Part shown: piece by piece, positions 1-64,000 of the stretch
How the letters are laid out: each line of letters begins with the position of its first letter
How positions within the stretch are numbered: the first letter of the stretch is position 1
Source: Candidatus Moraniibacteriota bacterium
Lineage (GTDB): Bacteria; Patescibacteriota; Minisyncoccia; Moranbacterales; UBA11712
Direction: 5' to 3'
DNA length: 64,000 bases
NCBI GenBank assembly: GCA_028695025.1
Contig: JAQVJV010000002.1
Coordinates: 18,998-82,997 of the forward strand
Notes under the pieces: model-generated
Database searches by the model: none
What the model saw: the letters and a program-made list of their open reading frames with translations, nothing else
What the model was told of the DNA's origin: nothing
Translations under genes and position numbers: made by a program

Positions 1-273
1 ATCTTGACTCGTAAAGCGTCAAGACCGCACATAGAGCAGGAAGTTTTGTGAAAATAACTAACCAAACCGTTATAATTTCGGCAATCTTTCAATTTCAGAC
101 TCATGACTTTCTCCCTGTTTAATTGATTTTTAAAGATCTATTGCTACAACTCGATCCCTTTTCGGTTTCTCATCGTAACAGCCAAGTATATCATTTTTGG
201 AGAGAATAGTCCATAGATACAGACAATAAAGAAAAATAGTTTCATGAAACATTGGGTTATAGTGGCTTATATA

Positions 274-302
274 TTGCAATATATTGCGGGATGTGCTATA
301 AT
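274..302 (+). promoter_or_regulatory. Putative sigma70 promoter for TrmB-like regulator 1 (TTGCAA, 17 bp, TATAAT)
   Basis: TTGCAA at 274-279 and TATAAT at 297-302 with a 17-bp spacer. Flanking sequence is homologous to the promoter upstream of the paralog at 14075-14103. Confidence 0.5.
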
Positions 303-327
303 AATTATGACGTCGGAAAAGATGACA

Positions 328-361
328 CCTCACCCCAACCCTCTCCTTATAAAGGAGAGGG
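328..361. repeat. Palindromic repeat element copy (CTCACCCCAACCCTCTCCTT-ATA-AAGGAGAGGG)
   Basis: 10-bp stem CCCTCTCCTT/AAGGAGAGGG with a short loop, lying in the 5' leader of the gene at 427. Same family as 2108, 26787, 38089, 63505. Confidence 0.8.
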
Positions 362-398
362 AGCCCAGCAAGAACATACTAATTGCTAAAAACTGATC

Positions 399-426
399 GC
401 CTTCTCCTTGGTAAGGAGAAGGAGGG
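399..426. repeat. Variant palindromic repeat (CCTTCTCCTT-GGTA-AAGGAGAAGGAGGG) immediately 5' of ATG 427
   Basis: Hairpin CTTCTCCTT/AAGGAGAAG with loop GGTA. Its 3' arm is the Shine-Dalgarno for the ATG at 427. Confidence 0.75.
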
Positions 427-1167
427 ATGAGGTTAAAATATATGCAAACAGAAGACCTAAAAAACGCTGGTTTAAGCCAAAATGAGGCAAAAGTGTACCT
501 CGCCGCTTTGGAATTGGGCGAAACAAGCATATACAGGCTTGCCAAGAAATCAGGCGTGAAAAGAACGACGACCTATTTGGCCGTCGAAACCCTCAAGGAA
601 AAAGGGCTTATTTCAAGCTATGAACGTGACAATACCTTAGTTGTTTATGCGGAAAATCCCAAAAAACTCACAGATCAGCTGGAAGAACGGAAAAGAGCCC
701 TTGAAAAAATCATGCCAGAGCTTCTCGCTTTCACGAACCTCATCGACAAAAAACCGAAAATTCGCTATTTCGAAGGGAAAGAGGCGTACAAAGAAGTATT
801 TGGCGATGTTTTGAATTATCCTGACAGTGAAACCCTGGTTACCTTCAATGAAAAATTCTGGGACTGGGATGGTTATTTTAAGACCTATTTCATGCCCAAA
901 CGAAAGGAGAAGAAGATTTGGGCTCGAATTCTTTTTCGTGACACGCCGGAATTGAGAGCTGTCGGAGCGCAAGCGGAAGAATATCTCTCACGCGCCAAGT
1001 TTGTTCCGTCTGAAAATTTCAAAATCGGGATTGAAATGGTTCTCTATGGGCGCGACAAGGTTGGGATGGTTTCTTATGAAGAAGAAATTGCCATCATCAT
1101 CGAAAGCAAGATGATATACGACACGCAAAAAAGTTTTTTTGAAGTGATTTGGGAGGGGGCGAAATAA
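427..1167 (+). CDS. TrmB-family transcriptional regulator (paralog 1)
   Basis: N-terminal wHTH LSQNEAKVYLAALELGETSIYRLAKKSGVKRTTTYLAVETLKEKGLIS plus a TrmB-type C-terminal domain. About 45% identical to the ORF at 14174-14926. Confidence 0.7.
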   Translation: MRLKYMQTEDLKNAGLSQNEAKVYLAALELGETSIYRLAKKSGVKRTTTYLAVETLKEKGLISSYERDNTLVVYAENPKKLTDQLEERKRALEKIMPELLAFTNLIDKKPKIRYFEGKEAYKEVFGDVLNYPDSETLVTFNEKFWDWDGYFKTYFMPKRKEKKIWARILFRDTPELRAVGAQAEEYLSRAKFVPSENFKIGIEMVLYGRDKVGMVSYEEEIAIIIESKMIYDTQKSFFEVIWEGAK

Positions 1168-1254
1168 AAAATCCGAAAGGTCATCCATGCTTGGCAAAAT
1201 AGTGATATGGTGATATAATTTCAGCAAAGGATAATCTTTCAAAAATTCACCAAC

Positions 1255-2091
1255 ATGAAAAAAGAAAAACATTTGGCCATATTTGACGGCAAAAAAATTA
1301 GAAGAGATTGGAATGAAAAAGAAGAGAGGTGGTATTTTTCAGTAGTGGATATTGTCGAAGTTCTCACGGATAGCGTCAACCCGCGAGATTATTGGTTCAA
1401 GATGAAAAAGCGGGTAAAAAGCGAAGATGGAGTTGAGTTGTCGACAATTTGCCGACAACTGAAAATGCGCTCCACGGATGGTAAATATTATTTGACGGAT
1501 GCAGCTGACACTGAAGCTATATTTCGCATTATCCAGTCGGTTCCGTCGCCAAAGGCTGAACCGTTCAAAAGATGGCTGGCCAGAGTCGGTTATGAGCGAA
1601 TCGAAGAAATCAATGATCCGGAACGGGCGCTAAACCGCAGCCGGGAATATTGGCGGCGGATGGGCAGGAGCGAAAAGTGGATCCAACAGAGAATGATGGG
1701 CCAGGAAGTGCGAAACAAGCTCACCGATTACTGGCGCGATCACGAGGTGACGGAGCAAGAAGAATACGCGATTCTCACCAATATCATCCACGAAGAATGG
1801 TCGGATTTCACCGTAAAAGAACACAAAAAGCTCAAGAAACTGAAAACGGAAAATCTGCGCGACCATATGTCGGACGCGGAATTGATCTTCACGGCGCTTG
1901 CGGAACTTTCCACCCGCCAAATTGCCGAAGTGGAGCAATCCCGCGGCTTTCAGGAGAACAAAATTCCGGCCAAACGCGGCGGCCGGATCGCCAAACGTGC
2001 CCGGATTGATCTGGAAAATAAAACAGGGAGAAAGGTTGTGACGGGGGAGAATTTCAAACTGCCTTCATCGCAGAAAAAACTGATAAAATAA
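1255..2091 (+). CDS. Bro-N / DinD-like (DNA-damage-inducible protein D family) protein
   Basis: N-terminus FDGKKIRRDWNEKEERWYFSVVDIVEVLTDSVNPRDYWFKMKKR fits the Bro-N pattern. The C-terminal region resembles the E. coli DinD C-domain. Pattern-level recognition only. Confidence 0.45.
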   Translation: MKKEKHLAIFDGKKIRRDWNEKEERWYFSVVDIVEVLTDSVNPRDYWFKMKKRVKSEDGVELSTICRQLKMRSTDGKYYLTDAADTEAIFRIIQSVPSPKAEPFKRWLARVGYERIEEINDPERALNRSREYWRRMGRSEKWIQQRMMGQEVRNKLTDYWRDHEVTEQEEYAILTNIIHEEWSDFTVKEHKKLKKLKTENLRDHMSDAELIFTALAELSTRQIAEVEQSRGFQENKIPAKRGGRIAKRARIDLENKTGRKVVTGENFKLPSSQKKLIK

Positions 2092-2107
2092 ATCCACTCC
2101 TCGTACA

Positions 2108-2143
2108 ACCTCACCCTGACCCTCTCCTTGGTAAGGAGAGGGA
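2108..2143. repeat. Palindromic repeat element copy (ACCTCACCCTGACCCTCTCCTT-GGTA-AAGGAGAGGG)
   Basis: Perfect 10-bp stem. The 3' arm AAGGAGAGGG sits 7 nt upstream of ATG 2151 and so acts as its RBS. Confidence 0.8.
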
Positions 2144-2150
2144 TTTGCGG

Positions 2151-2627
2151 ATGTTGCAGAAATACTATAATCTTCAATTTATGCAGCTGAAACTCTATAT
2201 CGAAGAGAACAATTTCATAAAACTCGCGCTTTTTGAGGGAAAAAAGGTGCTTGATAGCCTAGAATGGCAGGATGAGAACGATTTATCTCACAAACTTTTG
2301 GCGAATTTGGATAAAATTTTGAGGAAAAATAAGTTAGGACTTGACCCCGCCCCAATTTTGCGGGAAATAAATTTATCTTCAAAAGATGCAAAGAATAAAA
2401 AGCGAATACAGCTCGACGCTGGTCAAAAAGGCCGGGCTATTCGCCCGACGCGCCGAGCAGGTTTTCAGGGGCAAAATTGGAGCGGGGTTGACAAACTTGA
2501 TAAGTACAATATAATAAGTCAAGTGCCGCGGAAATGGACGACGTACCGGATCGCGGAAATTGCTTTTGAAACGCTAAAAATCGGAGAAAATTCAAGTCCT
2601 ATTGCCAAGAATAAGCAAGCATGTTAG
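2151..2627 (+). CDS. Hypothetical protein (weak TsaB/YeaZ-like N-terminal pattern)
   Basis: ORF track 2145..2627 with a TTG start; the ATG at 2151 is preferred. The N-terminus LKLYIEENNFIKLALFEGKKVLDSLEWQ...LDKIL loosely resembles TsaB. Not reliable. Confidence 0.3.
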   Translation: MLQKYYNLQFMQLKLYIEENNFIKLALFEGKKVLDSLEWQDENDLSHKLLANLDKILRKNKLGLDPAPILREINLSSKDAKNKKRIQLDAGQKGRAIRPTRRAGFQGQNWSGVDKLDKYNIISQVPRKWTTYRIAEIAFETLKIGENSSPIAKNKQAC

Positions 2628-2767
2628 AATCGAATCAAGATACAAATCTTTTCGGGTGAACCAATCAAACCAAGCATAACTAAATATTCTTAACTAAACC
2701 ACTTAGCCAAAACCAACCGCTTCCCAGAATTTGCCGAAGCGGAAATTTGGAGAGTGGCGTGTCTTTT

Positions 2768-5700
2768 ATGTCTCAAGAGGCCAAAACCCTCGGGGTGAAA
2801 GAGTCTTTCAGCCCGCAATCCTCTCTCCATAAGAGGAAATTTTTCAACCGGCGCGCAATGGTGTCCCTTCCGAACTTGATCGAAACGCAAACCATGTCAT
2901 ATGACTGGTTTCTCGCGGAAGGTATGCGTGAACTCCTCGATGAGGTTAACCCAATTGAGGATTTCACCGGAAAAGATTTGGAACTTTCTTTTGGAAAATA
3001 TTATCTTGACGAGCCGAAATACGACGAGAAAACGTCGAAAGAAAAAAATATCTCTTTTGAGGCGCCGCTCCGGTGCGCGGTGAGCCTTCTCAACAAACAG
3101 ACCGGGGAGGTGAAAGAACAGGAAGTTTATCTTGGAGACTTGCCGATCATGACCGACCGGGGAACTTTCATCATCAACGGCGTGGAAAGAGTGGTGGTGA
3201 GCCAGCTTATCCGAAGCCCGGGAGTCTTTTTCACGATGGAATATCAGAAGGGAAAGAAACTTTTCGGGGCGAAAATCATTCCGAACCGCGGAGCTTGGCT
3301 CGAAATGGAAACGGATCTTGACGGAGCCATTTGGGTGAAAATCGACCGCAAGCGAAAAGTGGCGATCACTTCTCTTTTGCGGGCTTTTGGCATTTCCACG
3401 GACGAGCTTTTGGCCAAAACTTTCGCCGATGTGAACAAAGGCGAGACGAATTATCTTGAAGCGACGATTGGGCGCGACGCGGCGAAGACCCAGGGAGATG
3501 GATTCAAGGAGGTTTACAAAAGAATTCGTCCGGGGGATCTCGCCTCCGTTGAAAACGCGCGGCAGATGATCGAATCGATGTTTTTCAATTTTGAGAGATA
3601 CGATTTCGGAAAAGTGGGGCGATACCGCTTGAACCAGCGTTTGGATGTGGATGAGCCGAATGACGAAGCGCATCGAATTTTGCGTCCGGAAGATTTGGTG
3701 CTGATCATCAAGGAAATTATCAATCTTAATAATAATCCGATGGCGGAGCCGGATGATATCGACCACCTTGGAAACCGGCGGGTGCGTTGTGTTGGGGAGC
3801 TTGTGCAAAACAAATTTCGGGCGGGACTTGCGCGCATGGTGCGAAATATCAAAGACCGGATGAGTACTTGCGATCTTGCCATAGTTGTTCCAGGTCAACT
3901 CGTAAACTCGCGTCCGGTGGCGGCGGCAGTCAAGGAATTTTTTGCTTCTTCCCAGCTTTCGCAATTCATGGATCAGGTGAATCCGCTGGCGGAACTTGAA
4001 CACAAGCGGCGGCTTTCCGCGATGGGGCCGGGCGGTCTCACCCGCGAACGGGCAAGCTTTGAAGTGCGCGATGTCCACCATTCCCACTACGGTCGGATTT
4101 GTCCGGTGCAGACGCCGGAAGGCCCGAACATCGGATTGGTGAATCATTTGTCTTGCTACGCGCGCATCAACGAGTTCGGTTTTCTCGAGACTCCGTATCG
4201 AAAAGTTGAGTTGAAGGACGGCAAGCCGTTTGTCACCAAAGATATTGAATATTTGAACGCGACCGTGGAAGATCGGAAAGTTATTGCTCACGCGGATATC
4301 CTGATTGACGACGATGGATATATCCAGGAAGAAAAAATTGAAGCGCGGGTGAAAGGGAAGCCGTCGGTGATTGAAGCGACGAAGGTTGACTATGTCGATG
4401 TTTCGCCGAAACAGTGTATTTCAATTGCCACTTCGCTCATTCCGTTCCTTGAGCACGACGATGCTCACCGGGCTCTCATGGGTTCAAACATGCAGCGCCA
4501 GGCAGTATCTTGCATTCTGCCGGATTCGCCGCTGGTGGGAACGGGGCTTGAAGACAAAGCGGCGGCTGATTCGGGACAGGTGATCCTTGCGCGCGAAGAC
4601 GGGGAAGTGGCGGAAGTGGATGCGGCACATATCACCCTCAAGACGGAAAAAGACGGAAAATCAACGAAGAAAATTTATTGGCTCCAGAATTTCGAACGCT
4701 CGAACGCTTTCACTTGTATGAATCAGATTCCGCGGGTTTCCCGGGGACAAAAAGTGGCGAAAGGCCAGCTTCTCGCGGACGGAGCTTCGACGGACAATGG
4801 GGAATTGGCGCTCGGCCAGAATGTTTTGGTGGCGCTCATGCCTTGGGAGGGGAACAACTTTGAAGACGCTATCATCATTTCTGAACGGTTGCTTCAGGCG
4901 GATCGCTATACTTCCATTCATATTGAAGATTTTTCAGTGGATATCCGTGATACGAAGCTTGGCCCGGAAGTGGTGACGCGAGATATTCCGAATATCGGTG
5001 AAGAGCGGCTCAAAAATCTTGACGATACGGGGATCATCCATATTGGAGCGGAGGTTTCTTCGGGAGATATTCTTGTCGGGAAAATTTCACCGAAAGGGGA
5101 AGGCGATCTCACCCCGGAAGAAAGATTGCTTCGCGCCATCTTCGGAGAAAAATCAAAGGACGTGAAAGATACTTCGCTTTATCTTCCGCACGGGGAACAT
5201 GGAAAAGTGGTGGATATCAAAATCTTTTCGCGCGAGCAGGGCGACAAGCTTCCGGCAGGAGTGATCCAGCAGATTCAGGTGAGTGTGGCGCAGCTTCGCA
5301 AAATTTCAGTGGGCGACAAGCTTGCCGGACGACACGGAAACAAGGGAGTGATTTCGAAAATTGCGGCGGTCGAAGATATGCCTTGCCTTCCGGATGGCCG
5401 ACCGGTGGATATCATACTCAATCCGCTTGGAGTGGCTTCGCGTATGAACATCGGCCAGATTCTTGAGGCGCATCTCGGTTGGGCGGCTTCCGAACTCGGA
5501 TACAAAATCGCAAGTCCCGCCCTTGACGGAGTGAGCGAACAGAACATAAAAGAGGAACTTAAGAAAGCGGGCCTTCCTGAAGACGGAAAGATGCGGCTTA
5601 TGAACGGAAAGACAGGAGAGTACTTCGACGAAAAAACCATGGTGGGATATATGTATATCATGAAGCTCAACCACTTAGTGGAAGACAAAATTCACATGCG

Positions 5701-6052
5701 TTCTATCGGACCGTACTCGCTCATCACCCAGCAGCCTCTCGGCGGAAAAGCCCAATTCGGAGGCCAGCGCTTCGGGGAAATGGAAGTGTGGGCGCTCGAA
5801 GGATACGGCAGTGCGCATACGCTTCAGGAAATGATGACAATCAAATCGGACGACCAGCTCGGCCGCTCGAAAGCCTATGAATCGATCATCAAGGGCGAAC
5901 GGATCAAGAGTCCGAACATCCCGGCTTCTTTCAACGTGTTAGTAAACGAACTCAAGGGGCTTTGCCTCAATATCGAATCGGTCGGCGAGAAAACGGAAGT
6001 TGACGAGGAAGAGAAAACCGGATCGGAGAGAAAGGATGACGGAGAGGAATAA
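2768..6052 (+). CDS. rpoB: DNA-directed RNA polymerase subunit beta
   Basis: Motifs [69 protein letters not shown]. The ORF track starts at TTG 2747. ATG 2768 with GGAGAG 13 nt upstream is preferred. Confidence 0.97.
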
Positions 6053-6084
6053 ATTTTTTAAACTTATTGGAAACTTAAAATTTA

Positions 6085-6140
6085 TTGATCCTTGATCCCC
6101 GCCTGCAGCGCTATGCGCAGCATTGCGGGCAGGTTTGATC
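6085..6140 (+). promoter_or_regulatory. GC-rich structured element in the rpoB-rpoC intergenic region
   Basis: CCCGCCTGCAGCGCTATGCGCAGCATTGCGGGCAGG carries interleaved complementary arms (CCCGC/GCGGG, CCTGC/GCAGG) and internal palindromes AGCGCT and TGCGCA. Confidence 0.3.
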
Positions 6141-6156
6141 ACTGATCGCTGAAAAT

Positions 6157-9100
6157 ATGAATCAACAAAATGCCACCAAAGTGAGCGACTTCGACGCAAT
6201 CCGATTGAAGCTCGCGAGTCCCGACGATATCCTCAATTGGTCCCACGGCGAGGTGACAAAGCCGGAGACAATCAACTATCGCACCCAAAGATACGAGCGC
6301 GACGGTCTTTTTTGCGAAAAAATTTTCGGACCAGCCAAGGACTGGGAATGTTACTGCGGAAAATACAAAAAAATCCGCTATAAAGGCATCATTTGCGACA
6401 AGTGCGGCGTGGAAGTAACACGCTCGATCGTCCGGCGGGAACGGCTGGGGCATATCAAGCTCGCGGTGCCGGTTTCTCATATTTGGTTTTTGCGGGGCGT
6501 GCCTTCCAAAATCGGCTTGTCGCTCGGCATGTCGGCGCAGGAATTGGAAAAGGTGGTTTACTTTGCGAGCTATATTGTCATGGAAGTGGATGAGGATGCC
6601 CGCAAGGAAGCGCTTGACCGGCTGGAAGCGGAATACAAAGGCAAGCAGAAGAAAAGCGAATCAGAAAAAGAGAATGAAGAACTCAAGGGCGCCTATCAAG
6701 CCGGCCGGGAAGAACTCAAGAGCCTTCGCCGGTTCCAGATCCTTTCCGAAGTGGAATATTTCAATTTGTCGCTCAAATATGGCCATGTTTTCAAGGCGGG
6801 AATCGGAGCGGAAGCAGTCCGGCGTATTTTGGAAGGGCTCAATATTGAAGAGGAGATCGCCCGGATCAACAAAGAGATTGAAGACGACAAAATTTCTGAC
6901 AAGAAAAAACTTTTAAAACAACTCAAATTGTTCCAGGGGTTCAGCCAGGCCGGCCTTCGTCCCGAATGGATGCTCCCAACCGTGATCCCGGTCATTCCGC
7001 CGGATCTTCGCCCGATGGTCCAGCTTGACGGGGGACGGTTTGCGACTTCGGATCTCAACGATCTCTACCGTCGTATCATCAACCGCAACAACCGGTTGAG
7101 AAAACTGATCGAGATCGGCGCGCCGGAAGTGATTTCCCGGAACGAAAAAAGAATGCTCCAAGAAGCGGTGGATGCGCTGTTTGATAACTCTGCCCGTCGG
7201 GGACAAACTTCGGTGGCGGCTTCAACTGGACAGAAGCGGGCCCTTCGGTCGCTGGCTGATATGCTCAAAGGAAAGCAAGGACGTTTCCGCCAGAACCTTC
7301 TTGGAAAGCGGGTGGATTATTCCGGTCGGAGCGTGATTGTGGTCGGACCGAAACTGAAACTCCATCAGTGCGGTTTGCCGAAGAAAATGGCTCTTGAACT
7401 TTTCAAACCTTTCATCATCAACAAGCTGATCGAAAGGGAATATGCCCACAACGTGCGAAGCGCTGGAAAAATGGTGGAATTCGAAGCGGAAGAAGCTTAT
7501 GAAATTCTTGACGATATCATCGAACATCACTATGTGCTTTTGAACCGCGCCCCGACCCTGCACCGTTTGAGTATCCAGGCTTTCCAGCCGGTGTTCATCG
7601 AAGGAAAAGCGATCCAGATCCATCCGATGGTATGTTCGGCTTTCAACGCGGACTTCGACGGAGACCAGATGGCGGTCCATGTGCCGCTCACCGAGGAAGC
7701 GCGCACCGAAGCGGGAAACATAATGCTTTCGGCGAAAAACCTTTTGAAGCCGGCGAGCGGAGACCCGATCACGATCCCGTCGCAGGACATGGTGCTCGGT
7801 TGTTACTATATGACCCATATCATGCCGGGCCGCACCGGAGAAGGAAAAATTTTTGCAACACCCGAAGAAGCGAAACTGGCCTATCATTTCGGAAGCGTTG
7901 ATCTCAAAGCGGAAATCGAAGTGGATTTTGGAACGGAAAGAAGGAAAACTTCTGTGGGCCGGATTCTTTTCAATGAAATCATGCCGGTGGAAATCGGTTT
8001 CGTGAATGAAGAAATGGACAAAGGAAAATTGAGAAAGATTGTGGCGCAGTGCCTTGAGATATCTGGACGGGACGAAACGGCCAAATTCGTGGACGAACTC
8101 AAAAATTTGGCATTCTCGCTTGTCACCCGTTCCGGAATCAGCTGGGGGATGGATGACCTTGCTGTTCCGGAAGAAAAGAAAAAGATCATGGAAGACGCTG
8201 AAGATCGGGTGGAGCTCATCAACAAGCAATATGGCATGGGGCTTCTCACCGACCGGGAAAGAAAAAGCCAGGTGATCGAGATTTGGAGCGAAGCGAAGAA
8301 TAAAATCACGGAAGCGGTGCGCGCTTCTCTCGACAAAGAAGGCCCGGTATATTCCATGGTATATTCCAAAGCGCGCGGCACGGAAGCGGTGGTGGTGCAG
8401 ATGACCGGAATGAAAGGGCTGGTGGCCGGTCCGACCGGGGAAACGATCGAACTGCCGATCAAATCATCGTTCAAAGAAGGTTTCAACGTCCTTGAATATT
8501 TCATTGCGACCCACGGAGCCCGGAAAGGTATGGCGGACACCGCCCTTCGGACGGCGACGGCCGGATACCTGACGCGGCGGCTTGTGGATGTGGCGCAGGA
8601 TGTCGTGGTTCGGGAAGTCGATTGCGGCGACGATCGGGGAAATTTCATGTATCGCGAAGACTCGGACGTGGTCGGCATCAGCTTTGCTTCCCGCATCACC
8701 GGACGCTATTTGATCGAAGATGTGGCTGATCCCAAGACGAAAAAAGCTATCCTCAAGGCGGGAGATCTCATCACGAAAGAAAAAGCGGAAGAGATTGAAA
8801 AAGCGAAAGTGGAAAAAATAAAGATCCGGTCTGTCGTCACTTGCCAGAGCCGGCGCGGAATATGCCAGAAATGCTATGGAATGGACCTGGGCCGGAACGA
8901 ACTTGTGCAGATCGGACAAGCGGTGGGAATCGTGGCGGCGCAGGCTATCGGAGAGCCGGGAACCCAGCTCACGATGCGTACTTTCCACATCGGAGGCGTC
9001 GCCGGAACGGATATCACCCAGGGACTTCCGCGCGTGGATGAAATTTTTGAATCCCGCCCGCCGAAAGGAGAAGCCGCCATTTCCGAAGTGGACGGGCAGG

Positions 9101-9723
9101 TGGTGGAAATCAAGGAAACGGAAAAAGAAAAAATTATCCGCATCGAAACCGCTCCTGACGAGAAAGGCAAAAAAGATACTCACGAATATGTTGTTTCCTC
9201 GGTCATGAACCTCGAGGTGGCAAAAGACGATCTCGTGGCCAAAGGGCAGGTGCTTTCCGAAGGGCATCTCGATCTCAAAAAACTTTTCAAGATTGAGGGT
9301 GAAGAAGCGGTCTACCGCTATATCATCAAGGAAGTGCAGGAAATATATTCCGCGCAAGGGGAAGGCATCAACGACAAGCATATCGAGGTGATCATCCGCC
9401 AGATGCTCTCGCGGGTGCGGATCCTTGATCCGGGCGACACGACCCTTCTTCCGGGAGACGTGGTGGAAGATGTCCAGCTTGTGGAAGCGAACGATATTGC
9501 GAAGAACGCCGGAAAAAATATCGCGACCGGCGAGAAACTGCTTCTCGGGATTTCGAAAGTGGCGCTTTCCACGGAAAGCTTCCTCTCGGCGGCATCTTTC
9601 CAGGAAACGGCGAAAGTTCTCATCAACGCGGCGGTCACCGGAAAGGAAGACAAACTTCGGGGCTTGAAAGAAAACGTAATCATCGGAAAACTGATCCCGG
9701 CGGGAACGGGATATCGGAAGTAG
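6157..9723 (+). CDS. rpoC: DNA-directed RNA polymerase subunit beta'
   Basis: [14 protein letters not shown] catalytic motif and the N-terminal zinc-binding region [29 protein letters not shown]. 1188 aa. Confidence 0.97.
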
Positions 9724-9754
9724 TGTTTTATTTGTTTATATTTTCCTTATAGTT

Positions 9755-9967
9755 ATGGATGAGTGGAAATTAATCGAAAAAACAAAACCTATTGAAAATA
9801 AGATCAATAATGCCCTTTCATATCTTCCTTCACTTAGAGAGGCTCGAGAAAAACATATACAAACATCGACAAGAAATTCAAACGCCAATGAGATTTGTTG
9901 GGAAGAGATGACGCGAGAATTTGTTGGACATTTAGGCAATATATTCAAAGAAGATTTCTTCGCATAG
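9755..9967 (+). CDS. Hypothetical small protein
   Basis: 70-aa ORF in AT-rich accessory DNA. Convergent with, and overlapping, a minus-strand small ORF. Coding status uncertain. Confidence 0.2.
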   Translation: MDEWKLIEKTKPIENKINNALSYLPSLREAREKHIQTSTRNSNANEICWEEMTREFVGHLGNIFKEDFFA

Positions 9968-10147
9968 TTTGGAAATTTCTTCAGCTTCCTTTTCGGCGCT
10001 TCGGACAATTTTTTTGTATTCGATCAGAATCAAATCATCTGTTTCTGAAGAACTTTTTTCATCTTTAGGTATAAGAGAAGAATCCATCATTTCCGGTGGC
10101 AGTTTTTTTCTTTGATCTGATTTTATTTTGTCAGTCAAAAATTCCAT
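9932..10147 (-). CDS. Hypothetical small acidic protein
   Basis: K/E-rich ORF (MEFLTDKIKSDQRKK...) directly downstream of the HEPN gene on the minus strand. The ORF track extends to 10231, overlapping HEPN. Confidence 0.25.
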   Translation of the reverse strand: MEFLTDKIKSDQRKKLPPEMMDSSLIPKDEKSSSETDDLILIEYKKIVRSAEKEAEEISKLCEEIFFEYIA

Positions 10148-10161
10148 GGCTGGAAAATATC

Positions 10162-10569
10162 CTATATCTTCAATCTCGCTTGTTTTCCGTGAAGCACCCG
10201 GTCGGCTTTTGAGAATATGGACTTGGTCCATTTTAAATATTCATCAGCCTCCTTTTTCGAAATTATTGCTCCGCCGCCATAAAGATCCCAATTTCTCTTT
10301 GCCCTCATTTCGTTGGCAAATACTTCGACTTCCGAATCGGAGAGGAGGCTGGAGAGTTTTTTGATGAGTTCGATGTGGTGGCCTCTTCTTGATTTCACCC
10401 GCAGATTTTGGCTGGCGCAAACCGCAATGGCCAGTTTGAGAAGCGCGTCGTAGCAAAAGCGAAAAGATACTTCGGCCACATTCGCTTCGCTGGCAATTCG
10501 AAAATCTCTTTGGGCGGATTTATGGTATTTTTCGATTTGTTTTCGGGAAAATTTGAAATGCTCGAACAT
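10162..10569 (-). CDS. HEPN-domain protein (HepT-like toxin of a HEPN/MNT pair)
   Basis: Rx4-6H motif in NLRVKSRRGHHIELI. 135 aa. Its start abuts the stop of the upstream nucleotidyltransferase (10569/10570). Confidence 0.7.
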   Translation of the reverse strand: MFEHFKFSRKQIEKYHKSAQRDFRIASEANVAEVSFRFCYDALLKLAIAVCASQNLRVKSRRGHHIELIKKLSSLLSDSEVEVFANEMRAKRNWDLYGGGAIISKKEADEYLKWTKSIFSKADRVLHGKQARLKI

Positions 10570-11115
10570 TCAAAATATTTTTATTGTTTTTTGCGAAAAT
10601 ATGTTTTTGATGAATTCATCTTTTTTCTTTCGGCGGATTTTCAGCTCGTTTCCCGTCATGTCCACGATATTCAGCTCCCGTCCCAATTTTTTCTCGAGCG
10701 GCAGAATCAAGCGCTTGGCCGAGAGGGAAGAGTGGCTTCCGACAAGCAGCAAATCAATGTCGCTTTCCTGCTGAAAAGAGTTTTTGGCGAAAGAGCCGAA
10801 AATCCAAGCCGATTCCAGCCCTTTTATTTTTTCCATTTCTTCTTTCAGGAGGTTCGCGACTCCGTATTTGGCATTATAGATTTGTTTTGTTTCCTTGAGA
10901 AGAGGATATTTTTCGTTGAGAAAAAAGTATTTTTGGTTTCCGGCCGCTTCCGAAAGCAAAATGCCTTCCTGTTCCAATTCCTTGAGCTTGCGAAAGAGAT
11001 TTCCCGGATCAGCTTCCAGAATTTCGGCCAGTTCGTTGATGTAATGTCTCCGGTGCGGATTGAGAAAGAAATATCCGAGCACTTTCACAGTGATTTTTGA
11101 GCGGAATTCAAGCAT
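10570..11115 (-). CDS. Minimal nucleotidyltransferase with N-terminal wHTH (MntA-like antitoxin)
   Basis: GSFAKNSFQQESDIDLLLV matches the GS-x(9-13)-DxD minimal NTase motif. N-terminal wHTH NELAEILEADPGNLFRKLKELEQEGIL. Confidence 0.75.
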   Translation of the reverse strand: MLEFRSKITVKVLGYFFLNPHRRHYINELAEILEADPGNLFRKLKELEQEGILLSEAAGNQKYFFLNEKYPLLKETKQIYNAKYGVANLLKEEMEKIKGLESAWIFGSFAKNSFQQESDIDLLLVGSHSSLSAKRLILPLEKKLGRELNIVDMTGNELKIRRKKKDEFIKNIFSQKTIKIF

Positions 11116-11165
11116 ATTATTGCAATTATTTACAATGATTATTGTATATATTCACAATAATATTG

Positions 11166-12614
11166 TCAAATTTCCCACACCTTCTCCAAAATATAATACA
11201 AATTCTCATCGCCCTTTCCGGTCGGGAGCTCCGCGCGCCGGGTTTCGATGATCTTGAATCCGGTGAGGCGGGCGAGGTTTTCGATGTCTTCAGGAGAATA
11301 GCAATAGCGGGTGGAAAAATGTTCTCCATTGGGAGAATCGTGAACTGTTCCTTCACGGATGTTGTATATGCCTTTCGCGTTCATCAATTTTTTGTATTCC
11401 CCGACATTTTCGGCATAAACCCCTTTTTCCCGGTCGGGTATGTCGAAGACAAATTTTCCTCCCGGCTTCAAGATGCGCGCGGCTTCGCGGAAAAGCCGGA
11501 CTTGCCCGGGAAGGGAGTATTCATGGAGGATGTTTCTTCCGAGCGAATAAACCGCGTCGAATTCCCGGTCTTCGTAGGGCGTATGGTGCCAGTCTTCTAT
11601 GGAAACGCGGGCGTTGGGGTCTTGTTTTTTTATCTCCTCGATATTTTCCGGTGTGATATCATATCCGGAAATTTCATAGCCGGCTTTTTTCATCTCAAGT
11701 AGCAGTCTTCCCGTTCCACATCCGGATTCGAGCACCTTGCTTCCCGGAGAAATGATTTCTTTGAGAAGAGAAACTTCTTTCTCATTGAGTTCCTTGTTGA
11801 GTTGGTGTTCTTTGATGTTGAATTTTCGATAAAAATCCTCAAGTTTTGCAAAAACCTCCTTGTCTTTGGTGGGGACGAGATAGGCGCGGGCGTTTTTCAA
11901 ATTTTCAGCCGCGTTTTGGTCATTTTCCTTTTCGCTCTTGATAATGAGGCCGTTGATTTTCTTGAGAGCCTCTCCCGCGCCGATGAGGTCGGTGAAGAGG
12001 ATAATGGTGAATTCATTTTTTTGTCCAAGAGGTTTTTGTTCGAGATGGCCAAGTAACTTTGTGGAAGAATATTCAGTGTCATAATCCATTATCAATTTGA
12101 TAAAAATTCTTTTCGTTCCGTCAATATCGCCCGGAAATGTTTCTATGAGCCTGGAAATTATGTCGATATTGTCTCTTCTCAAAGATGCGTTTTCCCGTTG
12201 AGATTGAAGCATTGCTCCAATAGACATTGTAAGCGGTCCTTCTCCACCGCGGTGGCGGTCATTTTTTTCCAAATCAAAATGTTTTGCGTAAGTCTCAATC
12301 GTTCTTTTCGCCATACCATAGCTGTCCAGTGGCGATTCTTTTCTGAAATAAACGTGCAATTTTTCCTCGAGAAAAAAGAGGAGCTTTGTTTTCCAGAATT
12401 TCATTGCGGCGATATCATGCGCCGCGTGTTCTCCCAAGGCATTTTTTGTCTTTTCATCAATTTCGAATTCAAGTATTCGGACCAAGAAATCCGGATCGTA
12501 TCTGACTTCAGAAGATTTTGCAATACTCTCTATCTTCCGCAGTTTCTCTTGAAAGTTTTCTATGATTGTTTTTGGAGAATCTATTTTGATTTTTTCCGGA
12601 TGTTCTTTTTCCAT
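11166..12614 (-). CDS. Two-domain protein: unknown N-terminal domain fused to a class I SAM-dependent methyltransferase
   Basis: C-terminal VLESGCGTGRLLLEMKKAGYEISGYDIT...DAVYSLGRNILHEY...LKPGGKFVF (motifs I, post-I, II). The first ~280 aa match no family I recognise; it contains a GEHAAHDIA motif. Confidence 0.7.
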   Translation of the reverse strand: MEKEHPEKIKIDSPKTIIENFQEKLRKIESIAKSSEVRYDPDFLVRILEFEIDEKTKNALGEHAAHDIAAMKFWKTKLLFFLEEKLHVYFRKESPLDSYGMAKRTIETYAKHFDLEKNDRHRGGEGPLTMSIGAMLQSQRENASLRRDNIDIISRLIETFPGDIDGTKRIFIKLIMDYDTEYSSTKLLGHLEQKPLGQKNEFTIILFTDLIGAGEALKKINGLIIKSEKENDQNAAENLKNARAYLVPTKDKEVFAKLEDFYRKFNIKEHQLNKELNEKEVSLLKEIISPGSKVLESGCGTGRLLLEMKKAGYEISGYDITPENIEEIKKQDPNARVSIEDWHHTPYEDREFDAVYSLGRNILHEYSLPGQVRLFREAARILKPGGKFVFDIPDREKGVYAENVGEYKKLMNAKGIYNIREGTVHDSPNGEHFSTRYCYSPEDIENLARLTGFKIIETRRAELPTGKGDENLYYILEKVWEI

Positions 12615-12644
12615 GATGCCATTATATCATTTTCGAAATAAAAA

Positions 12645-12682
12645 AAGGAGAAAGCCGGCGCGTGGTTGGCGCGAGCTTTCTC
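12645..12682 (-). terminator. Rho-independent terminator after the 126-aa ORF
   Basis: GGAGAAAGCCGGCGCGTGGTTGGCGCGAGCTTTCTCC hairpin. On the minus strand it is followed by a T-run (plus AAAAAAAGG at 12651-12659). Confidence 0.6.
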
Positions 12683-12782
12683 CCAAAACCCTAGTGGCTC
12701 GTTTTTGTTGAAGCGGATCCGATAACCGCTGAATTTTTCACGCGAAGTGTTTGCCATCAGGCTGGAGTCGCGACATCTCCTT

Positions 12783-13163
12783 CTATTTTTTCTGCCAACC
12801 TTCCGAAGGCGACCACTGCCAGCCGCCCTCAAAAGACTTGTTTTTCAGGAAAGGAACGTGATCCTCTATCTCGCTCCTTCCCTCCCAGACAAAGTCGGAA
12901 AGTTTGAGCTTTCCGGCTTTGTCTGAGTATTGATAAACTGTCGGGCGACGGTGGTCGCCCGGGGCACAATAGACGACGACTTCTATGTCGCCATCTATTG
13001 CCTCGAACTCGACCATGTCGAATGGCCGAGTTGACCCCTTTGTGGGGGTCGGGTTGGAACCGTCGGCACGGTATTCGTGCCGCCATACCCAATTCTTTAT
13101 TTCCGTAATCATTTTCCCTCCGCCCGCCGTCCGTGGCAGGCAACTTTTTTGAATTCTTTTCAA
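12783..13163 (-). CDS. Hypothetical protein
   Basis: 126-aa ORF in a locally GC-rich stretch. No recognisable motifs. Alternative start near 13112. Confidence 0.35.
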   Translation of the reverse strand: MKRIQKSCLPRTAGGGKMITEIKNWVWRHEYRADGSNPTPTKGSTRPFDMVEFEAIDGDIEVVVYCAPGDHRRPTVYQYSDKAGKLKLSDFVWEGRSEIEDHVPFLKNKSFEGGWQWSPSEGWQKK

Positions 13164-13291
13164 TTCCGCGCCAGTGTAAGTTTTCCTTTGCGCGGGATTG
13201 TTTCTTTCGGCGAATCGCCGCAGGAATTGTGAAAATGTTTTCGCAGCTCTTGCAGCGATTCACCCTTATTCAATTTTCAAAGATCTTTTCC

Positions 13292-13311
13292 TCCAGCACT
13301 AACTTTGGACT
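13292..13311. repeat. Left 20-bp perfect inverted repeat TCCAGCACTAACTTTGGACT
   Basis: Exact reverse complement of 13571-13590. Confidence 0.9.
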
Positions 13312-13322
13312 ATAATGCATTT

Positions 13323-13583
13323 ATGCATTATGTATATTTTCTAAAAAATGAATCTGGTGAAATATATATTGGATGCACTAGCGATTTGAGAAAAAGATTG
13401 ATCGAACACAATCGCGGTTATTCCAATTATACTCGCGGTCATCAATGGAAACTCGTTTACTATGAAGCCTACTTTTCAAGAATTGATGCCGAGACAAGAG
13501 AGAAAAGGCTCAAATATCACGGACAGGCTTTGGCTCAATTAAAGAGGCGCATAAAGAAAAGTTTCCTTTCAGTCCAAAGTTAG
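13323..13583 (+). CDS. GIY-YIG nuclease family protein (YhbQ/UPF0213-like)
   Basis: MHYVYFLKNESGEIYIGCTSDLRKRLIEHN carries the GIY-YIG signature. The ORF track starts at TTG 13305; ATG 13323 is preferred. The stop codon lies inside the right inverted repeat. Confidence 0.8.
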   Translation: MHYVYFLKNESGEIYIGCTSDLRKRLIEHNRGYSNYTRGHQWKLVYYEAYFSRIDAETREKRLKYHGQALAQLKRRIKKSFLSVQS

Positions 13584-13590
13584 TGCTGGA
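13571..13590. repeat. Right 20-bp perfect inverted repeat AGTCCAAAGTTAGTGCTGGA
   Basis: Exact reverse complement of 13292-13311. Confidence 0.9.
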
Positions 13591-13686
13591 TCCACAAAAA
13601 TGCCAATGAGTCGGGGATTGATAAGAAGAGAGTAAATAATCAATCACATGCCAACTCACTGGCATATTTGAGGCTCTCTTCTTGAG

Positions 13687-13812
13687 GCTTGTTTTTTTAA
13701 TAAGCCTGACCTCTTGCTCAACGAATTGAGCAAGAGAACCACTTATTACTTCCGGAACGGTTGCCGGAAGGCGAAGCAGTTTCGTTTCCGCACTCTTTAT
13801 CTCTCTTCTTGC
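13687..13812 (+). ncRNA. Candidate structured RNA region (hairpins; SRP-RNA-domain-IV-like GCC-GGAA-GGC...AAGCAG motif)
   Basis: No credible ORF in the ~560-bp span 13600-14170. Perfect 11-bp hairpin CTCTTGCTCAA-CGAA-TTGAGCAAGAG at 13711-13737. CGGAAC...GTTTCG helix enclosing TTGCC-GGAA-GGCGAAGCAG. Speculative. Confidence 0.2.
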
Positions 13813-14074
13813 TAGTCTGTTATAAAGAATGTTTGGGTATTCCCTCTGCTTCGTGGCCGTTGAAAGCCGTTTCATCAGAGGATATTCTTCCCTAAGAGCT
13901 TATTATCCTGCGATAAAACTGGACTATTTGATTATTTGCTGAAAGAACTCTCTTCTTAGCCAGCTGCTTTTTCAGCTTGACTGGGTAGTATAGCATTTTG
14001 TAGACGGATTGTCAAGATTAGGGTCAAAAATATTTGAGATTTGAGATGATAGTCTTGAGAAATGGGCTTATATA

Positions 14075-14103
14075 TTGACAAATATGGCTGTTTCTGCTAG
14101 AAT
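14075..14103 (+). promoter_or_regulatory. Putative sigma70 promoter for TrmB-like regulator 2 (TTGACA, 17 bp, TAGAAT)
   Basis: TTGACA 14075-14080 and TAGAAT 14098-14103. GCTTATATATTG... is homologous to the promoter region at 262-302. Confidence 0.55.
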
Positions 14104-14173
14104 ATAAATAACGACCTAAAGACCGACAAATATCGCATAACGCGTAACTCGTAACGCAAAACGCAACAAACGG

Positions 14174-14926
14174 ATGCTATCTAACGATCTCGAAAAACTG
14201 GGCTTGAGCGACAAGGAAGCCAAAGTATATTTGGCGGTTTTGGAGTTGGGGGAGGGAAATATCGCCCAAATTGCCAAAAAATCGGGCGTGAAGCGGACGA
14301 CAGTCTATGATATCGCGCTCTCGCTAAAAAGTAAGAATTTATTGCTGGAAACCATGAAAGGCAAAAAAAATATCTATTCCGCCGAAGATCCCCGGAAATT
14401 GGACGATGTCTATGACGAGCGAAAGGCGACGCTCAAAAAGATTTTGCCGGAACTGCTTTCAGTCATGAACGCGATTGAGAAAAAGCCGCGCATCCGATAT
14501 TTTGAGGGCGCGGAAGGAATCAAGGAAGTTTATAAAGACACGCTCAAATATCCCGACCAGGAAATCCAGGCTTGGGTGACGAGTGAAGCGATGACCAAAT
14601 TCGACGTTGAATGGCTCGAAAAATATTATGTGCCCAAGCGCCTTGAGAAAAAAATCTGGGCGCGGGTGATTGCGCCAAAAACAGAGGAGGTTGTCGATTA
14701 TCAAGAACGCGATGAAAAGTCTTTGCGGCAAACACGATTGGTCGACCCGAAAGAATTTCCCATGGAAGTGGAGATCAATCTCTATGGCGGGCGGAACATC
14801 GGGGTCATGGCTTTTGGCGAGCAGATGGGCCTTGTCATTGAGAGCCGGAAGATATACAAAACGCTTAAGAGCATATTTGAGCTTGGCTGGAAATCTCTCG
14901 AAAAATATGCTAAGATGAATCAGTAA
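14174..14926 (+). CDS. TrmB-family transcriptional regulator (paralog 2)
   Basis: LSDKEAKVYLAVLELGEGNIAQIAKKSGVKRTTVYDIALSLKSKNLL wHTH. The C-terminus aligns with paralog 1 (KKIWARV..., ...VIESRKIYKTLKSIFE). Confidence 0.7.
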   Translation: MLSNDLEKLGLSDKEAKVYLAVLELGEGNIAQIAKKSGVKRTTVYDIALSLKSKNLLLETMKGKKNIYSAEDPRKLDDVYDERKATLKKILPELLSVMNAIEKKPRIRYFEGAEGIKEVYKDTLKYPDQEIQAWVTSEAMTKFDVEWLEKYYVPKRLEKKIWARVIAPKTEEVVDYQERDEKSLRQTRLVDPKEFPMEVEINLYGGRNIGVMAFGEQMGLVIESRKIYKTLKSIFELGWKSLEKYAKMNQ

Positions 14927-14970
14927 ATAATATCTTTAAATTACTCTTATTCCTCCAATATTCCTCCAAA

Positions 14971-15006
14971 CCCCCTCTCTAGTCTCCCCCTTGGCAGGGG
15001 GAGAGG
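14971..15006. repeat. Palindromic repeat variant (CCCCCTCTCTAGTCTCCCCCTTGGCAGGGGGAGAGG)
   Basis: CTCCCCC/GGGGGAG stem with loop TTGGCA. Sits between trmB2 and ftsK. Related to the CCCCCTTT...AAAGGGGG subfamily. Confidence 0.6.
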
Positions 15007-15029
15007 ATATGGAGTAATTTATTTCTTAG

Positions 15030-17321
15030 ATGGGCAGAAAAAAGAAAAAAGACAAAGAAAAAAACGGGAACGGCGGCGGAAATGGAAATGGCGGCGGGCT
15101 ATCGGCCCTCAAAAGCGACACAAAGCGGTCCATCATCGCTGTTTTTCTGATTGCCTTTGCACTGCTTGCCGTTTTCAGCCTTTTCGGCGGAGCGGGAACT
15201 TTTGGAAAATATCTCGACAAAGGTTTGGGTCTTGCACTTGGAATCGGGCGGTATATTTTGCCGGTGCTTCTTATTGCGGTCGGGTTCCTTTATTTCCGCC
15301 GGGACGAGGAGGCGTATTACGTCTTTGTGGCGGTGGGCTTTTTTCTGTTCCTTGCGAGCATCCTTGGCACGGTCCATATTTTCTATCCTCTTGAAAAAAT
15401 GGTAGCGGCGGCAAAAGCCGGGCAGGGCGGCGGATTTTTGGGGGCGGCGCTTGCCTATCCCGCGCTCAAGTTTTTCGGCTTTTCGGCTAGCCTTATTGTT
15501 TTGGTAGCGGTGGCTCTTGCTTCGCTTCTTCTCGCGCTCAATATGCCGCTTCGGGCGCTTTTCCGGCCGATGGAATGGATGAAATGGAAGAAGGAGAATG
15601 ATGAGGAAGATGAACCGGCTGATGCCAAAGCCGCGGCGAGCAAAGAAAAAAAAGGGTCGGTATATATTGAAGAAAAACCTTCAACAGCGGCAAGAATCAG
15701 CGAGCTTCTCAAGCGAAAAACGGAAAAACCGGATGTTCCCGAAAGAAAAGCGCCGATGGTTGACCGGCAAAGGACGATCGCCGGATGGAAATTGCCGCCG
15801 CTTGACCTTCTTGAACGCTCGAGCGGGAAAGCGAAGCCCGGCGACATTGAAGCCAACGCCAAAACCATCCAGGAGACTTTTAAAAATTTCGGGATCGAAG
15901 TGGAGATCGGGGATATCAGCGTCGGTCCGTCCGTAACACAGTATTGTTTTAAGCCGGCGGCGGGGATCCGGCTTTCGAAGATCACCGGCCTCAACAATAA
16001 TCTGTCTCTCGCGCTCGCGGCGCATCCGATCCGGATCGAGGCGCCGATTCCCGGCAAGTCTCTTATTGGAATCGAAGTGCCGAACAAGACGTCGACGATG
16101 GTGCGCCTGCGCGATCTCATCGAAAGCGATGAATTTGCGGAGAGAAAATCGAATCTCACGCTTTGTCTTGGAAAAGACGTGGCCGGGAACTATATCTTGG
16201 GGGATCTCACTGAAATGCCGCACTTGATGATTGCCGGAGCGACCGGAACCGGAAAAAGTGTGGGGATCAATACGATCATTACGTCACTTCTCTATCAAAA
16301 CTCACCGGATGATTTGAAGCTCATTTTGGTTGACCCGAAGCGGGTGGAACTCACGGGATACAACGGCATTCCGCATCTTCTGACTCCGACGGTAGTAGAG
16401 AATGGGAAGGTGGCGAATGCTCTCAAGTGGGCGGTGGGAGAAATGGAGCGACGCTACAAAACGCTCCAGGAAGCCGGATCGAGGGATATCCATTCGTATA
16501 ACGGAAAAATCAGGGTCGGCCAGAAGAAAGAAATCATCGACGAAGAAACCGGAGAGGTGGTTGGCGAAGAGGAAGTGAAACGTTTGCCGTTCATTGTCAT
16601 CATCATCGACGAGCTGGCCGATATCATGGCCTCCCACTCGAAAGAAGTGGAGGCGGCGATCGTGCGCCTCGCGCAGATGGCGCGGGCGGTGGGAATCCAT
16701 CTCATTGTTTCGACCCAGCGGCCGTCGGTGGAAGTTCTCACCGGCCTCATCAAGGCCAACATCACGACGCGCATCGCTTTCCAGGTCGCGACACAGATCG
16801 ATTCGCGGACGATCCTTGATATGTCGGGAGCGGAAAAATTGCTCGGGAACGGGGATATGCTTTTCCTTTCCGCCCGGTCGCCCAAACCGCGGCGCATCCA
16901 AGGCGTTTTTGTTTCGGAATCGGAAGTGAAGCGGGTGGTGAAATCGATCAAGGGCCAATTGGAAGGAGAGGTGGAATATGACGATGAAGTGACGGCTCCC
17001 CAGCGGGTGAGTCTTGGCGGAAAAATGACGGGCGGGACGGGCGAAGAAGACGGGGATGATCTCTATGAAGATGCCAAAGACACGGTGGTGAAATCCGGGA
17101 AAGCCTCGGCCTCGCTTCTTCAGCGACGCCTTCGGGTGGGATATGCCCGGGCGGCGCGGCTTCTTGACCTTTTGGAAGCCAACGGCGTGATCGGGCCGGC
17201 GGACGGATCGAAAGCCCGGGAAATATTGGTTGATGGGCCGATGGCGCCTGCGTCTTCAGCCGAAGTTGAGTACGAGGACGAATTGGCCGACCAGTCAAAA
17301 AGGGACCGTTGGCAGATGTGA
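15030..17321 (+). CDS. ftsK: DNA translocase FtsK/SpoIIIE
   Basis: N-terminal Gly/Asn-rich tail and TM helices. Walker A GATGTGKSV. RLAQMARAVGIHLIVSTQRPS. C-terminal gamma (winged-helix) domain. Confidence 0.95.
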   Translation: MGRKKKKDKEKNGNGGGNGNGGGLSALKSDTKRSIIAVFLIAFALLAVFSLFGGAGTFGKYLDKGLGLALGIGRYILPVLLIAVGFLYFRRDEEAYYVFVAVGFFLFLASILGTVHIFYPLEKMVAAAKAGQGGGFLGAALAYPALKFFGFSASLIVLVAVALASLLLALNMPLRALFRPMEWMKWKKENDEEDEPADAKAAASKEKKGSVYIEEKPSTAARISELLKRKTEKPDVPERKAPMVDRQRTIAGWKLPPLDLLERSSGKAKPGDIEANAKTIQETFKNFGIEVEIGDISVGPSVTQYCFKPAAGIRLSKITGLNNNLSLALAAHPIRIEAPIPGKSLIGIEVPNKTSTMVRLRDLIESDEFAERKSNLTLCLGKDVAGNYILGDLTEMPHLMIAGATGTGKSVGINTIITSLLYQNSPDDLKLILVDPKRVELTGYNGIPHLLTPTVVENGKVANALKWAVGEMERRYKTLQEAGSRDIHSYNGKIRVGQKKEIIDEETGEVVGEEEVKRLPFIVIIIDELADIMASHSKEVEAAIVRLAQMARAVGIHLIVSTQRPSVEVLTGLIKANITTRIAFQVATQIDSRTILDMSGAEKLLGNGDMLFLSARSPKPRRIQGVFVSESEVKRVVKSIKGQLEGEVEYDDEVTAPQRVSLGGKMTGGTGEEDGDDLYEDAKDTVVKSGKASASLLQRRLRVGYARAARLLDLLEANGVIGPADGSKAREILVDGPMAPASSAEVEYEDELADQSKRDRWQM

Positions 17322-17404
17322 TATTATGAGGTATAATATCAAAAAACAAACACAAAATAAGAAAAGCAGGAATTTCCTGTTTTTATAGTGGGAAAAAATA
17401 AAAA

Positions 17405-17500
17405 GTCAAACGTCAAAAGTCAAAAATTCAAGTCAAAATTAAAAAATTTCTAGTTTTGCAACGTGATTTTGATTTTTGATTTTTGAACTTTGAATTTCTA
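17405..17500. repeat. Heptad-spaced direct repeats GTCAAA(A) x4 followed by TTTTGA(T/A) x3-4
   Basis: GTCAAA at 17407, 17414, 17421 and 17434. ATTTTGATTTTTGATTTTTGAACTTTGAATTT at 17468-17499. AT-rich region upstream of the rodZ-like gene. Confidence 0.6.
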
Positions 17501-17502
17501 TT

Positions 17503-18495
17503 ATGTTTCGTGGTTTTACCCAAAAAAAAGTGAATTCATATACTCTGGGCGAGCAACTTCGGAATTTGAGGAGCGAAGGGCGCGTGACGCTCCATGAGGT
17601 TTCGCGGGATACGAAGATCCCCATGAAATATCTGGAAAAGATTGAAAGCGGGTGTTATGAAGAATTGCCGCCGGATGTCTATGTGAAAGGGTTTCTTCGG
17701 GCGTATGCCGAGTTCCTGGGAGTCGATCCGAAAAAAATTATCAGCCTTTATGAACGGGAAAAGGAGATAAAAAGCAACCTTTGTTCCGAAGAAAAGAAAA
17801 CTCCGGTGAAGAAGGCCAAAAAACCGGCAAGTTTGGTCATCACTCCCCGCTATTTGGCGGTGGCGGTGATCGTCATTGCCATTGTTGGCGGATTTTCCTA
17901 TCTCTATAACCAAGTCGGGCGGTTTGCGGCGGTTCCGCGGCTGGTGATCACCTCTCCTGCCAGTGACGAATCCGTGCCCGGGAACTCAATTTCCGTTTCC
18001 GGCTTCACGGATGAAGATGCGAAGCTCACCATAAACGGCCAGCCGGTTTTGGTGAGCGACAGGGGAGAATTCAAAGAGGATATTCTTCTCCAAAACGGAG
18101 TGAACGCGGTGACGATTTCGGCCGAAAACCGTTTCGAGAAAAAAATATCAAAGATTTTGAATATCAAGTCGGACTACCAAGCGCCGGAAGTGGCGAACGG
18201 CGGCGATGAAAACGGAAAAGTGATCGGGGAGCAGGACGAAAAGAGGGAAGGGGTGAATATCACGGTGCGGGCGGATGCCAATCCAGTCTGGATTTCAGTG
18301 GAAGCGGATGGGAATTTGGTCTATTCCGGGACGATGCTCCCGGGGGCGGTCCAGGATTTCAAGGGGGACAAGGAAGTGCGGATCACCAGCGGGAAGGCCA
18401 ATCAGACTTTCATCAAAGTGAACGGAAAAGACGAAAAAGTGCTGGCCGATACGCCGGGAATCGTGAGAGATGTTGTGTTTGGACCAAATGACTAA
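17503..18495 (+). CDS. RodZ-like cytoskeleton protein (HTH_XRE + TM + C-terminal DUF4115-like)
   Basis: N-terminal HTH LGEQLRNLRSEGRVTLHEVSRDTKIPMKYLEKIESG, then a single TM helix and an extracytoplasmic domain. Confidence 0.6.
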   Translation: MFRGFTQKKVNSYTLGEQLRNLRSEGRVTLHEVSRDTKIPMKYLEKIESGCYEELPPDVYVKGFLRAYAEFLGVDPKKIISLYEREKEIKSNLCSEEKKTPVKKAKKPASLVITPRYLAVAVIVIAIVGGFSYLYNQVGRFAAVPRLVITSPASDESVPGNSISVSGFTDEDAKLTINGQPVLVSDRGEFKEDILLQNGVNAVTISAENRFEKKISKILNIKSDYQAPEVANGGDENGKVIGEQDEKREGVNITVRADANPVWISVEADGNLVYSGTMLPGAVQDFKGDKEVRITSGKANQTFIKVNGKDEKVLADTPGIVRDVVFGPND

Positions 18496-18522
18496 GCTAA
18501 AATTTTAAATTCATATATAGAC

Positions 18523-19518
18523 ATGACAAAAGAAACTGAAAACAAAGAAATCAAGCTTGAAGAAACCGTGAAAGAAATCAAAGATCGTTTTGGCGAGGGG
18601 TCGATTATGAAATTGGGGGAGGTGAAAAAAGTGGATATAGCGGCGATTCCGACCGGTTCGCCTTCGCTTGATATCGCCCTTGGGATCGGCGGAGTGCCGA
18701 GGGGGCGCATCATTGAAGTATATGGCCCCGAATCATCGGGGAAGACAACTCTTACTCTCCATATTGTTGCGAACGCCCAAAAGGCGGGCGGGTCGGCGGC
18801 TTTCATCGATGCCGAACACGCGCTTGATCCCGCGTATGCCAAAAAAATCGGCGTGAATTTGAACGACCTTTTAATCTCGCAACCGGACAACGGCGAACAG
18901 GCGCTTGATATTGTCGAGACGCTTGTGAAATCGAATGCGGTGGACGTGATTGTGGTTGATTCAGTGGCGGCGCTCACCCCCCAGGCGGAAATCGAAGGTG
19001 AAATGGGGGATTCGCACATGGGTCGGCAGGCCCGGCTCATGTCGCAAGCTCTTCGCAAGCTCACAGCGATCGGAGCGAAAAGCAACGTGACGATCATTTT
19101 CATCAATCAGATCCGGATGAAGATCGGAGTGGTGTTTGGGAACCCGGAAACGACGACTGGCGGAAACGCGCTCAAGTTCTATTCCTCCGTCCGCATCGAA
19201 GTGCGGCGCGCGGCCCAGATCAAGCAGGGAGACCAGATTGTGGGAAACCGGGTGAAAGTGAAAGTGGTGAAAAACAAAGTGGCGCCTCCTTTCCAGACGG
19301 CGGAGTTTGATATCATGTATAACGAAGGTATTTCAAAAGAGGGGGATCTTATTGATACGGGGGTGAAATACGGGGCGGTTGCGAAAACCGGAAATTCCTT
19401 TTCTTTCGGCGAGGTGAAACTTGGCGTCGGACGGGAAAAAGCGAAGCAATTTCTGCGGGATAACCCGAAAGTTTATAAGGAAATTGAAAAAGCGTTGAAA
19501 GAAAAGATCAAAGAATAA
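18523..19518 (+). CDS. recA: Recombinase A
   Basis: [13 protein letters not shown] Walker [35 protein letters not shown]. 331 aa. Confidence 0.97.
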
Positions 19519-19533
19519 AATTGAATGCCAATC

Positions 19534-19570
19534 AAAAAACTCCGGTTGCGAATGCGCCGGAGTTTTCTTG
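19534..19570. terminator. Bidirectional rho-independent terminator between recA and efp
   Basis: ACTCCGGTTGCGAATGCGCCGGAGT hairpin flanked by an A-run on the 5' side and a T-run on the 3' side. Confidence 0.6.
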
Positions 19571-20131
19571 TTACTTCGCCCGTTCCACGTATTCTCCCGT
19601 TTCCGTGTTGATGCGGATGACGTCGCCTTGTTTCACAAAAAGAGGGGTGTTGACTTTGACGCCGGTTTCAAGAGTCACTTGCTTTGACCCGCCGTCAGCA
19701 GTGTTTCCTTTGATGGCAGGCGGAGCCTCCACGACTTTGAAATCCATTTTTATCGGCAGTTCGATGTTGATCGGAGCCGTGTTGTAGATAATAAGGCTCA
19801 CTTCGGTGCCCTCGATAAGATAGTCAGTCAAATTTCCCAGAGCGCTTTTTGGGAGAGAAAATTGCTCATAACTTGCCGTATCCATAAAAACGAAATCGGT
19901 TCCGTCTTGGTACAAATATTGAGCTTTATTTTTGACTATCTCTGCTTCTTCGATTTTGTCTGCACCCTGAAAAGTTTTTTCCATTACAGCTCCGGTTTTG
20001 AGATTACGTAATTTGGTGCGTAACACTGCTCCGGCCCGTCCCATTTTGGAATGCTGGTGAAAAATGACGAGGTAAGGATTGCCGTTGAGGGATATGGTTT
20101 TTCCAGTTTTGATGTCGGAGATAGAAAGCAT
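19571..20131 (-). CDS. efp: Elongation factor P
   Basis: MLSISDIKTGKTISLNGNPYLVIFHQHSKMGRAGAVLRTKLRNLKTG, typical EF-P. The ORF track extends 7 codons upstream to 20152. Confidence 0.9.
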   Translation of the reverse strand: MLSISDIKTGKTISLNGNPYLVIFHQHSKMGRAGAVLRTKLRNLKTGAVMEKTFQGADKIEEAEIVKNKAQYLYQDGTDFVFMDTASYEQFSLPKSALGNLTDYLIEGTEVSLIIYNTAPINIELPIKMDFKVVEAPPAIKGNTADGGSKQVTLETGVKVNTPLFVKQGDVIRINTETGEYVERAK

Positions 20132-20245
20132 AACTCGGGAGCAGAAACACATTTGTCATCCTGGCTGTTGAGTATAGCGACGCAATATTTTGCGTCCCTA
20201 CTATTAGGATCCCATATTAAGTGCGGGATGATAAAACGTATAACT

Positions 20246-20485
20246 TTATTTAATCGTATAAGACAGCAACGCCATAGTCCTTGCCCGCTTGATGGCGTTT
20301 GTTACCATGCGCTGGTGTTTGGCGCAATTGCCCGTACGTCGCGGAGAAACGATTTTTGCGTGCGAGTTCATGAAGCGCCGCAAGAAAAGCGTGTCTTTGT
20401 AGTCGATTGCGTTGATATTGTTGGCGCAGAAAAAGCAATTTTTCGGCGCGGCGGGAGTCGGTTGGTTATTATTGGGCCTGTTCAT
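20246..20485 (-). CDS. rpsR: 30S ribosomal protein S18
   Basis: CFFCANNINAIDYKDTLFLRRF...RRTGNCAKHQRMVTNAIKRARTMALL. Confidence 0.9.
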   Translation of the reverse strand: MNRPNNNQPTPAAPKNCFFCANNINAIDYKDTLFLRRFMNSHAKIVSPRRTGNCAKHQRMVTNAIKRARTMALLSYTIK

Positions 20486-20622
20486 AAAAATAATTCAAAA
20501 TTAAAATATCAAAATAAAAAATGACAAATAAAATTTGAAATTTTAATGCAAAATTATTTTCAAATTAAATTTACTTTATACTTTGCACTGTCATTTTCAA
20601 TTTTGATTTTTGCATTTTTAAC

Positions 20623-21129
20623 TTAAAATGGTATATCCTCGATCTTCACTTCGTCCTGGCTGTCATCTATCTGGATGGTCGGGATTTCTTCCGGTTGGGC
20701 CGGCGCAACGGGGGCGGCAGGCGCGGGAGAAGGCTGGTTCATGCTGTTTGTCGGGGCTCCTTGGGGCGCAGCGGGCTGATAGGGCGAACCGCCTTGCGGT
20801 TTTCGATCGAGCATCTGGAGGGTTTCAGCGATAATTTCGGTCATGTAGCGCTTGTTGCCGCTTTGGTCCTGCCAGGAACGGGTTTGAAGGCGGCCTTCCA
20901 GGAAAATTTTGCTGCCTTTATGCAAATATTGGCCGGAAATTTCCGCGAGGCGTCCCCAGAGGACAATGTTGTGGAACTCGACGGCCTCTTTCCGTTCTCC
21001 GGATTGCTGGTCTTTCCAGACGCGATTAGTAGCAAGGCCGAAGTTGGCAACGGATTGGCCGGATCCGGTGGAGCGCAATTCCGGGTCGCGGGTGAGGTTT
21101 CCAATGAGGAGGACTTTATTAAGGCTCAT
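20623..21129 (-). CDS. ssb: Single-stranded DNA-binding protein
   Basis: OB-fold N-terminus MSLNKVLLIGNLTRDPELR...FHNIVLWGRLAE, and an acidic C-terminal tip ending DIPF. Confidence 0.9.
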   Translation of the reverse strand: MSLNKVLLIGNLTRDPELRSTGSGQSVANFGLATNRVWKDQQSGERKEAVEFHNIVLWGRLAEISGQYLHKGSKIFLEGRLQTRSWQDQSGNKRYMTEIIAETLQMLDRKPQGGSPYQPAAPQGAPTNSMNQPSPAPAAPVAPAQPEEIPTIQIDDSQDEVKIEDIPF

Positions 21130-21169
21130 AGGTTTGAATTTAAAATTTAAATTTTAAAGTTTGAAATTA

Positions 21170-21640
21170 TTATTCCGGGTTTTCTTCGAGAATTTCTGTC
21201 AGTTTTTCGTCGAGGTCGGAAATTTCCACCTTAGGTTTTGTTTCCGGAGCAACCGCCGGTTCTTTCGGTCTGGCTTCTGTTTTTTTATTAACTTTTTCTT
21301 CCGGTTTTTCTTCCCGAACCTTTTGTTCGCTCATCGGCTTTCCAATTTCATCGGCGCGGACGATCAAGTGGCGCATCACTTTGTCGTTGAGGACCATGCG
21401 CCGGTTGATTTCCGTCAGATTCTCTTTTTCTTCGAGGGTGAAGCGGCAGAAGCTGAAAAATCCGTGGGTTTGCTTCTTGATCGGATGGGCGAATTTCCGT
21501 TTTCCGATGTCGGAAAAATCCGCGGAAATTTTTCCGCCGCGGCCGATGATTATCTCCTCAATCTCCCTTTTGATTTCAGGGATCCTTTCTTCATTGGCGA
21601 GAGAGGTGAAGAATAACAGTTCGTATTCCATGTTTTTCAA
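21170..21640 (-). CDS. rpsF: 30S ribosomal protein S6 with K/E/P-rich C-terminal extension
   Basis: MEYELLFFTSLANE...GFFSFCRFTL...VMRHLIVRAD. The rpsF-ssb-rpsR gene order is classic. Confidence 0.85.
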   Translation of the reverse strand: MKNMEYELLFFTSLANEERIPEIKREIEEIIIGRGGKISADFSDIGKRKFAHPIKKQTHGFFSFCRFTLEEKENLTEINRRMVLNDKVMRHLIVRADEIGKPMSEQKVREEKPEEKVNKKTEARPKEPAVAPETKPKVEISDLDEKLTEILEENPE

Positions 21641-21945
21641 TTAAATTAACAAATAAAATCCGCTAAAGAAAGCCCTGTTCAGCGGAATTTTTCTCTCTAT
21701 TCCCGTGAGAATGCGAGACGGAGAGAATATGGACTTTCTTGATTGTTTACCCTGTTGAATTCGCTCCGCGAAATTTTGCGAAGCAAAATTATTCAACTGG
21801 GTAGAAGTAGCCTACCATAGCGATCCATTTTTGGCAAGCTCTATATCTTAAACTCAATTACCCCGTAAAATTTTGCTTTGCAAAATCACGGGGCAGGCCC
21901 CGTATAGTCGCTTTGCTCCCATGGGGCAGGCATCTCCATGCAGAA
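21641..21945 (-). promoter_or_regulatory. Long structured 5' leader of the rpsF-ssb-rpsR operon (candidate S6:S18 autoregulatory leader)
   Basis: 305 bp with no ORF. Contains GTTGAAT...ATTCAAC, two AAATTTTGC...GCAAAAT motifs and two GGGGCAGGC copies. Confidence 0.35.
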
Positions 21946-22995
21946 TTAAATCTTGAACTCAATCACATCACCATCTTGGACAATATAATCTTTTCCTTCC
22001 GTGCGGAGCGTTCCCAATTCGCGGGCGCTGGCCCACGATCCGGCCTCGAGCAACTTTTCCCAGCTGATCACATCCGCGCGGATGAATTTTTCTTCGAAAT
22101 CGGTGTGGATGGCGCTTCCGGCCTGTGGGGCGCTTGAATTTTTCTTCACTGTCCAGGCGCGGGTTTCGTCGGGACCGGTGGTGAGGAAAGTGATGAGCCC
22201 TAAAATTTCATAGGCTTTGAGAATCAACTGATCAAGATTTGATTTCATGCCAAGTTCTTTGGCTTCCTCCACCGACATTTCGGAAAGTTCTTCTTCTATT
22301 TTGACATCGATAGGAACAGTATTTTCGAGAAGATTCAATCTTCGGTCTCCGAAGGTTGAACCTTCAGAAATATTCGTATTCAAGACAAACAACATCGGCT
22401 TCCAGGTGAGAAGCTGTATGTCGCGGACAAGCGAAAAATCCTCTTCTGATAATTTCAGTTCGCTGGCCAGTTTCCCCCCATCCAAAATATTTTTGATATT
22501 TTTCACAATTTCAAGCGCTTTTGCGGCAACTTTATCTTGTCCGCGGGCTTCTTTTTCAAGTCTCGCTATTCTTTTTTGCACGGTTTCAATGTCGGCGAGA
22601 ATGAGTTCGGTGTTGATCACTTCGACATCGCTCTCGGGATCAATCTTATTGTGAACGTGGGTGATGTCGCTATTCTCGAATCCGCGAACGACTTGCGCGA
22701 TTGCGTCCACCTCCCGAATATGCGAAAGGAATTTGTTTCCCAAGCCCTCGCCTTCGGCCGCGCCGCGGACCAGTCCCGCGATGTCGACAAACTCAACCAC
22801 CGTCGGGACGATTTTCGCCGAGCCTGACATTTTCGCCAGTTTTTCGAGGCGCTCATCGGGCACGCGAACAACACCGACGTTCGGTTCGATGGTGCAAAAA
22901 GGATAATTGGCAATATCCACCGGATTTTTGGTGAGAGCTTTGAACAATGTCGATTTCCCGACATTTGGAAGCCCTACGATTCCGACCCGAAGCAT
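21946..22995 (-). CDS. ychF: Ribosome-binding ATPase YchF
   Basis: GIVGLPNVGKSTLFKALT G1 motif. NTEL...TGPDETRAWTV TGS domain at the C-terminus. 349 aa. Confidence 0.92.
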   Translation of the reverse strand: MLRVGIVGLPNVGKSTLFKALTKNPVDIANYPFCTIEPNVGVVRVPDERLEKLAKMSGSAKIVPTVVEFVDIAGLVRGAAEGEGLGNKFLSHIREVDAIAQVVRGFENSDITHVHNKIDPESDVEVINTELILADIETVQKRIARLEKEARGQDKVAAKALEIVKNIKNILDGGKLASELKLSEEDFSLVRDIQLLTWKPMLFVLNTNISEGSTFGDRRLNLLENTVPIDVKIEEELSEMSVEEAKELGMKSNLDQLILKAYEILGLITFLTTGPDETRAWTVKKNSSAPQAGSAIHTDFEEKFIRADVISWEKLLEAGSWASARELGTLRTEGKDYIVQDGDVIEFKI

Positions 22996-23046
22996 AGATT
23001 TATTTGAAATTGAAATTGTTTATTGCTAAACTATTATTGCAATAAA
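22982..23046. repeat. 65-bp perfect direct repeat copy 1 (includes the real ychF start codon and upstream region)
   Basis: CCGACCCGAAGCATAGATTTATTTGAAATTGAAATTGTTTATTGCTAAACTATTATTGCAATAAA, identical to 25406-25470. Confidence 0.95.
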
Positions 23047-23207
23047 ATTAACTAAAATCAAGATTTTGACAAAACCGAAGAAAAGGGCGGCGGCAAGGAT
23101 AATATCGCCACAGTCAAACTCATTGAGGTTCTAGATAATGCTGATTTATATATCGAAGAAAAATCTTCTAGTCTAGAGCCATTGAAAATATTTTACAGGA
23201 AATAGAT

Positions 23208-23669
23208 TTGCTCTTGAAGAAGAAAGATAATCTGGCGGGCAAGTATTTGTTTGGTGCCTTTCAAAATGTGCGCAAGCAATTGATGCGGGCATTGATGTTT
23301 AAAAACCTCATCACGGAAGGGCATATCTCAAATTTGGCAAGATTCTCAACGATTGCCAAACTTATTCACCAAGCAAAACAGATTGAATGAATTGGATCGG
23401 GCCAAGCGGATTTTCTTGTTGAGACAACAAAGGGCCACTTTCTCGTGGTAGAGGTGAAATCAAACCGGGAAAAAGAAGGCTACGAAAAGAACAAGGAGCA
23501 ATACAAAGGAAAAGCCGAGCAACTTTTCAGCGAGGTGTTTGCCAAAGAAATCGGTTTCAAAGAATTTCAACAAGCCAACAAAAACTTTGAATATCGCATC
23601 ATCTTTGATGCTTCGCTCCAGAAAAGGCAGCAGGAGCTTCTGCAGGGCATTGAAAAATTTGAAAAATAA
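23208..23669 (+). pseudogene. PD-(D/E)xK (YraN/UPF0102-like) nuclease-fold ORF interrupted by an in-frame TGA at 23388-23390
   Basis: The two ORF-track pieces 23208-23390 and 23445-23669 are in one frame. ...LIHQAKQIE*IGSGQADFLVETTKGHFLVVEVKSNREKEG shows the D...EVK signature spanning the stop. Confidence 0.4.
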
Positions 23670-23700
23670 ATCAAGAAATCAAAATTGAAAAATAAAATCC

Positions 23701-23748
23701 GCCAGTCTGCGATGTTCTGCAAACTGGCGGTTCTTTTTACGCCTTTGA
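23701..23748. terminator. Bidirectional terminator hairpin, copy 1 of an identical 48-bp repeat
   Basis: AATAAAATCCGCCAGTCTGCGATGTTCTGCAAACTGGCGGTTCTTTTT. 12-bp stem with one mismatch, followed by a T-tail. Confidence 0.7.
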
Positions 23749-23757
23749 ACGCTCGGT

Positions 23758-24618
23758 TTAGGCCGTTTGTTGCCGCATAGCGTCGAACTGCGGCCAGGGG
23801 TCAAACTGCGAACCGATGCCGGGGATGATGTGCTCTTGCCTGCCCTCACCCATATAGCACCGAACTTTGGCGTTGCCTTCCGCATCCAGGTCAAAGCGGT
23901 CAACGATTTTCTTGCCGCCGCATCCACAGGGGCAGTCAACTTCAATCTGTATGACCGGGAAAAGAGGCCTCCCGTCTTCCCCGATGGGATATTTTGGGAT
24001 AGAACCCTCACGGCGACCGAAGGAATTGAAGTTTTCGTGGTTGATATGTTTGGCCATCTTCTGGAGGTCAGCCATAGGGTAGTTGGGAAATTCATCGCCG
24101 GGAAGGTCTGCCCCCATAATGCGGTTCATCAGCTCAATGAGCCTGTGGCTGCCCGCAGTGCGAGCATCGTGATTGAAAAAGGAGTAGAGGGCCTTGCCTT
24201 CCTGAACCAGGGAGAGGTCTTTCGGACGGGAGAAAATCATTTCCGCCCCGCCGTAGTCCATAACTATCTGGTAAATGAAGGTTTTGTCCGCGGGGCAACG
24301 CTTCCGGATTTTGTTGACTAGGTTTTGGACGATGTCCTTTTCTTGGGCTACCGACCAGACCATAATGAGGAAAACTGCCACGGCTTCTTCGGCTTCCCGG
24401 ATGCGGCGGATGAGCCCGCCCTTCAATTTGCCGATTTTCCGTATGAGGCCTTTCCTTTTTTTAAGGCCAACATAGGAGACAACTTGCGGGTGAAAGCTGT
24501 TGAAGCCGCGATACATCCAGAACCCCGACATAAGCTCCTCTATATCAGAGCCGTCGTAGGTTCGTTGCCCGATAAAAACGGGCAGAGCCGAAACCTCTTC
24601 TTTTTTGAAAGTCCTCAT
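23758..24618 (-). CDS. Hypothetical protein with C-terminal CPCGCGG zinc-ribbon-like motif (main cargo ORF)
   Basis: 286 aa, in GC-rich DNA. ...IQIEVDCPCGCGGKKIVDRFDLDAEGNAKVRCYMGEG. No family recognised. Confidence 0.5.
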   Translation of the reverse strand: MRTFKKEEVSALPVFIGQRTYDGSDIEELMSGFWMYRGFNSFHPQVVSYVGLKKRKGLIRKIGKLKGGLIRRIREAEEAVAVFLIMVWSVAQEKDIVQNLVNKIRKRCPADKTFIYQIVMDYGGAEMIFSRPKDLSLVQEGKALYSFFNHDARTAGSHRLIELMNRIMGADLPGDEFPNYPMADLQKMAKHINHENFNSFGRREGSIPKYPIGEDGRPLFPVIQIEVDCPCGCGGKKIVDRFDLDAEGNAKVRCYMGEGRQEHIIPGIGSQFDPWPQFDAMRQQTA

Positions 24619-24735
24619 CCTGCTTCCTCCTCAAAGCTGAATTTTACGCTGAAACATCGCATTCTCTGTTAGGAAAAGCGATAAATCATTAAAGCAATAA
24701 ATGTCCCTGATGTCAATCTGGGCCATTTTTCAGTA

Positions 24736-24783
24736 AATAAAATCCGCCAGTCTGCGATGTTCTGCAAACTGGCGGTTCTTTTT
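24736..24783. terminator. Terminator hairpin, copy 2 of the identical 48-bp repeat
   Basis: Identical to 23701-23748. Confidence 0.7.
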
Positions 24784-24919
24784 GTGATTTTAGTCGATAG
24801 TCAAGCTATCGAGAACCCAACTTTCCAACGCTTTGTTTGGAAACTCCTTGATTTCCTCGCGGTCTTCGCATTCGGATATTCGGGCCTTGTTGGCTACGAT
24901 AACTTGCATTGGAGTATAT

Positions 24920-25180
24920 TCACTCATTACCACGCTCTCGGTAAGCACGCAGCAGGTGTTTGAGCTTCGTGCATTCCGCCTTGAACCAGCGAGGGTCGAG
25001 CCAAGTGCGGTTTAGGCCAAGAATATCGTCGATGTATTCCCGGGCCTCTTCAGGCGTGGTATCGTCCTCTTCCCGCAATTCCCAGATGAGTGCTTTGATA
25101 TGAGGCAAGTCATCTTTCTTTGGGAATAGCTTCAAATGCTTGCAGATCGGCATCAGAGTGAAAACCGGATGTATCGGCAT
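24920..25180 (-). CDS. Hypothetical small protein
   Basis: 86-aa charged ORF. Its TGA overlaps, in ATGAGTGA, the start of a further 45-aa ORF (24790-24927, minus). Confidence 0.35.
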   Translation of the reverse strand: MPIHPVFTLMPICKHLKLFPKKDDLPHIKALIWELREEDDTTPEEAREYIDDILGLNRTWLDPRWFKAECTKLKHLLRAYRERGNE

Positions 25181-25269
25181 AATTTCCCCCTTGATTGTAA
25201 AATGGCTTCAGAATAGGCTACCAACAAAAAGTTTTAGTGTCAATAATCGTTATTCAAACGGCACTGACC

Positions 25270-25350
25270 GCATAATTCTTCCTTTTTAATTTCAAGCCAC
25301 GATTATTCGCTCATACTGCGGCGGTGGCAGTTTTATCGTGAAAGCGAAAG
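25270..25350. repeat. ~75-bp imperfect direct repeat, copy A
   Basis: ...CACGATTATTCGCTCATACTGCGGCGGTGGCAGTTTTATCGTGAAAG, about 80% identical to 26630-26705. Confidence 0.6.
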
Positions 25351-25405
25351 GGATGATTTTTTCAGAATTGCCGTTTGTGAAATGTCTGATAGCGTTCGCT
25401 CCGTG

Positions 25406-25470
25406 CCGACCCGAAGCATAGATTTATTTGAAATTGAAATTGTTTATTGCTAAACTATTATTGCAATAAA
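25406..25470. repeat. 65-bp perfect direct repeat copy 2 (carries a dead-end duplicate of the first 14 nt of ychF)
   Basis: Identical to 22982-23046. Similarity continues degenerately for ~30 bp (TAAAATCAAGATTTT present in both). Confidence 0.95.
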
Positions 25471-25658
25471 GCGGTTAAAAATCAAGATTTTATAAAAAAT
25501 GGACACATACTGGTAATTTCTAACGAAAATCATATGGGCATCAAAGTTGAGTTCAATCCCGATTTGGCACTCCGTGACATTTCGGGAAAAAATTGACAAT
25601 CAGCTGGATATTCTGTAATTTTTCACAAAAGCAATTTTCTCTTGAGAGGGGGAGAAAT

Positions 25659-25814
25659 ATGACCGGCGAACAGATAAAAAAGGCTATGGACGAGTATAGA
25701 GCGTTCTTTGAAAAAATGGGAGCTCCTAAAATCGATTATCCTCACGAAAAACTTCTTGACGTTCCCGTGCGGGGTTTAGCTCATTGCCACGGGATGCTGG
25801 ATAAAATGGAATAA
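25659..25814 (+). CDS. Hypothetical small protein followed by an in-frame TAA and a further 38-codon open frame
   Basis: RBS GAGAGGGGGAG, then MTGEQIKKAMDEYRAFFEKMG...MLDKME*FLKEGRIEKAMRWLCFIQGCLWSNGYYTIGQLADHKRGE. Possibly a nonsense-disrupted gene. Confidence 0.3.
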   Translation: MTGEQIKKAMDEYRAFFEKMGAPKIDYPHEKLLDVPVRGLAHCHGMLDKME

Positions 25815-25937
25815 TTTTTGAAAGAGGGCCGCATTGAAAAGGCGATGCGGTGGCTCTGCTTCATTCAGGGATGCCTCTGGTCAAACGGCTATTATACCAT
25901 TGGCCAATTGGCCGACCATAAACGAGGGGAGTGAAAG

Positions 25938-26315
25938 ATGACATATTACGAGGGATACGAAGTGAAAACCTGCACGCCAGCCGACTTTCAAGACACGATT
26001 TGCGACTGCCTGTGCGACGTTATGGTTTCCGAAGCCGATGAAAAACCGGGATGCATCGTAATCCCGACCAATCTCAACTTGCGGTATTCGGAAAAAGGCG
26101 GATTGGGCCTCGCCATTGCTGGCTTCTATGTGGCCATCCCCAGTTTTGAAAATCCGCCGAAACGGGAAGAAACCATCAAAATTATCCGGGAGGCATACGA
26201 GACTATGGTTCAGTCAATCGCGGCTCTTCCGATGAGAATTGGAGAAATACGGGAAATCCCAATTGTTCCGGACGCGGAATACAACCTCGAAATTGAACTT
26301 CATCATCTGCAATAA
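25938..26315 (+). CDS. Hypothetical protein
   Basis: 125-aa ORF. No recognised motifs. Confidence 0.4.
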   Translation: MTYYEGYEVKTCTPADFQDTICDCLCDVMVSEADEKPGCIVIPTNLNLRYSEKGGLGLAIAGFYVAIPSFENPPKREETIKIIREAYETMVQSIAALPMRIGEIREIPIVPDAEYNLEIELHHLQ

Positions 26316-26337
26316 AGACCAAGGGAGGGCTCTGGAG

Positions 26338-26538
26338 ATGAGAAAATCAGAATTGAAGCCGGGAATGAAGGTCAAGAACAAAATTTCCGGCCGGGTCGGC
26401 GAAGTCAAGGGCCTTCCCGATGGCGAATTGGGTTGTGCCGATTGGTGCGTGTCAATTCGTGCTCGCACGATGTCGGGCAAGCACAAAGGGAAGTGGGATT
26501 ATCCCATCTGGAACGTAGCAAGCCTCGAAGCTGCCTAA
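26338..26538 (+). CDS. Hypothetical small protein
   Basis: 66 aa, MRKSELKPGMKVKNKISGRVGEVKGL..., reminiscent of KOW/SH3-like small proteins. Confidence 0.35.
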   Translation: MRKSELKPGMKVKNKISGRVGEVKGLPDGELGCADWCVSIRARTMSGKHKGKWDYPIWNVASLEAA

Positions 26539-26629
26539 ATTTCGCCGGAGGCCACAAATGGCCAATAAAACAAGACCTCAAGTCTCGCGACAAGGGGTCT
26601 TTTCTTTTATTCAATCGGGACAGAATTTA

Positions 26630-26705
26630 TTATCCTGCCTTTTTCATTGCAGGACACGATTATCCGCTCGTAGCGAGATGGGGGCAGTTTTATCGTGAAG
26701 GTGGC
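26630..26705. repeat. ~75-bp imperfect direct repeat, copy B
   Basis: ...CACGATTATCCGCTCGTAGCGAGATGGGGGCAGTTTTATCGTGAAGG. Confidence 0.6.
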
Positions 26706-26750
26706 TGAAAAATCTTTGCGCGATACTTGCGTGATTTTTGGACTTCAAAA

Positions 26751-26786
26751 AAGGCGGATACAAAATGTGTCCGCCTTGATTTTTTA
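26751..26786 (+). terminator. Rho-independent terminator
   Basis: AAGGCGGATACAAAATGTGTCCGCCTT followed by GATTTTTT. Confidence 0.6.
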
Positions 26787-26825
26787 ACCTCACCCCGTCC
26801 CTCTCCTTATCAAGGGAGAGGGAGT
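26787..26825. repeat. Palindromic repeat element copy (ACCTCACCCCGTCCCTCTCCTT-ATC-AAGGGAGAGGGAG)
   Basis: Same family. Lies immediately 3' of manC on the minus strand. Confidence 0.8.
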
Positions 26826-27901
26826 TACAAATTCTTAATCTTGCCTTCGCCTTCGAGTTTTTTGACGACGTCGGAAACGAGTTGGGATTTGTTTTTGTCG
26901 GCGATGAGGATCGCGTCGGGCGTGTCGACTATTATCAAATCTTTTACGCCGATAGTGGTGATCAGTTTTTCCGATCCATAGACCAAGAGATTCTCGCTAT
27001 CGAAATCAAGGTGTTCGCCTTTTACGTTTACCAAATGTTCCTTGTTATTTCCGACCAAAGTTTCCTTGAGGGCGGTCCAGCTTCCGACATCGCTCCATTC
27101 CAACTCCAAGGGAATAACAGCGACGTTTTTTTCGTTTTCCAGAATGGCATAGTCGATGCTGTTTTTGTCCATTTCGGGAAATTCTTTTGCGAGCACTTTG
27201 GCAAAATTATTATTTTTCACGCTGTCGCGGATTTTCACAAGCCGTGCATAATCATCCGGGACATAGCTTTTGAATTTTTCGATGATCGTTTTGGTTTTCC
27301 AAAGGAACATTCCGCTGTTCCAGAAGTAGTTTTCTGATTCGAGGTATTTCTTGGCTGTTTCAAAATCCGGTTTTTCCACGAATTTTTCGGCGTGGAAAAT
27401 TTCCAAACCGTTTTTTTCGAGAGAGCCGTCCTTTTGGATATAGCCGTATCCCGTTTCCGGCGCGCTGGGCGTGATGCCGAATGTCAAAAGATATTCTTCA
27501 TGATTTTTCAAAAATTCCACGCCTTTTCGGATAGCTTCAAGAAGAACTTCCGGATTTTGGATAAAATGGTCGGCGGGGAAAACTCCCATGATTTCTTCTT
27601 CGTCATTTGCGGCAATCACGGCGGCGGCGAGAGCCACAGAGGGTGCGGTGTTTCGCCCTACCGGTTCAGCCAAGATATTCTCTTTTGGAAATTCAAGGAT
27701 TTCTTTTTCCACTTCGCTCACATATTCCTGGTTGGTGGCGACGTATATATCTTCCGGTTCGGCGATTTTCCGCAGGCGCAGGTAGGTTTCCTGAAGCATG
27801 GTTTTGTCGGAGGTGAGGCACTGGAATTGTTTCGGTTTGTTTTTCCGGCTCACGGGCCAAAGGCGGGTTCCTTTTCCGCCGGCCATGATGACGAGTTTCA
27901 T
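26825..27901 (-). CDS. manC: Mannose-1-phosphate guanylyltransferase
   Basis: MKLVIMAGGKGTRLWPVSRKNKPKQF and the nucleotidyl-transferase fold. The ORF track extends to 27937 across a tandem GTGATCAGTGA repeat. Confidence 0.85.
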   Translation of the reverse strand: MKLVIMAGGKGTRLWPVSRKNKPKQFQCLTSDKTMLQETYLRLRKIAEPEDIYVATNQEYVSEVEKEILEFPKENILAEPVGRNTAPSVALAAAVIAANDEEEIMGVFPADHFIQNPEVLLEAIRKGVEFLKNHEEYLLTFGITPSAPETGYGYIQKDGSLEKNGLEIFHAEKFVEKPDFETAKKYLESENYFWNSGMFLWKTKTIIEKFKSYVPDDYARLVKIRDSVKNNNFAKVLAKEFPEMDKNSIDYAILENEKNVAVIPLELEWSDVGSWTALKETLVGNNKEHLVNVKGEHLDFDSENLLVYGSEKLITTIGVKDLIIVDTPDAILIADKNKSQLVSDVVKKLEGEGKIKNL

Positions 27902-28020
27902 GTTTTCGGTGATCAGTGAACAGTGATCAGTGATCAATATCCAATGAAATTAATTGATAAGATATGATATACTCTGATACAATATTAGCGGAGGGCAGTT
28001 AATTTGTAAAACCAAAGAAT

Positions 28021-29367
28021 ATGGGTGAAATTAATCCGAAAATTTTCAAGGCCTATGATATCCGGGGGGTTTATCCGGAGGAAATAAACGAGGAAGCGGC
28101 GTATAGCATCGGCCGGGCTGCGGTCCAATATCTCGATGCCAAAAGGGTCGCGGTGGGCCGCGACATCAGGGAATCGAGCTCGGCGCTTTTTGAAAATCTG
28201 GCGAAAGGCATTACCGACCAGGGGGCGGATGTGTATGACTTGGGGCTTGCTTCCACGCCGATGGTTTATTTCGCTTCGGGGAAATTGGGGGTTGACGGCG
28301 CGATTGCTCTCACGGCTTCCCATAATCCGGCGGAATATAACGGAATGAAAATTTGCCGGGCGGAAGCGGTTCCGGTCGGAGAAAATAGCGGCTTGTTTGA
28401 TGTCCGGGATCTTGCGATTGCCGGAAAATTTCCAGAAGCTTCTCGAAAAGGGGAAATCATAAACAAAGAAGAAATCAAAAAAGAATACGTCGAATATTTT
28501 TCCGGGTTTGCCAAGCTGGGCGGGCGGAAGTTCAAGATTGTGATTGATTTTGCGAACGCGATGGGAATTTTGGAAAAAGAAATATACGGAAAATTTCCCG
28601 AAAATCTTGAAATAACGCCGCTCTATGAAAATTTTGACGGAAAATTTCCCAATCATGAGGCCAATCCCTTGAAGACGGAAACGCTTGCCGAACTTCAGGC
28701 GAAAGTGGTTGGAACGAATGCCGATTTGGGAATTGCTTATGACGGGGATGCCGATCGGGTCGGCTTTGTCGATGAGACGGGGCAAATCGTGCCGATGGAT
28801 CTCGTCACCGGGCTCATTGCCAAAATTGTCCTTGAAAAAAAACCGGGCGCGAAAATTTTCTACGACCTTCGTTCTTCAAAATCGGTGAAGGAATATATTG
28901 AAGAAAACGGAGGAGTGGCGCTTGAGTGTCCGGTGGGGCACGCGAATATCAAGAAAATCATGCGTAACAAAGGCGGCGTTTTTGCCGGCGAGCTTTCGGG
29001 GCACTATTATTTCCAAGAAAATTTCATGGCGGAGGCCTCGACGCTTGCGGCGCTTATGCTTTTGGGCGTGATGGCGGAAACGGGCGGGAAAATGTCGGAT
29101 CTTGTGAGAGGCATCAAGCGTTATTTCCACTCGGGGGAAATTAATTCCGAAGTGGCAGATAAAGATGCGGTTATTGCGGCGCTCAAGGAAAAATATTCGG
29201 ACGGAAAAATTTCAGAACTTGACGGCGTGAAAATCGAATATCCCGATTGGTGGTTTAATGTCCGGCCGTCGAACACCGAGCCGGTCTTGCGCCTCAATTT
29301 GGAAGCGGACACGGAGAAGTTGATGGAAGAGAAAAGGGATGAAGTGCTGGGATTGATCCGGGGGTGA
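28021..29367 (+). CDS. Phosphomannomutase/phosphoglucomutase
   Basis: Active-site TASHNPAEYNGMKI, metal-binding DGDADR. 448 aa. Confidence 0.9.
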   Translation: MGEINPKIFKAYDIRGVYPEEINEEAAYSIGRAAVQYLDAKRVAVGRDIRESSSALFENLAKGITDQGADVYDLGLASTPMVYFASGKLGVDGAIALTASHNPAEYNGMKICRAEAVPVGENSGLFDVRDLAIAGKFPEASRKGEIINKEEIKKEYVEYFSGFAKLGGRKFKIVIDFANAMGILEKEIYGKFPENLEITPLYENFDGKFPNHEANPLKTETLAELQAKVVGTNADLGIAYDGDADRVGFVDETGQIVPMDLVTGLIAKIVLEKKPGAKIFYDLRSSKSVKEYIEENGGVALECPVGHANIKKIMRNKGGVFAGELSGHYYFQENFMAEASTLAALMLLGVMAETGGKMSDLVRGIKRYFHSGEINSEVADKDAVIAALKEKYSDGKISELDGVKIEYPDWWFNVRPSNTEPVLRLNLEADTEKLMEEKRDEVLGLIRG

Positions 29368-29370
29368 TAG

Positions 29371-29460
29371 GCCCCTCTCCTTTTCCTAAAGGGAGAGTTG
29401 GAGAGGGTTTATTTATAACAAAAATCCCCCTTTAATCCCCCTTTATTAAAGGGGGAAAAT
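29371..29460. repeat. Two adjacent palindromic repeat copies (CCCCTCTCC...GGAGAGGG and CCCCCTTTATTAAAGGGGG)
   Basis: Both subfamilies of the hairpin repeat lie directly after the pmm stop. Confidence 0.7.
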
Positions 29461-29474
29461 CTCGAATTTTTAAA

Positions 29475-29514
29475 AGCCCCGTCGCTGTTTTCCAGCCGGG
29501 GCTTTTGTTTTTTT
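29475..29514. terminator. Rho-independent terminator (bidirectional candidate)
   Basis: AGCCCCG-TCGCTGTTTTCCAGC-CGGGGCT followed by TTTGTTTTTTT. Confidence 0.65.
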
Positions 29515-29527
29515 GCTTAGTGCGTTA

Positions 29528-29830
29528 TTAAATTGTTCTGTCTCTGCAGTCATAACATTTGCCACAGTTAGAGCATTTTTTGTCACAATTACCGCCGTAA
29601 AGCAGAAAATATTGCTTACTTTTGCATTTAGGGCATTCTCCATGCGAGTTCCAAAGAGGTTCATTGATATCTTCCGCGCTTTTTTGCAGGAATTTTTGAT
29701 GTTGATCAATGAACTGTTGGAATTTTCCATCCGAATTTATTGGGGTTTTCGGCTTCATCACTTCAATCTCTGCATGTTGGCCAAAAAGATTGATTTCTTC
29801 AAGGGGAATTCTTTTTTCGGTCATGATCAT
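29528..29830 (-). CDS. Hypothetical Cys-rich protein (C-terminal CxxC...CxxxCxxCxxCxxC cluster)
   Basis: CPKCKSKQYFLLYGGNCDKKCSNCGKCYDC. Last gene of the trpS-pgsA-like minus-strand string. Confidence 0.4.
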   Translation of the reverse strand: MIMTEKRIPLEEINLFGQHAEIEVMKPKTPINSDGKFQQFIDQHQKFLQKSAEDINEPLWNSHGECPKCKSKQYFLLYGGNCDKKCSNCGKCYDCRDRTI

Positions 29831-29883
29831 TCTCCTTCTGCAGTATATTTTTTCAATTGTTAATCGACTTTTTTTGTCGATCT

Positions 29884-30522
29884 TTAGTATCCTCCGAAAA
29901 ATCGAATATTTAAACCCTTTAGGTTATTCCAGCCAATTCCGGTATATTCCCAAACATAGGAGAATAAACTGAAAATTGCCAAAACGGTCGTAATCAGCAA
30001 AAGAACCTGAATAATAAACAAAATGACCCAAGAATAGAGAAACTCTTTGAGATATGGTGTGAAGATAAATGAGGAAATAAAAATCATCAAAGCGCATTCA
30101 AATCCAAATTTCCATTTTCCCACCCTTCTGGATTCTACGCTTAGGTTGAGCAAGTAACCGATAACGGAAAGAAACATCAGGGAGAGCTCTATCCTGATAA
30201 TAATTTTCAGTGGCGTTGTAATGATAAAATCTTCCACGGCCGGATTCTGAAGACTGTCCCAAGCGATATACATCAAAGCCAGAAACAAATATTTGTCAGC
30301 AAAGCGGTCCAATGCGCCGCCGAATTTTGTTGCTCCGTTTATACGGGCAACTTTACCATCGATAAAATCAGTGGTGATGGCGCAAAGAAGGCAGATAAAT
30401 GCAACTGCCGGATAATCTTTGCAGGTTAACAAGATAACAGTCGTTAAGATTATGCGACTGAATGTAATTTGGTTTGCCCTATTTTTAATCCGATCCAGCC
30501 AAACAGTTATTAAGGTGCCCAC
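29884..30522 (-). CDS. CDP-alcohol phosphatidyltransferase family protein (PgsA-like)
   Basis: DFIDGKVARINGATKFGGALDRFADK matches D-G-x2-A-R-x8-G-x3-D-x3-D. Multi-TM. Confidence 0.7.
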   Translation of the reverse strand: MGTLITVWLDRIKNRANQITFSRIILTTVILLTCKDYPAVAFICLLCAITTDFIDGKVARINGATKFGGALDRFADKYLFLALMYIAWDSLQNPAVEDFIITTPLKIIIRIELSLMFLSVIGYLLNLSVESRRVGKWKFGFECALMIFISSFIFTPYLKEFLYSWVILFIIQVLLLITTVLAIFSLFSYVWEYTGIGWNNLKGLNIRFFGGY

Positions 30523-30550
30523 GGCCTACCCCCCTATAATTTTTGAGAAT

Positions 30551-31531
30551 TTACTGCAAAAACCCAACCTTCTCCCGCACGTCCTCCATTTTTTTTGCGG
30601 CGAGGGATTTGCCTTTTCCCCGTCCGGTTTCGAGGATATCAAGAACATCCTTGTCGTTGATATCATTGTATTTTGCCTGGAAATTGCCCAAGAAGTCAAC
30701 TATGACCTCCGCTAGGTCGTTTTTGAACTCGGCATAGCCTTTCCCTTTGTAAGATTGCTCGATATCCTCCGGTTTGGCGTTGTCGAGGAGGGCGTAAATA
30801 TTGATGAGGTTCCGGATGGCCGGCTTGTCGTCGGCATAGCGGATGCTTTTTCCGCTGTCAGTGACGGCGCGCCTCACTTTTTCACGGATTTTTTCGGGGG
30901 AATCGGTGAGGGCGATGTAATTCAATTCCGAGGAAGCGGATTTTGACATTTTTTTTGCTGGATCGTCGAGGCCCATGATACGCATGCCTTCCTTCACGAT
31001 AAAAGCTTCGGGAACAGTGAAAGTTTCCCTGAACTGGTGATTGAACCGGCGAGCCAGCGTGCGGGCGAGTTCCACATGTTGGAGCTGGTCTTCTCCGACT
31101 GGTACGACATTGGTATCATACAGCAAGATATCCGCGGCCATGAGGACGGGATAATCAAAAAGCCCGGCATTGATATTTTCCCGATGCTCTTGGGATTTGT
31201 CTTTGAACTGGGTCATTTTGTCGAGTTCGGGCATTTTGGTGAGTGTGTTCAAAATCCAGCCGAGTTCGGCGTGTTCGGAAACCTGCGACTGAACGAAAAT
31301 TGTGGCACTCTGCGTATCAATTCCCGAAGCGATATAGGTTTTGGCCAGTTCAAGCGTATTGCGGCGAAGCTCTTCCGGATTTTGCGGGACGGTGATGGCG
31401 TGAAGGTCGACGATGCAAAAAATGGAATCGTATTCTTTTTGGAGCGCCACCCAATTTTTGACCGCGCCCAGATAATTTCCAAGATGGAGGTTGCCGGACG
31501 GCTGGATGCCGGAAAAAATGCGTTTTTTCAT
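30551..31531 (-). CDS. trpS: Tryptophan--tRNA ligase
   Basis: FSGIQPSGNLHLGNYLGA (HIGH-type) and KMSKS. 326 aa. Confidence 0.95.
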   Translation of the reverse strand: MKKRIFSGIQPSGNLHLGNYLGAVKNWVALQKEYDSIFCIVDLHAITVPQNPEELRRNTLELAKTYIASGIDTQSATIFVQSQVSEHAELGWILNTLTKMPELDKMTQFKDKSQEHRENINAGLFDYPVLMAADILLYDTNVVPVGEDQLQHVELARTLARRFNHQFRETFTVPEAFIVKEGMRIMGLDDPAKKMSKSASSELNYIALTDSPEKIREKVRRAVTDSGKSIRYADDKPAIRNLINIYALLDNAKPEDIEQSYKGKGYAEFKNDLAEVIVDFLGNFQAKYNDINDKDVLDILETGRGKGKSLAAKKMEDVREKVGFLQ

Positions 31532-31680
31532 ATATATTTGATAAGAGTTTATTCTCGGATTATAATGTATTTAAATAGTAATTTGTAATCGGCGATTAGT
31601 AAAGGGGATTGGCCCTTATTCCGGTTGCAAAGACTTTGACTTTTTTCGGACTTGTGCTAATCTCTTCTGTATTCTAAAAT

Positions 31681-32031
31681 ATGCTACGCCTCATCATCCA
31701 CATTCTTTCCAACGCAGTCGGGATCTGGGCCTCGGCGCGGCTGGTGCCGGGGATATATTTTGACGGCGATTGGACTTGGCTGATCCTTGCAGGTGCGGTT
31801 CTGGGAGCAATCAATTTTTTCGTGAAGCCGGTGGTGAAGATAATCTCCCTTCCGCTCATCTGGATCACGCTTGGCCTTTTCACGATTGTCATCAATGTAT
31901 TGATGCTTATCCTGGTGTCCCATATTGTTTCGGCGCTCGTGATTGAAACTTGGACGGCTGCTTTCTGGGCGGTGGTTGTGATCAGCATTGTCAACTTTTT
32001 TGTATCATCAGTAATAAACGAAAATGATTGA
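31681..32031 (+). CDS. DUF360/holin-4-like small membrane protein
   Basis: Four predicted TM helices, 116 aa. Confidence 0.45.
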   Translation: MLRLIIHILSNAVGIWASARLVPGIYFDGDWTWLILAGAVLGAINFFVKPVVKIISLPLIWITLGLFTIVINVLMLILVSHIVSALVIETWTAAFWAVVVISIVNFFVSSVINEND

Positions 32032-32257
32032 AAAAATTCTCATTTGGGCCCAAATAGCCGTATCCGTCCTTCTTGCGGTTTCCATTTTGTTGCAAAATCG
32101 CGGAGCCGGCCTTTCCGCTTCATTCGGCGGCGACTTTGGGGGATATTACACCAAACGGGGGATGGAAAAATTCCTCTATTGGGCATCGGTATTTCTTTCG
32201 GCGGTCTTTTTAGGACTGGCGGTGGCGAATATCTATTTCAGCTCGAAGGGAGCATAG
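32024..32257 (+). CDS. secG: Preprotein translocase subunit SecG
   Basis: LLAVSILLQNRGAGLSASFGG...KFLYWASVFLSAVFLGLA, a two-TM SecG pattern. Confidence 0.6.
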   Translation: MIEKILIWAQIAVSVLLAVSILLQNRGAGLSASFGGDFGGYYTKRGMEKFLYWASVFLSAVFLGLAVANIYFSSKGA

Positions 32258-32267
32258 TTCATAGATA

Positions 32268-33950
32268 ATGAACAGAAACTTTTGGCAAAAATTTTCTCGG
32301 GTTTTTTCCGCCAAAGAGCGGATGACCGTTTTTTCGTTGGTCCTTTTGGTGGCGATTTCCCTTATTGCTACGGTTTTGGGAATTTATTATTCCCTCACAA
32401 AACCCATTCCGGTTCCGGGCGGGGAATATTCCGAAGGGATCATCGGCCAGCCGATGTATATCAATCCGGTTTTGGCGGCCGGAAATGAAGCGGATGCCGA
32501 TCTCACCCGGCTTATCTATTCCGGACTTTTCAAATATGACAGTGATGGGAAAATCGTGCCTGACCTTGCGGAAAACTACGAGGTTTCCGGGGATGGATTG
32601 GAGTATACGGTGCATCTCAAAAGAGACATCAAATGGCACGACGGCGAACCTTTCGGTTCCGACGACGTTATTTTTACGATTCAAGCTATTGAAGATCCGG
32701 CTTTCAAAAGTCCTTTGCGCCAGAATTGGCAAGGGGTGGGAGTTGAGCAGATTGATGAAAATACGCTGAAGTTCATCTTGCCGGCGGCCTATGCCTTTTT
32801 TCCAAATAACCTCACGGTTGGGATTATTCCGAAACATGTTTGGGAAACGGTGGCTCCGGCCAATTTCTCCCTTGCGGAATATAACTTGCGTCCGGTAGGA
32901 ACCGGTCCCTATGAATCCGTCGATTTTTCCAAGGATTCGGGCGGCATGATTCTCTCCTACAAGCTGGCGGCCAATCCGGAATATTTTTCTGCGAGTCCCT
33001 ATATCAAAACCATTACTTTCCAATTCTATCCCGACGAAGATTCAATGATTGAGGCGTATAACAACAAACAGATTTTCGGGACGAGCTCTCTTTCTCCGGA
33101 CAAATTGAAAGACGTGAAAAGCCAGCGAAGCGCGAATATAATTTCAGCGACTCTTCCGCGCTATTTCGCCGTTTTTTTCAATCAGCAAAAAAATAAAGCG
33201 ATCGCCGACCGGGATGTGAGAAAAGCGCTCTCGCAAGCGGTTGACCGGGCGGATATCGTGGGGAAAGTTTTTGAAGGGCAGGGCCGGGAAATTTTTTCGC
33301 CGCTTCCGCCGGGAGCTTTGGGCGCGACTGATGACGTGAAAAAGTTTGATTTCAATATTGAAGACGCCAAAAAAACGCTCGACGAAGCCGGCTGGAAAGC
33401 GGGGGATGACGGTTTTCGGGTGAAAAGCGGGGAGCCGCTTGAATTTACGCTTGTCACCACCGACTGGCCGCAACTGGTGGACACGGCCAATATTCTCAAA
33501 AGCGAGTGGGAAGCGATCGGCGCCAAAGTGGATATTGATTTTGAAAGTATTGGTGACATCCAGCAAAATTTCATCCGTCCCCGCGAATACGACGCGCTTC
33601 TTTTCGGGCAGAGCTGGCCGATGGCCGAGCCGGATCCCTATTCTTTTTGGCATTCCTCGCAAACCAAGGATCCGGGATTGAATCTCTCACTTTACTCCAA
33701 TCCGGATGTCGACAAAATTCTGGAAAAATTGCGCGCGGAAAACGACGAAGAAAAACGGGAGGAACTGTATGGCGATTTTCAAAGGGAGCTCACGGACGAT
33801 ATTCCGGCCATTTTCCTTTACAGTCCAAACTATTTGAGCGTGATGAATAAAAAAGTACAGGGAGTAGATGTTACCTCGCTGGTTTCATCGGATCAAAAGT
33901 TTGCCAATGTCACTGAGTGGTACATGAAGACGAAGAGGGTAAGAAAGTAA
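32268..33950 (+). CDS. ABC-transporter family-5 (Opp/Dpp-like) substrate-binding protein, orphan, N-terminal membrane anchor
   Basis: LTRLIYSGLFKYDSDGKIVPDLAENYEVSGDGLEYTVHLKRDIKWHDGEPF. No permease or ATPase adjacent. Confidence 0.75.
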   Translation: MNRNFWQKFSRVFSAKERMTVFSLVLLVAISLIATVLGIYYSLTKPIPVPGGEYSEGIIGQPMYINPVLAAGNEADADLTRLIYSGLFKYDSDGKIVPDLAENYEVSGDGLEYTVHLKRDIKWHDGEPFGSDDVIFTIQAIEDPAFKSPLRQNWQGVGVEQIDENTLKFILPAAYAFFPNNLTVGIIPKHVWETVAPANFSLAEYNLRPVGTGPYESVDFSKDSGGMILSYKLAANPEYFSASPYIKTITFQFYPDEDSMIEAYNNKQIFGTSSLSPDKLKDVKSQRSANIISATLPRYFAVFFNQQKNKAIADRDVRKALSQAVDRADIVGKVFEGQGREIFSPLPPGALGATDDVKKFDFNIEDAKKTLDEAGWKAGDDGFRVKSGEPLEFTLVTTDWPQLVDTANILKSEWEAIGAKVDIDFESIGDIQQNFIRPREYDALLFGQSWPMAEPDPYSFWHSSQTKDPGLNLSLYSNPDVDKILEKLRAENDEEKREELYGDFQRELTDDIPAIFLYSPNYLSVMNKKVQGVDVTSLVSSDQKFANVTEWYMKTKRVRK

Positions 33951-33978
33951 TATGAGTATATAAATTAGCATTACAAAT

Positions 33979-35007
33979 ATGAATACAAATATCGACAAAG
34001 AAAATCTCTACGATGTAATTAAGAACATTCCCAACCAGCTGGTGGCGGGGCTGGATTTGGCAAGAGATGTGAAAATCGATGGCGATTTCAAATCGATTGT
34101 CGTTTCCGGGATGGGCGGATCGGCTCTTCCAGCCAATCTTCTCCGGATCTATCTCCATGACCTTTTTGCCCGGGATCCCGAAGCCAACCACCGTTTTGGA
34201 ATTTTCCAAAACCGTTTTTATGCCCTTCCTCCGGAGGCCTATGGCCATTGTCTTAATATCATTTCTTCTTATTCCGGAAATACCGAAGAGACGGTTTCTT
34301 CTTTTTCGGAAGCGCTTGGAAACAATCTTCCCTCTGTGGCTATCGCTTCTGGCGGAAAGGTGGTTGAAATGTGTGAAGCGCATGATGTTCCGTACGTGAA
34401 AATGCCGCCCCCGGAGGTTGTTCTTCAGCCGCGGATGGCCAATGGCTATAATTTTGCCATTCTTTTCCAGATTTTGGTGAATTCAGGGATGGTGAAGGAT
34501 CAAAGGGCTGAATTTGAATCAGCGGCGGCCAAACTCAAAGAAACAGCGGATAAGTTTGAGGAACTTGGGAAAAAATTAGCTGGGGAGTTGGCGGGCAAAA
34601 CACCGGTCATATACGGGTCAACCCGGTTCAAATCGCTCGCGATGATTTGGAAGATTATGTTCAACGAAAATGCCAAAACCCCGGCTTTTTGGAATTTCTT
34701 CCCGGAACTCAACCACAATGAAATGGTTGGCTTCACCAAGCTTCAGGGAGGTTTCCATATAGCAGTTCTGAAAGACGGGAATGATCATCCGCGTAATTTG
34801 AAACGTATCGAAGCCACGCTCTCAATCCTCGAGGGCTATGGTGTCAGCTCATCAGTTGTTGAAATACCTGAAGGAAATATTCTTTTTCGAATTTTTGCCA
34901 CTTTGCAAATCGGCTGTTGGGCATCATACTATCTCGCGCTAAAATATGGGATCGATCCGACTCCGGTCGATATGGTGGAGAAATTGAAGGTTGAATTGAC
35001 AAAATAG
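33979..35007 (+). CDS. Bifunctional phosphoglucose/phosphomannose isomerase (SIS-domain, archaeal-type PGI/PMI)
   Basis: SYSGNTEET SIS motif. 342 aa. Confidence 0.6.
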   Translation: MNTNIDKENLYDVIKNIPNQLVAGLDLARDVKIDGDFKSIVVSGMGGSALPANLLRIYLHDLFARDPEANHRFGIFQNRFYALPPEAYGHCLNIISSYSGNTEETVSSFSEALGNNLPSVAIASGGKVVEMCEAHDVPYVKMPPPEVVLQPRMANGYNFAILFQILVNSGMVKDQRAEFESAAAKLKETADKFEELGKKLAGELAGKTPVIYGSTRFKSLAMIWKIMFNENAKTPAFWNFFPELNHNEMVGFTKLQGGFHIAVLKDGNDHPRNLKRIEATLSILEGYGVSSSVVEIPEGNILFRIFATLQIGCWASYYLALKYGIDPTPVDMVEKLKVELTK

Positions 35008-35191
35008 CCGATTGGGTGTATAATTTGAAAATTGGAGTGTCTTCTTCATCAAATATAGATAAAAAATACTTTATATAAGCCTTTTTATTGAATAAACGAT
35101 TTTGACGGGACATTGATTCTCGTTATTTGGGGATGCAGACCCCGCAATATTTCGCTTCGCTCAATAGGCGGGGCAGGCACGTAGCTGTAAA

Positions 35192-35275
35192 GCCTTGGTG
35201 GCGGAACTGGCAGACGCGCTAGCTTCAGGAGCTAGTGAGAGCAATCTCGTGGGAGTTCAAATCTCCCCCAAGGCA
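35192..35275 (+). tRNA. tRNA-Leu (anticodon CAG)
   Basis: GCCTTGG acceptor stem. CTAGC-TTCAGGA-GCTAG anticodon arm. Long variable arm. GGGAG-TTCAAAT-CTCCC T arm. 84 nt, no CCA encoded. Confidence 0.9.
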
Positions 35276-35366
35276 CGAAGTTATATCTTTTCTAATAATT
35301 AACAAACGGGATTTTGTTTTTGAGGTTCAGCCTTGAAAATACAAAATTCCCAAGATAAACTTTTCT

Positions 35367-37268
35367 ATGAAAAAAACAACAAGGCCGGTAGACGGAGTTT
35401 CCGCCCAGACCGGCCGAAAAAAGGAAATCCGCTCCAAAAGCGGACAAAGTGTTCGGCGCCGCCGCCGGTTCAATCCGGCGAAGAAAAAAATGGCTGCGCC
35501 GAGTCCTGAAGAAAATGTGCTCCGTCTCACTTCAAGCCCCGCTTTCCAAAAAGCGCTTGCGAGGAAGGCGGAATCACAGAAAAGCGCTCCTTCAAGGAGC
35601 AATACTCTTCGCATCATCCCTCTCGGGGGGCAGGAAGAAGTCGGCCGCAACATGACGGTTTTTGAGTATGGCGAAGATATCGTGGTCCTTGATATGGGAC
35701 TCCAATTTCCGGAAGAAGATATGCCGGGGATTGACTATATCGTTCCGAATACGAACTATCTCAAAGGCCGGGAAAAAAATATCCGCGGGGTGATTTTGAG
35801 CCACGGACATCTTGACCACATCGGGGCGGCGCCGATCCTCCTCAAAAAACTGAATTATCCGCCGGTGATCGGGCGTGATCTCACCTTGGCGCTTGTGAAA
35901 AAGAAGCTCGACGACCATGAAAAAGGTTCGGCCCAGAAACTCAAAGCGATGCGGGTGAATTCGATCCGTGACAAAATCCGCCTTGGAAAATTTGAAGTGA
36001 ATTTCTTTGATGTCGAGCATTCCATCATGGACGCGGTCGGAGTGATTCTCAAAACTCCCTCAGGAACGGTTATCCACCCGGGCGACTGGACGATGGGGAA
36101 AGATTCGATGAGCGGAAAAATGATCACCTACCATCATCTTGCGAAACTTCCGAGCCCGCGCATCGTGATGCTCGAGAGTTTGGGCGCGGTGGATACGCGT
36201 ACGGTAACGACTACGGACAAGGAAATGTATGAAAATATCGAAAGGTTGATTTCCAAAGCCCGGGGCCGGGTGATCATCGGCACGTTTTCCTCGCAGATCC
36301 GCCGTATCGGGCATATCATTGAATACGCCGGGAGCATCGGAAAAAAAGTGGCGCTTGACGGATACAGCATGAAGACGAATATCGAAATCGCAAAAGAACT
36401 CGGATATGTGAAAGCTCACAGGGAAACGCTCATTCCCATCTCGGAGATCCATAACTATCCCGAGAATAAGATTGTTGTGATTTGCACGGGGGCGCAAGGC
36501 GAAGGGAATGCGGTACTTTCCCGCATCATCACGGACAACCACCGCTACGTCAAAATCCAAAAAGACGACACAGTGATATTCTCTTCCTCGGTGATTCCCG
36601 GGAATGAACGGACGATCCAGCGGCTGAAGGATAACTTGTATCGCAAGAGCGACAATGTGATCCATAGCGACATCATGGATGTCCATACAAGCGGACACTC
36701 GAACGCGGAGGATATCAAAAATATTCTTCGCCAGATGAAGCCGGATTTCTTTTTGCCGGTCTATGCCAACCACTATATGCTCAAGGAAGCGGCGCGGCTG
36801 GCTCGCGAGATCGGGATCAAAAAAGAAAATATATTTGTGCTCGACAACGGGGATCTCATTGAATTTGAAAAAGGAAAAGCGCGGGTCCAACCCCGGAAAG
36901 CCGACACGAGCTACGTCATGGTGGACGGGCTCGGAGTGGGCGACATCGGCCAGGTGGTCCTTCGCGACCGCCAGCTCCTTGCTCGTGACGGGATGTTCAC
37001 GATCGTGACGATCATTGATTCGAAAACGAAGCGCGTTATCGGCGAGCCGCAAGTGACAAGCCGCGGGTTCATCTACGTCAAGGAAAATTTCGACCTGGTG
37101 AACGCGACCAAGCGCAAAGTGAAGGAAGTGGTGCACAACGCGACGGCGAAAGATGAATCGATCGATTGGAATTATGTCCGTGACCAGATCCGCGACACAG
37201 TCGGCCAGTTCCTCTTCCAAAAAACCGAACGCCGGCCGATGGTTTTGCCGGTGGTGATTGAAGTGTAA
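35367..37268 (+). CDS. rnj: Ribonuclease J with ~85-aa basic N-terminal extension
   Basis: HGHLDHIGA metallo-beta-lactamase motif, beta-CASP and C-terminal domains. N-terminal K/R-rich tail. Confidence 0.92.
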   Translation: MKKTTRPVDGVSAQTGRKKEIRSKSGQSVRRRRRFNPAKKKMAAPSPEENVLRLTSSPAFQKALARKAESQKSAPSRSNTLRIIPLGGQEEVGRNMTVFEYGEDIVVLDMGLQFPEEDMPGIDYIVPNTNYLKGREKNIRGVILSHGHLDHIGAAPILLKKLNYPPVIGRDLTLALVKKKLDDHEKGSAQKLKAMRVNSIRDKIRLGKFEVNFFDVEHSIMDAVGVILKTPSGTVIHPGDWTMGKDSMSGKMITYHHLAKLPSPRIVMLESLGAVDTRTVTTTDKEMYENIERLISKARGRVIIGTFSSQIRRIGHIIEYAGSIGKKVALDGYSMKTNIEIAKELGYVKAHRETLIPISEIHNYPENKIVVICTGAQGEGNAVLSRIITDNHRYVKIQKDDTVIFSSSVIPGNERTIQRLKDNLYRKSDNVIHSDIMDVHTSGHSNAEDIKNILRQMKPDFFLPVYANHYMLKEAARLAREIGIKKENIFVLDNGDLIEFEKGKARVQPRKADTSYVMVDGLGVGDIGQVVLRDRQLLARDGMFTIVTIIDSKTKRVIGEPQVTSRGFIYVKENFDLVNATKRKVKEVVHNATAKDESIDWNYVRDQIRDTVGQFLFQKTERRPMVLPVVIEV

Positions 37269-37311
37269 TTCGTGTAACACGAAACGCATAATTCAAAACT
37301 AAATTAAAAAA

Positions 37312-37341
37312 CCCGATGCCAACTTGCAGCGTCGGGTTTTT
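37312..37341 (+). terminator. Rho-independent terminator after rnj
   Basis: CCCGATGCCAACTTGCAGCGTCGGG followed by TTTTT. Confidence 0.7.
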
Positions 37342-37361
37342 GGTTGGCATATTTTTTTTGG

Positions 37362-37390
37362 TTGCGGGTTATTCTTTGTTGGGATATAAT
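37362..37390 (+). promoter_or_regulatory. Putative sigma70 promoter (TTGCGG, 17 bp, TATAAT)
   Basis: TTGCGG at 37362-37367 and TATAAT at 37385-37390. RBS AGGGGGAG precedes ATG 37450. Confidence 0.45.
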
Positions 37391-37449
37391 GTTGTCAATA
37401 AAAGCTCTTTTAAATTTATTTTTTTATATCATAGAACAGGGGGAGAAAA

Positions 37450-37980
37450 ATGAAACCCAAAAGAAAGAATAGGTTGTTTTTCTTTACGCTAGCAACTATA
37501 GGTTGTGTTGTAGGCGCCTGTCTGATTTGGTGCGATTTAGGGCAGAAAACATCTTTGCAAGAGCAGGTTATCGGGGATGTGCCTGAAGGTGTTCAAGTCC
37601 ATCCATACCAAATGTGCGGGAAGCAAGAAGAATACCAATGCCCTTTATCATCTAACCAAATGCAAAATGTTGGATCCTTGGATAATCTCAAAAAAATCGC
37701 TGAAAAAAAACCAATTTATCTGATGGTTTGCGTTAGGCCTGAAAATAAAAAAGTCACACTTCGGTATGTTACTGTCGATGGCTGTAGTGCGTATTCAGTT
37801 GATCAGTCGCTGAATAAGGAATTTGACTCCAGTTGTGGTTTTGGCTGGAAGTACAAAGTTGACAATGGCAAACTTGTCGCCCAGTCGATAAATTGTCATT
37901 ATTTGGCAGTTGCTGGAGTCGTCATTATTTTATTGGCCTCGATGACAATTATCATTCCAGTCAATCTAAGGGGGGCATAA
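37450..37980 (+). CDS. Hypothetical Cys-rich secreted/membrane protein (possible lipoprotein)
   Basis: N-terminal signal MKPKRKNRLFFFTLATIGCVVGAC, C-terminal hydrophobic anchor. Confidence 0.45.
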   Translation: MKPKRKNRLFFFTLATIGCVVGACLIWCDLGQKTSLQEQVIGDVPEGVQVHPYQMCGKQEEYQCPLSSNQMQNVGSLDNLKKIAEKKPIYLMVCVRPENKKVTLRYVTVDGCSAYSVDQSLNKEFDSSCGFGWKYKVDNGKLVAQSINCHYLAVAGVVIILLASMTIIIPVNLRGA

Positions 37981-38088
37981 TTATGCCAAAAAATATTACC
38001 CCGGAGCTTTGCTAACAATAGCAAGATAAGTTCCGGGGTTTACTTTTTTTACTTTATCCTTTACAATACAAACTTAGTTTGGGCTTTT

Positions 38089-38133
38089 AACCTCACCCCG
38101 ACCCTCTCCTTATATAAGGCGAAGGAGACGAGG
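38089..38133. repeat. Palindromic repeat element copy, degenerate 3' arm, directly 5' of the uvrA ATG
   Basis: AACCTCACCCCGACCCTCTCCTTATATAAGGCGAAGGAGACGAGG. AAGGAG at 38120-38125 serves as the uvrA RBS. Confidence 0.7.
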
Positions 38134-38138
38134 AATAT

Positions 38139-40967
38139 ATGAAAAAATCTCACTTAATTATCAAAGGCGCGCGGGTGAATAACCTCAAAAACGTCGACGT
38201 GAAAATTCCCCGCGACAAAATTGTGGTCGTCACCGGCCTTTCTGGTTCGGGAAAATCGTCCCTTGCTTTTGACACGATATTTGCGGAAGGGCATCGCCGC
38301 TATGTTGAAAATCTTTCCGCCTATGCCCGCCAGTTTTTGGCTTCGGTAAAAAAGCCGGAAATCGAAAAAATTGAAAATTTGTCGCCGGTGATCGCGATTG
38401 ACCAGACAAATGTGAACCGTTCCCCGCGCTCGACGGTTGGGACGATGACGGAGCTTTATGATTGGCTACGGATTCTCTTTGCTCGTCTCGGGAAACCGCA
38501 TTGTCCGAAATGCGGCCGGGAACTCACTCAGCGGACCGCTTCGGAAATTGCCGACGAAATCCTGGCGGAAAAAGAAGAAATAAAATCGCAAATAGCGATC
38601 CTTGCGGGCGCGAAAGATAAAAGCAAACCGTTGAAAGAGAAATTGTCCTCATTTGAGCAGATGGGGTACGCCCGGGTGCGGCTCGGCGAGAAAACAATTC
38701 CCGTTTCGCAAGCGCGTTTTGAAATCGGAAAAATGCCGGAGAATAGCCAGATAGAAGCGGTGATCGATCGGGTGATGATTGACGGGAAATTTCATGACCG
38801 CGAACGGCTGGTGGATTCCATTGAAACGGCGATGAAGGCGAGCGGCGGGGAAGTGGCCATCGCTATTCCCGGAAAGGAAGACCGGAAATACAACCGCTAT
38901 CTCATTTGTTCCGATTGCGGCATTTCCATTTCCGAAATCACGCCCCGGAATTTTTCTTTCAACAATCCGGAAGGGGCATGCCTCGCTTGCGCGGGACTCG
39001 GGACGAAGCTCGAAGTGGATGTTTCCCAGGTGATTCCCAACAGAAACTTGAGCGTCCGCGAGGGAGCCATCAAGCCCTGGAACTTGGCGAGCGCGCGAAA
39101 CGGGAATGCGACCAAGATCGAACAGATGCTTGAAAAAATTTCCAAAGAATCCGGTTTTTCTTTGGATGTTCCGGTGAAAAAACTTGATCCCGAATTTTTG
39201 GACATGTTGATTTATGGCACCCGGGATTTTGAAGGAGCGGTGACTATGCTTGAGCGCAAATACAAGGAAGCGAACTCCGATTTCTCCCGCGGAGAGGCGG
39301 AAAAGTATATGATCATGAAGACCTGTCCCATTTGCAAAGGCCGGCGCCTCAAAAAAGAATCACTCGCCGTGAAAATCGCCGGAAGTTCCATCGCCGATTT
39401 TTCCGAAACGCCGCTTGATATGCTCAAGGAAAAAATGTCAGCCATCCGGGGCATCCCGCAGCTTCCCGCTTTCGGGAAAAAACTGCTTGCCGAGATTTTG
39501 GGAGAAGTCGAAAAGACCATCGGCAACCTTTGCGAAGCGGGCCTTGGATACCTCACGCTGTCTCGGAGTGCCAATTCGCTTTCGGGCGGTGAGTCGCAGA
39601 GAGTGAGGCTTGCGGTGCAGATCGGATCGGGACTCACGGGGATCCTCTATGTACTAGACGAGCCGTCCATAGGCCTTCACGAGCGGGATACTGAAAAATT
39701 GGTCGGGGTTTTTGAAAAATTGAGAGACGAGGGAAACAGCGTGGTCGTGGTTGAGCACGACGCGCAAATCATGAAAAAAGCGGATTGGATAATCGACATG
39801 GGGCCGGGAGCGGGGGAAAACGGAGGAGAGATAATTTTTTCCGGAACTCCTCAAAAAATGCGCGCGGCCAAAACGGAAACGGCGCAGTTCTTGGGCGGGA
39901 AGAAAAAGATTTTTGAAAAGAAAAAACCTGCCCGAAATGCTTCGCGTAGCGATGCAGGCGGGTATCGCAAAGGCAATGGAAGAAAGATTACGGTTGTCGG
40001 CGCCGGGGAGCATAACCTCAAAAACATCGATGTTGATTTTCCTCTCGGGAAAATGATTGTCCTCACGGGCGTGTCGGGTTCGGGGAAGAGTTCTCTTGTG
40101 AGTGACATATTGGGGAAAGCTTTGAGCCGGCATTTTTACAAAGCGAAAGATCCGGCCGGGAAACATAAAGCAGTCAAAGGACTCGGGAATATTTCCAAAG
40201 TGATTGAGATTGACCAGTCTCCGATCGGGCGTACGCCGCGGTCGAACGCCGCGACTTATACGGGAGTTTTTTCCCATATCCGGGATATTTTTGCGTCTCT
40301 TCCGGAAGCAAAGAAACTGCATCTCAATGCCACGCATTTCAGTTTCAACATGAAGGGCGGGCGCTGCGAAGTTTGCCAGGGAGAGGGGCAGAAAAAAATC
40401 GAAATGCATCTTTTGCCGGATATCTATGTCCCTTGCGAGGCTTGCGGCGGGACGCGGTTCAGCCAAAAAGTTTTGTCGGTGGAATATCAGGGGGCGAACG
40501 TGGCCGATGTTCTTGACATGAGCGCGGATTATGCCTGGCGGTTCTTCCAAAACCATCCGCTGGTGGCTGAGAAATTGGAGACTCTCAACCGGGTGGGGCT
40601 CGGATATCTAAAATTGGGCCAGTCGGCGATGCATCTTTCCGGCGGGGAGGCGCAGCGCATCAAACTGGCGACGGAACTTTCGCGGCGCACGAACGGGAAG
40701 GCTTTTTATATCCTCGACGAGCCGACGATCGGTCTTCATTTCGGCGATGTGGCGCGGCTTCTCAAGATTTTGGACGAGTTGGTGGAAAAAGGGAATACGG
40801 TTCTTATTGTCGAACATAATCTGGATGTCATTCGTTCAGCTGATTGGGTGATTGAGCTCGGTCCCGAAGGCGGGGCATACGGCGGAGAGATTGTTTTTGA
40901 AGGAACGCCGAAAGAAATGGTGAAGGCGAAAACATGGACGGCGAAATATCTAAAAAATAAAAACTAA
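38139..40967 (+). CDS. uvrA: Excinuclease ABC subunit A
   Basis: Two ABC modules ([30 protein letters not shown]), LSGGE signature motifs and zinc-finger cysteines. 942 aa. Confidence 0.97.
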
Positions 40968-40990
40968 AATCGAAAAACTGCAAATAAGAA

Positions 40991-41953
40991 TTGAATATCA
41001 GATTTAAAGCATTGCTTTTAAGTTTTATATTTTCGGTTTTAGTTATGAATCTTCAAAAAAATATTATTCAAACAATTATATATTATGATATCTTGGATTT
41101 CCCTCTCACTTCTTTTGAGATTTGGAAGAATTTGATTGGCGAACGAAAGTGTTCTCTTGGCGAAATAACTGAAACGCTTGAAAGTAGCGAGCTTGAAAAT
41201 CGTATTGAAGAATATAACGGTTTTTATTTTCTCCACGGACGTAAAGAGCTTGTCGCGTGGCGGATCCAGGCGGACAAAGACGCGGGATTGAAATTTGAAA
41301 TTGCCGAAAAGGCGGCCAAGTGGCTCCGATTTGCGCCTTATGTCCGCATGGTTGCGCTCACGGGGACGCTCGCGATGAAAAACTGCGAAAAAGATTCAGA
41401 CATTGATTTTTTTGTGGTTCTTGAAAAAGGGCGTATTTTCACCGGACGGCTTCTGGCGACGGCGATGACGCACGTTTTGGGCCGCCGGCGATATGGGAAA
41501 AAAGTGAAAAACCGAATATGCCTCAATTATTTTGTCGCTACTGACAGCTTGAAAATCGAACGCCAAGATCTTTTCGCGGCAAATGAGTATACTTTTGTTT
41601 TTTTGTTGTTTAGCGGGTCGGCGGGTCGGGATTTCTATCGAGCCAATTTCGACTGGATCAAAAAATTCAAGCCCAATTGGGAAATTCCGGAGCTTGCGCC
41701 CGCGCGGTATCATGTTGACCCAACCTCAATCAGCCGGTTTGCCCAAAAGGCGCTTGAGCGCTTGATAAATTCTCTCGGAGGCGATAGAATAGAAACCTGG
41801 CTCAAGTGTGTGCAAATCGCGCGCATCGGGCGGAATCCCCTGACACGCAAGGACGGCGCTTATGTCCGTGCCAACGAAAAAAATTTGATATTCCTTCCCG
41901 ATCCGCAAGGCGTGCGGATTGAGAAGGAGTGGCAAAAGAGAATCAAATCTTGA
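40991..41953 (+). CDS. Hypothetical nucleotidyltransferase-fold protein
   Basis: LTGTLAMKNCEKDSDIDFFVV resembles the GS...DxD NTase motif. Family uncertain. Confidence 0.35.
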   Translation: MNIRFKALLLSFIFSVLVMNLQKNIIQTIIYYDILDFPLTSFEIWKNLIGERKCSLGEITETLESSELENRIEEYNGFYFLHGRKELVAWRIQADKDAGLKFEIAEKAAKWLRFAPYVRMVALTGTLAMKNCEKDSDIDFFVVLEKGRIFTGRLLATAMTHVLGRRRYGKKVKNRICLNYFVATDSLKIERQDLFAANEYTFVFLLFSGSAGRDFYRANFDWIKKFKPNWEIPELAPARYHVDPTSISRFAQKALERLINSLGGDRIETWLKCVQIARIGRNPLTRKDGAYVRANEKNLIFLPDPQGVRIEKEWQKRIKS

Positions 41954-42028
41954 CACCCTGACTGTATTTCCTATAATAACAATTGGCAGTCAAACACTAA
42001 GAGTGCTAATTTAAAATTAATAATTTAA

Positions 42029-43801
<1,773 letters not shown>

Positions 43802-43828
43802 GATCATATAAATCCAAAGAAATTGAAA

Positions 43829-43856
43829 AAGAGGCCGTGTTCGCGGTCTCTTTTTC
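43829..43856 (+). terminator. Rho-independent terminator after groEL
   Basis: GAGGCCG-TGTTCG-CGGTCTC followed by TTTTT. Confidence 0.6.
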
Positions 43857-43924
43857 GCATTCCCCCCTTTTTGTATTTATGCTATAATTTTTGCAGGATA
43901 ATTCTTATTCCCGAACAAAAACAC

Positions 43925-44887
43925 ATGTTTTCGAAATTTCTTAGTGGGATCAATTTCATTGCCCGGTGCCGGAAATACGGGTTGGGCCTTTGGGAGTGCC
44001 CCAATTTTTTGTTCATTGTGATGGGGGTTGTCACGATAGTAACGATGGTGGGGACATATTTCCTTTCCCGCCAGTTTTCTGACGAAGGGATAACCATCAT
44101 GAGCGTGACAGTGGAAGCTGTCCTTATTGTGACAATCGGAAGTTTTGTGATAAGCGGGGTGGAAAAAGTGGCGGAAGCCAATATTTTGAAAACGGAATTC
44201 GTTTCCATCATTTCCCATCAGCTCTGCACGCCGCTTTCCGCCATCAAATGGAGCATGGAAGTATTGGAAACGGAAAGAGAGGCTGATTGCAAATTTTCGG
44301 AAAAGCAAAAAATGTTTCTTGGCAACATTAAGAAATCCAACGAGCAGATGCTCAAAATGGTAACGGATCTTTTGGAGGTGGCTCGGATCGACCAAGGAAG
44401 GGCCATTTTCGAGGACAAGGAGCTGGATCTTTCCAATCTGGTCGAAGAATCAGTGGCCGGGCTCATGCGGAGCGCAAAAGAAAAAAATGTCCAAATAAGC
44501 TTGAGGATTGAGCCGGGTTTGAGCCGGGTTTGCGTCGATGAACGGAAAATAAAGGTGGTTTTGGACAATTTGATCGGGAATGCGGTCAAATATTCAAAAA
44601 ATGGGGGGAAAGTGGAAGTCGGTTTGAAGGAGGAAAATAGACGGATAGTTTTTTCCGTCCAGGACTGGGGAGTTGGGATTCCAAAATTCCAGCATAGCCG
44701 GGTGTTTGAAAAATTCTTCCGATCAAGAAATGACTCCCGATATCGGACTGACGGAGTAGGGATCGGGCTGTATCTTGCCAAAGCCATTCTCAAACATTGC
44801 GGTGGAGAGGTTTGGTTTGACAGTGAAGCTGAAAAAGGGTCAACTTTCTATTTTCGGATTCCGGTTCCGGCCGCCAAGAATGCCTGA
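43925..44887 (+). CDS. Sensor histidine kinase (HisKA + HATPase_c)
   Basis: H-box ISHQLCTPLSAIKWSMEVL. N/G boxes LDNLIGNAVKYS, GVGIGLYLAK. The ORF track starts at 43823; ATG 43925 (after the terminator) is preferred. Confidence 0.85.
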   Translation: MFSKFLSGINFIARCRKYGLGLWECPNFLFIVMGVVTIVTMVGTYFLSRQFSDEGITIMSVTVEAVLIVTIGSFVISGVEKVAEANILKTEFVSIISHQLCTPLSAIKWSMEVLETEREADCKFSEKQKMFLGNIKKSNEQMLKMVTDLLEVARIDQGRAIFEDKELDLSNLVEESVAGLMRSAKEKNVQISLRIEPGLSRVCVDERKIKVVLDNLIGNAVKYSKNGGKVEVGLKEENRRIVFSVQDWGVGIPKFQHSRVFEKFFRSRNDSRYRTDGVGIGLYLAKAILKHCGGEVWFDSEAEKGSTFYFRIPVPAAKNA

Positions 44888-44921
44888 CTTATTTGGCGTA
44901 ATAATTAAATAAAATATTTTT

Positions 44922-45305
44922 ATGGATAACCCGGAAAAGAAAAAAATTCTCATCGTTGAAGATGATCGGGCGCTTCAAGCCGCCCTCGAAGAAACCCTGG
45001 AACAAGAAGGTTTTGAAACGGTCGGCGCTTTTGACGGAGAAGAGGGAACTCAAAAAGCGAAGGATGAAAAGCCGGATCTGATCCTGCTTGACATCATTCT
45101 TCCCAAGAAAAACGGCTACGAAGTTCTGGCCGATCTCAAAAATGGGGAAGAGCAGGATATACCTGTCATGATCATGACCAATCTTGAAGAAATTGACAAC
45201 ATCCAAAAAGCTTTGGATTTGGGCGCGAAAACTTTCATGATCAAATCCGATTTCAGCTTGAAGGACATTGTTGAAAAGATAAAAGAATATTTTTCGAAAA
45301 AATAA
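44922..45305 (+). CDS. Response regulator, receiver domain only (CheY-like)
   Basis: KKILIVEDDRALQAAL...PDLILLDIILPKKNGYEVL...K in a 127-aa receiver domain. No output domain. Confidence 0.85.
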   Translation: MDNPEKKKILIVEDDRALQAALEETLEQEGFETVGAFDGEEGTQKAKDEKPDLILLDIILPKKNGYEVLADLKNGEEQDIPVMIMTNLEEIDNIQKALDLGAKTFMIKSDFSLKDIVEKIKEYFSKK

Positions 45306-47045
45306 ATGCGAGTTGACAATGAGAGGCTAAAAAGTTTCGCGCTGGATTCCGGCATTATGTCTGAAGAACAGCTGAACCAGGCTTCGGAGGAAGCGGAGAG
45401 CGAAGGGAAAAATCTTGGCGATGTCCTGGTTAAAAAGAAGATAATTACTTCCGACCAGATGCGGCAGCTGGTTTCCTATATTCTGGGAATTCCTTTTGTG
45501 AATATTGAAAAAGAAATTATTCCGAAAGAAATACTGCAGATTATTCCCGAAGCCATCGCCAAAAAATATAAAGTGGTGGCTTTCAAAAAAACCGGAACAG
45601 AGCTCAAGGTGGCTATGCTCAATCCGGATGATATTCAGACAGTTGATTTTATCCGGAAAAAGACCGGCCTCAAAGTTTCACCCTGCGTGACAACGGAACT
45701 GGGGATTGAAAACGCGCTCAAGCAATACGAGCAGAGCCTCAAGGCGGAGTTCGGAGATATCATCGAAAAAAACGCGCCGGGAGTTTCGCAGGATGACTCC
45801 TTGGAAAAAGTGGCGCAGGAATTGCCGGTGATCCGCATCGTGGAAGCGCTTCTCAAGCATGCTATCCTTCAGGATGCGAGCGATATCCATATAGAACCGG
45901 ATGAAAAAGAAGTGCGTGTCCGCTACCGCATCGACGGGATGCTCCATGACGCGATGAATTTGCCGCGCACGGTCCTTGCCGGAATTGTCGCCCGCATAAA
46001 GATTCTTTCCAACCTCAAGCTGGACGAACACCGCCTGCCCCAGGACGGACGGTTCAAAATCGAACAAGACGGGAGAAGGACCGCTTTCCGGGTTTCCATC
46101 TTGCCGGTCTATTCCGGAGAAAAAATCGTGATGCGCCTCTTGGACGAATCTTCCAAGGGCCTTACGCTTGAAGCGATGGGCCTTTGGGGCGCGGCGCTTG
46201 AAAAAATACACCAAGCCATCCAAAAGCCGAACGGCATGATTCTCGTCACCGGCCCGACCGGATCGGGAAAAACGACTACGCTTTATACTATAATGGACAT
46301 CCTCAATACTCCGAAGGTGAATATTTCCACTGTGGAAGACCCGATCGAGTACAAGATGTCGAGGATCAACCAGACGCAAGTCAATCCGCAGATAGGACTT
46401 ACTTTTTCCCAAGGTTTGCGGGCGCTCCTTCGCCAGGATCCGGATATCATCATGGTAGGGGAAATTCGGGACAAAGAAACGATGGAAATTGCCGTCCACG
46501 CGGCGATGACCGGCCACTTGGTGCTTTCCACGCTGCATACCAACGACGCGCCGGGAACGATACCCCGTCTCATTGACATGGGCGCGGAGCCGTTCCTCAT
46601 CGCTTCGACGGTGAATGTGGTGATGGGGCAACGGCTGGTGAGAAAGCTTTGCAGCGATTGCCGCCAGAGCTACAAGCTTGACAAGGCCCTTTTGGATTCT
46701 TTGAGCAAAGAAATTGATCTTGATCAGCTTTTGGATATTGCCGCAAAAAGCAACTTCATAGACAAGGAAGTTGCCGTGTCCCGGGATTGGTCAAAAATTG
46801 ATTTTTTTCACTCGGTTGGTTGCGAGCGCTGTTCCCAGGAAGGTTATAAAGGGCGGGTGGGAATATATGAAGTGATGGAAGTTGACGAGGAACTGGCCAA
46901 AATGATCAGTGCGCGCGCGGACAGCAATGAGATAGGGAAAAAAGCCAAAGAAAAAGGGATGATGAATATGTTTGAGGATGGGATGATAAAAGCCATTCAA
47001 GGAGTTACTTCCATTGAAGAAATTCTACGGGTTACGAAGAATTGA
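45306..47045 (+). CDS. pilB: Type IV pilus assembly ATPase PilB/GspE
   Basis: N-terminal GSPII_E_N domain. Walker A GPTGSGKTTTLY. Tetracysteine CSDCRQSYK...CERCSQEGYKGRVGIYEVM. Confidence 0.93.
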   Translation: MRVDNERLKSFALDSGIMSEEQLNQASEEAESEGKNLGDVLVKKKIITSDQMRQLVSYILGIPFVNIEKEIIPKEILQIIPEAIAKKYKVVAFKKTGTELKVAMLNPDDIQTVDFIRKKTGLKVSPCVTTELGIENALKQYEQSLKAEFGDIIEKNAPGVSQDDSLEKVAQELPVIRIVEALLKHAILQDASDIHIEPDEKEVRVRYRIDGMLHDAMNLPRTVLAGIVARIKILSNLKLDEHRLPQDGRFKIEQDGRRTAFRVSILPVYSGEKIVMRLLDESSKGLTLEAMGLWGAALEKIHQAIQKPNGMILVTGPTGSGKTTTLYTIMDILNTPKVNISTVEDPIEYKMSRINQTQVNPQIGLTFSQGLRALLRQDPDIIMVGEIRDKETMEIAVHAAMTGHLVLSTLHTNDAPGTIPRLIDMGAEPFLIASTVNVVMGQRLVRKLCSDCRQSYKLDKALLDSLSKEIDLDQLLDIAAKSNFIDKEVAVSRDWSKIDFFHSVGCERCSQEGYKGRVGIYEVMEVDEELAKMISARADSNEIGKKAKEKGMMNMFEDGMIKAIQGVTSIEEILRVTKN

Positions 47046-47171
47046 AAGGCTAAAATCAAAAAACTTTAGCTTTTAGCTTTTAGAATTTAGACTTTCTAAA
47101 ATCAGGGTCTCGTTTGACTCTTTTTTTTATGTTATAATAAAAGTGTAAATATCAAGTAAAAACAAAATTTT

Positions 47172-48383
47172 ATGCCGGTTTTCGAGTTTACGGCCAAGAA
47201 CATAAACGGAGAGGTCAAAAAAGGGAAAATAGAGGGAAAAGACGAGCGATCTGTCGCAGAATCATTGCGGTCAAGCGGATATTTTACCACGAAAATTGAA
47301 GAAAAAAAGGAAAAAGGGGGACAAGGTTCCGCAAGGTTCAATTTTTTTTCGCGGATTTCCATAAAAGACAAAATGATGTTTGCCCGTCATTTGGGAGTGA
47401 TGCTTTCATCGGGCCTTTCGATCCCGCGGGCTTTGGATGTCATATCCAACCAGACAAAAAGCAAAAAATTCAAAGATATCCTGCTTCAGATAAGCGAGGA
47501 TGTGAAAACCGGAAACACCCTTGCGGATGGATTGGCCAAATCCGGCGTTTTTGATGATTTATCGGTGAATATGGTGAGGGTGGGAGAGGTGAGCGGAAAC
47601 CTGGAAAATGTCCTCAAGCTTTTGGCGGACCAGTTGGAAAAAGAGCACAATTTAATCAGCAAGGTACGCGGAGCGATGTATTACCCGTCAGTCATTTTGG
47701 TCGTCATGGTCGGAATTGGAATTGCGATGATGACCTACGTGGTTCCCCAACTCACCTCCGTGTTTTCCGATGTCGATGCTTCTCTTCCGGCTTCAACCCA
47801 GTTCATAATCAATACGAGCAACTTTATGGCGGCTCACAAGCTGTTGGTTTTTGGATTGGCCATCCTTACGGTTTTTCTGCTTGTTGTTTTTTTCAAGACC
47901 AAGACGGGGAAGAGAGCGGTGTCTTTCATGTCCATCAAGATTCCTGTTGTGAAAAATATCGTCATCCAGGTGAATAATGCCCGGTTTGCCCGTATTTTCA
48001 GTTCGCTCATCCAAAGCGGTGTTCCTGTTGTCGAATCGCTGAAAATAATTTCGGAAACTCTCACCAACCGATATTACCAAGAGGCTTTCCGTGCGGTAAG
48101 CAATGATGTCCAGAAAGGAAAAACCATCCATGAGGAACTTGCCATTTTCCCGAAACTTTTTCCGACTTTAATGGTGCAAATGGTGGAGGTGGGGGAGGAG
48201 ACCGGAAAGACGGCGGATGTCCTTTTGGATTTGGCGAGGTTTTATGAAGAAGAAATTGACCGGGTCACCAAGAATCTTTCTTCGATAATCGAGCCGGTGC
48301 TGATGGTGATAATCGGTTCGGCAGTCGGATTTTTTGCCATATCCATGATCACGCCGATGTATTCCGTGATGGAAAATATATAA
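47172..48383 (+). CDS. pilC: Type IV pilus inner-membrane platform protein PilC/GspF
   Basis: Duplicated T2SSF domains. 403 aa. Confidence 0.9.
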   Translation: MPVFEFTAKNINGEVKKGKIEGKDERSVAESLRSSGYFTTKIEEKKEKGGQGSARFNFFSRISIKDKMMFARHLGVMLSSGLSIPRALDVISNQTKSKKFKDILLQISEDVKTGNTLADGLAKSGVFDDLSVNMVRVGEVSGNLENVLKLLADQLEKEHNLISKVRGAMYYPSVILVVMVGIGIAMMTYVVPQLTSVFSDVDASLPASTQFIINTSNFMAAHKLLVFGLAILTVFLLVVFFKTKTGKRAVSFMSIKIPVVKNIVIQVNNARFARIFSSLIQSGVPVVESLKIISETLTNRYYQEAFRAVSNDVQKGKTIHEELAIFPKLFPTLMVQMVEVGEETGKTADVLLDLARFYEEEIDRVTKNLSSIIEPVLMVIIGSAVGFFAISMITPMYSVMENI

Positions 48384-48452
48384 TTTCAGCTAAAAAGAAG
48401 AGACGCTGGTTATTGTGATATAATAAAAAAATAATAATCAAACTCCAGAAGA

Positions 48453-48839
48453 ATGAAAAAAGGAGAAAAAACAGGATTTTCCATATTGGAAGTATTTATT
48501 ACGATATTCATCATCGGTGTCATTTTGATTTTATATCAAGCTTCTTTATCTGGTTTTTATATTATTCGGACGGTAAAAGATCAAGAGATAGCCTTGCGTG
48601 TGGCGAATAATAAGCTGGAAGAACTGCGATCGGCGGGATATGATAATATTCCATCCACTGGCTCTTTTAATAATCCTCAATTATCTGATTTTTTGGATAA
48701 ATCATCCATACTAACCGTTGAAGATTTTAATGCCGAGACAAAGCAAATAACGGTCACCATCAATTGGCGTGAAAAAGCGGGCGCACCTTTCAAAAATGTT
48801 TCTTTAACTACTCTTGTGACGAAAAATGGAGGAATTTAA
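48453..48839 (+). CDS. Prepilin-type N-terminal cleavage/methylation domain protein (candidate major pilin)
   Basis: KTGFSILEVFITIFIIGVILIL, a class III signal of the GF(S/T)LxE type. Confidence 0.7.
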   Translation: MKKGEKTGFSILEVFITIFIIGVILILYQASLSGFYIIRTVKDQEIALRVANNKLEELRSAGYDNIPSTGSFNNPQLSDFLDKSSILTVEDFNAETKQITVTINWREKAGAPFKNVSLTTLVTKNGGI

Positions 48840-48845
48840 TATTTT

Positions 48846-49412
48846 ATGAAGAGATATAATTTTTTTAAAAAAGGCTTTACATTTATTGAAGCAATCGCGG
48901 CTGTTGCGATTTTTATCTTTATTTCTGTGGCGATGGTTACGATATACGTAAACTATGTCAAAGCTTTCAATTACAACCAAGCGGTAATGAAATTGGCCGG
49001 ATCAGCCCGTTCAGTAAGCAGCGAGGTGGAAAAGATGGTGCTTCAATCAAATCAGATTATTGATAGCCATATTTTTTCTGGAAATGTGTATACTACAAAC
49101 TCTGACACCTTAGTGTTGGAGTTGCCGTCTATCGATAATTCAAAGAATATAGTAAACGGGAAGTATGATTATATTGTTTTTTACATTGAAGGAAGTGGTT
49201 TTTATGAATTGATTCAGGCTGATGCTGACAGCAGTCGAGTTTCAATTGAAAGGCAAATTGCTGAATCGGTGAAGAATATTGTTTTTACCTATGACAATTC
49301 GAATGTGGTTGAGGCCAAAAGGGTTGATTTAACCCTTGATATGCAAGAAACCGTAAACAATAAAATGGCTCAATATCGTCTTGATCAAGAAATATATTTG
49401 AGAAATAAATAA
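48846..49412 (+). CDS. Pseudopilin / minor pilin
   Basis: KKGFTFIEAIAAVAIFIFISVAMV prepilin signal. Confidence 0.65.
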   Translation: MKRYNFFKKGFTFIEAIAAVAIFIFISVAMVTIYVNYVKAFNYNQAVMKLAGSARSVSSEVEKMVLQSNQIIDSHIFSGNVYTTNSDTLVLELPSIDNSKNIVNGKYDYIVFYIEGSGFYELIQADADSSRVSIERQIAESVKNIVFTYDNSNVVEAKRVDLTLDMQETVNNKMAQYRLDQEIYLRNK

Positions 49413-51227
49413 ATGAAAAAAAATATCTACCAAAATCAAAATGGGCAAATTATCATGATCGGATTGGTTTTTTTTGCGATTATTCTTATTTTTTCTAGTT
49501 CTCTTATTGCCTATACTTCATCTCAAGTAAGGCTGGGACGTCAAAATATCGCTAAATCACAAGCGCTTCGGATCGCCGAAGCCGGCCTCGACCAAGCCGT
49601 TTATCAGCTCAATCAGAGCAGTAATTATGACGGAGAAACAAGCACAAATTTGGGAAACGGCGTTTTTACGGTAACGGTTTCGAGTGTAAACAGCAATATA
49701 AAGGAAATTGTTTCGACTGGTTATGTTCCGGATAGCGCCAATCCAATCGCTGTCAGGACAGTAAAATCAACTTTTACTATCAGCGATTCCATTATCTCGT
49801 TCAATTACGGAGTGCAGGCGGGAAATGGCGGATTCGTCATGAGTGGGGGATCAGTAGTCAATGGAAACATATACTCCAACGGAAATATTGTGGCTACTAG
49901 CGGGGTGCATATAACGGGAAGCGCAACAGCAGCCAATTCCCCCTCTGCTTACGCCGATCAGGTAAATGATTCACCGGATTCCATAAACTCTTGCACTAGC
50001 TCTTCTTGCATTACATTTGCAAATTCCAGCGGAACACAGGATTTTGCTCAAAGCTTTAGATTATCAGATGGATTAACCCTGAACAATATTCAATTTTACA
50101 TAAAAAAAGTCGGATCGCCTTCAAATATAACCTTACGAATTGTTAATGATAATGGAGGGAACCCGGGAACAGATGTTTTGATGACCGGAACATTAAACGC
50201 GTCTACCGTTACGTCCAGTTTTGGCTGGGTGACAGTAACTTTACCATCCACGCCCGTCTTAAATTCCGGACAAACATACTGGATGGTTTTAGATGCCTCT
50301 TCCAACTCTTCAAAATATTATATTATCGGTGCCAATAGCAGCTATTCCAATGGAATTGGAAAAATTGGTAAATATGGAACGAGCTGGTCCGACACTTCAC
50401 CGGCGGGATTGGATGGATATTTCAGGATTTTTTTAGGAGGGGCTACCTCAACTATTGGAGGAAGTACTTATGTTGGCGGTGTGTATATTGGCACAACAAG
50501 CTCTGATATTGCCTGGGCTCATTCAATAATTGGCGCTTCAACTACCGGGACATTGTATTGCAAGAGTGGCAGCTATAACAATAAGGCTTGCGATTCCAGT
50601 CGATCAGATCCAGATCCGCAGCCAATGCCTCTGTCAGATGGAAATATTCAGGGCTGGAAAAACGAAGCAGAGGCGGGCGGAGTAATTTCGGGGGACTATC
50701 ATGTTGGATGGGCGGGGGCGACACTAGGTCCAAAAGTGATCACAGGGGATCTCCTGATCGACGGAGGTGGAATTCTAAATGTCACGGGAACGCTTTATAT
50801 CAAGGGAGACTTCACTCTAACAAGCGGGGGAAGAGTGAAATTGGATGAGAGCTATGGAGAAAGCAATGGAATTATTATTGTCGATGGAAATGTTTCTTTG
50901 ACGGGCGGTTCTAATTTTTCCGGTTCGGGTCAGGAAGGAAGCTATCCTTTTCTAATAACAACAAGTTCCTGTCCGACAGCTCCAGGATGTAATGGGGATA
51001 ATGCTATTTATTTATCAGGCGGAGCAGGAACGGTGGCTCTTATCGCCCAGGATGGAAATGCGCTAATAAACGGAGGTTCTGCGCTTAAGGAAGTCACAGC
51101 CAAGCAAATCACCATGTCGGGAGGGGCTCAATTGATTTATGACAGCGGCTTAGTGAATGCCAATTTCTCCAGTGGTCCGGGAGGGTCTTGGGAGTATAAG
51201 CCGGGGACTTATGTTATTGTGAAATAA
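49413..51227 (+). CDS. PilX-N-domain large minor pilin / putative tip adhesin (Gly/Ser/Thr-rich)
   Basis: N-terminal TM helix, then QALRIAEAGLDQAVYQL (PilX_N-like). 604 aa with a G/S/T/N-rich body. Confidence 0.55.
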   Translation: MKKNIYQNQNGQIIMIGLVFFAIILIFSSSLIAYTSSQVRLGRQNIAKSQALRIAEAGLDQAVYQLNQSSNYDGETSTNLGNGVFTVTVSSVNSNIKEIVSTGYVPDSANPIAVRTVKSTFTISDSIISFNYGVQAGNGGFVMSGGSVVNGNIYSNGNIVATSGVHITGSATAANSPSAYADQVNDSPDSINSCTSSSCITFANSSGTQDFAQSFRLSDGLTLNNIQFYIKKVGSPSNITLRIVNDNGGNPGTDVLMTGTLNASTVTSSFGWVTVTLPSTPVLNSGQTYWMVLDASSNSSKYYIIGANSSYSNGIGKIGKYGTSWSDTSPAGLDGYFRIFLGGATSTIGGSTYVGGVYIGTTSSDIAWAHSIIGASTTGTLYCKSGSYNNKACDSSRSDPDPQPMPLSDGNIQGWKNEAEAGGVISGDYHVGWAGATLGPKVITGDLLIDGGGILNVTGTLYIKGDFTLTSGGRVKLDESYGESNGIIIVDGNVSLTGGSNFSGSGQEGSYPFLITTSSCPTAPGCNGDNAIYLSGGAGTVALIAQDGNALINGGSALKEVTAKQITMSGGAQLIYDSGLVNANFSSGPGGSWEYKPGTYVIVK

Positions 51228-51230
51228 TTT

Positions 51231-52313
51231 TTGTATATCATGAATTTTTTTACCCATAATTTATTCAGTTCGAAATATAGGGCATTTGGACTTGAGATAA
51301 AAAGCAGTTCGATAAAAGCAGCTTGGCTTAAAAAGAAAAAAAATAAATTTCGCCTTATGGCCTGTGGAAGGAAAATTCCTTCCCGTGAAAATGTTCAATC
51401 CGATCGCGTTATAAATCCACAAAAGTTAGCTGAGGAAATAAGGTATCTTCTGGAATCAGCTCAGCCAAAACCCATAAAAATAAAAAATGCTATCGTTTCA
51501 ATTCCGGAAGCGAGGGCTTTTATACGCACGATTCAAATACCAAAAATGAGTTACAATGAGGCAAAAGAAGCGGTTAAATGGGAAACTGAAGCAAATATTC
51601 CGATATCAGTTGATCGAGTTTATATTGATTGGCAAGTGATTTCGACTAATGTCGATAAGGAAGATGTTTTGGTGGCGGCGGTTCCCAAGGATGTGGTTGA
51701 TTCATACTTTGAAACTGTAAGATTGGCTGGCCTTTCCCCGTTGGTAATGGAAATCGATGCTATTGCCACAATTCGCAGTCTCACGAGGAATATTAATACT
51801 GAAGCACCTGTTTTAATTGCTGATATAGGTGCGGGGAGTACAAGTTTTGCTATTTGTCAAAACCAGATACCATATTTCACTTCGAGTATTCCCCTAAGTG
51901 GCGATTCTTTTACGGAAGTATTGCAAAAAGAATTAGGTGTGGGGTGGGAAAAAGCAGAAGAGATAAAATTTCAATTCGGAGCGGGAAAAGAAAACACGAA
52001 TGATGTTCATGATAAGTTGCTTGATCCTCTTATTGAAAATTTAGCTGCGGAGATTGAGAAGTCGATTATTTTTTACTCTGAGTCTATATGCAAAGTCGAA
52101 AAAGTTCAGAAGGTTATTTTGTCAGGTGGGGGAGCACTTCTCCATGGATTGCCAAAAAAATTAGAAGAAAGACTGAAAATAGAAGTTGTTATGGGTGATC
52201 CAGCCTATCAAATAGACACAAAGAGCTTTCCATATGAAGTTTCACCTCGAGATCTATTGTCCTATTCAACAGTTTTAGGGCTAGCTCTGCGAGAAATTAA
52301 CTATGGACGTTAA
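51231..52313 (+). CDS. pilM: Type IV pilus assembly protein PilM (actin-like ATPase fold)
   Basis: IVSIPEARAFIRTIQIPKMSYNEAKEAVKWETEANIPISVDRVYIDWQV. Confidence 0.7.
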   Translation: MYIMNFFTHNLFSSKYRAFGLEIKSSSIKAAWLKKKKNKFRLMACGRKIPSRENVQSDRVINPQKLAEEIRYLLESAQPKPIKIKNAIVSIPEARAFIRTIQIPKMSYNEAKEAVKWETEANIPISVDRVYIDWQVISTNVDKEDVLVAAVPKDVVDSYFETVRLAGLSPLVMEIDAIATIRSLTRNINTEAPVLIADIGAGSTSFAICQNQIPYFTSSIPLSGDSFTEVLQKELGVGWEKAEEIKFQFGAGKENTNDVHDKLLDPLIENLAAEIEKSIIFYSESICKVEKVQKVILSGGGALLHGLPKKLEERLKIEVVMGDPAYQIDTKSFPYEVSPRDLLSYSTVLGLALREINYGR

Positions 52314-52848
52314 TATAAATATCCTACCCGATTATCAAAAAGAAAAAATAGAAAAAGAACAAAAGGATAGATTGGTAGTTAAAATCTTCGTTTCAGTTAT
52401 TTTGGCGCTTATTATTGTTAATGTTATCCTTGTCCTTATGTATTTTGTCCTAAACATTGAGTATCAGGCAGGAAAAAAATCATCTGATTCTTTCAACCAG
52501 AATAACATTGACAAGGAAATAGGGCTCGAGAAAATATTTCAGGAGGCCGATAAGCAGGTTCTTGCTCTATCAAAAATAAGTCAAAATTCTTCTGATTGGG
52601 CCAAAGTATTGACTAGAATTGCCGTTCTGACACCAGATGGAGTGAAAATTAGTCAAATTTCTGCGAATGGAACAAATTTGAAAATTTCCGGATTTTCCAA
52701 AACTAGGGACGATTTTTTGGTTTTTCAAGATAATCTTGCTTCTGATGGATTGCAATTTCCCGTAGATATTTCAAATCTAGTCTCAGCGGATAATTTAAAT
52801 TTTGACTTAGATATGGAGATTCCCAAGGAGTATTTGATGAGAAAATGA
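52303..52848 (+). CDS. PilN-like bitopic pilus assembly protein
   Basis: N-terminal INILPDYQKEK followed by a single TM helix. Position after pilM. Confidence 0.5.
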   Translation: MDVNINILPDYQKEKIEKEQKDRLVVKIFVSVILALIIVNVILVLMYFVLNIEYQAGKKSSDSFNQNNIDKEIGLEKIFQEADKQVLALSKISQNSSDWAKVLTRIAVLTPDGVKISQISANGTNLKISGFSKTRDDFLVFQDNLASDGLQFPVDISNLVSADNLNFDLDMEIPKEYLMRK

Positions 52849-53552
52849 ATTTTATGAAAAGTTGGATAGACAAAAAAATAATATTTTTCATGGTTATTGC
52901 TATCATAGCAGCAGCAGGTCTTTCTTGGTTGGCTTTTTTTTGGCAATTCGGGAAGATAAAAACCACCTCCGATATGATTCAGGAGCAACAACTTAGCTCA
53001 CAAGTGGATCAAGAGAGAAGGCAAAAAATCCTTGAGCTTGGCAAGGAATTGGTAGACATTGAAAACAATACAAACGAAATGAAAAATATGTTAGTCGATA
53101 AGAATAACGCCGTCCCTTTTCTGGAGGCCCTGGAGAATATTTCAAGCAGTACTGGAAATTCGATTGTGATCAGCGTTGTGGATCTTTCGAAAGCCGTCGC
53201 TCAAAACACCAAAAAGCCAGTAGCTTCTGAAGACGATTCGGATGCGGATTCTAACTCAAAAACCAGCCCTGCGAAGAAGGCAACCGCTAAAAGTGCAAAG
53301 CCAGATTATTCTAATCAACTCGGATTTTCACTATCCATAAATGGAACTTTTCCATCATTGATTAATTTTCTCAATAAAATCGAAAATATTCCGTATTTTA
53401 TCCAGGTTTATGATTTCAAGATAGCTCCGATTTCAAAAAATCAATCCGCGAAAACGGAAAATTCCGATTCTTCGCAAGACGATCAAAATAAACTGGAAAA
53501 TAGCTTGAACACGATGATAACTATTGGAGTTTATTCAAATGGAACAAAGTAG
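52845..53552 (+). CDS. PilO-like bitopic pilus assembly protein
   Basis: Single TM helix then coiled-coil. Position and overlap coupling only. Confidence 0.4.
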   Translation: MNFMKSWIDKKIIFFMVIAIIAAAGLSWLAFFWQFGKIKTTSDMIQEQQLSSQVDQERRQKILELGKELVDIENNTNEMKNMLVDKNNAVPFLEALENISSSTGNSIVISVVDLSKAVAQNTKKPVASEDDSDADSNSKTSPAKKATAKSAKPDYSNQLGFSLSINGTFPSLINFLNKIENIPYFIQVYDFKIAPISKNQSAKTENSDSSQDDQNKLENSLNTMITIGVYSNGTK

Positions 53553-53865
53553 CGAAAAAAGAAAACTAATCTCAGATAAATTAAGAAATATTTTTGAGAA
53601 GATATGCTCATTTTTCTTAAGATGGTTTCCTCTTTTCTCTCTATTGTTAGCAGCAGCTTTTTGTGTCTTTGTGTGGTATTATTATGTATGGAAATCAGAC
53701 TGGAGCGCTGAGAAAAAACAGCAGTATATTAGCGAGCAAGCCAAGTTCACTTTCAACAAAACTGGCTATCAAAAAATGGTGGAAATTATGAATTCGCGTC
53801 GGGAAAAACTTCTCGATACTCCGGCCTTCGACGGCAAGGACATATTTTTTCCGACTGGATTCTGA
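53524..53865 (+). CDS. Hypothetical membrane protein, last gene of the pilus string
   Basis: 113 aa with one TM helix. Overlaps the previous ORF. Confidence 0.35.
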   Translation: MEFIQMEQSSEKRKLISDKLRNIFEKICSFFLRWFPLFSLLLAAAFCVFVWYYYVWKSDWSAEKKQQYISEQAKFTFNKTGYQKMVEIMNSRREKLLDTPAFDGKDIFFPTGF

Positions 53866-53958
53866 ATGCAATAATCAGTGAACAAAGATCAACAATCAAT
53901 ATATTTTTTTGGATATTATTGACCGAATGGTCTTTTTTTGTTATCTTAGCGAAGCCCC

Positions 53959-54031
53959 GCCCCGATAGCTCAATGGATAGAGTGTCTGGCTTCGGACCAG
54001 AAGGTTAGAGGTTCGAGTCCTCTTCGGGGCA
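53959..54031 (+). tRNA. tRNA-Arg (anticodon TCG)
   Basis: GCCCCGA acceptor. TCTGG-CTTCGGA-CCAGA anticodon arm. AGAGG-TTCGAGT-CCTCT T arm. 73 nt. Confidence 0.9.
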
Positions 54032-54035
54032 CAAA

Positions 54036-54059
54036 AATCCCGCTTGACGCGGGTTTTTG
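54036..54059. terminator. Rho-independent terminator (bidirectional candidate)
   Basis: CCCGCTTGACGCGGG followed by TTTTTG. Confidence 0.65.
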
Positions 54060-54084
54060 TGTTGCTGGTGAATAAATTGATATT

Positions 54085-55113
54085 TTATTTGGCTTTTGCG
54101 GTTTGCTCTGGGACGGTAACAACGAATGATGTTCCCTGGTTTTCGATGCTGTCGACAAGAATTTTTCCTCCATGACGATCAATAATTTTCTTCACCATAT
54201 AAAGTCCGAGGCCGGTTCCGGAGGTTTGAACTCCTACTGCATTTTCAGCCCGGAAGAATTTGGTAAAAAGGCGGTTCTTCTGGCTTTTGGGAATTCCTAT
54301 TCCGGAATCTTGAATCACAGCCTTGATTGAGCCTTGCTCCTGAGAAATATTGAAATCAATTCTTCCGCCATTGGGAGTGTATTTCACGGCATTGTCCAAA
54401 AGATTAGCAAAAACCAATTCCATTTTGTCGGCATCGATATTGGTTTCAGGAAATCCGGCGTCTTCTGGAATCTCAATAAAAAGGCTAATTTTCTTTTCAT
54501 CAGCCATCAATTTGATTCCTTCAACCGCTTTTCTAGCGAGAGGTAAAATCGGCTGGCGTTTGATATGGAATTCCATTTTTCCTTCTTCGATATGGGCGAC
54601 ATTGAGAAGATCGTTGATGAGATCAATTGTATTGCTGATGGAAGCCAGGCCTTTTTCAATGATTTCTTTTTGGTCGGGATTGAGCGGACCGGTATCGGGG
54701 TCGAGAAGGGCCGTGTAGGACCATTTGATGCCGGTGAGGGGAGTGCGAAGCTGGTGGGCGGCCACGGAAACAAAATCGGATTTGGCTTTGTCGAGTTCCG
54801 CCAATTTTTGGTTGGCACGATTCAGTTCCAACTCGCGTTTCACAAGTTGGCGGGTAATTTGGTCAAAATCTTCAATTTGTTTTTCTTTTTGCTTTGTTTC
54901 GGTGCCCATTTCCTCTATGTTTTTTCGAAAGTAAAAAAACAGATATCCAAAAAAAAGAGAGTTGGCCGCAAGAAGAGCGATCATCATCGCTATTCCTGGA
55001 ACAAGAAAAAATTTAAAAAAAGCGAGTATGATAACCGCCAAAGTAAAAGTAATCTGAAAAAACCAGATTGTTTTTGCGAGGGGGATTTTTTTCGTTTTTG
55101 TTTCGACTTCCAT
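54085..55113 (-). CDS. Sensor histidine kinase (second; HisKA + HATPase_c)
   Basis: H-box SVAAHQLRTPLTGIKWSYTAL. GTGLGLYMVKKIIDRHGGKILVDS. Confidence 0.85.
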   Translation of the reverse strand: MEVETKTKKIPLAKTIWFFQITFTLAVIILAFFKFFLVPGIAMMIALLAANSLFFGYLFFYFRKNIEEMGTETKQKEKQIEDFDQITRQLVKRELELNRANQKLAELDKAKSDFVSVAAHQLRTPLTGIKWSYTALLDPDTGPLNPDQKEIIEKGLASISNTIDLINDLLNVAHIEEGKMEFHIKRQPILPLARKAVEGIKLMADEKKISLFIEIPEDAGFPETNIDADKMELVFANLLDNAVKYTPNGGRIDFNISQEQGSIKAVIQDSGIGIPKSQKNRLFTKFFRAENAVGVQTSGTGLGLYMVKKIIDRHGGKILVDSIENQGTSFVVTVPEQTAKAK

Positions 55114-55502
55114 TATTTTTCCAATATGCCGGTGACCTTTTGGACGATTTCGCCCGGAGTGGTATGGGCTTTTACGATATAATCGATTGCCCCTTCAGCG
55201 AGGCCCCGGTCAATTTCTTCCTGGCTCCCCAAATTGGAGGATATGATTACGGGAATATTCTTGGATTGCGGATTGAGTTTTAGTTCTTTCAAAAAGGTGA
55301 TTCCATCAGTTCCCGGAAGAATAATATCGAGCAAAATTATGCCGATAGGTTCGCTCTCAATGATTTTTCGGGCATCGTCGACGTTGGTTGCTCTTTTGAT
55401 CTGCAGGTCTTGCTGCTGGAATTTCCGCTCCAAGAGACTGCCCATAAAAGCGTCATCTTCGACGATAAGGACTGTTTTTTGGTTATTTTGGTTTGGATCC
55501 AT
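55113..55502 (-). CDS. Response regulator, receiver domain only (second)
   Basis: KTVLIVEDDAFMGSLL...IGIILLDIILPGTDGITFLKELK. 129 aa. Its stop overlaps the histidine-kinase start. Confidence 0.85.
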   Translation of the reverse strand: MDPNQNNQKTVLIVEDDAFMGSLLERKFQQQDLQIKRATNVDDARKIIESEPIGIILLDIILPGTDGITFLKELKLNPQSKNIPVIISSNLGSQEEIDRGLAEGAIDYIVKAHTTPGEIVQKVTGILEK

Positions 55503-55562
55503 ATTTTTTTGGTTAATAATGCTTCTATTTTAGCTTATTTTTTGAAAAATGGTCAAATAAAA

Positions 55563-55592
55563 ACGCCCCATTACATAGGGACGCTTTTATTC
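55563..55592 (-). terminator. Terminator downstream of the minus-strand tRNA cluster
   Basis: Minus-strand hairpin AAGCGTCCC-TATGTAAT-GGGGCGTTT followed by TTATTTG. Confidence 0.5.
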
Positions 55593-55596
55593 GTGG

Positions 55597-55667
55597 GCGA
55601 TCACTGGGAATCGAACCCAGGTTCTTGGGACCACAACCCAATGTCCTGCCATTGAACGATGACCGCC
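55597..55667 (-). tRNA. tRNA-His (anticodon GTG, with G-1)
   Basis: TTGGG-TTGTGGT-CCCAA anticodon arm. CTGGG-TTCGATT-CCCAG T arm. Extra 5' G pairs with C73. Confidence 0.85.
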
Positions 55668-55697
55668 ATGTCTATTTTTTTCTAAATAAATTATATG

Positions 55698-55770
55698 TGC
55701 GTCGTGCAGGGATCGAACCTGCGACCGTTGGCTTAAGAGGCCACTGCTCTACCGGCTGAGCTAACGACGC
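55698..55770 (-). tRNA. tRNA-Lys (anticodon CTT)
   Basis: Reverse complement GCGTCGTTAGCTCAGCCGGTAGAGCAGTGGCCTCTTAAGCCAACGGTCGCAGGTTCGATCCCTGCACGACGCA, very close to the E. coli tRNA-Lys frame. Confidence 0.85.
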
Positions 55771-55815
55771 ATTCACAAGTGTCCTCGGCAGGAATTTCAC
55801 CCCGCACCATTTCAT

Positions 55816-55887
55816 TCTCCTCGGCAGGAATCGAACCTGCATAACCAGCTTAGAAGGCTAGTGTTCTATCCGTTGAACTACGAGGAG
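55816..55887 (-). tRNA. tRNA-Arg (anticodon TCT), flanked by the 13-bp inverted repeat CCCCGCACCATTT/AAATGGTGCGGGG
   Basis: CTCCTCG acceptor. CTAGC-CTTCTAA-GCTGG anticodon arm. GCAGG-TTCGATT-CCTGC T arm. Leader and trailer are complementary. Confidence 0.85.
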
Positions 55888-55909
55888 GATAAATGGTGCG
55901 GGGGGCGGG

Positions 55910-55961
55910 CCTGCATAACCAGCTTAGAAGGCTAGTGTTCTATCCGTTGAACTACGAGGAC
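55910..55961 (-). pseudogene. 52-nt duplicate of the 5' part of tRNA-Arg(TCT), truncated after the 5' T-stem
   Basis: Identical to 55836-55887 except the first nucleotide. Followed by CCCGCCCCCC instead of the T-loop. Confidence 0.6.
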
Positions 55962-55997
55962 ATCACTTGAAGATTATAATGGATTCGGCGGAAAAAG

Positions 55998-57305
55998 TCA
56001 ATTCATCCCGTTGGCTTTTTTGTAGGCTTTCCATTGTTTTACGGACCAGTTGTCCGGTTTTTCAGTGATTTTTTCCTCTCCCGGGTGGGGATAAAGGGAA
56101 GGAGATTTGTAGTTGCTCTTGAAAGTGTCCTTGCGGATCAAATTGCCGTCCGAGTCATAAACTTCTTGATAAGCAACGGTTTTCATTGATCCGTCGCCGT
56201 TTTTCTCCAAAACTTCCGGGCCGATGATTTTGGTTTCGCGGCCGTCGCTTGTCCCATAAAAATCAAAAAATAGCTGGGTGCCTTCAACGCGCGTTTCGAC
56301 GAGAATATAATTGGGCGTGTTGTTTATGAACTTGAGATCCGGCTTGGGGATGTAGACTGTGGCATCAAGCCCTTGCGGGTTGTAGTAGGACACCGGATAG
56401 GCGTGATTGGTGCGGGCGGTTACTTCAAGCCCGGCGTTGAGAGCCGCCCGGAACATAGTGGTGGAAACCTGGCACATACCTCCTCCGTATTCGGGAACGG
56501 TTTTGTCCGTTTTGATGACGAGTTCGGGGAGATATCCGGTGGACGCGTCAACTGGTCCCAAAGCCTCAATGAAAGAAAATTCTTCGTTGGGTTTGATGAG
56601 GACGCCGTCGAATTTCGAAGCACCAGTAGTGACATTGTGGATCCGATTTTTGGGAGAGCCGCGGAAATTGGAAACGCCTTCGCCGACGAGCTCTTTTATG
56701 CCGTACTTGTCAAGATCGGTGCTGGTCACTTCCGGCTTCAAGATGTCGGTTGGAAGTGTGATATCTTTGGCGGACGGATCGTTTGCAAGGGCTTGTTCTA
56801 CATCGGAAAGGCTTTGATCACTGTTGATTTCATAGCCGTCTTTTGAAAGGGAGAAGGCGCTCACATCTCCTCCGGAAAAAGACAATTTTGCGTCTTCTGC
56901 CGGGACGCGCGTGTCATCTTTCACTTTTTCCAGGTAGGTTTTTAATTGGTCGGTGTCGATGGTGAGGCGGTTGGAAAGACGGACATGGGTGCGGCTTTGG
57001 TCCAAATCGATAAAGCGAAAAAATATTTGAAGGGCCGGTTCGGAAGCGGCGGGAGAATAGTTGATATTTGTCGCTTCGGCGCTCCAGCTGGCATCAAAAG
57101 CCAGGGAGGAACGGATTTTCAGCCATCCGGAAAGCGTATTCTTGTCGGCGGTTATGGTTTTGTCCTGGACATGAAAGTTGATTGGCCCGCCGATGATTTT
57201 TTGAATTTCATCTGCGGAAAAATTGCCGAGAATTTTTTCTTCGGCCCGAACTGAAAAAGGCAAAACAAAAAAAACTATTTGGATGATGAGAAAAATCCGT
57301 TTCAT
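55998..57305 (-). CDS. VanW-domain secreted protein
   Basis: Signal peptide MKRIFLIIQIVFFVLPFSVRA. VanW core GGGMCQVSTTMFRAALNAGLEV. Confidence 0.65.
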   Translation of the reverse strand: MKRIFLIIQIVFFVLPFSVRAEEKILGNFSADEIQKIIGGPINFHVQDKTITADKNTLSGWLKIRSSLAFDASWSAEATNINYSPAASEPALQIFFRFIDLDQSRTHVRLSNRLTIDTDQLKTYLEKVKDDTRVPAEDAKLSFSGGDVSAFSLSKDGYEINSDQSLSDVEQALANDPSAKDITLPTDILKPEVTSTDLDKYGIKELVGEGVSNFRGSPKNRIHNVTTGASKFDGVLIKPNEEFSFIEALGPVDASTGYLPELVIKTDKTVPEYGGGMCQVSTTMFRAALNAGLEVTARTNHAYPVSYYNPQGLDATVYIPKPDLKFINNTPNYILVETRVEGTQLFFDFYGTSDGRETKIIGPEVLEKNGDGSMKTVAYQEVYDSDGNLIRKDTFKSNYKSPSLYPHPGEEKITEKPDNWSVKQWKAYKKANGMN

Positions 57306-57349
57306 TGACTTAAGAATAACCCAAAAGGCGGTGTTTTACAAGGTTATAA

Positions 57350-57376
57350 AAACGAGCCGTACGGCCCGTTTAAAAT
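57350..57376 (-). terminator. Rho-independent terminator after the hsp20 gene
   Basis: AAACGAGCCGTACGGCCCGTTT palindrome, with a T-run on the minus strand. Confidence 0.55.
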
Positions 57377-57397
57377 TGCTTTTTTGGATTGATCAGC

Positions 57398-57961
57398 CTA
57401 GAATCCTCGCACCTGGATCCTCTTGCTTTTAGTCGTATCAGCTTTGGGAAGGCGGATAGTGAGGATGCCGTTTTTCATAGCCGCTTCGGCTTTGTCGGCG
57501 ATCACTTCCACGGGAAGGATGACGGATCGGGAAAAGGTTCCCCAATAACATTCCTGATAATAATAATTTTCGGTTTCCACCGCCTCGTCATTTTTGCGGT
57601 CGCCGCGGATTGTCACCATATCGTTGTTGATCGACACATCCAGATCCTCCGGTTTCACGCCGGCAATAGTGGACTTGATCACAATTTCGTTGTCGGTCTG
57701 ATAGACATCGATAGTGAGCTGGCCTTCCGAATCACCGGCCCAGCTTTCTTCCGGTTCTTGGGCGGGGGGATTTTGGGTCATCGGTTCGACATCATAATCA
57801 CCTTGCGGAAAATTCTGGGTCTGGATCGGTTGAGGATTCATATCTCGCGGCTGTTGCTGGGGCTGATAGTTGAATTGCTGGCTTTGGGAACGGTAAGAAT
57901 TTTCTTCTGGAATATTGCGGGATCCGGTGAGCCTTTCAAAAAATGATTTTTTTTCTTTCAT
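57398..57961 (-). CDS. Hsp20/alpha-crystallin small heat-shock protein with Q/P-rich disordered N-terminus
   Basis: GQLTIDVYQTDNEIVIKSTIAGVKPEDLDVSI...GTFSRSVILPVEV...NGILTIRLPK alpha-crystallin domain. Confidence 0.85.
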   Translation of the reverse strand: MKEKKSFFERLTGSRNIPEENSYRSQSQQFNYQPQQQPRDMNPQPIQTQNFPQGDYDVEPMTQNPPAQEPEESWAGDSEGQLTIDVYQTDNEIVIKSTIAGVKPEDLDVSINNDMVTIRGDRKNDEAVETENYYYQECYWGTFSRSVILPVEVIADKAEAAMKNGILTIRLPKADTTKSKRIQVRGF

Positions 57962-58037
57962 GGTTTTTGCGAAATACGAATTAAGCGAAAATACGAAAAG
58001 TTATTTTGCTTTTTTTAGTATATAACTAGTTATGCGG

Positions 58038-58643
58038 TTAGGCAAGTTTGCGAAAATTGAACGCCAGAATAGCAATGCCTATAAAGTAAAAAACAGAAAG
58101 TGAAATAACAACAAGATAGTTTGTGAAATTGCCCTTTTGGATGACGAGAAAATTATAAAGCAGGTGGTTGAGAACAGGGAAGAAGAGAATTTTGACCGGT
58201 TTTAAAGGGGTAGAAAAAGTGTTTGAGGAAATAAAAACGCCCATCAAAAAAGCGGTGAGGGTGTGAAGGGCAAGGATTGATCCCAGGGAAAATAATATCT
58301 GCGGCTCATGGATCCGGAAGGCTTGGAAAACTTCCGGATTGGCATAAAATATCAAGCCGATTTCGGAAAGCCCCCAAAATGCGCCGAGGAAAAAAGAAGC
58401 AATGGCAAGCTTCACCCCGGAAAGTTCGATTTTTTTCCGGATAACAAAAAATATTGCCCAAAATTTGGACAGTTCTTCAATGATCACGGAAACAGCCAGA
58501 AAACAGGTGAGGTTTTGATAAAAATTGGAAACTATTTCCCGTTGCCAAAAAACGTCGGCGGCCACGGCAATAATCTGCTCCAAAAATACGGCTATGGCGG
58601 CAGAAACAACGGCGAGAATGATGATTTTTATTGCGGTTTTCAT
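58038..58643 (-). CDS. Polytopic membrane protein, possible PrsW/CPBP-type intramembrane protease
   Basis: IIEELSKFW (EExxK-like) in TM1; about 6 TM helices. The ORF track extends to 58697, overlapping tsaD. Confidence 0.35.
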   Translation of the reverse strand: MKTAIKIIILAVVSAAIAVFLEQIIAVAADVFWQREIVSNFYQNLTCFLAVSVIIEELSKFWAIFFVIRKKIELSGVKLAIASFFLGAFWGLSEIGLIFYANPEVFQAFRIHEPQILFSLGSILALHTLTAFLMGVFISSNTFSTPLKPVKILFFPVLNHLLYNFLVIQKGNFTNYLVVISLSVFYFIGIAILAFNFRKLA

Positions 58644-58647
58644 TTTT

Positions 58648-59760
58648 TTATAGGGCCAATCCTGCGTCGGCCTCCAGATTTTTCCAGTTGGTTTCAAATT
58701 TCTTTTTGTTTTTGGCGAGAGTGTATTGGAAGTATCCGGCGACGGCGATCATGGCGGCGTTATCGAGCGAGTATTGAGTATCGGGCATGAAGTATAGAGT
58801 ATTTTTCAGATTATTTTTGATGGCTTCTCCGAGCTGTTTTCGCAGTTCTTCATTCGCGGAGACTCCGCCGCCAAGCAAAATCGTTTTCGGCTTGTATTTT
58901 TTTGCCGCTTTCAAAGTTTTTGCCACTAAAACGTCAATGACGGCTTGCTGAAATTCGGCACAAAGCGCGGTGGTCATTTTTTTGTCTTTCAATATCACCG
59001 GATTTTTTTTCACAGCATAAAGAGCGGCGGTCTTGAGGCCGGAAAAAGAAAAATTGAGATTATTCGAATTAAGCATCGGCCGGGGGAGCCGAAGGCTCAA
59101 CCTTCGGCGGTCCGAAGGTTGAGCCTTCGGATTTGCGGATTTTTGCGCGGTCAAAATTTTTTCAGCTTCAGCCGCAACTATCGGTCCGCCGGGATAACCA
59201 AGATTCAAAATTTTCGCCACTTTATCAAAAGCCTCGCCAGCCGCATCATCCAGGGTTTCTCCGATAATCCGAAAGTCCATGTGTTTCTTCATGAGTATGA
59301 GCTGTGTATGCCCGCCGGAGACAATTAAGGCTAAAACCGGAAATTTGATAGATTTGGAATTTGGAATTTGGTTATTGGAATTTTCGCGAACAAAGTTCGC
59401 GTATATGTGTCCCGCAATATGATGCGCTCCGACAAGCGGTACGCGCCAGGCGTAGGCGAGAGCCTTCGCCGAATTGGTGCCGATGAGAAGCGCCGGGATG
59501 AGCCCCGGACCCTGGGTGACGGTGATGATATCAATGTCTTTCGGCGCAAGTTTGTTTTCCCGGATGGTTTTTTTCAGAAGAAGCGGCAGGTTTTTAAGAT
59601 GCTCCCGGGCGGCAAGATTGGGGACAACTCCGCCGAAAGGAGCGTGGATTTTCACTTGCGATGACACTAGGTCGGAAAGCACCTGAAAGCGGCCTTTTTC
59701 GGCTTTCACGAGAGCGACGGCGGTTTCATCGCAGGAAGTTTCAATGGCGAGGATATTCAT
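58648..59760 (-). CDS. tsaD: tRNA N6-adenosine threonylcarbamoyltransferase TsaD, with a 14-aa palindrome-encoded insertion
   Basis: MNILAIETSCDETAVAL. AHHIAGH metal site. GGGVSAN. Insert ...KAQPSDRRRLSLRL... encoded by the 59089-59130 palindrome. Confidence 0.9.
   Translation of the reverse strand: MNILAIETSCDETAVALVKAEKGRFQVLSDLVSSQVKIHAPFGGVVPNLAAREHLKNLPLLLKKTIRENKLAPKDIDIITVTQGPGLIPALLIGTNSAKALAYAWRVPLVGAHHIAGHIYANFVRENSNNQIPNSKSIKFPVLALIVSGGHTQLILMKKHMDFRIIGETLDDAAGEAFDKVAKILNLGYPGGPIVAAEAEKILTAQKSANPKAQPSDRRRLSLRLPRPMLNSNNLNFSFSGLKTAALYAVKKNPVILKDKKMTTALCAEFQQAVIDVLVAKTLKAAKKYKPKTILLGGGVSANEELRKQLGEAIKNNLKNTLYFMPDTQYSLDNAAMIAVAGYFQYTLAKNKKKFETNWKNLEADAGLAL
59089..59130. repeat. GC-rich 19+4+19 nt palindrome CCGAAGGCTCAACCTTCGG-CGGT-CCGAAGGTTGAGCCTTCGG inside tsaD
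   Basis: Each 19-mer is itself a 7-bp-stem hairpin, and the two are exact reverse complements. In-frame, 42 nt. Confidence 0.9.
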
Positions 59761-59846
59761 GAGATAAGTATAGAGTATTTAGTATAATGTATAAAGTTTT
59801 TCTTCTGCCAACCAAAAACCGCCCAAGAGAGGGAGGTTTTTTAAAT

Positions 59847-59921
59847 TGGTAGCCCCAAGGGGAGTCGAACCCCTCTTTTCAGGATGAAAACCTAATGTCC
59901 TAACCGATAGACGATGGGGCC
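59847..59921 (-). tRNA. tRNA-Glu (anticodon TTC), CCA encoded
   Basis: GGCCCCA acceptor (G1-U72 wobble). TTAGG-TTTTCAT-CCTGA anticodon arm. AGGGG-TTCGACT-CCCCT T arm. ACCA 3' end. Confidence 0.85.
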
Positions 59922-60040
59922 GCTTGATGCGGCGATACGCTGGATATCATAGCAAAAATGGGTGAATTCGTCAAGAATTGCGGATCCAGGCAAATTCCGG
60001 ATGCTTTGAAAAATCCAGCCGATTTGATATAATCGGCTAT

Positions 60041-60385
60041 ATGAAAAAGGTTGAGAAAAATATCTCTTTAGGCGAGCTTCGGCAGATGGCTGAAAATATG
60101 TTTGGCAACCTGGTGAAAGCGGTGGTTGATGTCGAAAAAGGAACCATGGCGGTTGACGCGGAACTCCATGCCGATGAGGAAGCTTTTCTTTTGGAAAAAG
60201 GTTCACAACAAAAAAATCTTTGGGGAATCAATCTTTATCCGGAATTTTTCGGCCAAGATGATTTTGTGGAATTCGATTCGATGGTCAATCTGCGCCCTTC
60301 GCAGGAAAATCGCAGCCGGGGAGTGGAAAATCCGGAAATTCGAAAAAAAATCCGGGAAATAATCGCTAATTTAGTCACGAAATGA
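60041..60385 (+). CDS. Hypothetical protein
   Basis: MKKVEKNISLGELRQMAENMFGN... The ORF track starts at 59978. No motif recognised. Confidence 0.4.
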   Translation: MKKVEKNISLGELRQMAENMFGNLVKAVVDVEKGTMAVDAELHADEEAFLLEKGSQQKNLWGINLYPEFFGQDDFVEFDSMVNLRPSQENRSRGVENPEIRKKIREIIANLVTK

Positions 60386-60714
60386 AGCCCCAGCATCAAC
60401 AATTGGCGGATGGAAAATGGGAGAGTATGGACTTTTTTCAGCAAATGGCCAATGTCGGCAGTGAAGTGGAGCGGGCGATCAGATGGAACGAAAAGAAAAA
60501 CGCGGCTTATGGCCGGATGGCCTTTGAAAGGTCTCTTGAGCTTCTGGATTTCACGATTGCGGACAGAAAAAACAGGAAGAGGCTGAAAGAACTCTTGAGA
60601 TTGAGAGAATTTTTGGCCGATTATTTCTTTTTCGGGAATATTTATCGGTCAACAAAAAAAAGCTGGCAGAACTATTTTTTCAGTTTCAATTATGCCGCCA
60701 GGCTCGGACGCTGA
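60382..60714 (+). CDS. Hypothetical protein
   Basis: 110 aa. ATGA start/stop overlap with the upstream ORF. Confidence 0.4.
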   Translation: MKPQHQQLADGKWESMDFFQQMANVGSEVERAIRWNEKKNAAYGRMAFERSLELLDFTIADRKNRKRLKELLRLREFLADYFFFGNIYRSTKKSWQNYFFSFNYAARLGR

Positions 60715-60737
60715 AACGTGAAATCATGCTCCGCTTG

Positions 60738-60766
60738 ACAAGATATTGCAAAAAGTCCAATATTTT
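60738..60766 (+). promoter_or_regulatory. Putative sigma70 promoter for hup (TTGCAA, 17 bp, TATAAT)
   Basis: TTGCAA at 60738-60743 and TATAAT at 60761-60766. Confidence 0.5.
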
Positions 60767-60816
60767 GCTATAATTCAAGAAGTTAAGCTCGAAATTAACA
60801 TTAACCGCAAAATTCC

Positions 60817-61089
60817 ATGAAGAAAAAAGAACTCGTGGAGGCAATCGTCAAGAAGACGGAGCTTGCCAAAAAAGACGTCGTTCTCGTCCTTGAGACGATG
60901 GCGGAAGTGGTGAAAAGCCATGTCGCCAAAGAAGCCGTCGAGATTCCGGGGCTTGTGAAAGTCGAGAAAAAGCATCGGGCCGCCCGCATGGGCCGCAACC
61001 CGATGACCGGTGAATCGATCCAGATTCCGGCCAAGTCCGTCCTGAAAGCCCGCGTGCTGAAGAAGCTCAAAGACGCGGTGATGAAATAA
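60817..61089 (+). CDS. hup: DNA-binding protein HU
   Basis: MKKKELVEAIVKKTELAKKDVVLVLETMAEVV...RMGRNPMTGESIQIPAKSVLKARVLKKLKDAV. Confidence 0.9.
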   Translation: MKKKELVEAIVKKTELAKKDVVLVLETMAEVVKSHVAKEAVEIPGLVKVEKKHRAARMGRNPMTGESIQIPAKSVLKARVLKKLKDAVMK

Positions 61090-61228
61090 GACGAACCATA
61101 TCTTTCAAAAAATTCCTCCATAGCGGGGGATTTTTTGATTTTTGGGTCGGATATGATACGATTAGCTTGCCATGGAAAGAAAAAAAATCGCAAAACCCCG
61201 AAATATCTTTTTTAAAGAGAAGAATGAT

Positions 61229-61928
61229 ATGGGCATATTGCTTCTTCACGGCTGGACGGCGCCGGCCGATGTTTTTTTGCCCATGGCGGAATATTTCAAT
61301 TCGCTTGGCTTCACCGGTCTCCGCGCCGTTTCTGCGGGGCCATGGGACGGTGCCTGAAGATCTCGAGGGGGTGGTTTGGCGGGATTGGCTGGAGGACGTG
61401 CAGGAAGCGTTCCGTGACTTAAAAAAAGAATCTTCAAAAATTTTTATTGCAGGTTCATCAATGGGCGGGGATCTTGCCATGCTTCTTTCCGAAGAAAAGG
61501 ATGTTTCCGGGGTTATTTCTCTTGGAACTCCCATTGAATTTCATTTTCAGTTTTTGGCGGAATCTGCACTTCGAATCCTTGGCGCTTTTAAAACTTATCG
61601 CCGGAAATATTATCCTCCCTGGGTGTCGAAAGACGCGATTGATCCTCGACTGTATCCGTATTATCCGATTGCGAGTGCGCAGGAGGTAGTGAAGCTAGCA
61701 AAATACACAGGGGAATGTTTACTCTGGGTCACAAAGCCAATTTTGATAGCTCAATCTACAAGCGACCACCTTGTCTCCAAAAAATCTCCGCAAATAATTT
61801 TTGACCGAAGCAGTTCCTCTCAAAAGGAAATATATTGGGTTGAAAACGGGCACCATGTTTTTGTGGAAAAAGAGGAAATATGGAAGAAGATTGAAGATTT
61901 TATAAAATTAGCGAGTCAAGACAATTAG
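61229..61928 (+). pseudogene. Alpha/beta-hydrolase (esterase/lipase, GSSMGG nucleophile elbow) with a +1 frameshift near 61314-61318
   Basis: N-terminus MGILLLHGWTAPADVF...NSLGFTG is in the frame of ORF 61172-61357. The rest, ...SAPFLRGHGTVPEDL...FIAGSSMGGDLAM..., is in the frame of ORF 61167-61928. Deleting one G in ACCGGTC restores a single ORF. Confidence 0.6.
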
Positions 61929-62031
61929 TTTCGGCTATATTTCAACTTTATTTCTATTGCATTTCAGAAATACGGAAGAAATAAACCCGCCTTACTTGCG
62001 AAATAAGTTGAGATTTAGGAATATATTTTCA

Positions 62032-63186
62032 ATGAAAATTGCAATCTTCACCAACAACTATCTTCCCAATCCTTTCGGCGTTTCCGGTTCAATTGAAAGT
62101 TTCCGGAAAGTTTTTGAAAAAAAAGGCCACACAGCCTATATTTTCGCGCCGTATTGGAAAGGTTATACCGACTCAAATCCGAATGTTTTCCGCTATCCGG
62201 CTTTGAAATTTTCCTCGAAAGGAATCAAGTATCCTTTGCCACTGCCATATTCGAAAAAAATGAATGGGATTATCAAAAAGATGGAATTTGACATCATCCA
62301 TGCCCAGCATCCGAATCTTCTGGGGGCGGCAGGGGCGCATTGGGCAAAAAAGAAAAATGTCCCGCTTGTTTTCACCTGGCACACCCTCTATGACCAATAT
62401 GCTCACTTTGTCCCGCTTGTTCCGCGTAAGATGGCGGCCGCTTGGGCAATTGGAAACGCACGAAAATATGCCAATCGAGCCGATCAAGTAATTGTTCCAA
62501 CGCCTTCGGTCGGCGAAATCATCAAAAATTGGGGCGTGACGAACGAAAATATCGAAGCAGTTCCGACCGGAGTGGAAGAAGATCAATTCTCAAATCTGGA
62601 TAAGGAAATTATCCGTGAAAAATATGGCATAAAAAAAGATGAAATACTACTTTTTGTGATGACGCGCCTCACAGAGGAGAAAAATGTTTTGTTTTTGTTT
62701 GACGCGGCGGTCGGAATTCTGGAAAAAAATCCGAAAACGAAATTCATGATCTGCGGGGACGGGGGGTTGAAGAAGGAGATAGCGAAAAAAATTGACGGGC
62801 TGGGGCTTCGTGAGCGGATCATTTTAGCGGGGATAGTCTCGAGCGATGAGAAAAAAAATTATTATGCCGCGGGAGATATTTTTGTTTATGCCTCGAAATC
62901 GGAAACGCAGGGGATGATTCTTACGGAAGCGATGTATTCCGGACTGCCGATTGTTGCGGTGCGGACAACGGGCGTAAAAGACGTTGTCGAAGACGGACGG
63001 ACGGGGTTTTTGACGGAGGAAGATCGGGAAGAATTTTCCGAAGCGGCGCAAAAATTGATCGATGACGCGGAGTTACGCCGGAATTTTGGCGAAGAGGCGG
63101 CGCGAACGGCGCGGGAAAAATATACGGCGACGGTTTGCGGGGAAAGGATGCTGGGGGTATATGAGAGAGTGATAAATAAAAAATAA
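62032..63186 (+). CDS. Glycosyltransferase family 4 (GT-B, group 1)
   Basis: MKIAIFTNNYLPNPFGVSGSIESF. C-terminal EX7E-like region ...FVYASKSETQGMILTEAMYSGLPIVA. The ORF track starts at 61957. Confidence 0.75.
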   Translation: MKIAIFTNNYLPNPFGVSGSIESFRKVFEKKGHTAYIFAPYWKGYTDSNPNVFRYPALKFSSKGIKYPLPLPYSKKMNGIIKKMEFDIIHAQHPNLLGAAGAHWAKKKNVPLVFTWHTLYDQYAHFVPLVPRKMAAAWAIGNARKYANRADQVIVPTPSVGEIIKNWGVTNENIEAVPTGVEEDQFSNLDKEIIREKYGIKKDEILLFVMTRLTEEKNVLFLFDAAVGILEKNPKTKFMICGDGGLKKEIAKKIDGLGLRERIILAGIVSSDEKKNYYAAGDIFVYASKSETQGMILTEAMYSGLPIVAVRTTGVKDVVEDGRTGFLTEEDREEFSEAAQKLIDDAELRRNFGEEAARTAREKYTATVCGERMLGVYERVINKK

Positions 63187-63187
63187 T

Positions 63188-63784
63188 TTGAAAATATTAA
63201 GCCGCCGATTCTATTCTCAAAACACAATCAAGATTGCCCAAGAACTTCTGGGTTGTTTTCTTGTCCGGGAATATCGCGGAAAAATTATGAAAGTGATAAT
63301 CACGGAAACAGAAGCCTATATTGGGGAAAATGATTTGGCGTGTCATGCGTCGCGCGGTCGGACGCCGCGGACGGAAGTGATGTATGGCGTGCCGGGGCAT
63401 GCCTATGTATATATGATCTATGGGATGTATCATTGCCTGAATGTTGTGACGGAAGAAAAAGATTTTCCCGCGGCGGTTTTGATCCGGGGCGGGATAAATC
63501 CCTCTCCAGCTCTCCCTTTAGCAAAGGGAGAGAGTCCGGGTTTCCCCCTTTGGCAAAGGGGGACTAAGGGGGATTTAAACGGTCCCGGAAAACTCTGCCG
63601 GTTTTTGAAAATTGACCGAAAACTTAATACATGGGATCTCACAAAAAGCGAGAAATTGTGGATTGAGGAACGAGATTCGAAAATAAAATTGCCGAAAGTG
63701 ATAAAGTCTCGGCGTATTGGCATCGATTATGCGAAACATTGTAAAGAATATTTATGGAGATATTCCCTGTCATCCCGCACTTGA
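63188..63784 (+). CDS. mpg: DNA-3-methyladenine glycosylase (Mpg/AAG family) carrying an in-frame palindromic-repeat insertion
   Basis: ETEAYIGENDLACHASRGRTPRTEVMYGVPGHAYVYMIYGMYHCLNVV...AVLIRGG[INPSPALPLAKGESPGFPLWQRGTKGDL]NGPGKL...RIGIDYA. The bracketed segment is encoded by two hairpin repeats. Confidence 0.8.
   Translation: MKILSRRFYSQNTIKIAQELLGCFLVREYRGKIMKVIITETEAYIGENDLACHASRGRTPRTEVMYGVPGHAYVYMIYGMYHCLNVVTEEKDFPAAVLIRGGINPSPALPLAKGESPGFPLWQRGTKGDLNGPGKLCRFLKIDRKLNTWDLTKSEKLWIEERDSKIKLPKVIKSRRIGIDYAKHCKEYLWRYSLSSRT
63505..63575. repeat. Two palindromic hairpin repeats inside mpg (CTCTCCCTTT-AGCA-AAGGGAGAG and CCCCCTTTG-G-CAAAGGGGG)
   Basis: Same repeat family as the intergenic copies. 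Located in a surface-loop position of Mpg. Reading frame preserved. Confidence 0.85.
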
Positions 63785-63854
63785 TGCGGGATCCAGAGAT
63801 ATATCTAGTTATGTTTTCTGGATCCCGGCTCAAAGGCCGGGATGACATAATCTA

Positions 63855-64000
63855 ATGAATCTAAATATAAATAGTCAAATCAATATCTCAAGTGATGAAA
63901 CCGCCTTTTCCGAAATCGTAGATGATTATCTCAAGCCGATATATAACTTCACCTATCGCCTGGTAGGCGACAAAGACACGGCCGAGGATCTCACGCAGGA
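63855..64000 (+). CDS. RNA polymerase sigma-70 family factor (ECF-like), 5' partial
   Basis: ...FSEIVDDYLKPIYNFTYRLVGDKDTAEDLTQ matches the sigma region 2.1/2.2 pattern. Continues beyond the window. Confidence 0.55.
   Translation, partial: MNLNINSQINISSDETAFSEIVDDYLKPIYNFTYRLVGDKDTAEDLTQ

Follow-up and report, generated by a model that had tools for sequence, protein, structure and literature searches.

How palindromic DNA came to lie in frame inside a DNA repair gene, and how the gene bears it, is the question raised by mpg in the stretch analysed here (64,000 nt of a Candidatus Moraniibacteriota contig, JAQVJV010000002.1; hereafter the window). Genomes of the Candidate Phyla Radiation (CPR) are tiny and selfish DNA is expected to be scarce in them, yet a repeat family was found inside genes of repair, tRNA modification, translation and cell-wall synthesis. 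The interpretation made earlier from the sequence alone (the sequence-only reading), in which two palindromic repeats of an intergenic family were seen as inserted in frame into mpg, is supported as essentially right, with the corrections given below. We consider it likely that a dispersed, non-autonomous palindromic repeat of the REP/REPIN or RPE type has left a copy, the 81-nt segment, in a dispensable predicted surface loop of Mpg, where it is read as 27 unstructured residues.

Host gene and anatomy of the insert

The host gene of the insert, mpg (63188..63784, plus strand), starts with TTG and encodes a 198-aa 3-methyladenine/alkylpurine DNA glycosylase of the AAG family. The ORF was matched by PF02245 (Pur_DNA_glyco) with E = 5.3e-58 and 195.8 bits (gathering cut-off 27), profile positions 2-178 of 181 being covered by the product, and human AAG chains were matched in sequence with E = 1e-24. 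Structure prediction was done with AlphaFold from an alignment of 120 sequences (pLDDT 82.6, pTM 0.81); the first model, from 54 sequences, was rejected as too poor (mean pLDDT 61). By Foldseek, the model was aligned with 1EWN, 1F4R and 1BNK at TM values of 0.74-0.76. Residues E42, Y44, H53, Y78, N85, L98 and R100 align with AAG Glu125, Tyr127, His136, Tyr162, Asn169, Leu180 and Arg182, respectively, and all seven are invariant across the 120 mpg homologues, the nearest of which are named as metagenome-assembled genomes of Moranbacteria, Parcubacteria and Patescibacteria. The roles of AAG Glu125, Tyr127, Tyr159 and Arg182 have been described (PMC12347255). On the basis of the PF02245 and AAG matches, the AAG fold and the invariant equivalents of the AAG catalytic residues, mpg looks functional.

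The composite palindromic element (63496..63576, plus strand; 81 nt) is a head-to-head dimer of two REP-like units, and its codons (63497-63577) encode the 27 residues NPSPALPLAKGESPGFPLWQRGTKGDL, which contain NPSPALPLAKGES, in frame between AAVLIRGGI and NGPGKL. The DNA of this region reads GCG GCG GTT TTG ATC CGG GGC GGG ATA, followed by AAT CCC TCT CCA GCT CTC CCT TTA..., continues with ...GCA AAG GGA GAG AGT CCG GGT TTC CCC CTT TGG CAA AGG GGG..., and closes with ...ACT AAG GGG GAT TTA at the end of the insert, after which AAC GGT CCC GGA AAA CTC follows. From left to right on the plus strand, the element consists of the left end h1 (AAATCCCTCTCC, 63496..63507), which is a mirror repeat of the left arm of hairpin 1 and pairs with the right end; hairpin 1 (CTCTCCCTTT-AGC-AAAGGGAGAG, 63510..63532); a central spacer (AGTCCGGGTT, 63533..63542), which is variable and, together with the hairpin loops, forms the least conserved part in the alignment of full copies; hairpin 2 (TCCCCCTTTG-G-CAAAGGGGGA, 63543..63563); and the right end h2 (AGGGGGATTT, 63567..63576), which pairs with h1. 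Both hairpins have perfect 10-bp stems. The two palindromes of the sequence-only reading were thereby confirmed with coordinates shifted by 1-3 nt, as was its placing of an in-frame coding segment between AVLIRGG and NGPGKL.

One unit comprises 37 nt, namely a pyrimidine-tract/purine-tract hairpin with a short 5' extension, and two such units in inverted order make up the element. Its termini (AAATCCCTC / GGGGGATTT) are mutually complementary, and in the 9-bp ends AAATCCCYC / GRGGGATTT, which are terminal inverted repeats, 97.8% of the cells are paired. The 106-nt stretch that holds the 81-nt unit (63485-63590) folds into one hairpin of -59 kcal/mol (z = -4.7), and the loop DNA alone folds at -44 kcal/mol. 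The pattern CCCTTTRGCAAAGGG gave three matches at the two mpg hairpins, one site being matched on both strands, versus 0.01 expected from shuffles of the window. No GTAG/CTAC or CGTC/GACG tag was found anywhere within the 81 nt, the ends being AAATCCC / GGGATTT, and the insert matched no Rfam family at the gathering level or at E values up to 1. The arms consist purely of pyrimidines or of purines, by which TAA, TAG and TGA are impossible in them in any frame of either strand and can arise in loops and junctions only; these stop-free arms are the property by which the element would be tolerated inside genes.

A dispersed repeat family and the conservation of its DNA

A second copy of both units was found in the window at 29375..29458 (minus strand), directly after the stop codon of a phosphoglucomutase-like ORF (28021..29367). 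It is intergenic and tail-to-tail with an AT-rich spacer between the units, and by blastn it matched the mpg insert with 91% identity over 33 nt for module A and 86% over 37 nt for module B, the order being rearranged and the extensions pointing inward. Intergenic hairpins of the same pyrimidine-arm/purine-arm architecture lie at 326-361, 400-422, 2107-2142, 14960-15004 and 26786-26823. An 89-kb contig (L081), by which the orthologue P0006 is encoded, carries three family copies: one in mpg, a full copy of 84 nt with 89% identity to the window insert, the TAAA end of which supplies the mpg stop codon, and a tail-to-tail dimer about 1.6 kb downstream. A metagenome scan with CCCYCTCCARYTCYCCCTTT yielded at least 120 contigs, and among the contigs fetched the full unit AAATCCCYCTCC-AR-CTCYCCCTTT-loop-AAAGGGRGAG was present in at least 71 copies, arranged head-to-head as in mpg (at least 17), tail-to-tail (at least 35) or singly (at least 19). 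By this evidence the 81-nt segment was confirmed as belonging, in sequence, to a dispersed REP-like family, which the sequence-only reading had seen between genes.

Most of the family members listed lie outside long ORFs or at ORF ends. Copies in frame were assigned by Pfam to UvrD/PcrA helicases (two sites), MiaB-like methylthiotransferases (two), GT4 glycosyltransferases (two), a Mur ligase (murD-like), peptidyl-tRNA hydrolase (pth), dihydrouridine synthase (dus) and methionyl-tRNA synthetase (metG). They occur in both orientations and in at least two frames per orientation, and typical peptides encoded are NPSPxLPLxKGES, KSPSxSPFKKGGE, LSPFxKGRVGEGF and SLPLxKGELERDF. Two subfamilies are distinguished by T or C at corresponding sites in the extension and in both arms (at least 56 and at least 14 of the copies listed, respectively, with one mixed), and copies of both are held by mpg. 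Several family copies were also seen in one membrane protein, outside the assignment by Pfam. As a separate observation, TsaD carries in frame a 19-bp-stem palindrome of another family (59089-59130), at which Thermotoga TsaD is gapped.

The identical insert type is present at the same codon in five orthologues from other samples (L081-L086), the Mpg proteins of which are about 72% identical. Since the insert is shared at this distance, the mpg insertion is not a recent event, and its description as direct evidence of mobility was overstated for this copy; the dispersal of the family to unrelated loci does support mobility as a deduction. At the amino-acid level, identity is no higher in the insert (0.59-0.78) than in the flanks (0.71-0.80), whereas nucleotide identity is 0.80-0.91 in the insert versus 0.70-0.77 in the flanks. 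For third codon positions the value is 0.86 in the insert, drops to 0.63-0.68 in the 10 codons next to it and reaches 0.49-0.54 (about 0.52) in the far flanks, so that conservation of the insert DNA exceeds the synonymous background and the DNA appears to be either constrained or repeatedly refreshed. A long allelic recombination tract behind the high insert identity is not supported, given this stepwise drop.

The copies were compared with one another by counting differences, the means of which were 12.6 among mpg copies, 13.1 between mpg copies and those at other loci, and 12.2 among the others; the mpg copies form no group, and the two copies nearest to that of the window are non-mpg ones. 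Copies from unrelated loci and lineages each differ from one consensus at 2-12 positions. A neighbour-joining tree of 524 aa was built from the neighbouring GT4 glycosyltransferase and the Mpg flanks, two genes only, and in it three NPSP-type genomes fall in a 99% clade together with two short-loop genomes and two genomes with other inserts. Monophyly of the NPSP-type received 4% support in this two-gene tree, a single origin of the insert-bearing alleles thus not being shown. The conservation would fit both a homogeneous family by which the site was filled or converted repeatedly and one old insertion selected to stay near the consensus.

This conservation is also what would be expected if the hairpins were kept for a role of the nucleic acid itself, as a protein-binding or uptake-type DNA signal or as an mRNA structure for stability or translation, with coding as a side effect; we regard this as possible, although unlikely. 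It is favoured by the fairly sharp fall of third-position identity at the insert boundary, by the nearness of copies across loci and lineages to one consensus, by stems that remain paired in 97.6% of cells while the loops and the spacer vary, and by a bias to ORF ends and to the interiors of housekeeping genes, several of them for genome maintenance, in which the family resembles REPs (PMC3733652). However, the same pattern would be expected if a mobile family that is young and homogeneous had inserted recently or had acted by gene conversion, and compensatory changes are almost absent: in 15 full copies, double changes were found for two pairs, in a test that is weak since the stems hardly vary. 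With nearly invariant stems, selection on structure is inseparable from plain conservation of the sequence or from a recently shared origin. The lack of an Rfam match likewise counts against such a role, and the unrelated palindromes at the same mpg site (see below) argue against a role of this particular sequence there.

The mpg loop across relatives

For comparison with relatives, the loop was defined as the stretch between AAVLIR[GAS] and [ND]GPGKL. An 11-aa loop, VKIEGIDHKKT, stands at the insert site in about 45 of the 120 closest Mpg homologues (58-75% identity; about 56 with the less exact flanking-motif matches added by eye), the insert type of the window in seven, its own protein (P0001) included, and roughly 20 different inserts of 13-45 aa, counted by hand, in the rest. 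Across the wider Mpg family, sampled by 80 species-representative genomes, the site is filled by LEPxEGIxxMxxxRG...LT (23-29 aa), which is the canonical segment, by loops shortened to 6-13 aa or by assorted palindromic inserts. In canonical Mpg/AAG proteins the segment at this site is unrelated, partly helical and 23-32 aa long (32 aa in human AAG), and its 'EGI' is retained in the 11-aa short loop. The base of the GT4 and Mpg tree consists of short-loop genomes only, with the nested clades 100% supported, and by this placing the short loop is ancestral within this clade. A neighbour-joining tree of Mpg only (166 columns) was star-like and unresolved, with the loop types scattered, and was set aside.

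The insertion proposed in the sequence-only reading therefore stands in that close and basal relatives are without the segment and carry the 11-aa loop instead; it is to be amended in that the window allele is a replacement rather than a pure insertion, eight ancestral codons (EGIDxKKT; 24 nt) having given way to 27. A loop of the same length with unrelated DNA in distant orthologues had been named as a point against insertion, and a segment of similar length and unrelated sequence does occur in canonical Mpg/AAG. Loop length alone is accordingly no evidence of insertion, and the insert is recognised by the short loop in the close clade together with the repeat-family identity of the inserted DNA. 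The IRG/GPG codons (TCCGGG/CCCGGA) were considered as a pre-existing hairpin target and rejected, the pairing being absent from short-loop relatives.

The hypervariability of this region across the family, and the similar length of the canonical segment, could also be read as a native mpg loop that became palindromic where it stands, as template switching at replication might bring about. This is very improbable, as an 81-84-nt unit with the same ends is also intergenic and lies in at least seven unrelated genes, and as the short loop of the basal relatives still aligns to the canonical 'EGI'.

Whether the insert reaches the protein was assessed at 86 mpg loci, located either by the peptides that flank the loop on its two sides or by full-length orthologues, with the frame disregarded. 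At 86 of 86 the loop is in frame and free of stop codons, whatever the length or type of insert, and this constraint on the frame indicates that the insert would be translated, splicing or ribosomal bypass being unlikely. In the model, residues from about 104 to 128 are coil with pLDDT 47-69, and the strand (95-103) and the helix (133-139) around them are above 90; the insert is thus modelled as an unstructured loop of low confidence between a confident strand and a confident helix, in agreement with the loop anticipated earlier. Palindromic coding inserts are bypassed in T4 gene 60 and in the mitochondrial 'byp' elements, and this precedent, with the great stability of the hairpin given above, might suggest that the insert is removed before or during translation, by RNA processing with religation or by ribosomal bypass, to give a mature enzyme without it. 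Such removal has very little probability: the constraint on the frame, seen at all 86 loci, would then be absent, and neither a take-off/landing codon pair nor a splice-like motif was seen.

That the insert arose by faulty assembly or by chimeric joining at a repeat hardly deserves consideration. Repeats do break assemblies, and the identical Logan contig L207 ends inside the neighbouring palindromic element; but the insert also stands, at this codon and between diverged flanks, in five further assemblies of separate samples (L081-L086, L159), and both junctions keep the reading frame. L207 itself, 100% identical over 3050 nt and perhaps from the same sample, was not counted as an independent confirmation.

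At least a dozen unrelated palindromic inserts occupy the same mpg codon position in other lineages. They include a GGAAGTCCGACTTCC-type with a 15-bp stem (L004), an AGACGTC-type (L002), GTAGAGACGCGATTAATCGCGTCTCTAC (L020), an element with an 18-bp stem (L036) and, in both orientations, the intergenic family of the window itself, AACCTCACCCC-NN-CCCTCTCCTT...AAGGAGAGGG (L010, L070), and many further insert types are visible in the protein sequences. Several show nesting, an older palindrome being interrupted midway by a second palindrome-like segment (P0035 in the P0102 type, P0051 in the P0016 type, P0009 against P0058 and P0019 against P0037). Most simply, this recurrent occupation would reflect selection acting as a filter on the one insert-tolerant loop of a small constrained enzyme. 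The landing of hairpin elements in existing hairpins may be an added tendency at this site, and true target specificity is possible.

The explanation by a dispersed repeat copy would then run as follows. Two inverted 37-nt units would form the 81-nt copy inside the predicted surface loop, and the ribosome would translate it as an unstructured loop of 27 residues with the enzyme core left intact. Its survival may be put down to three circumstances: the loop of this clade had already been cut from the canonical 23-32 aa to 11 aa, a prior reduction which suggests that it is structurally expendable; the arms are stop-free in all six frames; and only lengths that keep the frame would have been retained. 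The copies may have spread by way of a trans-acting, hairpin-recognising enzyme, of which none was found, and they may stay close to the consensus through gene conversion, through re-insertion from other copies or through selection on the DNA/RNA hairpin. Selection would filter insertions to the one tolerant mpg site and existing hairpins would attract further hairpin insertions, as suggested by the many unrelated and nested palindromes at this position.

Traces of the mode of spread were sought in several places. No transposase, RAYT/IS200-like or other, was found in the 10 ORFs adjoining the repeats of the window, which is a fraction of the genome, and the flanks of the 15 full copies gave no consistent target-site duplication, A/T-richness being their only common feature. 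A 'TA' duplication fits the mpg copy and was rejected, as it fails for L081_ig, L116, L103 and L084. Four pattern matches in viral contigs were all without a hairpin, giving no sign of phage carriage, and no filled/empty polymorphism within a population was seen. A more far-reaching proposal, which we hold to be doubtful, is that active hairpin-directed insertion or turnover, or a selected DNA/RNA signal, operates in Patescibacteria; to it would belong the in-frame pyrimidine/purine palindromes in many essential-gene loops and the repeated unrelated hits on one mpg codon position, hairpin apices included, and the mirror and inverted repeat units could form intramolecular triplexes as a recognition feature.

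Comparison with known repeat systems

REPs and REPINs occur as singles and as head-to-head and tail-to-tail dimers (PMC3733652, PMC3116915), and intragenic REPs were reported by Di Nocera et al. (2013) to be often dimers which encode 20-30 aa, often in replication or repair genes (PMC3733652). The present element resembles them in having hairpin units of 20-40 nt that are single, head-to-head or tail-to-tail, with the dimer foldable as one long hairpin, and in that its copies are for the most part extragenic and next to ORF ends, one (in L081) giving the stop codon, with some intragenic dimers. It differs in the absence of a GTAG or CGTC tag, in arms of pure pyrimidine or purine, in a 5' extension that mirrors the left arm, in the absence of a RAYT gene among the 10 ORFs adjoining the window repeats, and in one consensus common to lineages with no more than about 72% identity between their Mpg proteins. 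We call the element REP-like rather than a member of the described REP superfamilies, because the tags are absent and RAYT was looked for only beside the repeats of the window.

Rickettsia palindromic elements (RPEs) are palindromic repeats that lie in frame in housekeeping genes of Rickettsia, are translated and are thought to stand at fold-tolerant sites (PMC10969869). The parallel with them drawn in the sequence-only reading is apt, as is the one with intragenic REPs (PMC10969869, PMC3733652): here, too, an in-frame palindromic insert is found in a small-genome bacterium, in mpg and seven or more further gene families, and it is probably translated. Size and host set the two apart, RPEs being of about 100-150 bp, confined to Rickettsia and forming families of their own, whereas the present element has a 37-nt unit and an 81-nt dimer and is found in Patescibacteria.

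Among bacterial MITEs, ERIC, Correia/NEMIS and QMITE1 have been found inside genes (PMC10969869, PMC5896051, PMC2759123). With MITEs the element shares that it is short, non-autonomous and dispersed, has terminal inverted repeats and is sometimes fused in frame to ORFs; unlike them, it is much shorter and shows no consistent target-site duplication, and no parent insertion sequence was recognised. The DNA uptake sequences of Neisseriaceae and Pasteurellaceae are conserved, receptor-defined sequences of 9-12 nt, often in inverted pairs, and are frequent in genome-maintenance genes, in frame at tolerant positions of the protein. Their likeness to the element is a lead only, and their 9-12 nt and their definition by a receptor set them apart from it.

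If the situation in mpg is general, such repeats would give otherwise conserved proteins loops peculiar to single lineages, would confound the calling of genes, their alignment and the prediction of structures in these phyla, and would offer a natural map of insertion-tolerant sites; the recurrent mpg site is a tractable case in which tolerance may be separated from targeting. No report of palindromic or intragenic repeats in Patescibacteria/CPR was found in the literature searched. Intragenic REP- and RPE-like elements are already known, and to them the present analysis adds a host phylum, Patescibacteria, in which they were unreported, and a recurrently occupied site; the wide range of housekeeping genes with in-frame copies, the conservation at the DNA level and the recurrent mpg site are the additions that deserve to be followed up.

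In-frame copies in Mpg homologues and in other proteins

In the mpg loop of four homologues (P0035, P0051, P0009 and P0019), a second palindrome-like peptide segment appears to lie midway in an insert of an older type, as seen at the protein level (for example, VKIISSSPARG[LPASLRKALLAG]EELEEGWEL vs VKIISSSPARGEELEEGWEL); judged from these sequences, the apparent nesting suggests insertion into hairpin apices. An additional segment, LVRRITPVKSTTSRGARIGEQFDGVKEIRA, is carried at another site by the Mpg encoded at the locus L044, in its N-terminal half (~3100-3200). This segment looks repeat-derived, so hits are not confined to the loop that follows LIR.

Genes other than mpg were also found to hold the family. 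The composite of mpg occurs in a GT4 glycosyltransferase on the contig L103 (6555-6650), with the same 5' junction as in mpg (GTGGAAATAAATCCC, peptide VEINPSPTLPLQKGES); this agreement may be coincidental or may point to a preferred target. An extreme case of multiple in-frame copies is one membrane protein, a 412-aa ORF on the metagenome contig L121, in which at least five repeat-derived peptide segments are present (…IPLNPPFTKGE…, LSPFVKGRVGEGF, SSPFVKGRIKEGF, LSPFLKGRIKGGF and SPLNPLFINGE…).

Inside the window, a perfect palindrome with a 19-bp stem, CCGAAGGCTCAACCTTCGG CGGT CCGAAGGTTGAGCCTTCGG (59089-59130), lies in the minus-strand ORF 58648..59760, which encodes TsaD (t6A synthase). It is in frame and encodes ~16 additional residues (…NPKAQPSDRRRLSLRL…), at a position where solved TsaD structures show a gap. 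This is a second in-frame palindromic insert of the window, and it belongs to a repeat family other than that of mpg.

Hairpins at gene ends

The remaining window hairpins with the architecture of the mpg family (326-422, 2107-2142, 14960-15004 and 26786-26823) are all located no more than a few bases from ORF starts or stops, and two of them are adjoined by genes for TrmB-like HTH regulators (427..1167 and 14174..14926). In the genome of the orthologue P0006, a second full 84-nt copy of the composite (contig L081, 10739-10822) begins exactly at the mpg stop, with TAA as the first three bases of the TAAA end of the element; mpg there thus has one copy internally and one abutting its end.

Mirror symmetry within the unit

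In each family unit the 5' extension mirrors the left arm of the hairpin (TCCCTCTC|CAG|CTCTCCCT), as at 63499-63517, 14972-14992 and 328-348 of the window and in all family copies. Combined with both arms of the hairpin, the extension could give rise to a pyrimidine-purine-pyrimidine triplex. The T or C variant agrees across the extension, left arm and right arm in 70 of the 71 full-unit copies from the metagenome scan; this match reflects only two subfamilies, and so common descent may be its cause.

The element downstream of mpg

Another composite palindromic element (63763-63850) is placed between the mpg stop and a sigma-70-like ORF (start at ~63857), and the break of the identical Logan contig L207 falls within it. 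An inner inverted repeat, GGATCCAGA...TCTGGATCC, lies between two inverted GTCATCCCG...CGGGAT hairpins. Against Rfam, the element gave a sub-threshold match to the Wolbachia sRNA WsnRNA46 (RF02625), with 34 bits (E = 3e-5) against a gathering score of 65.
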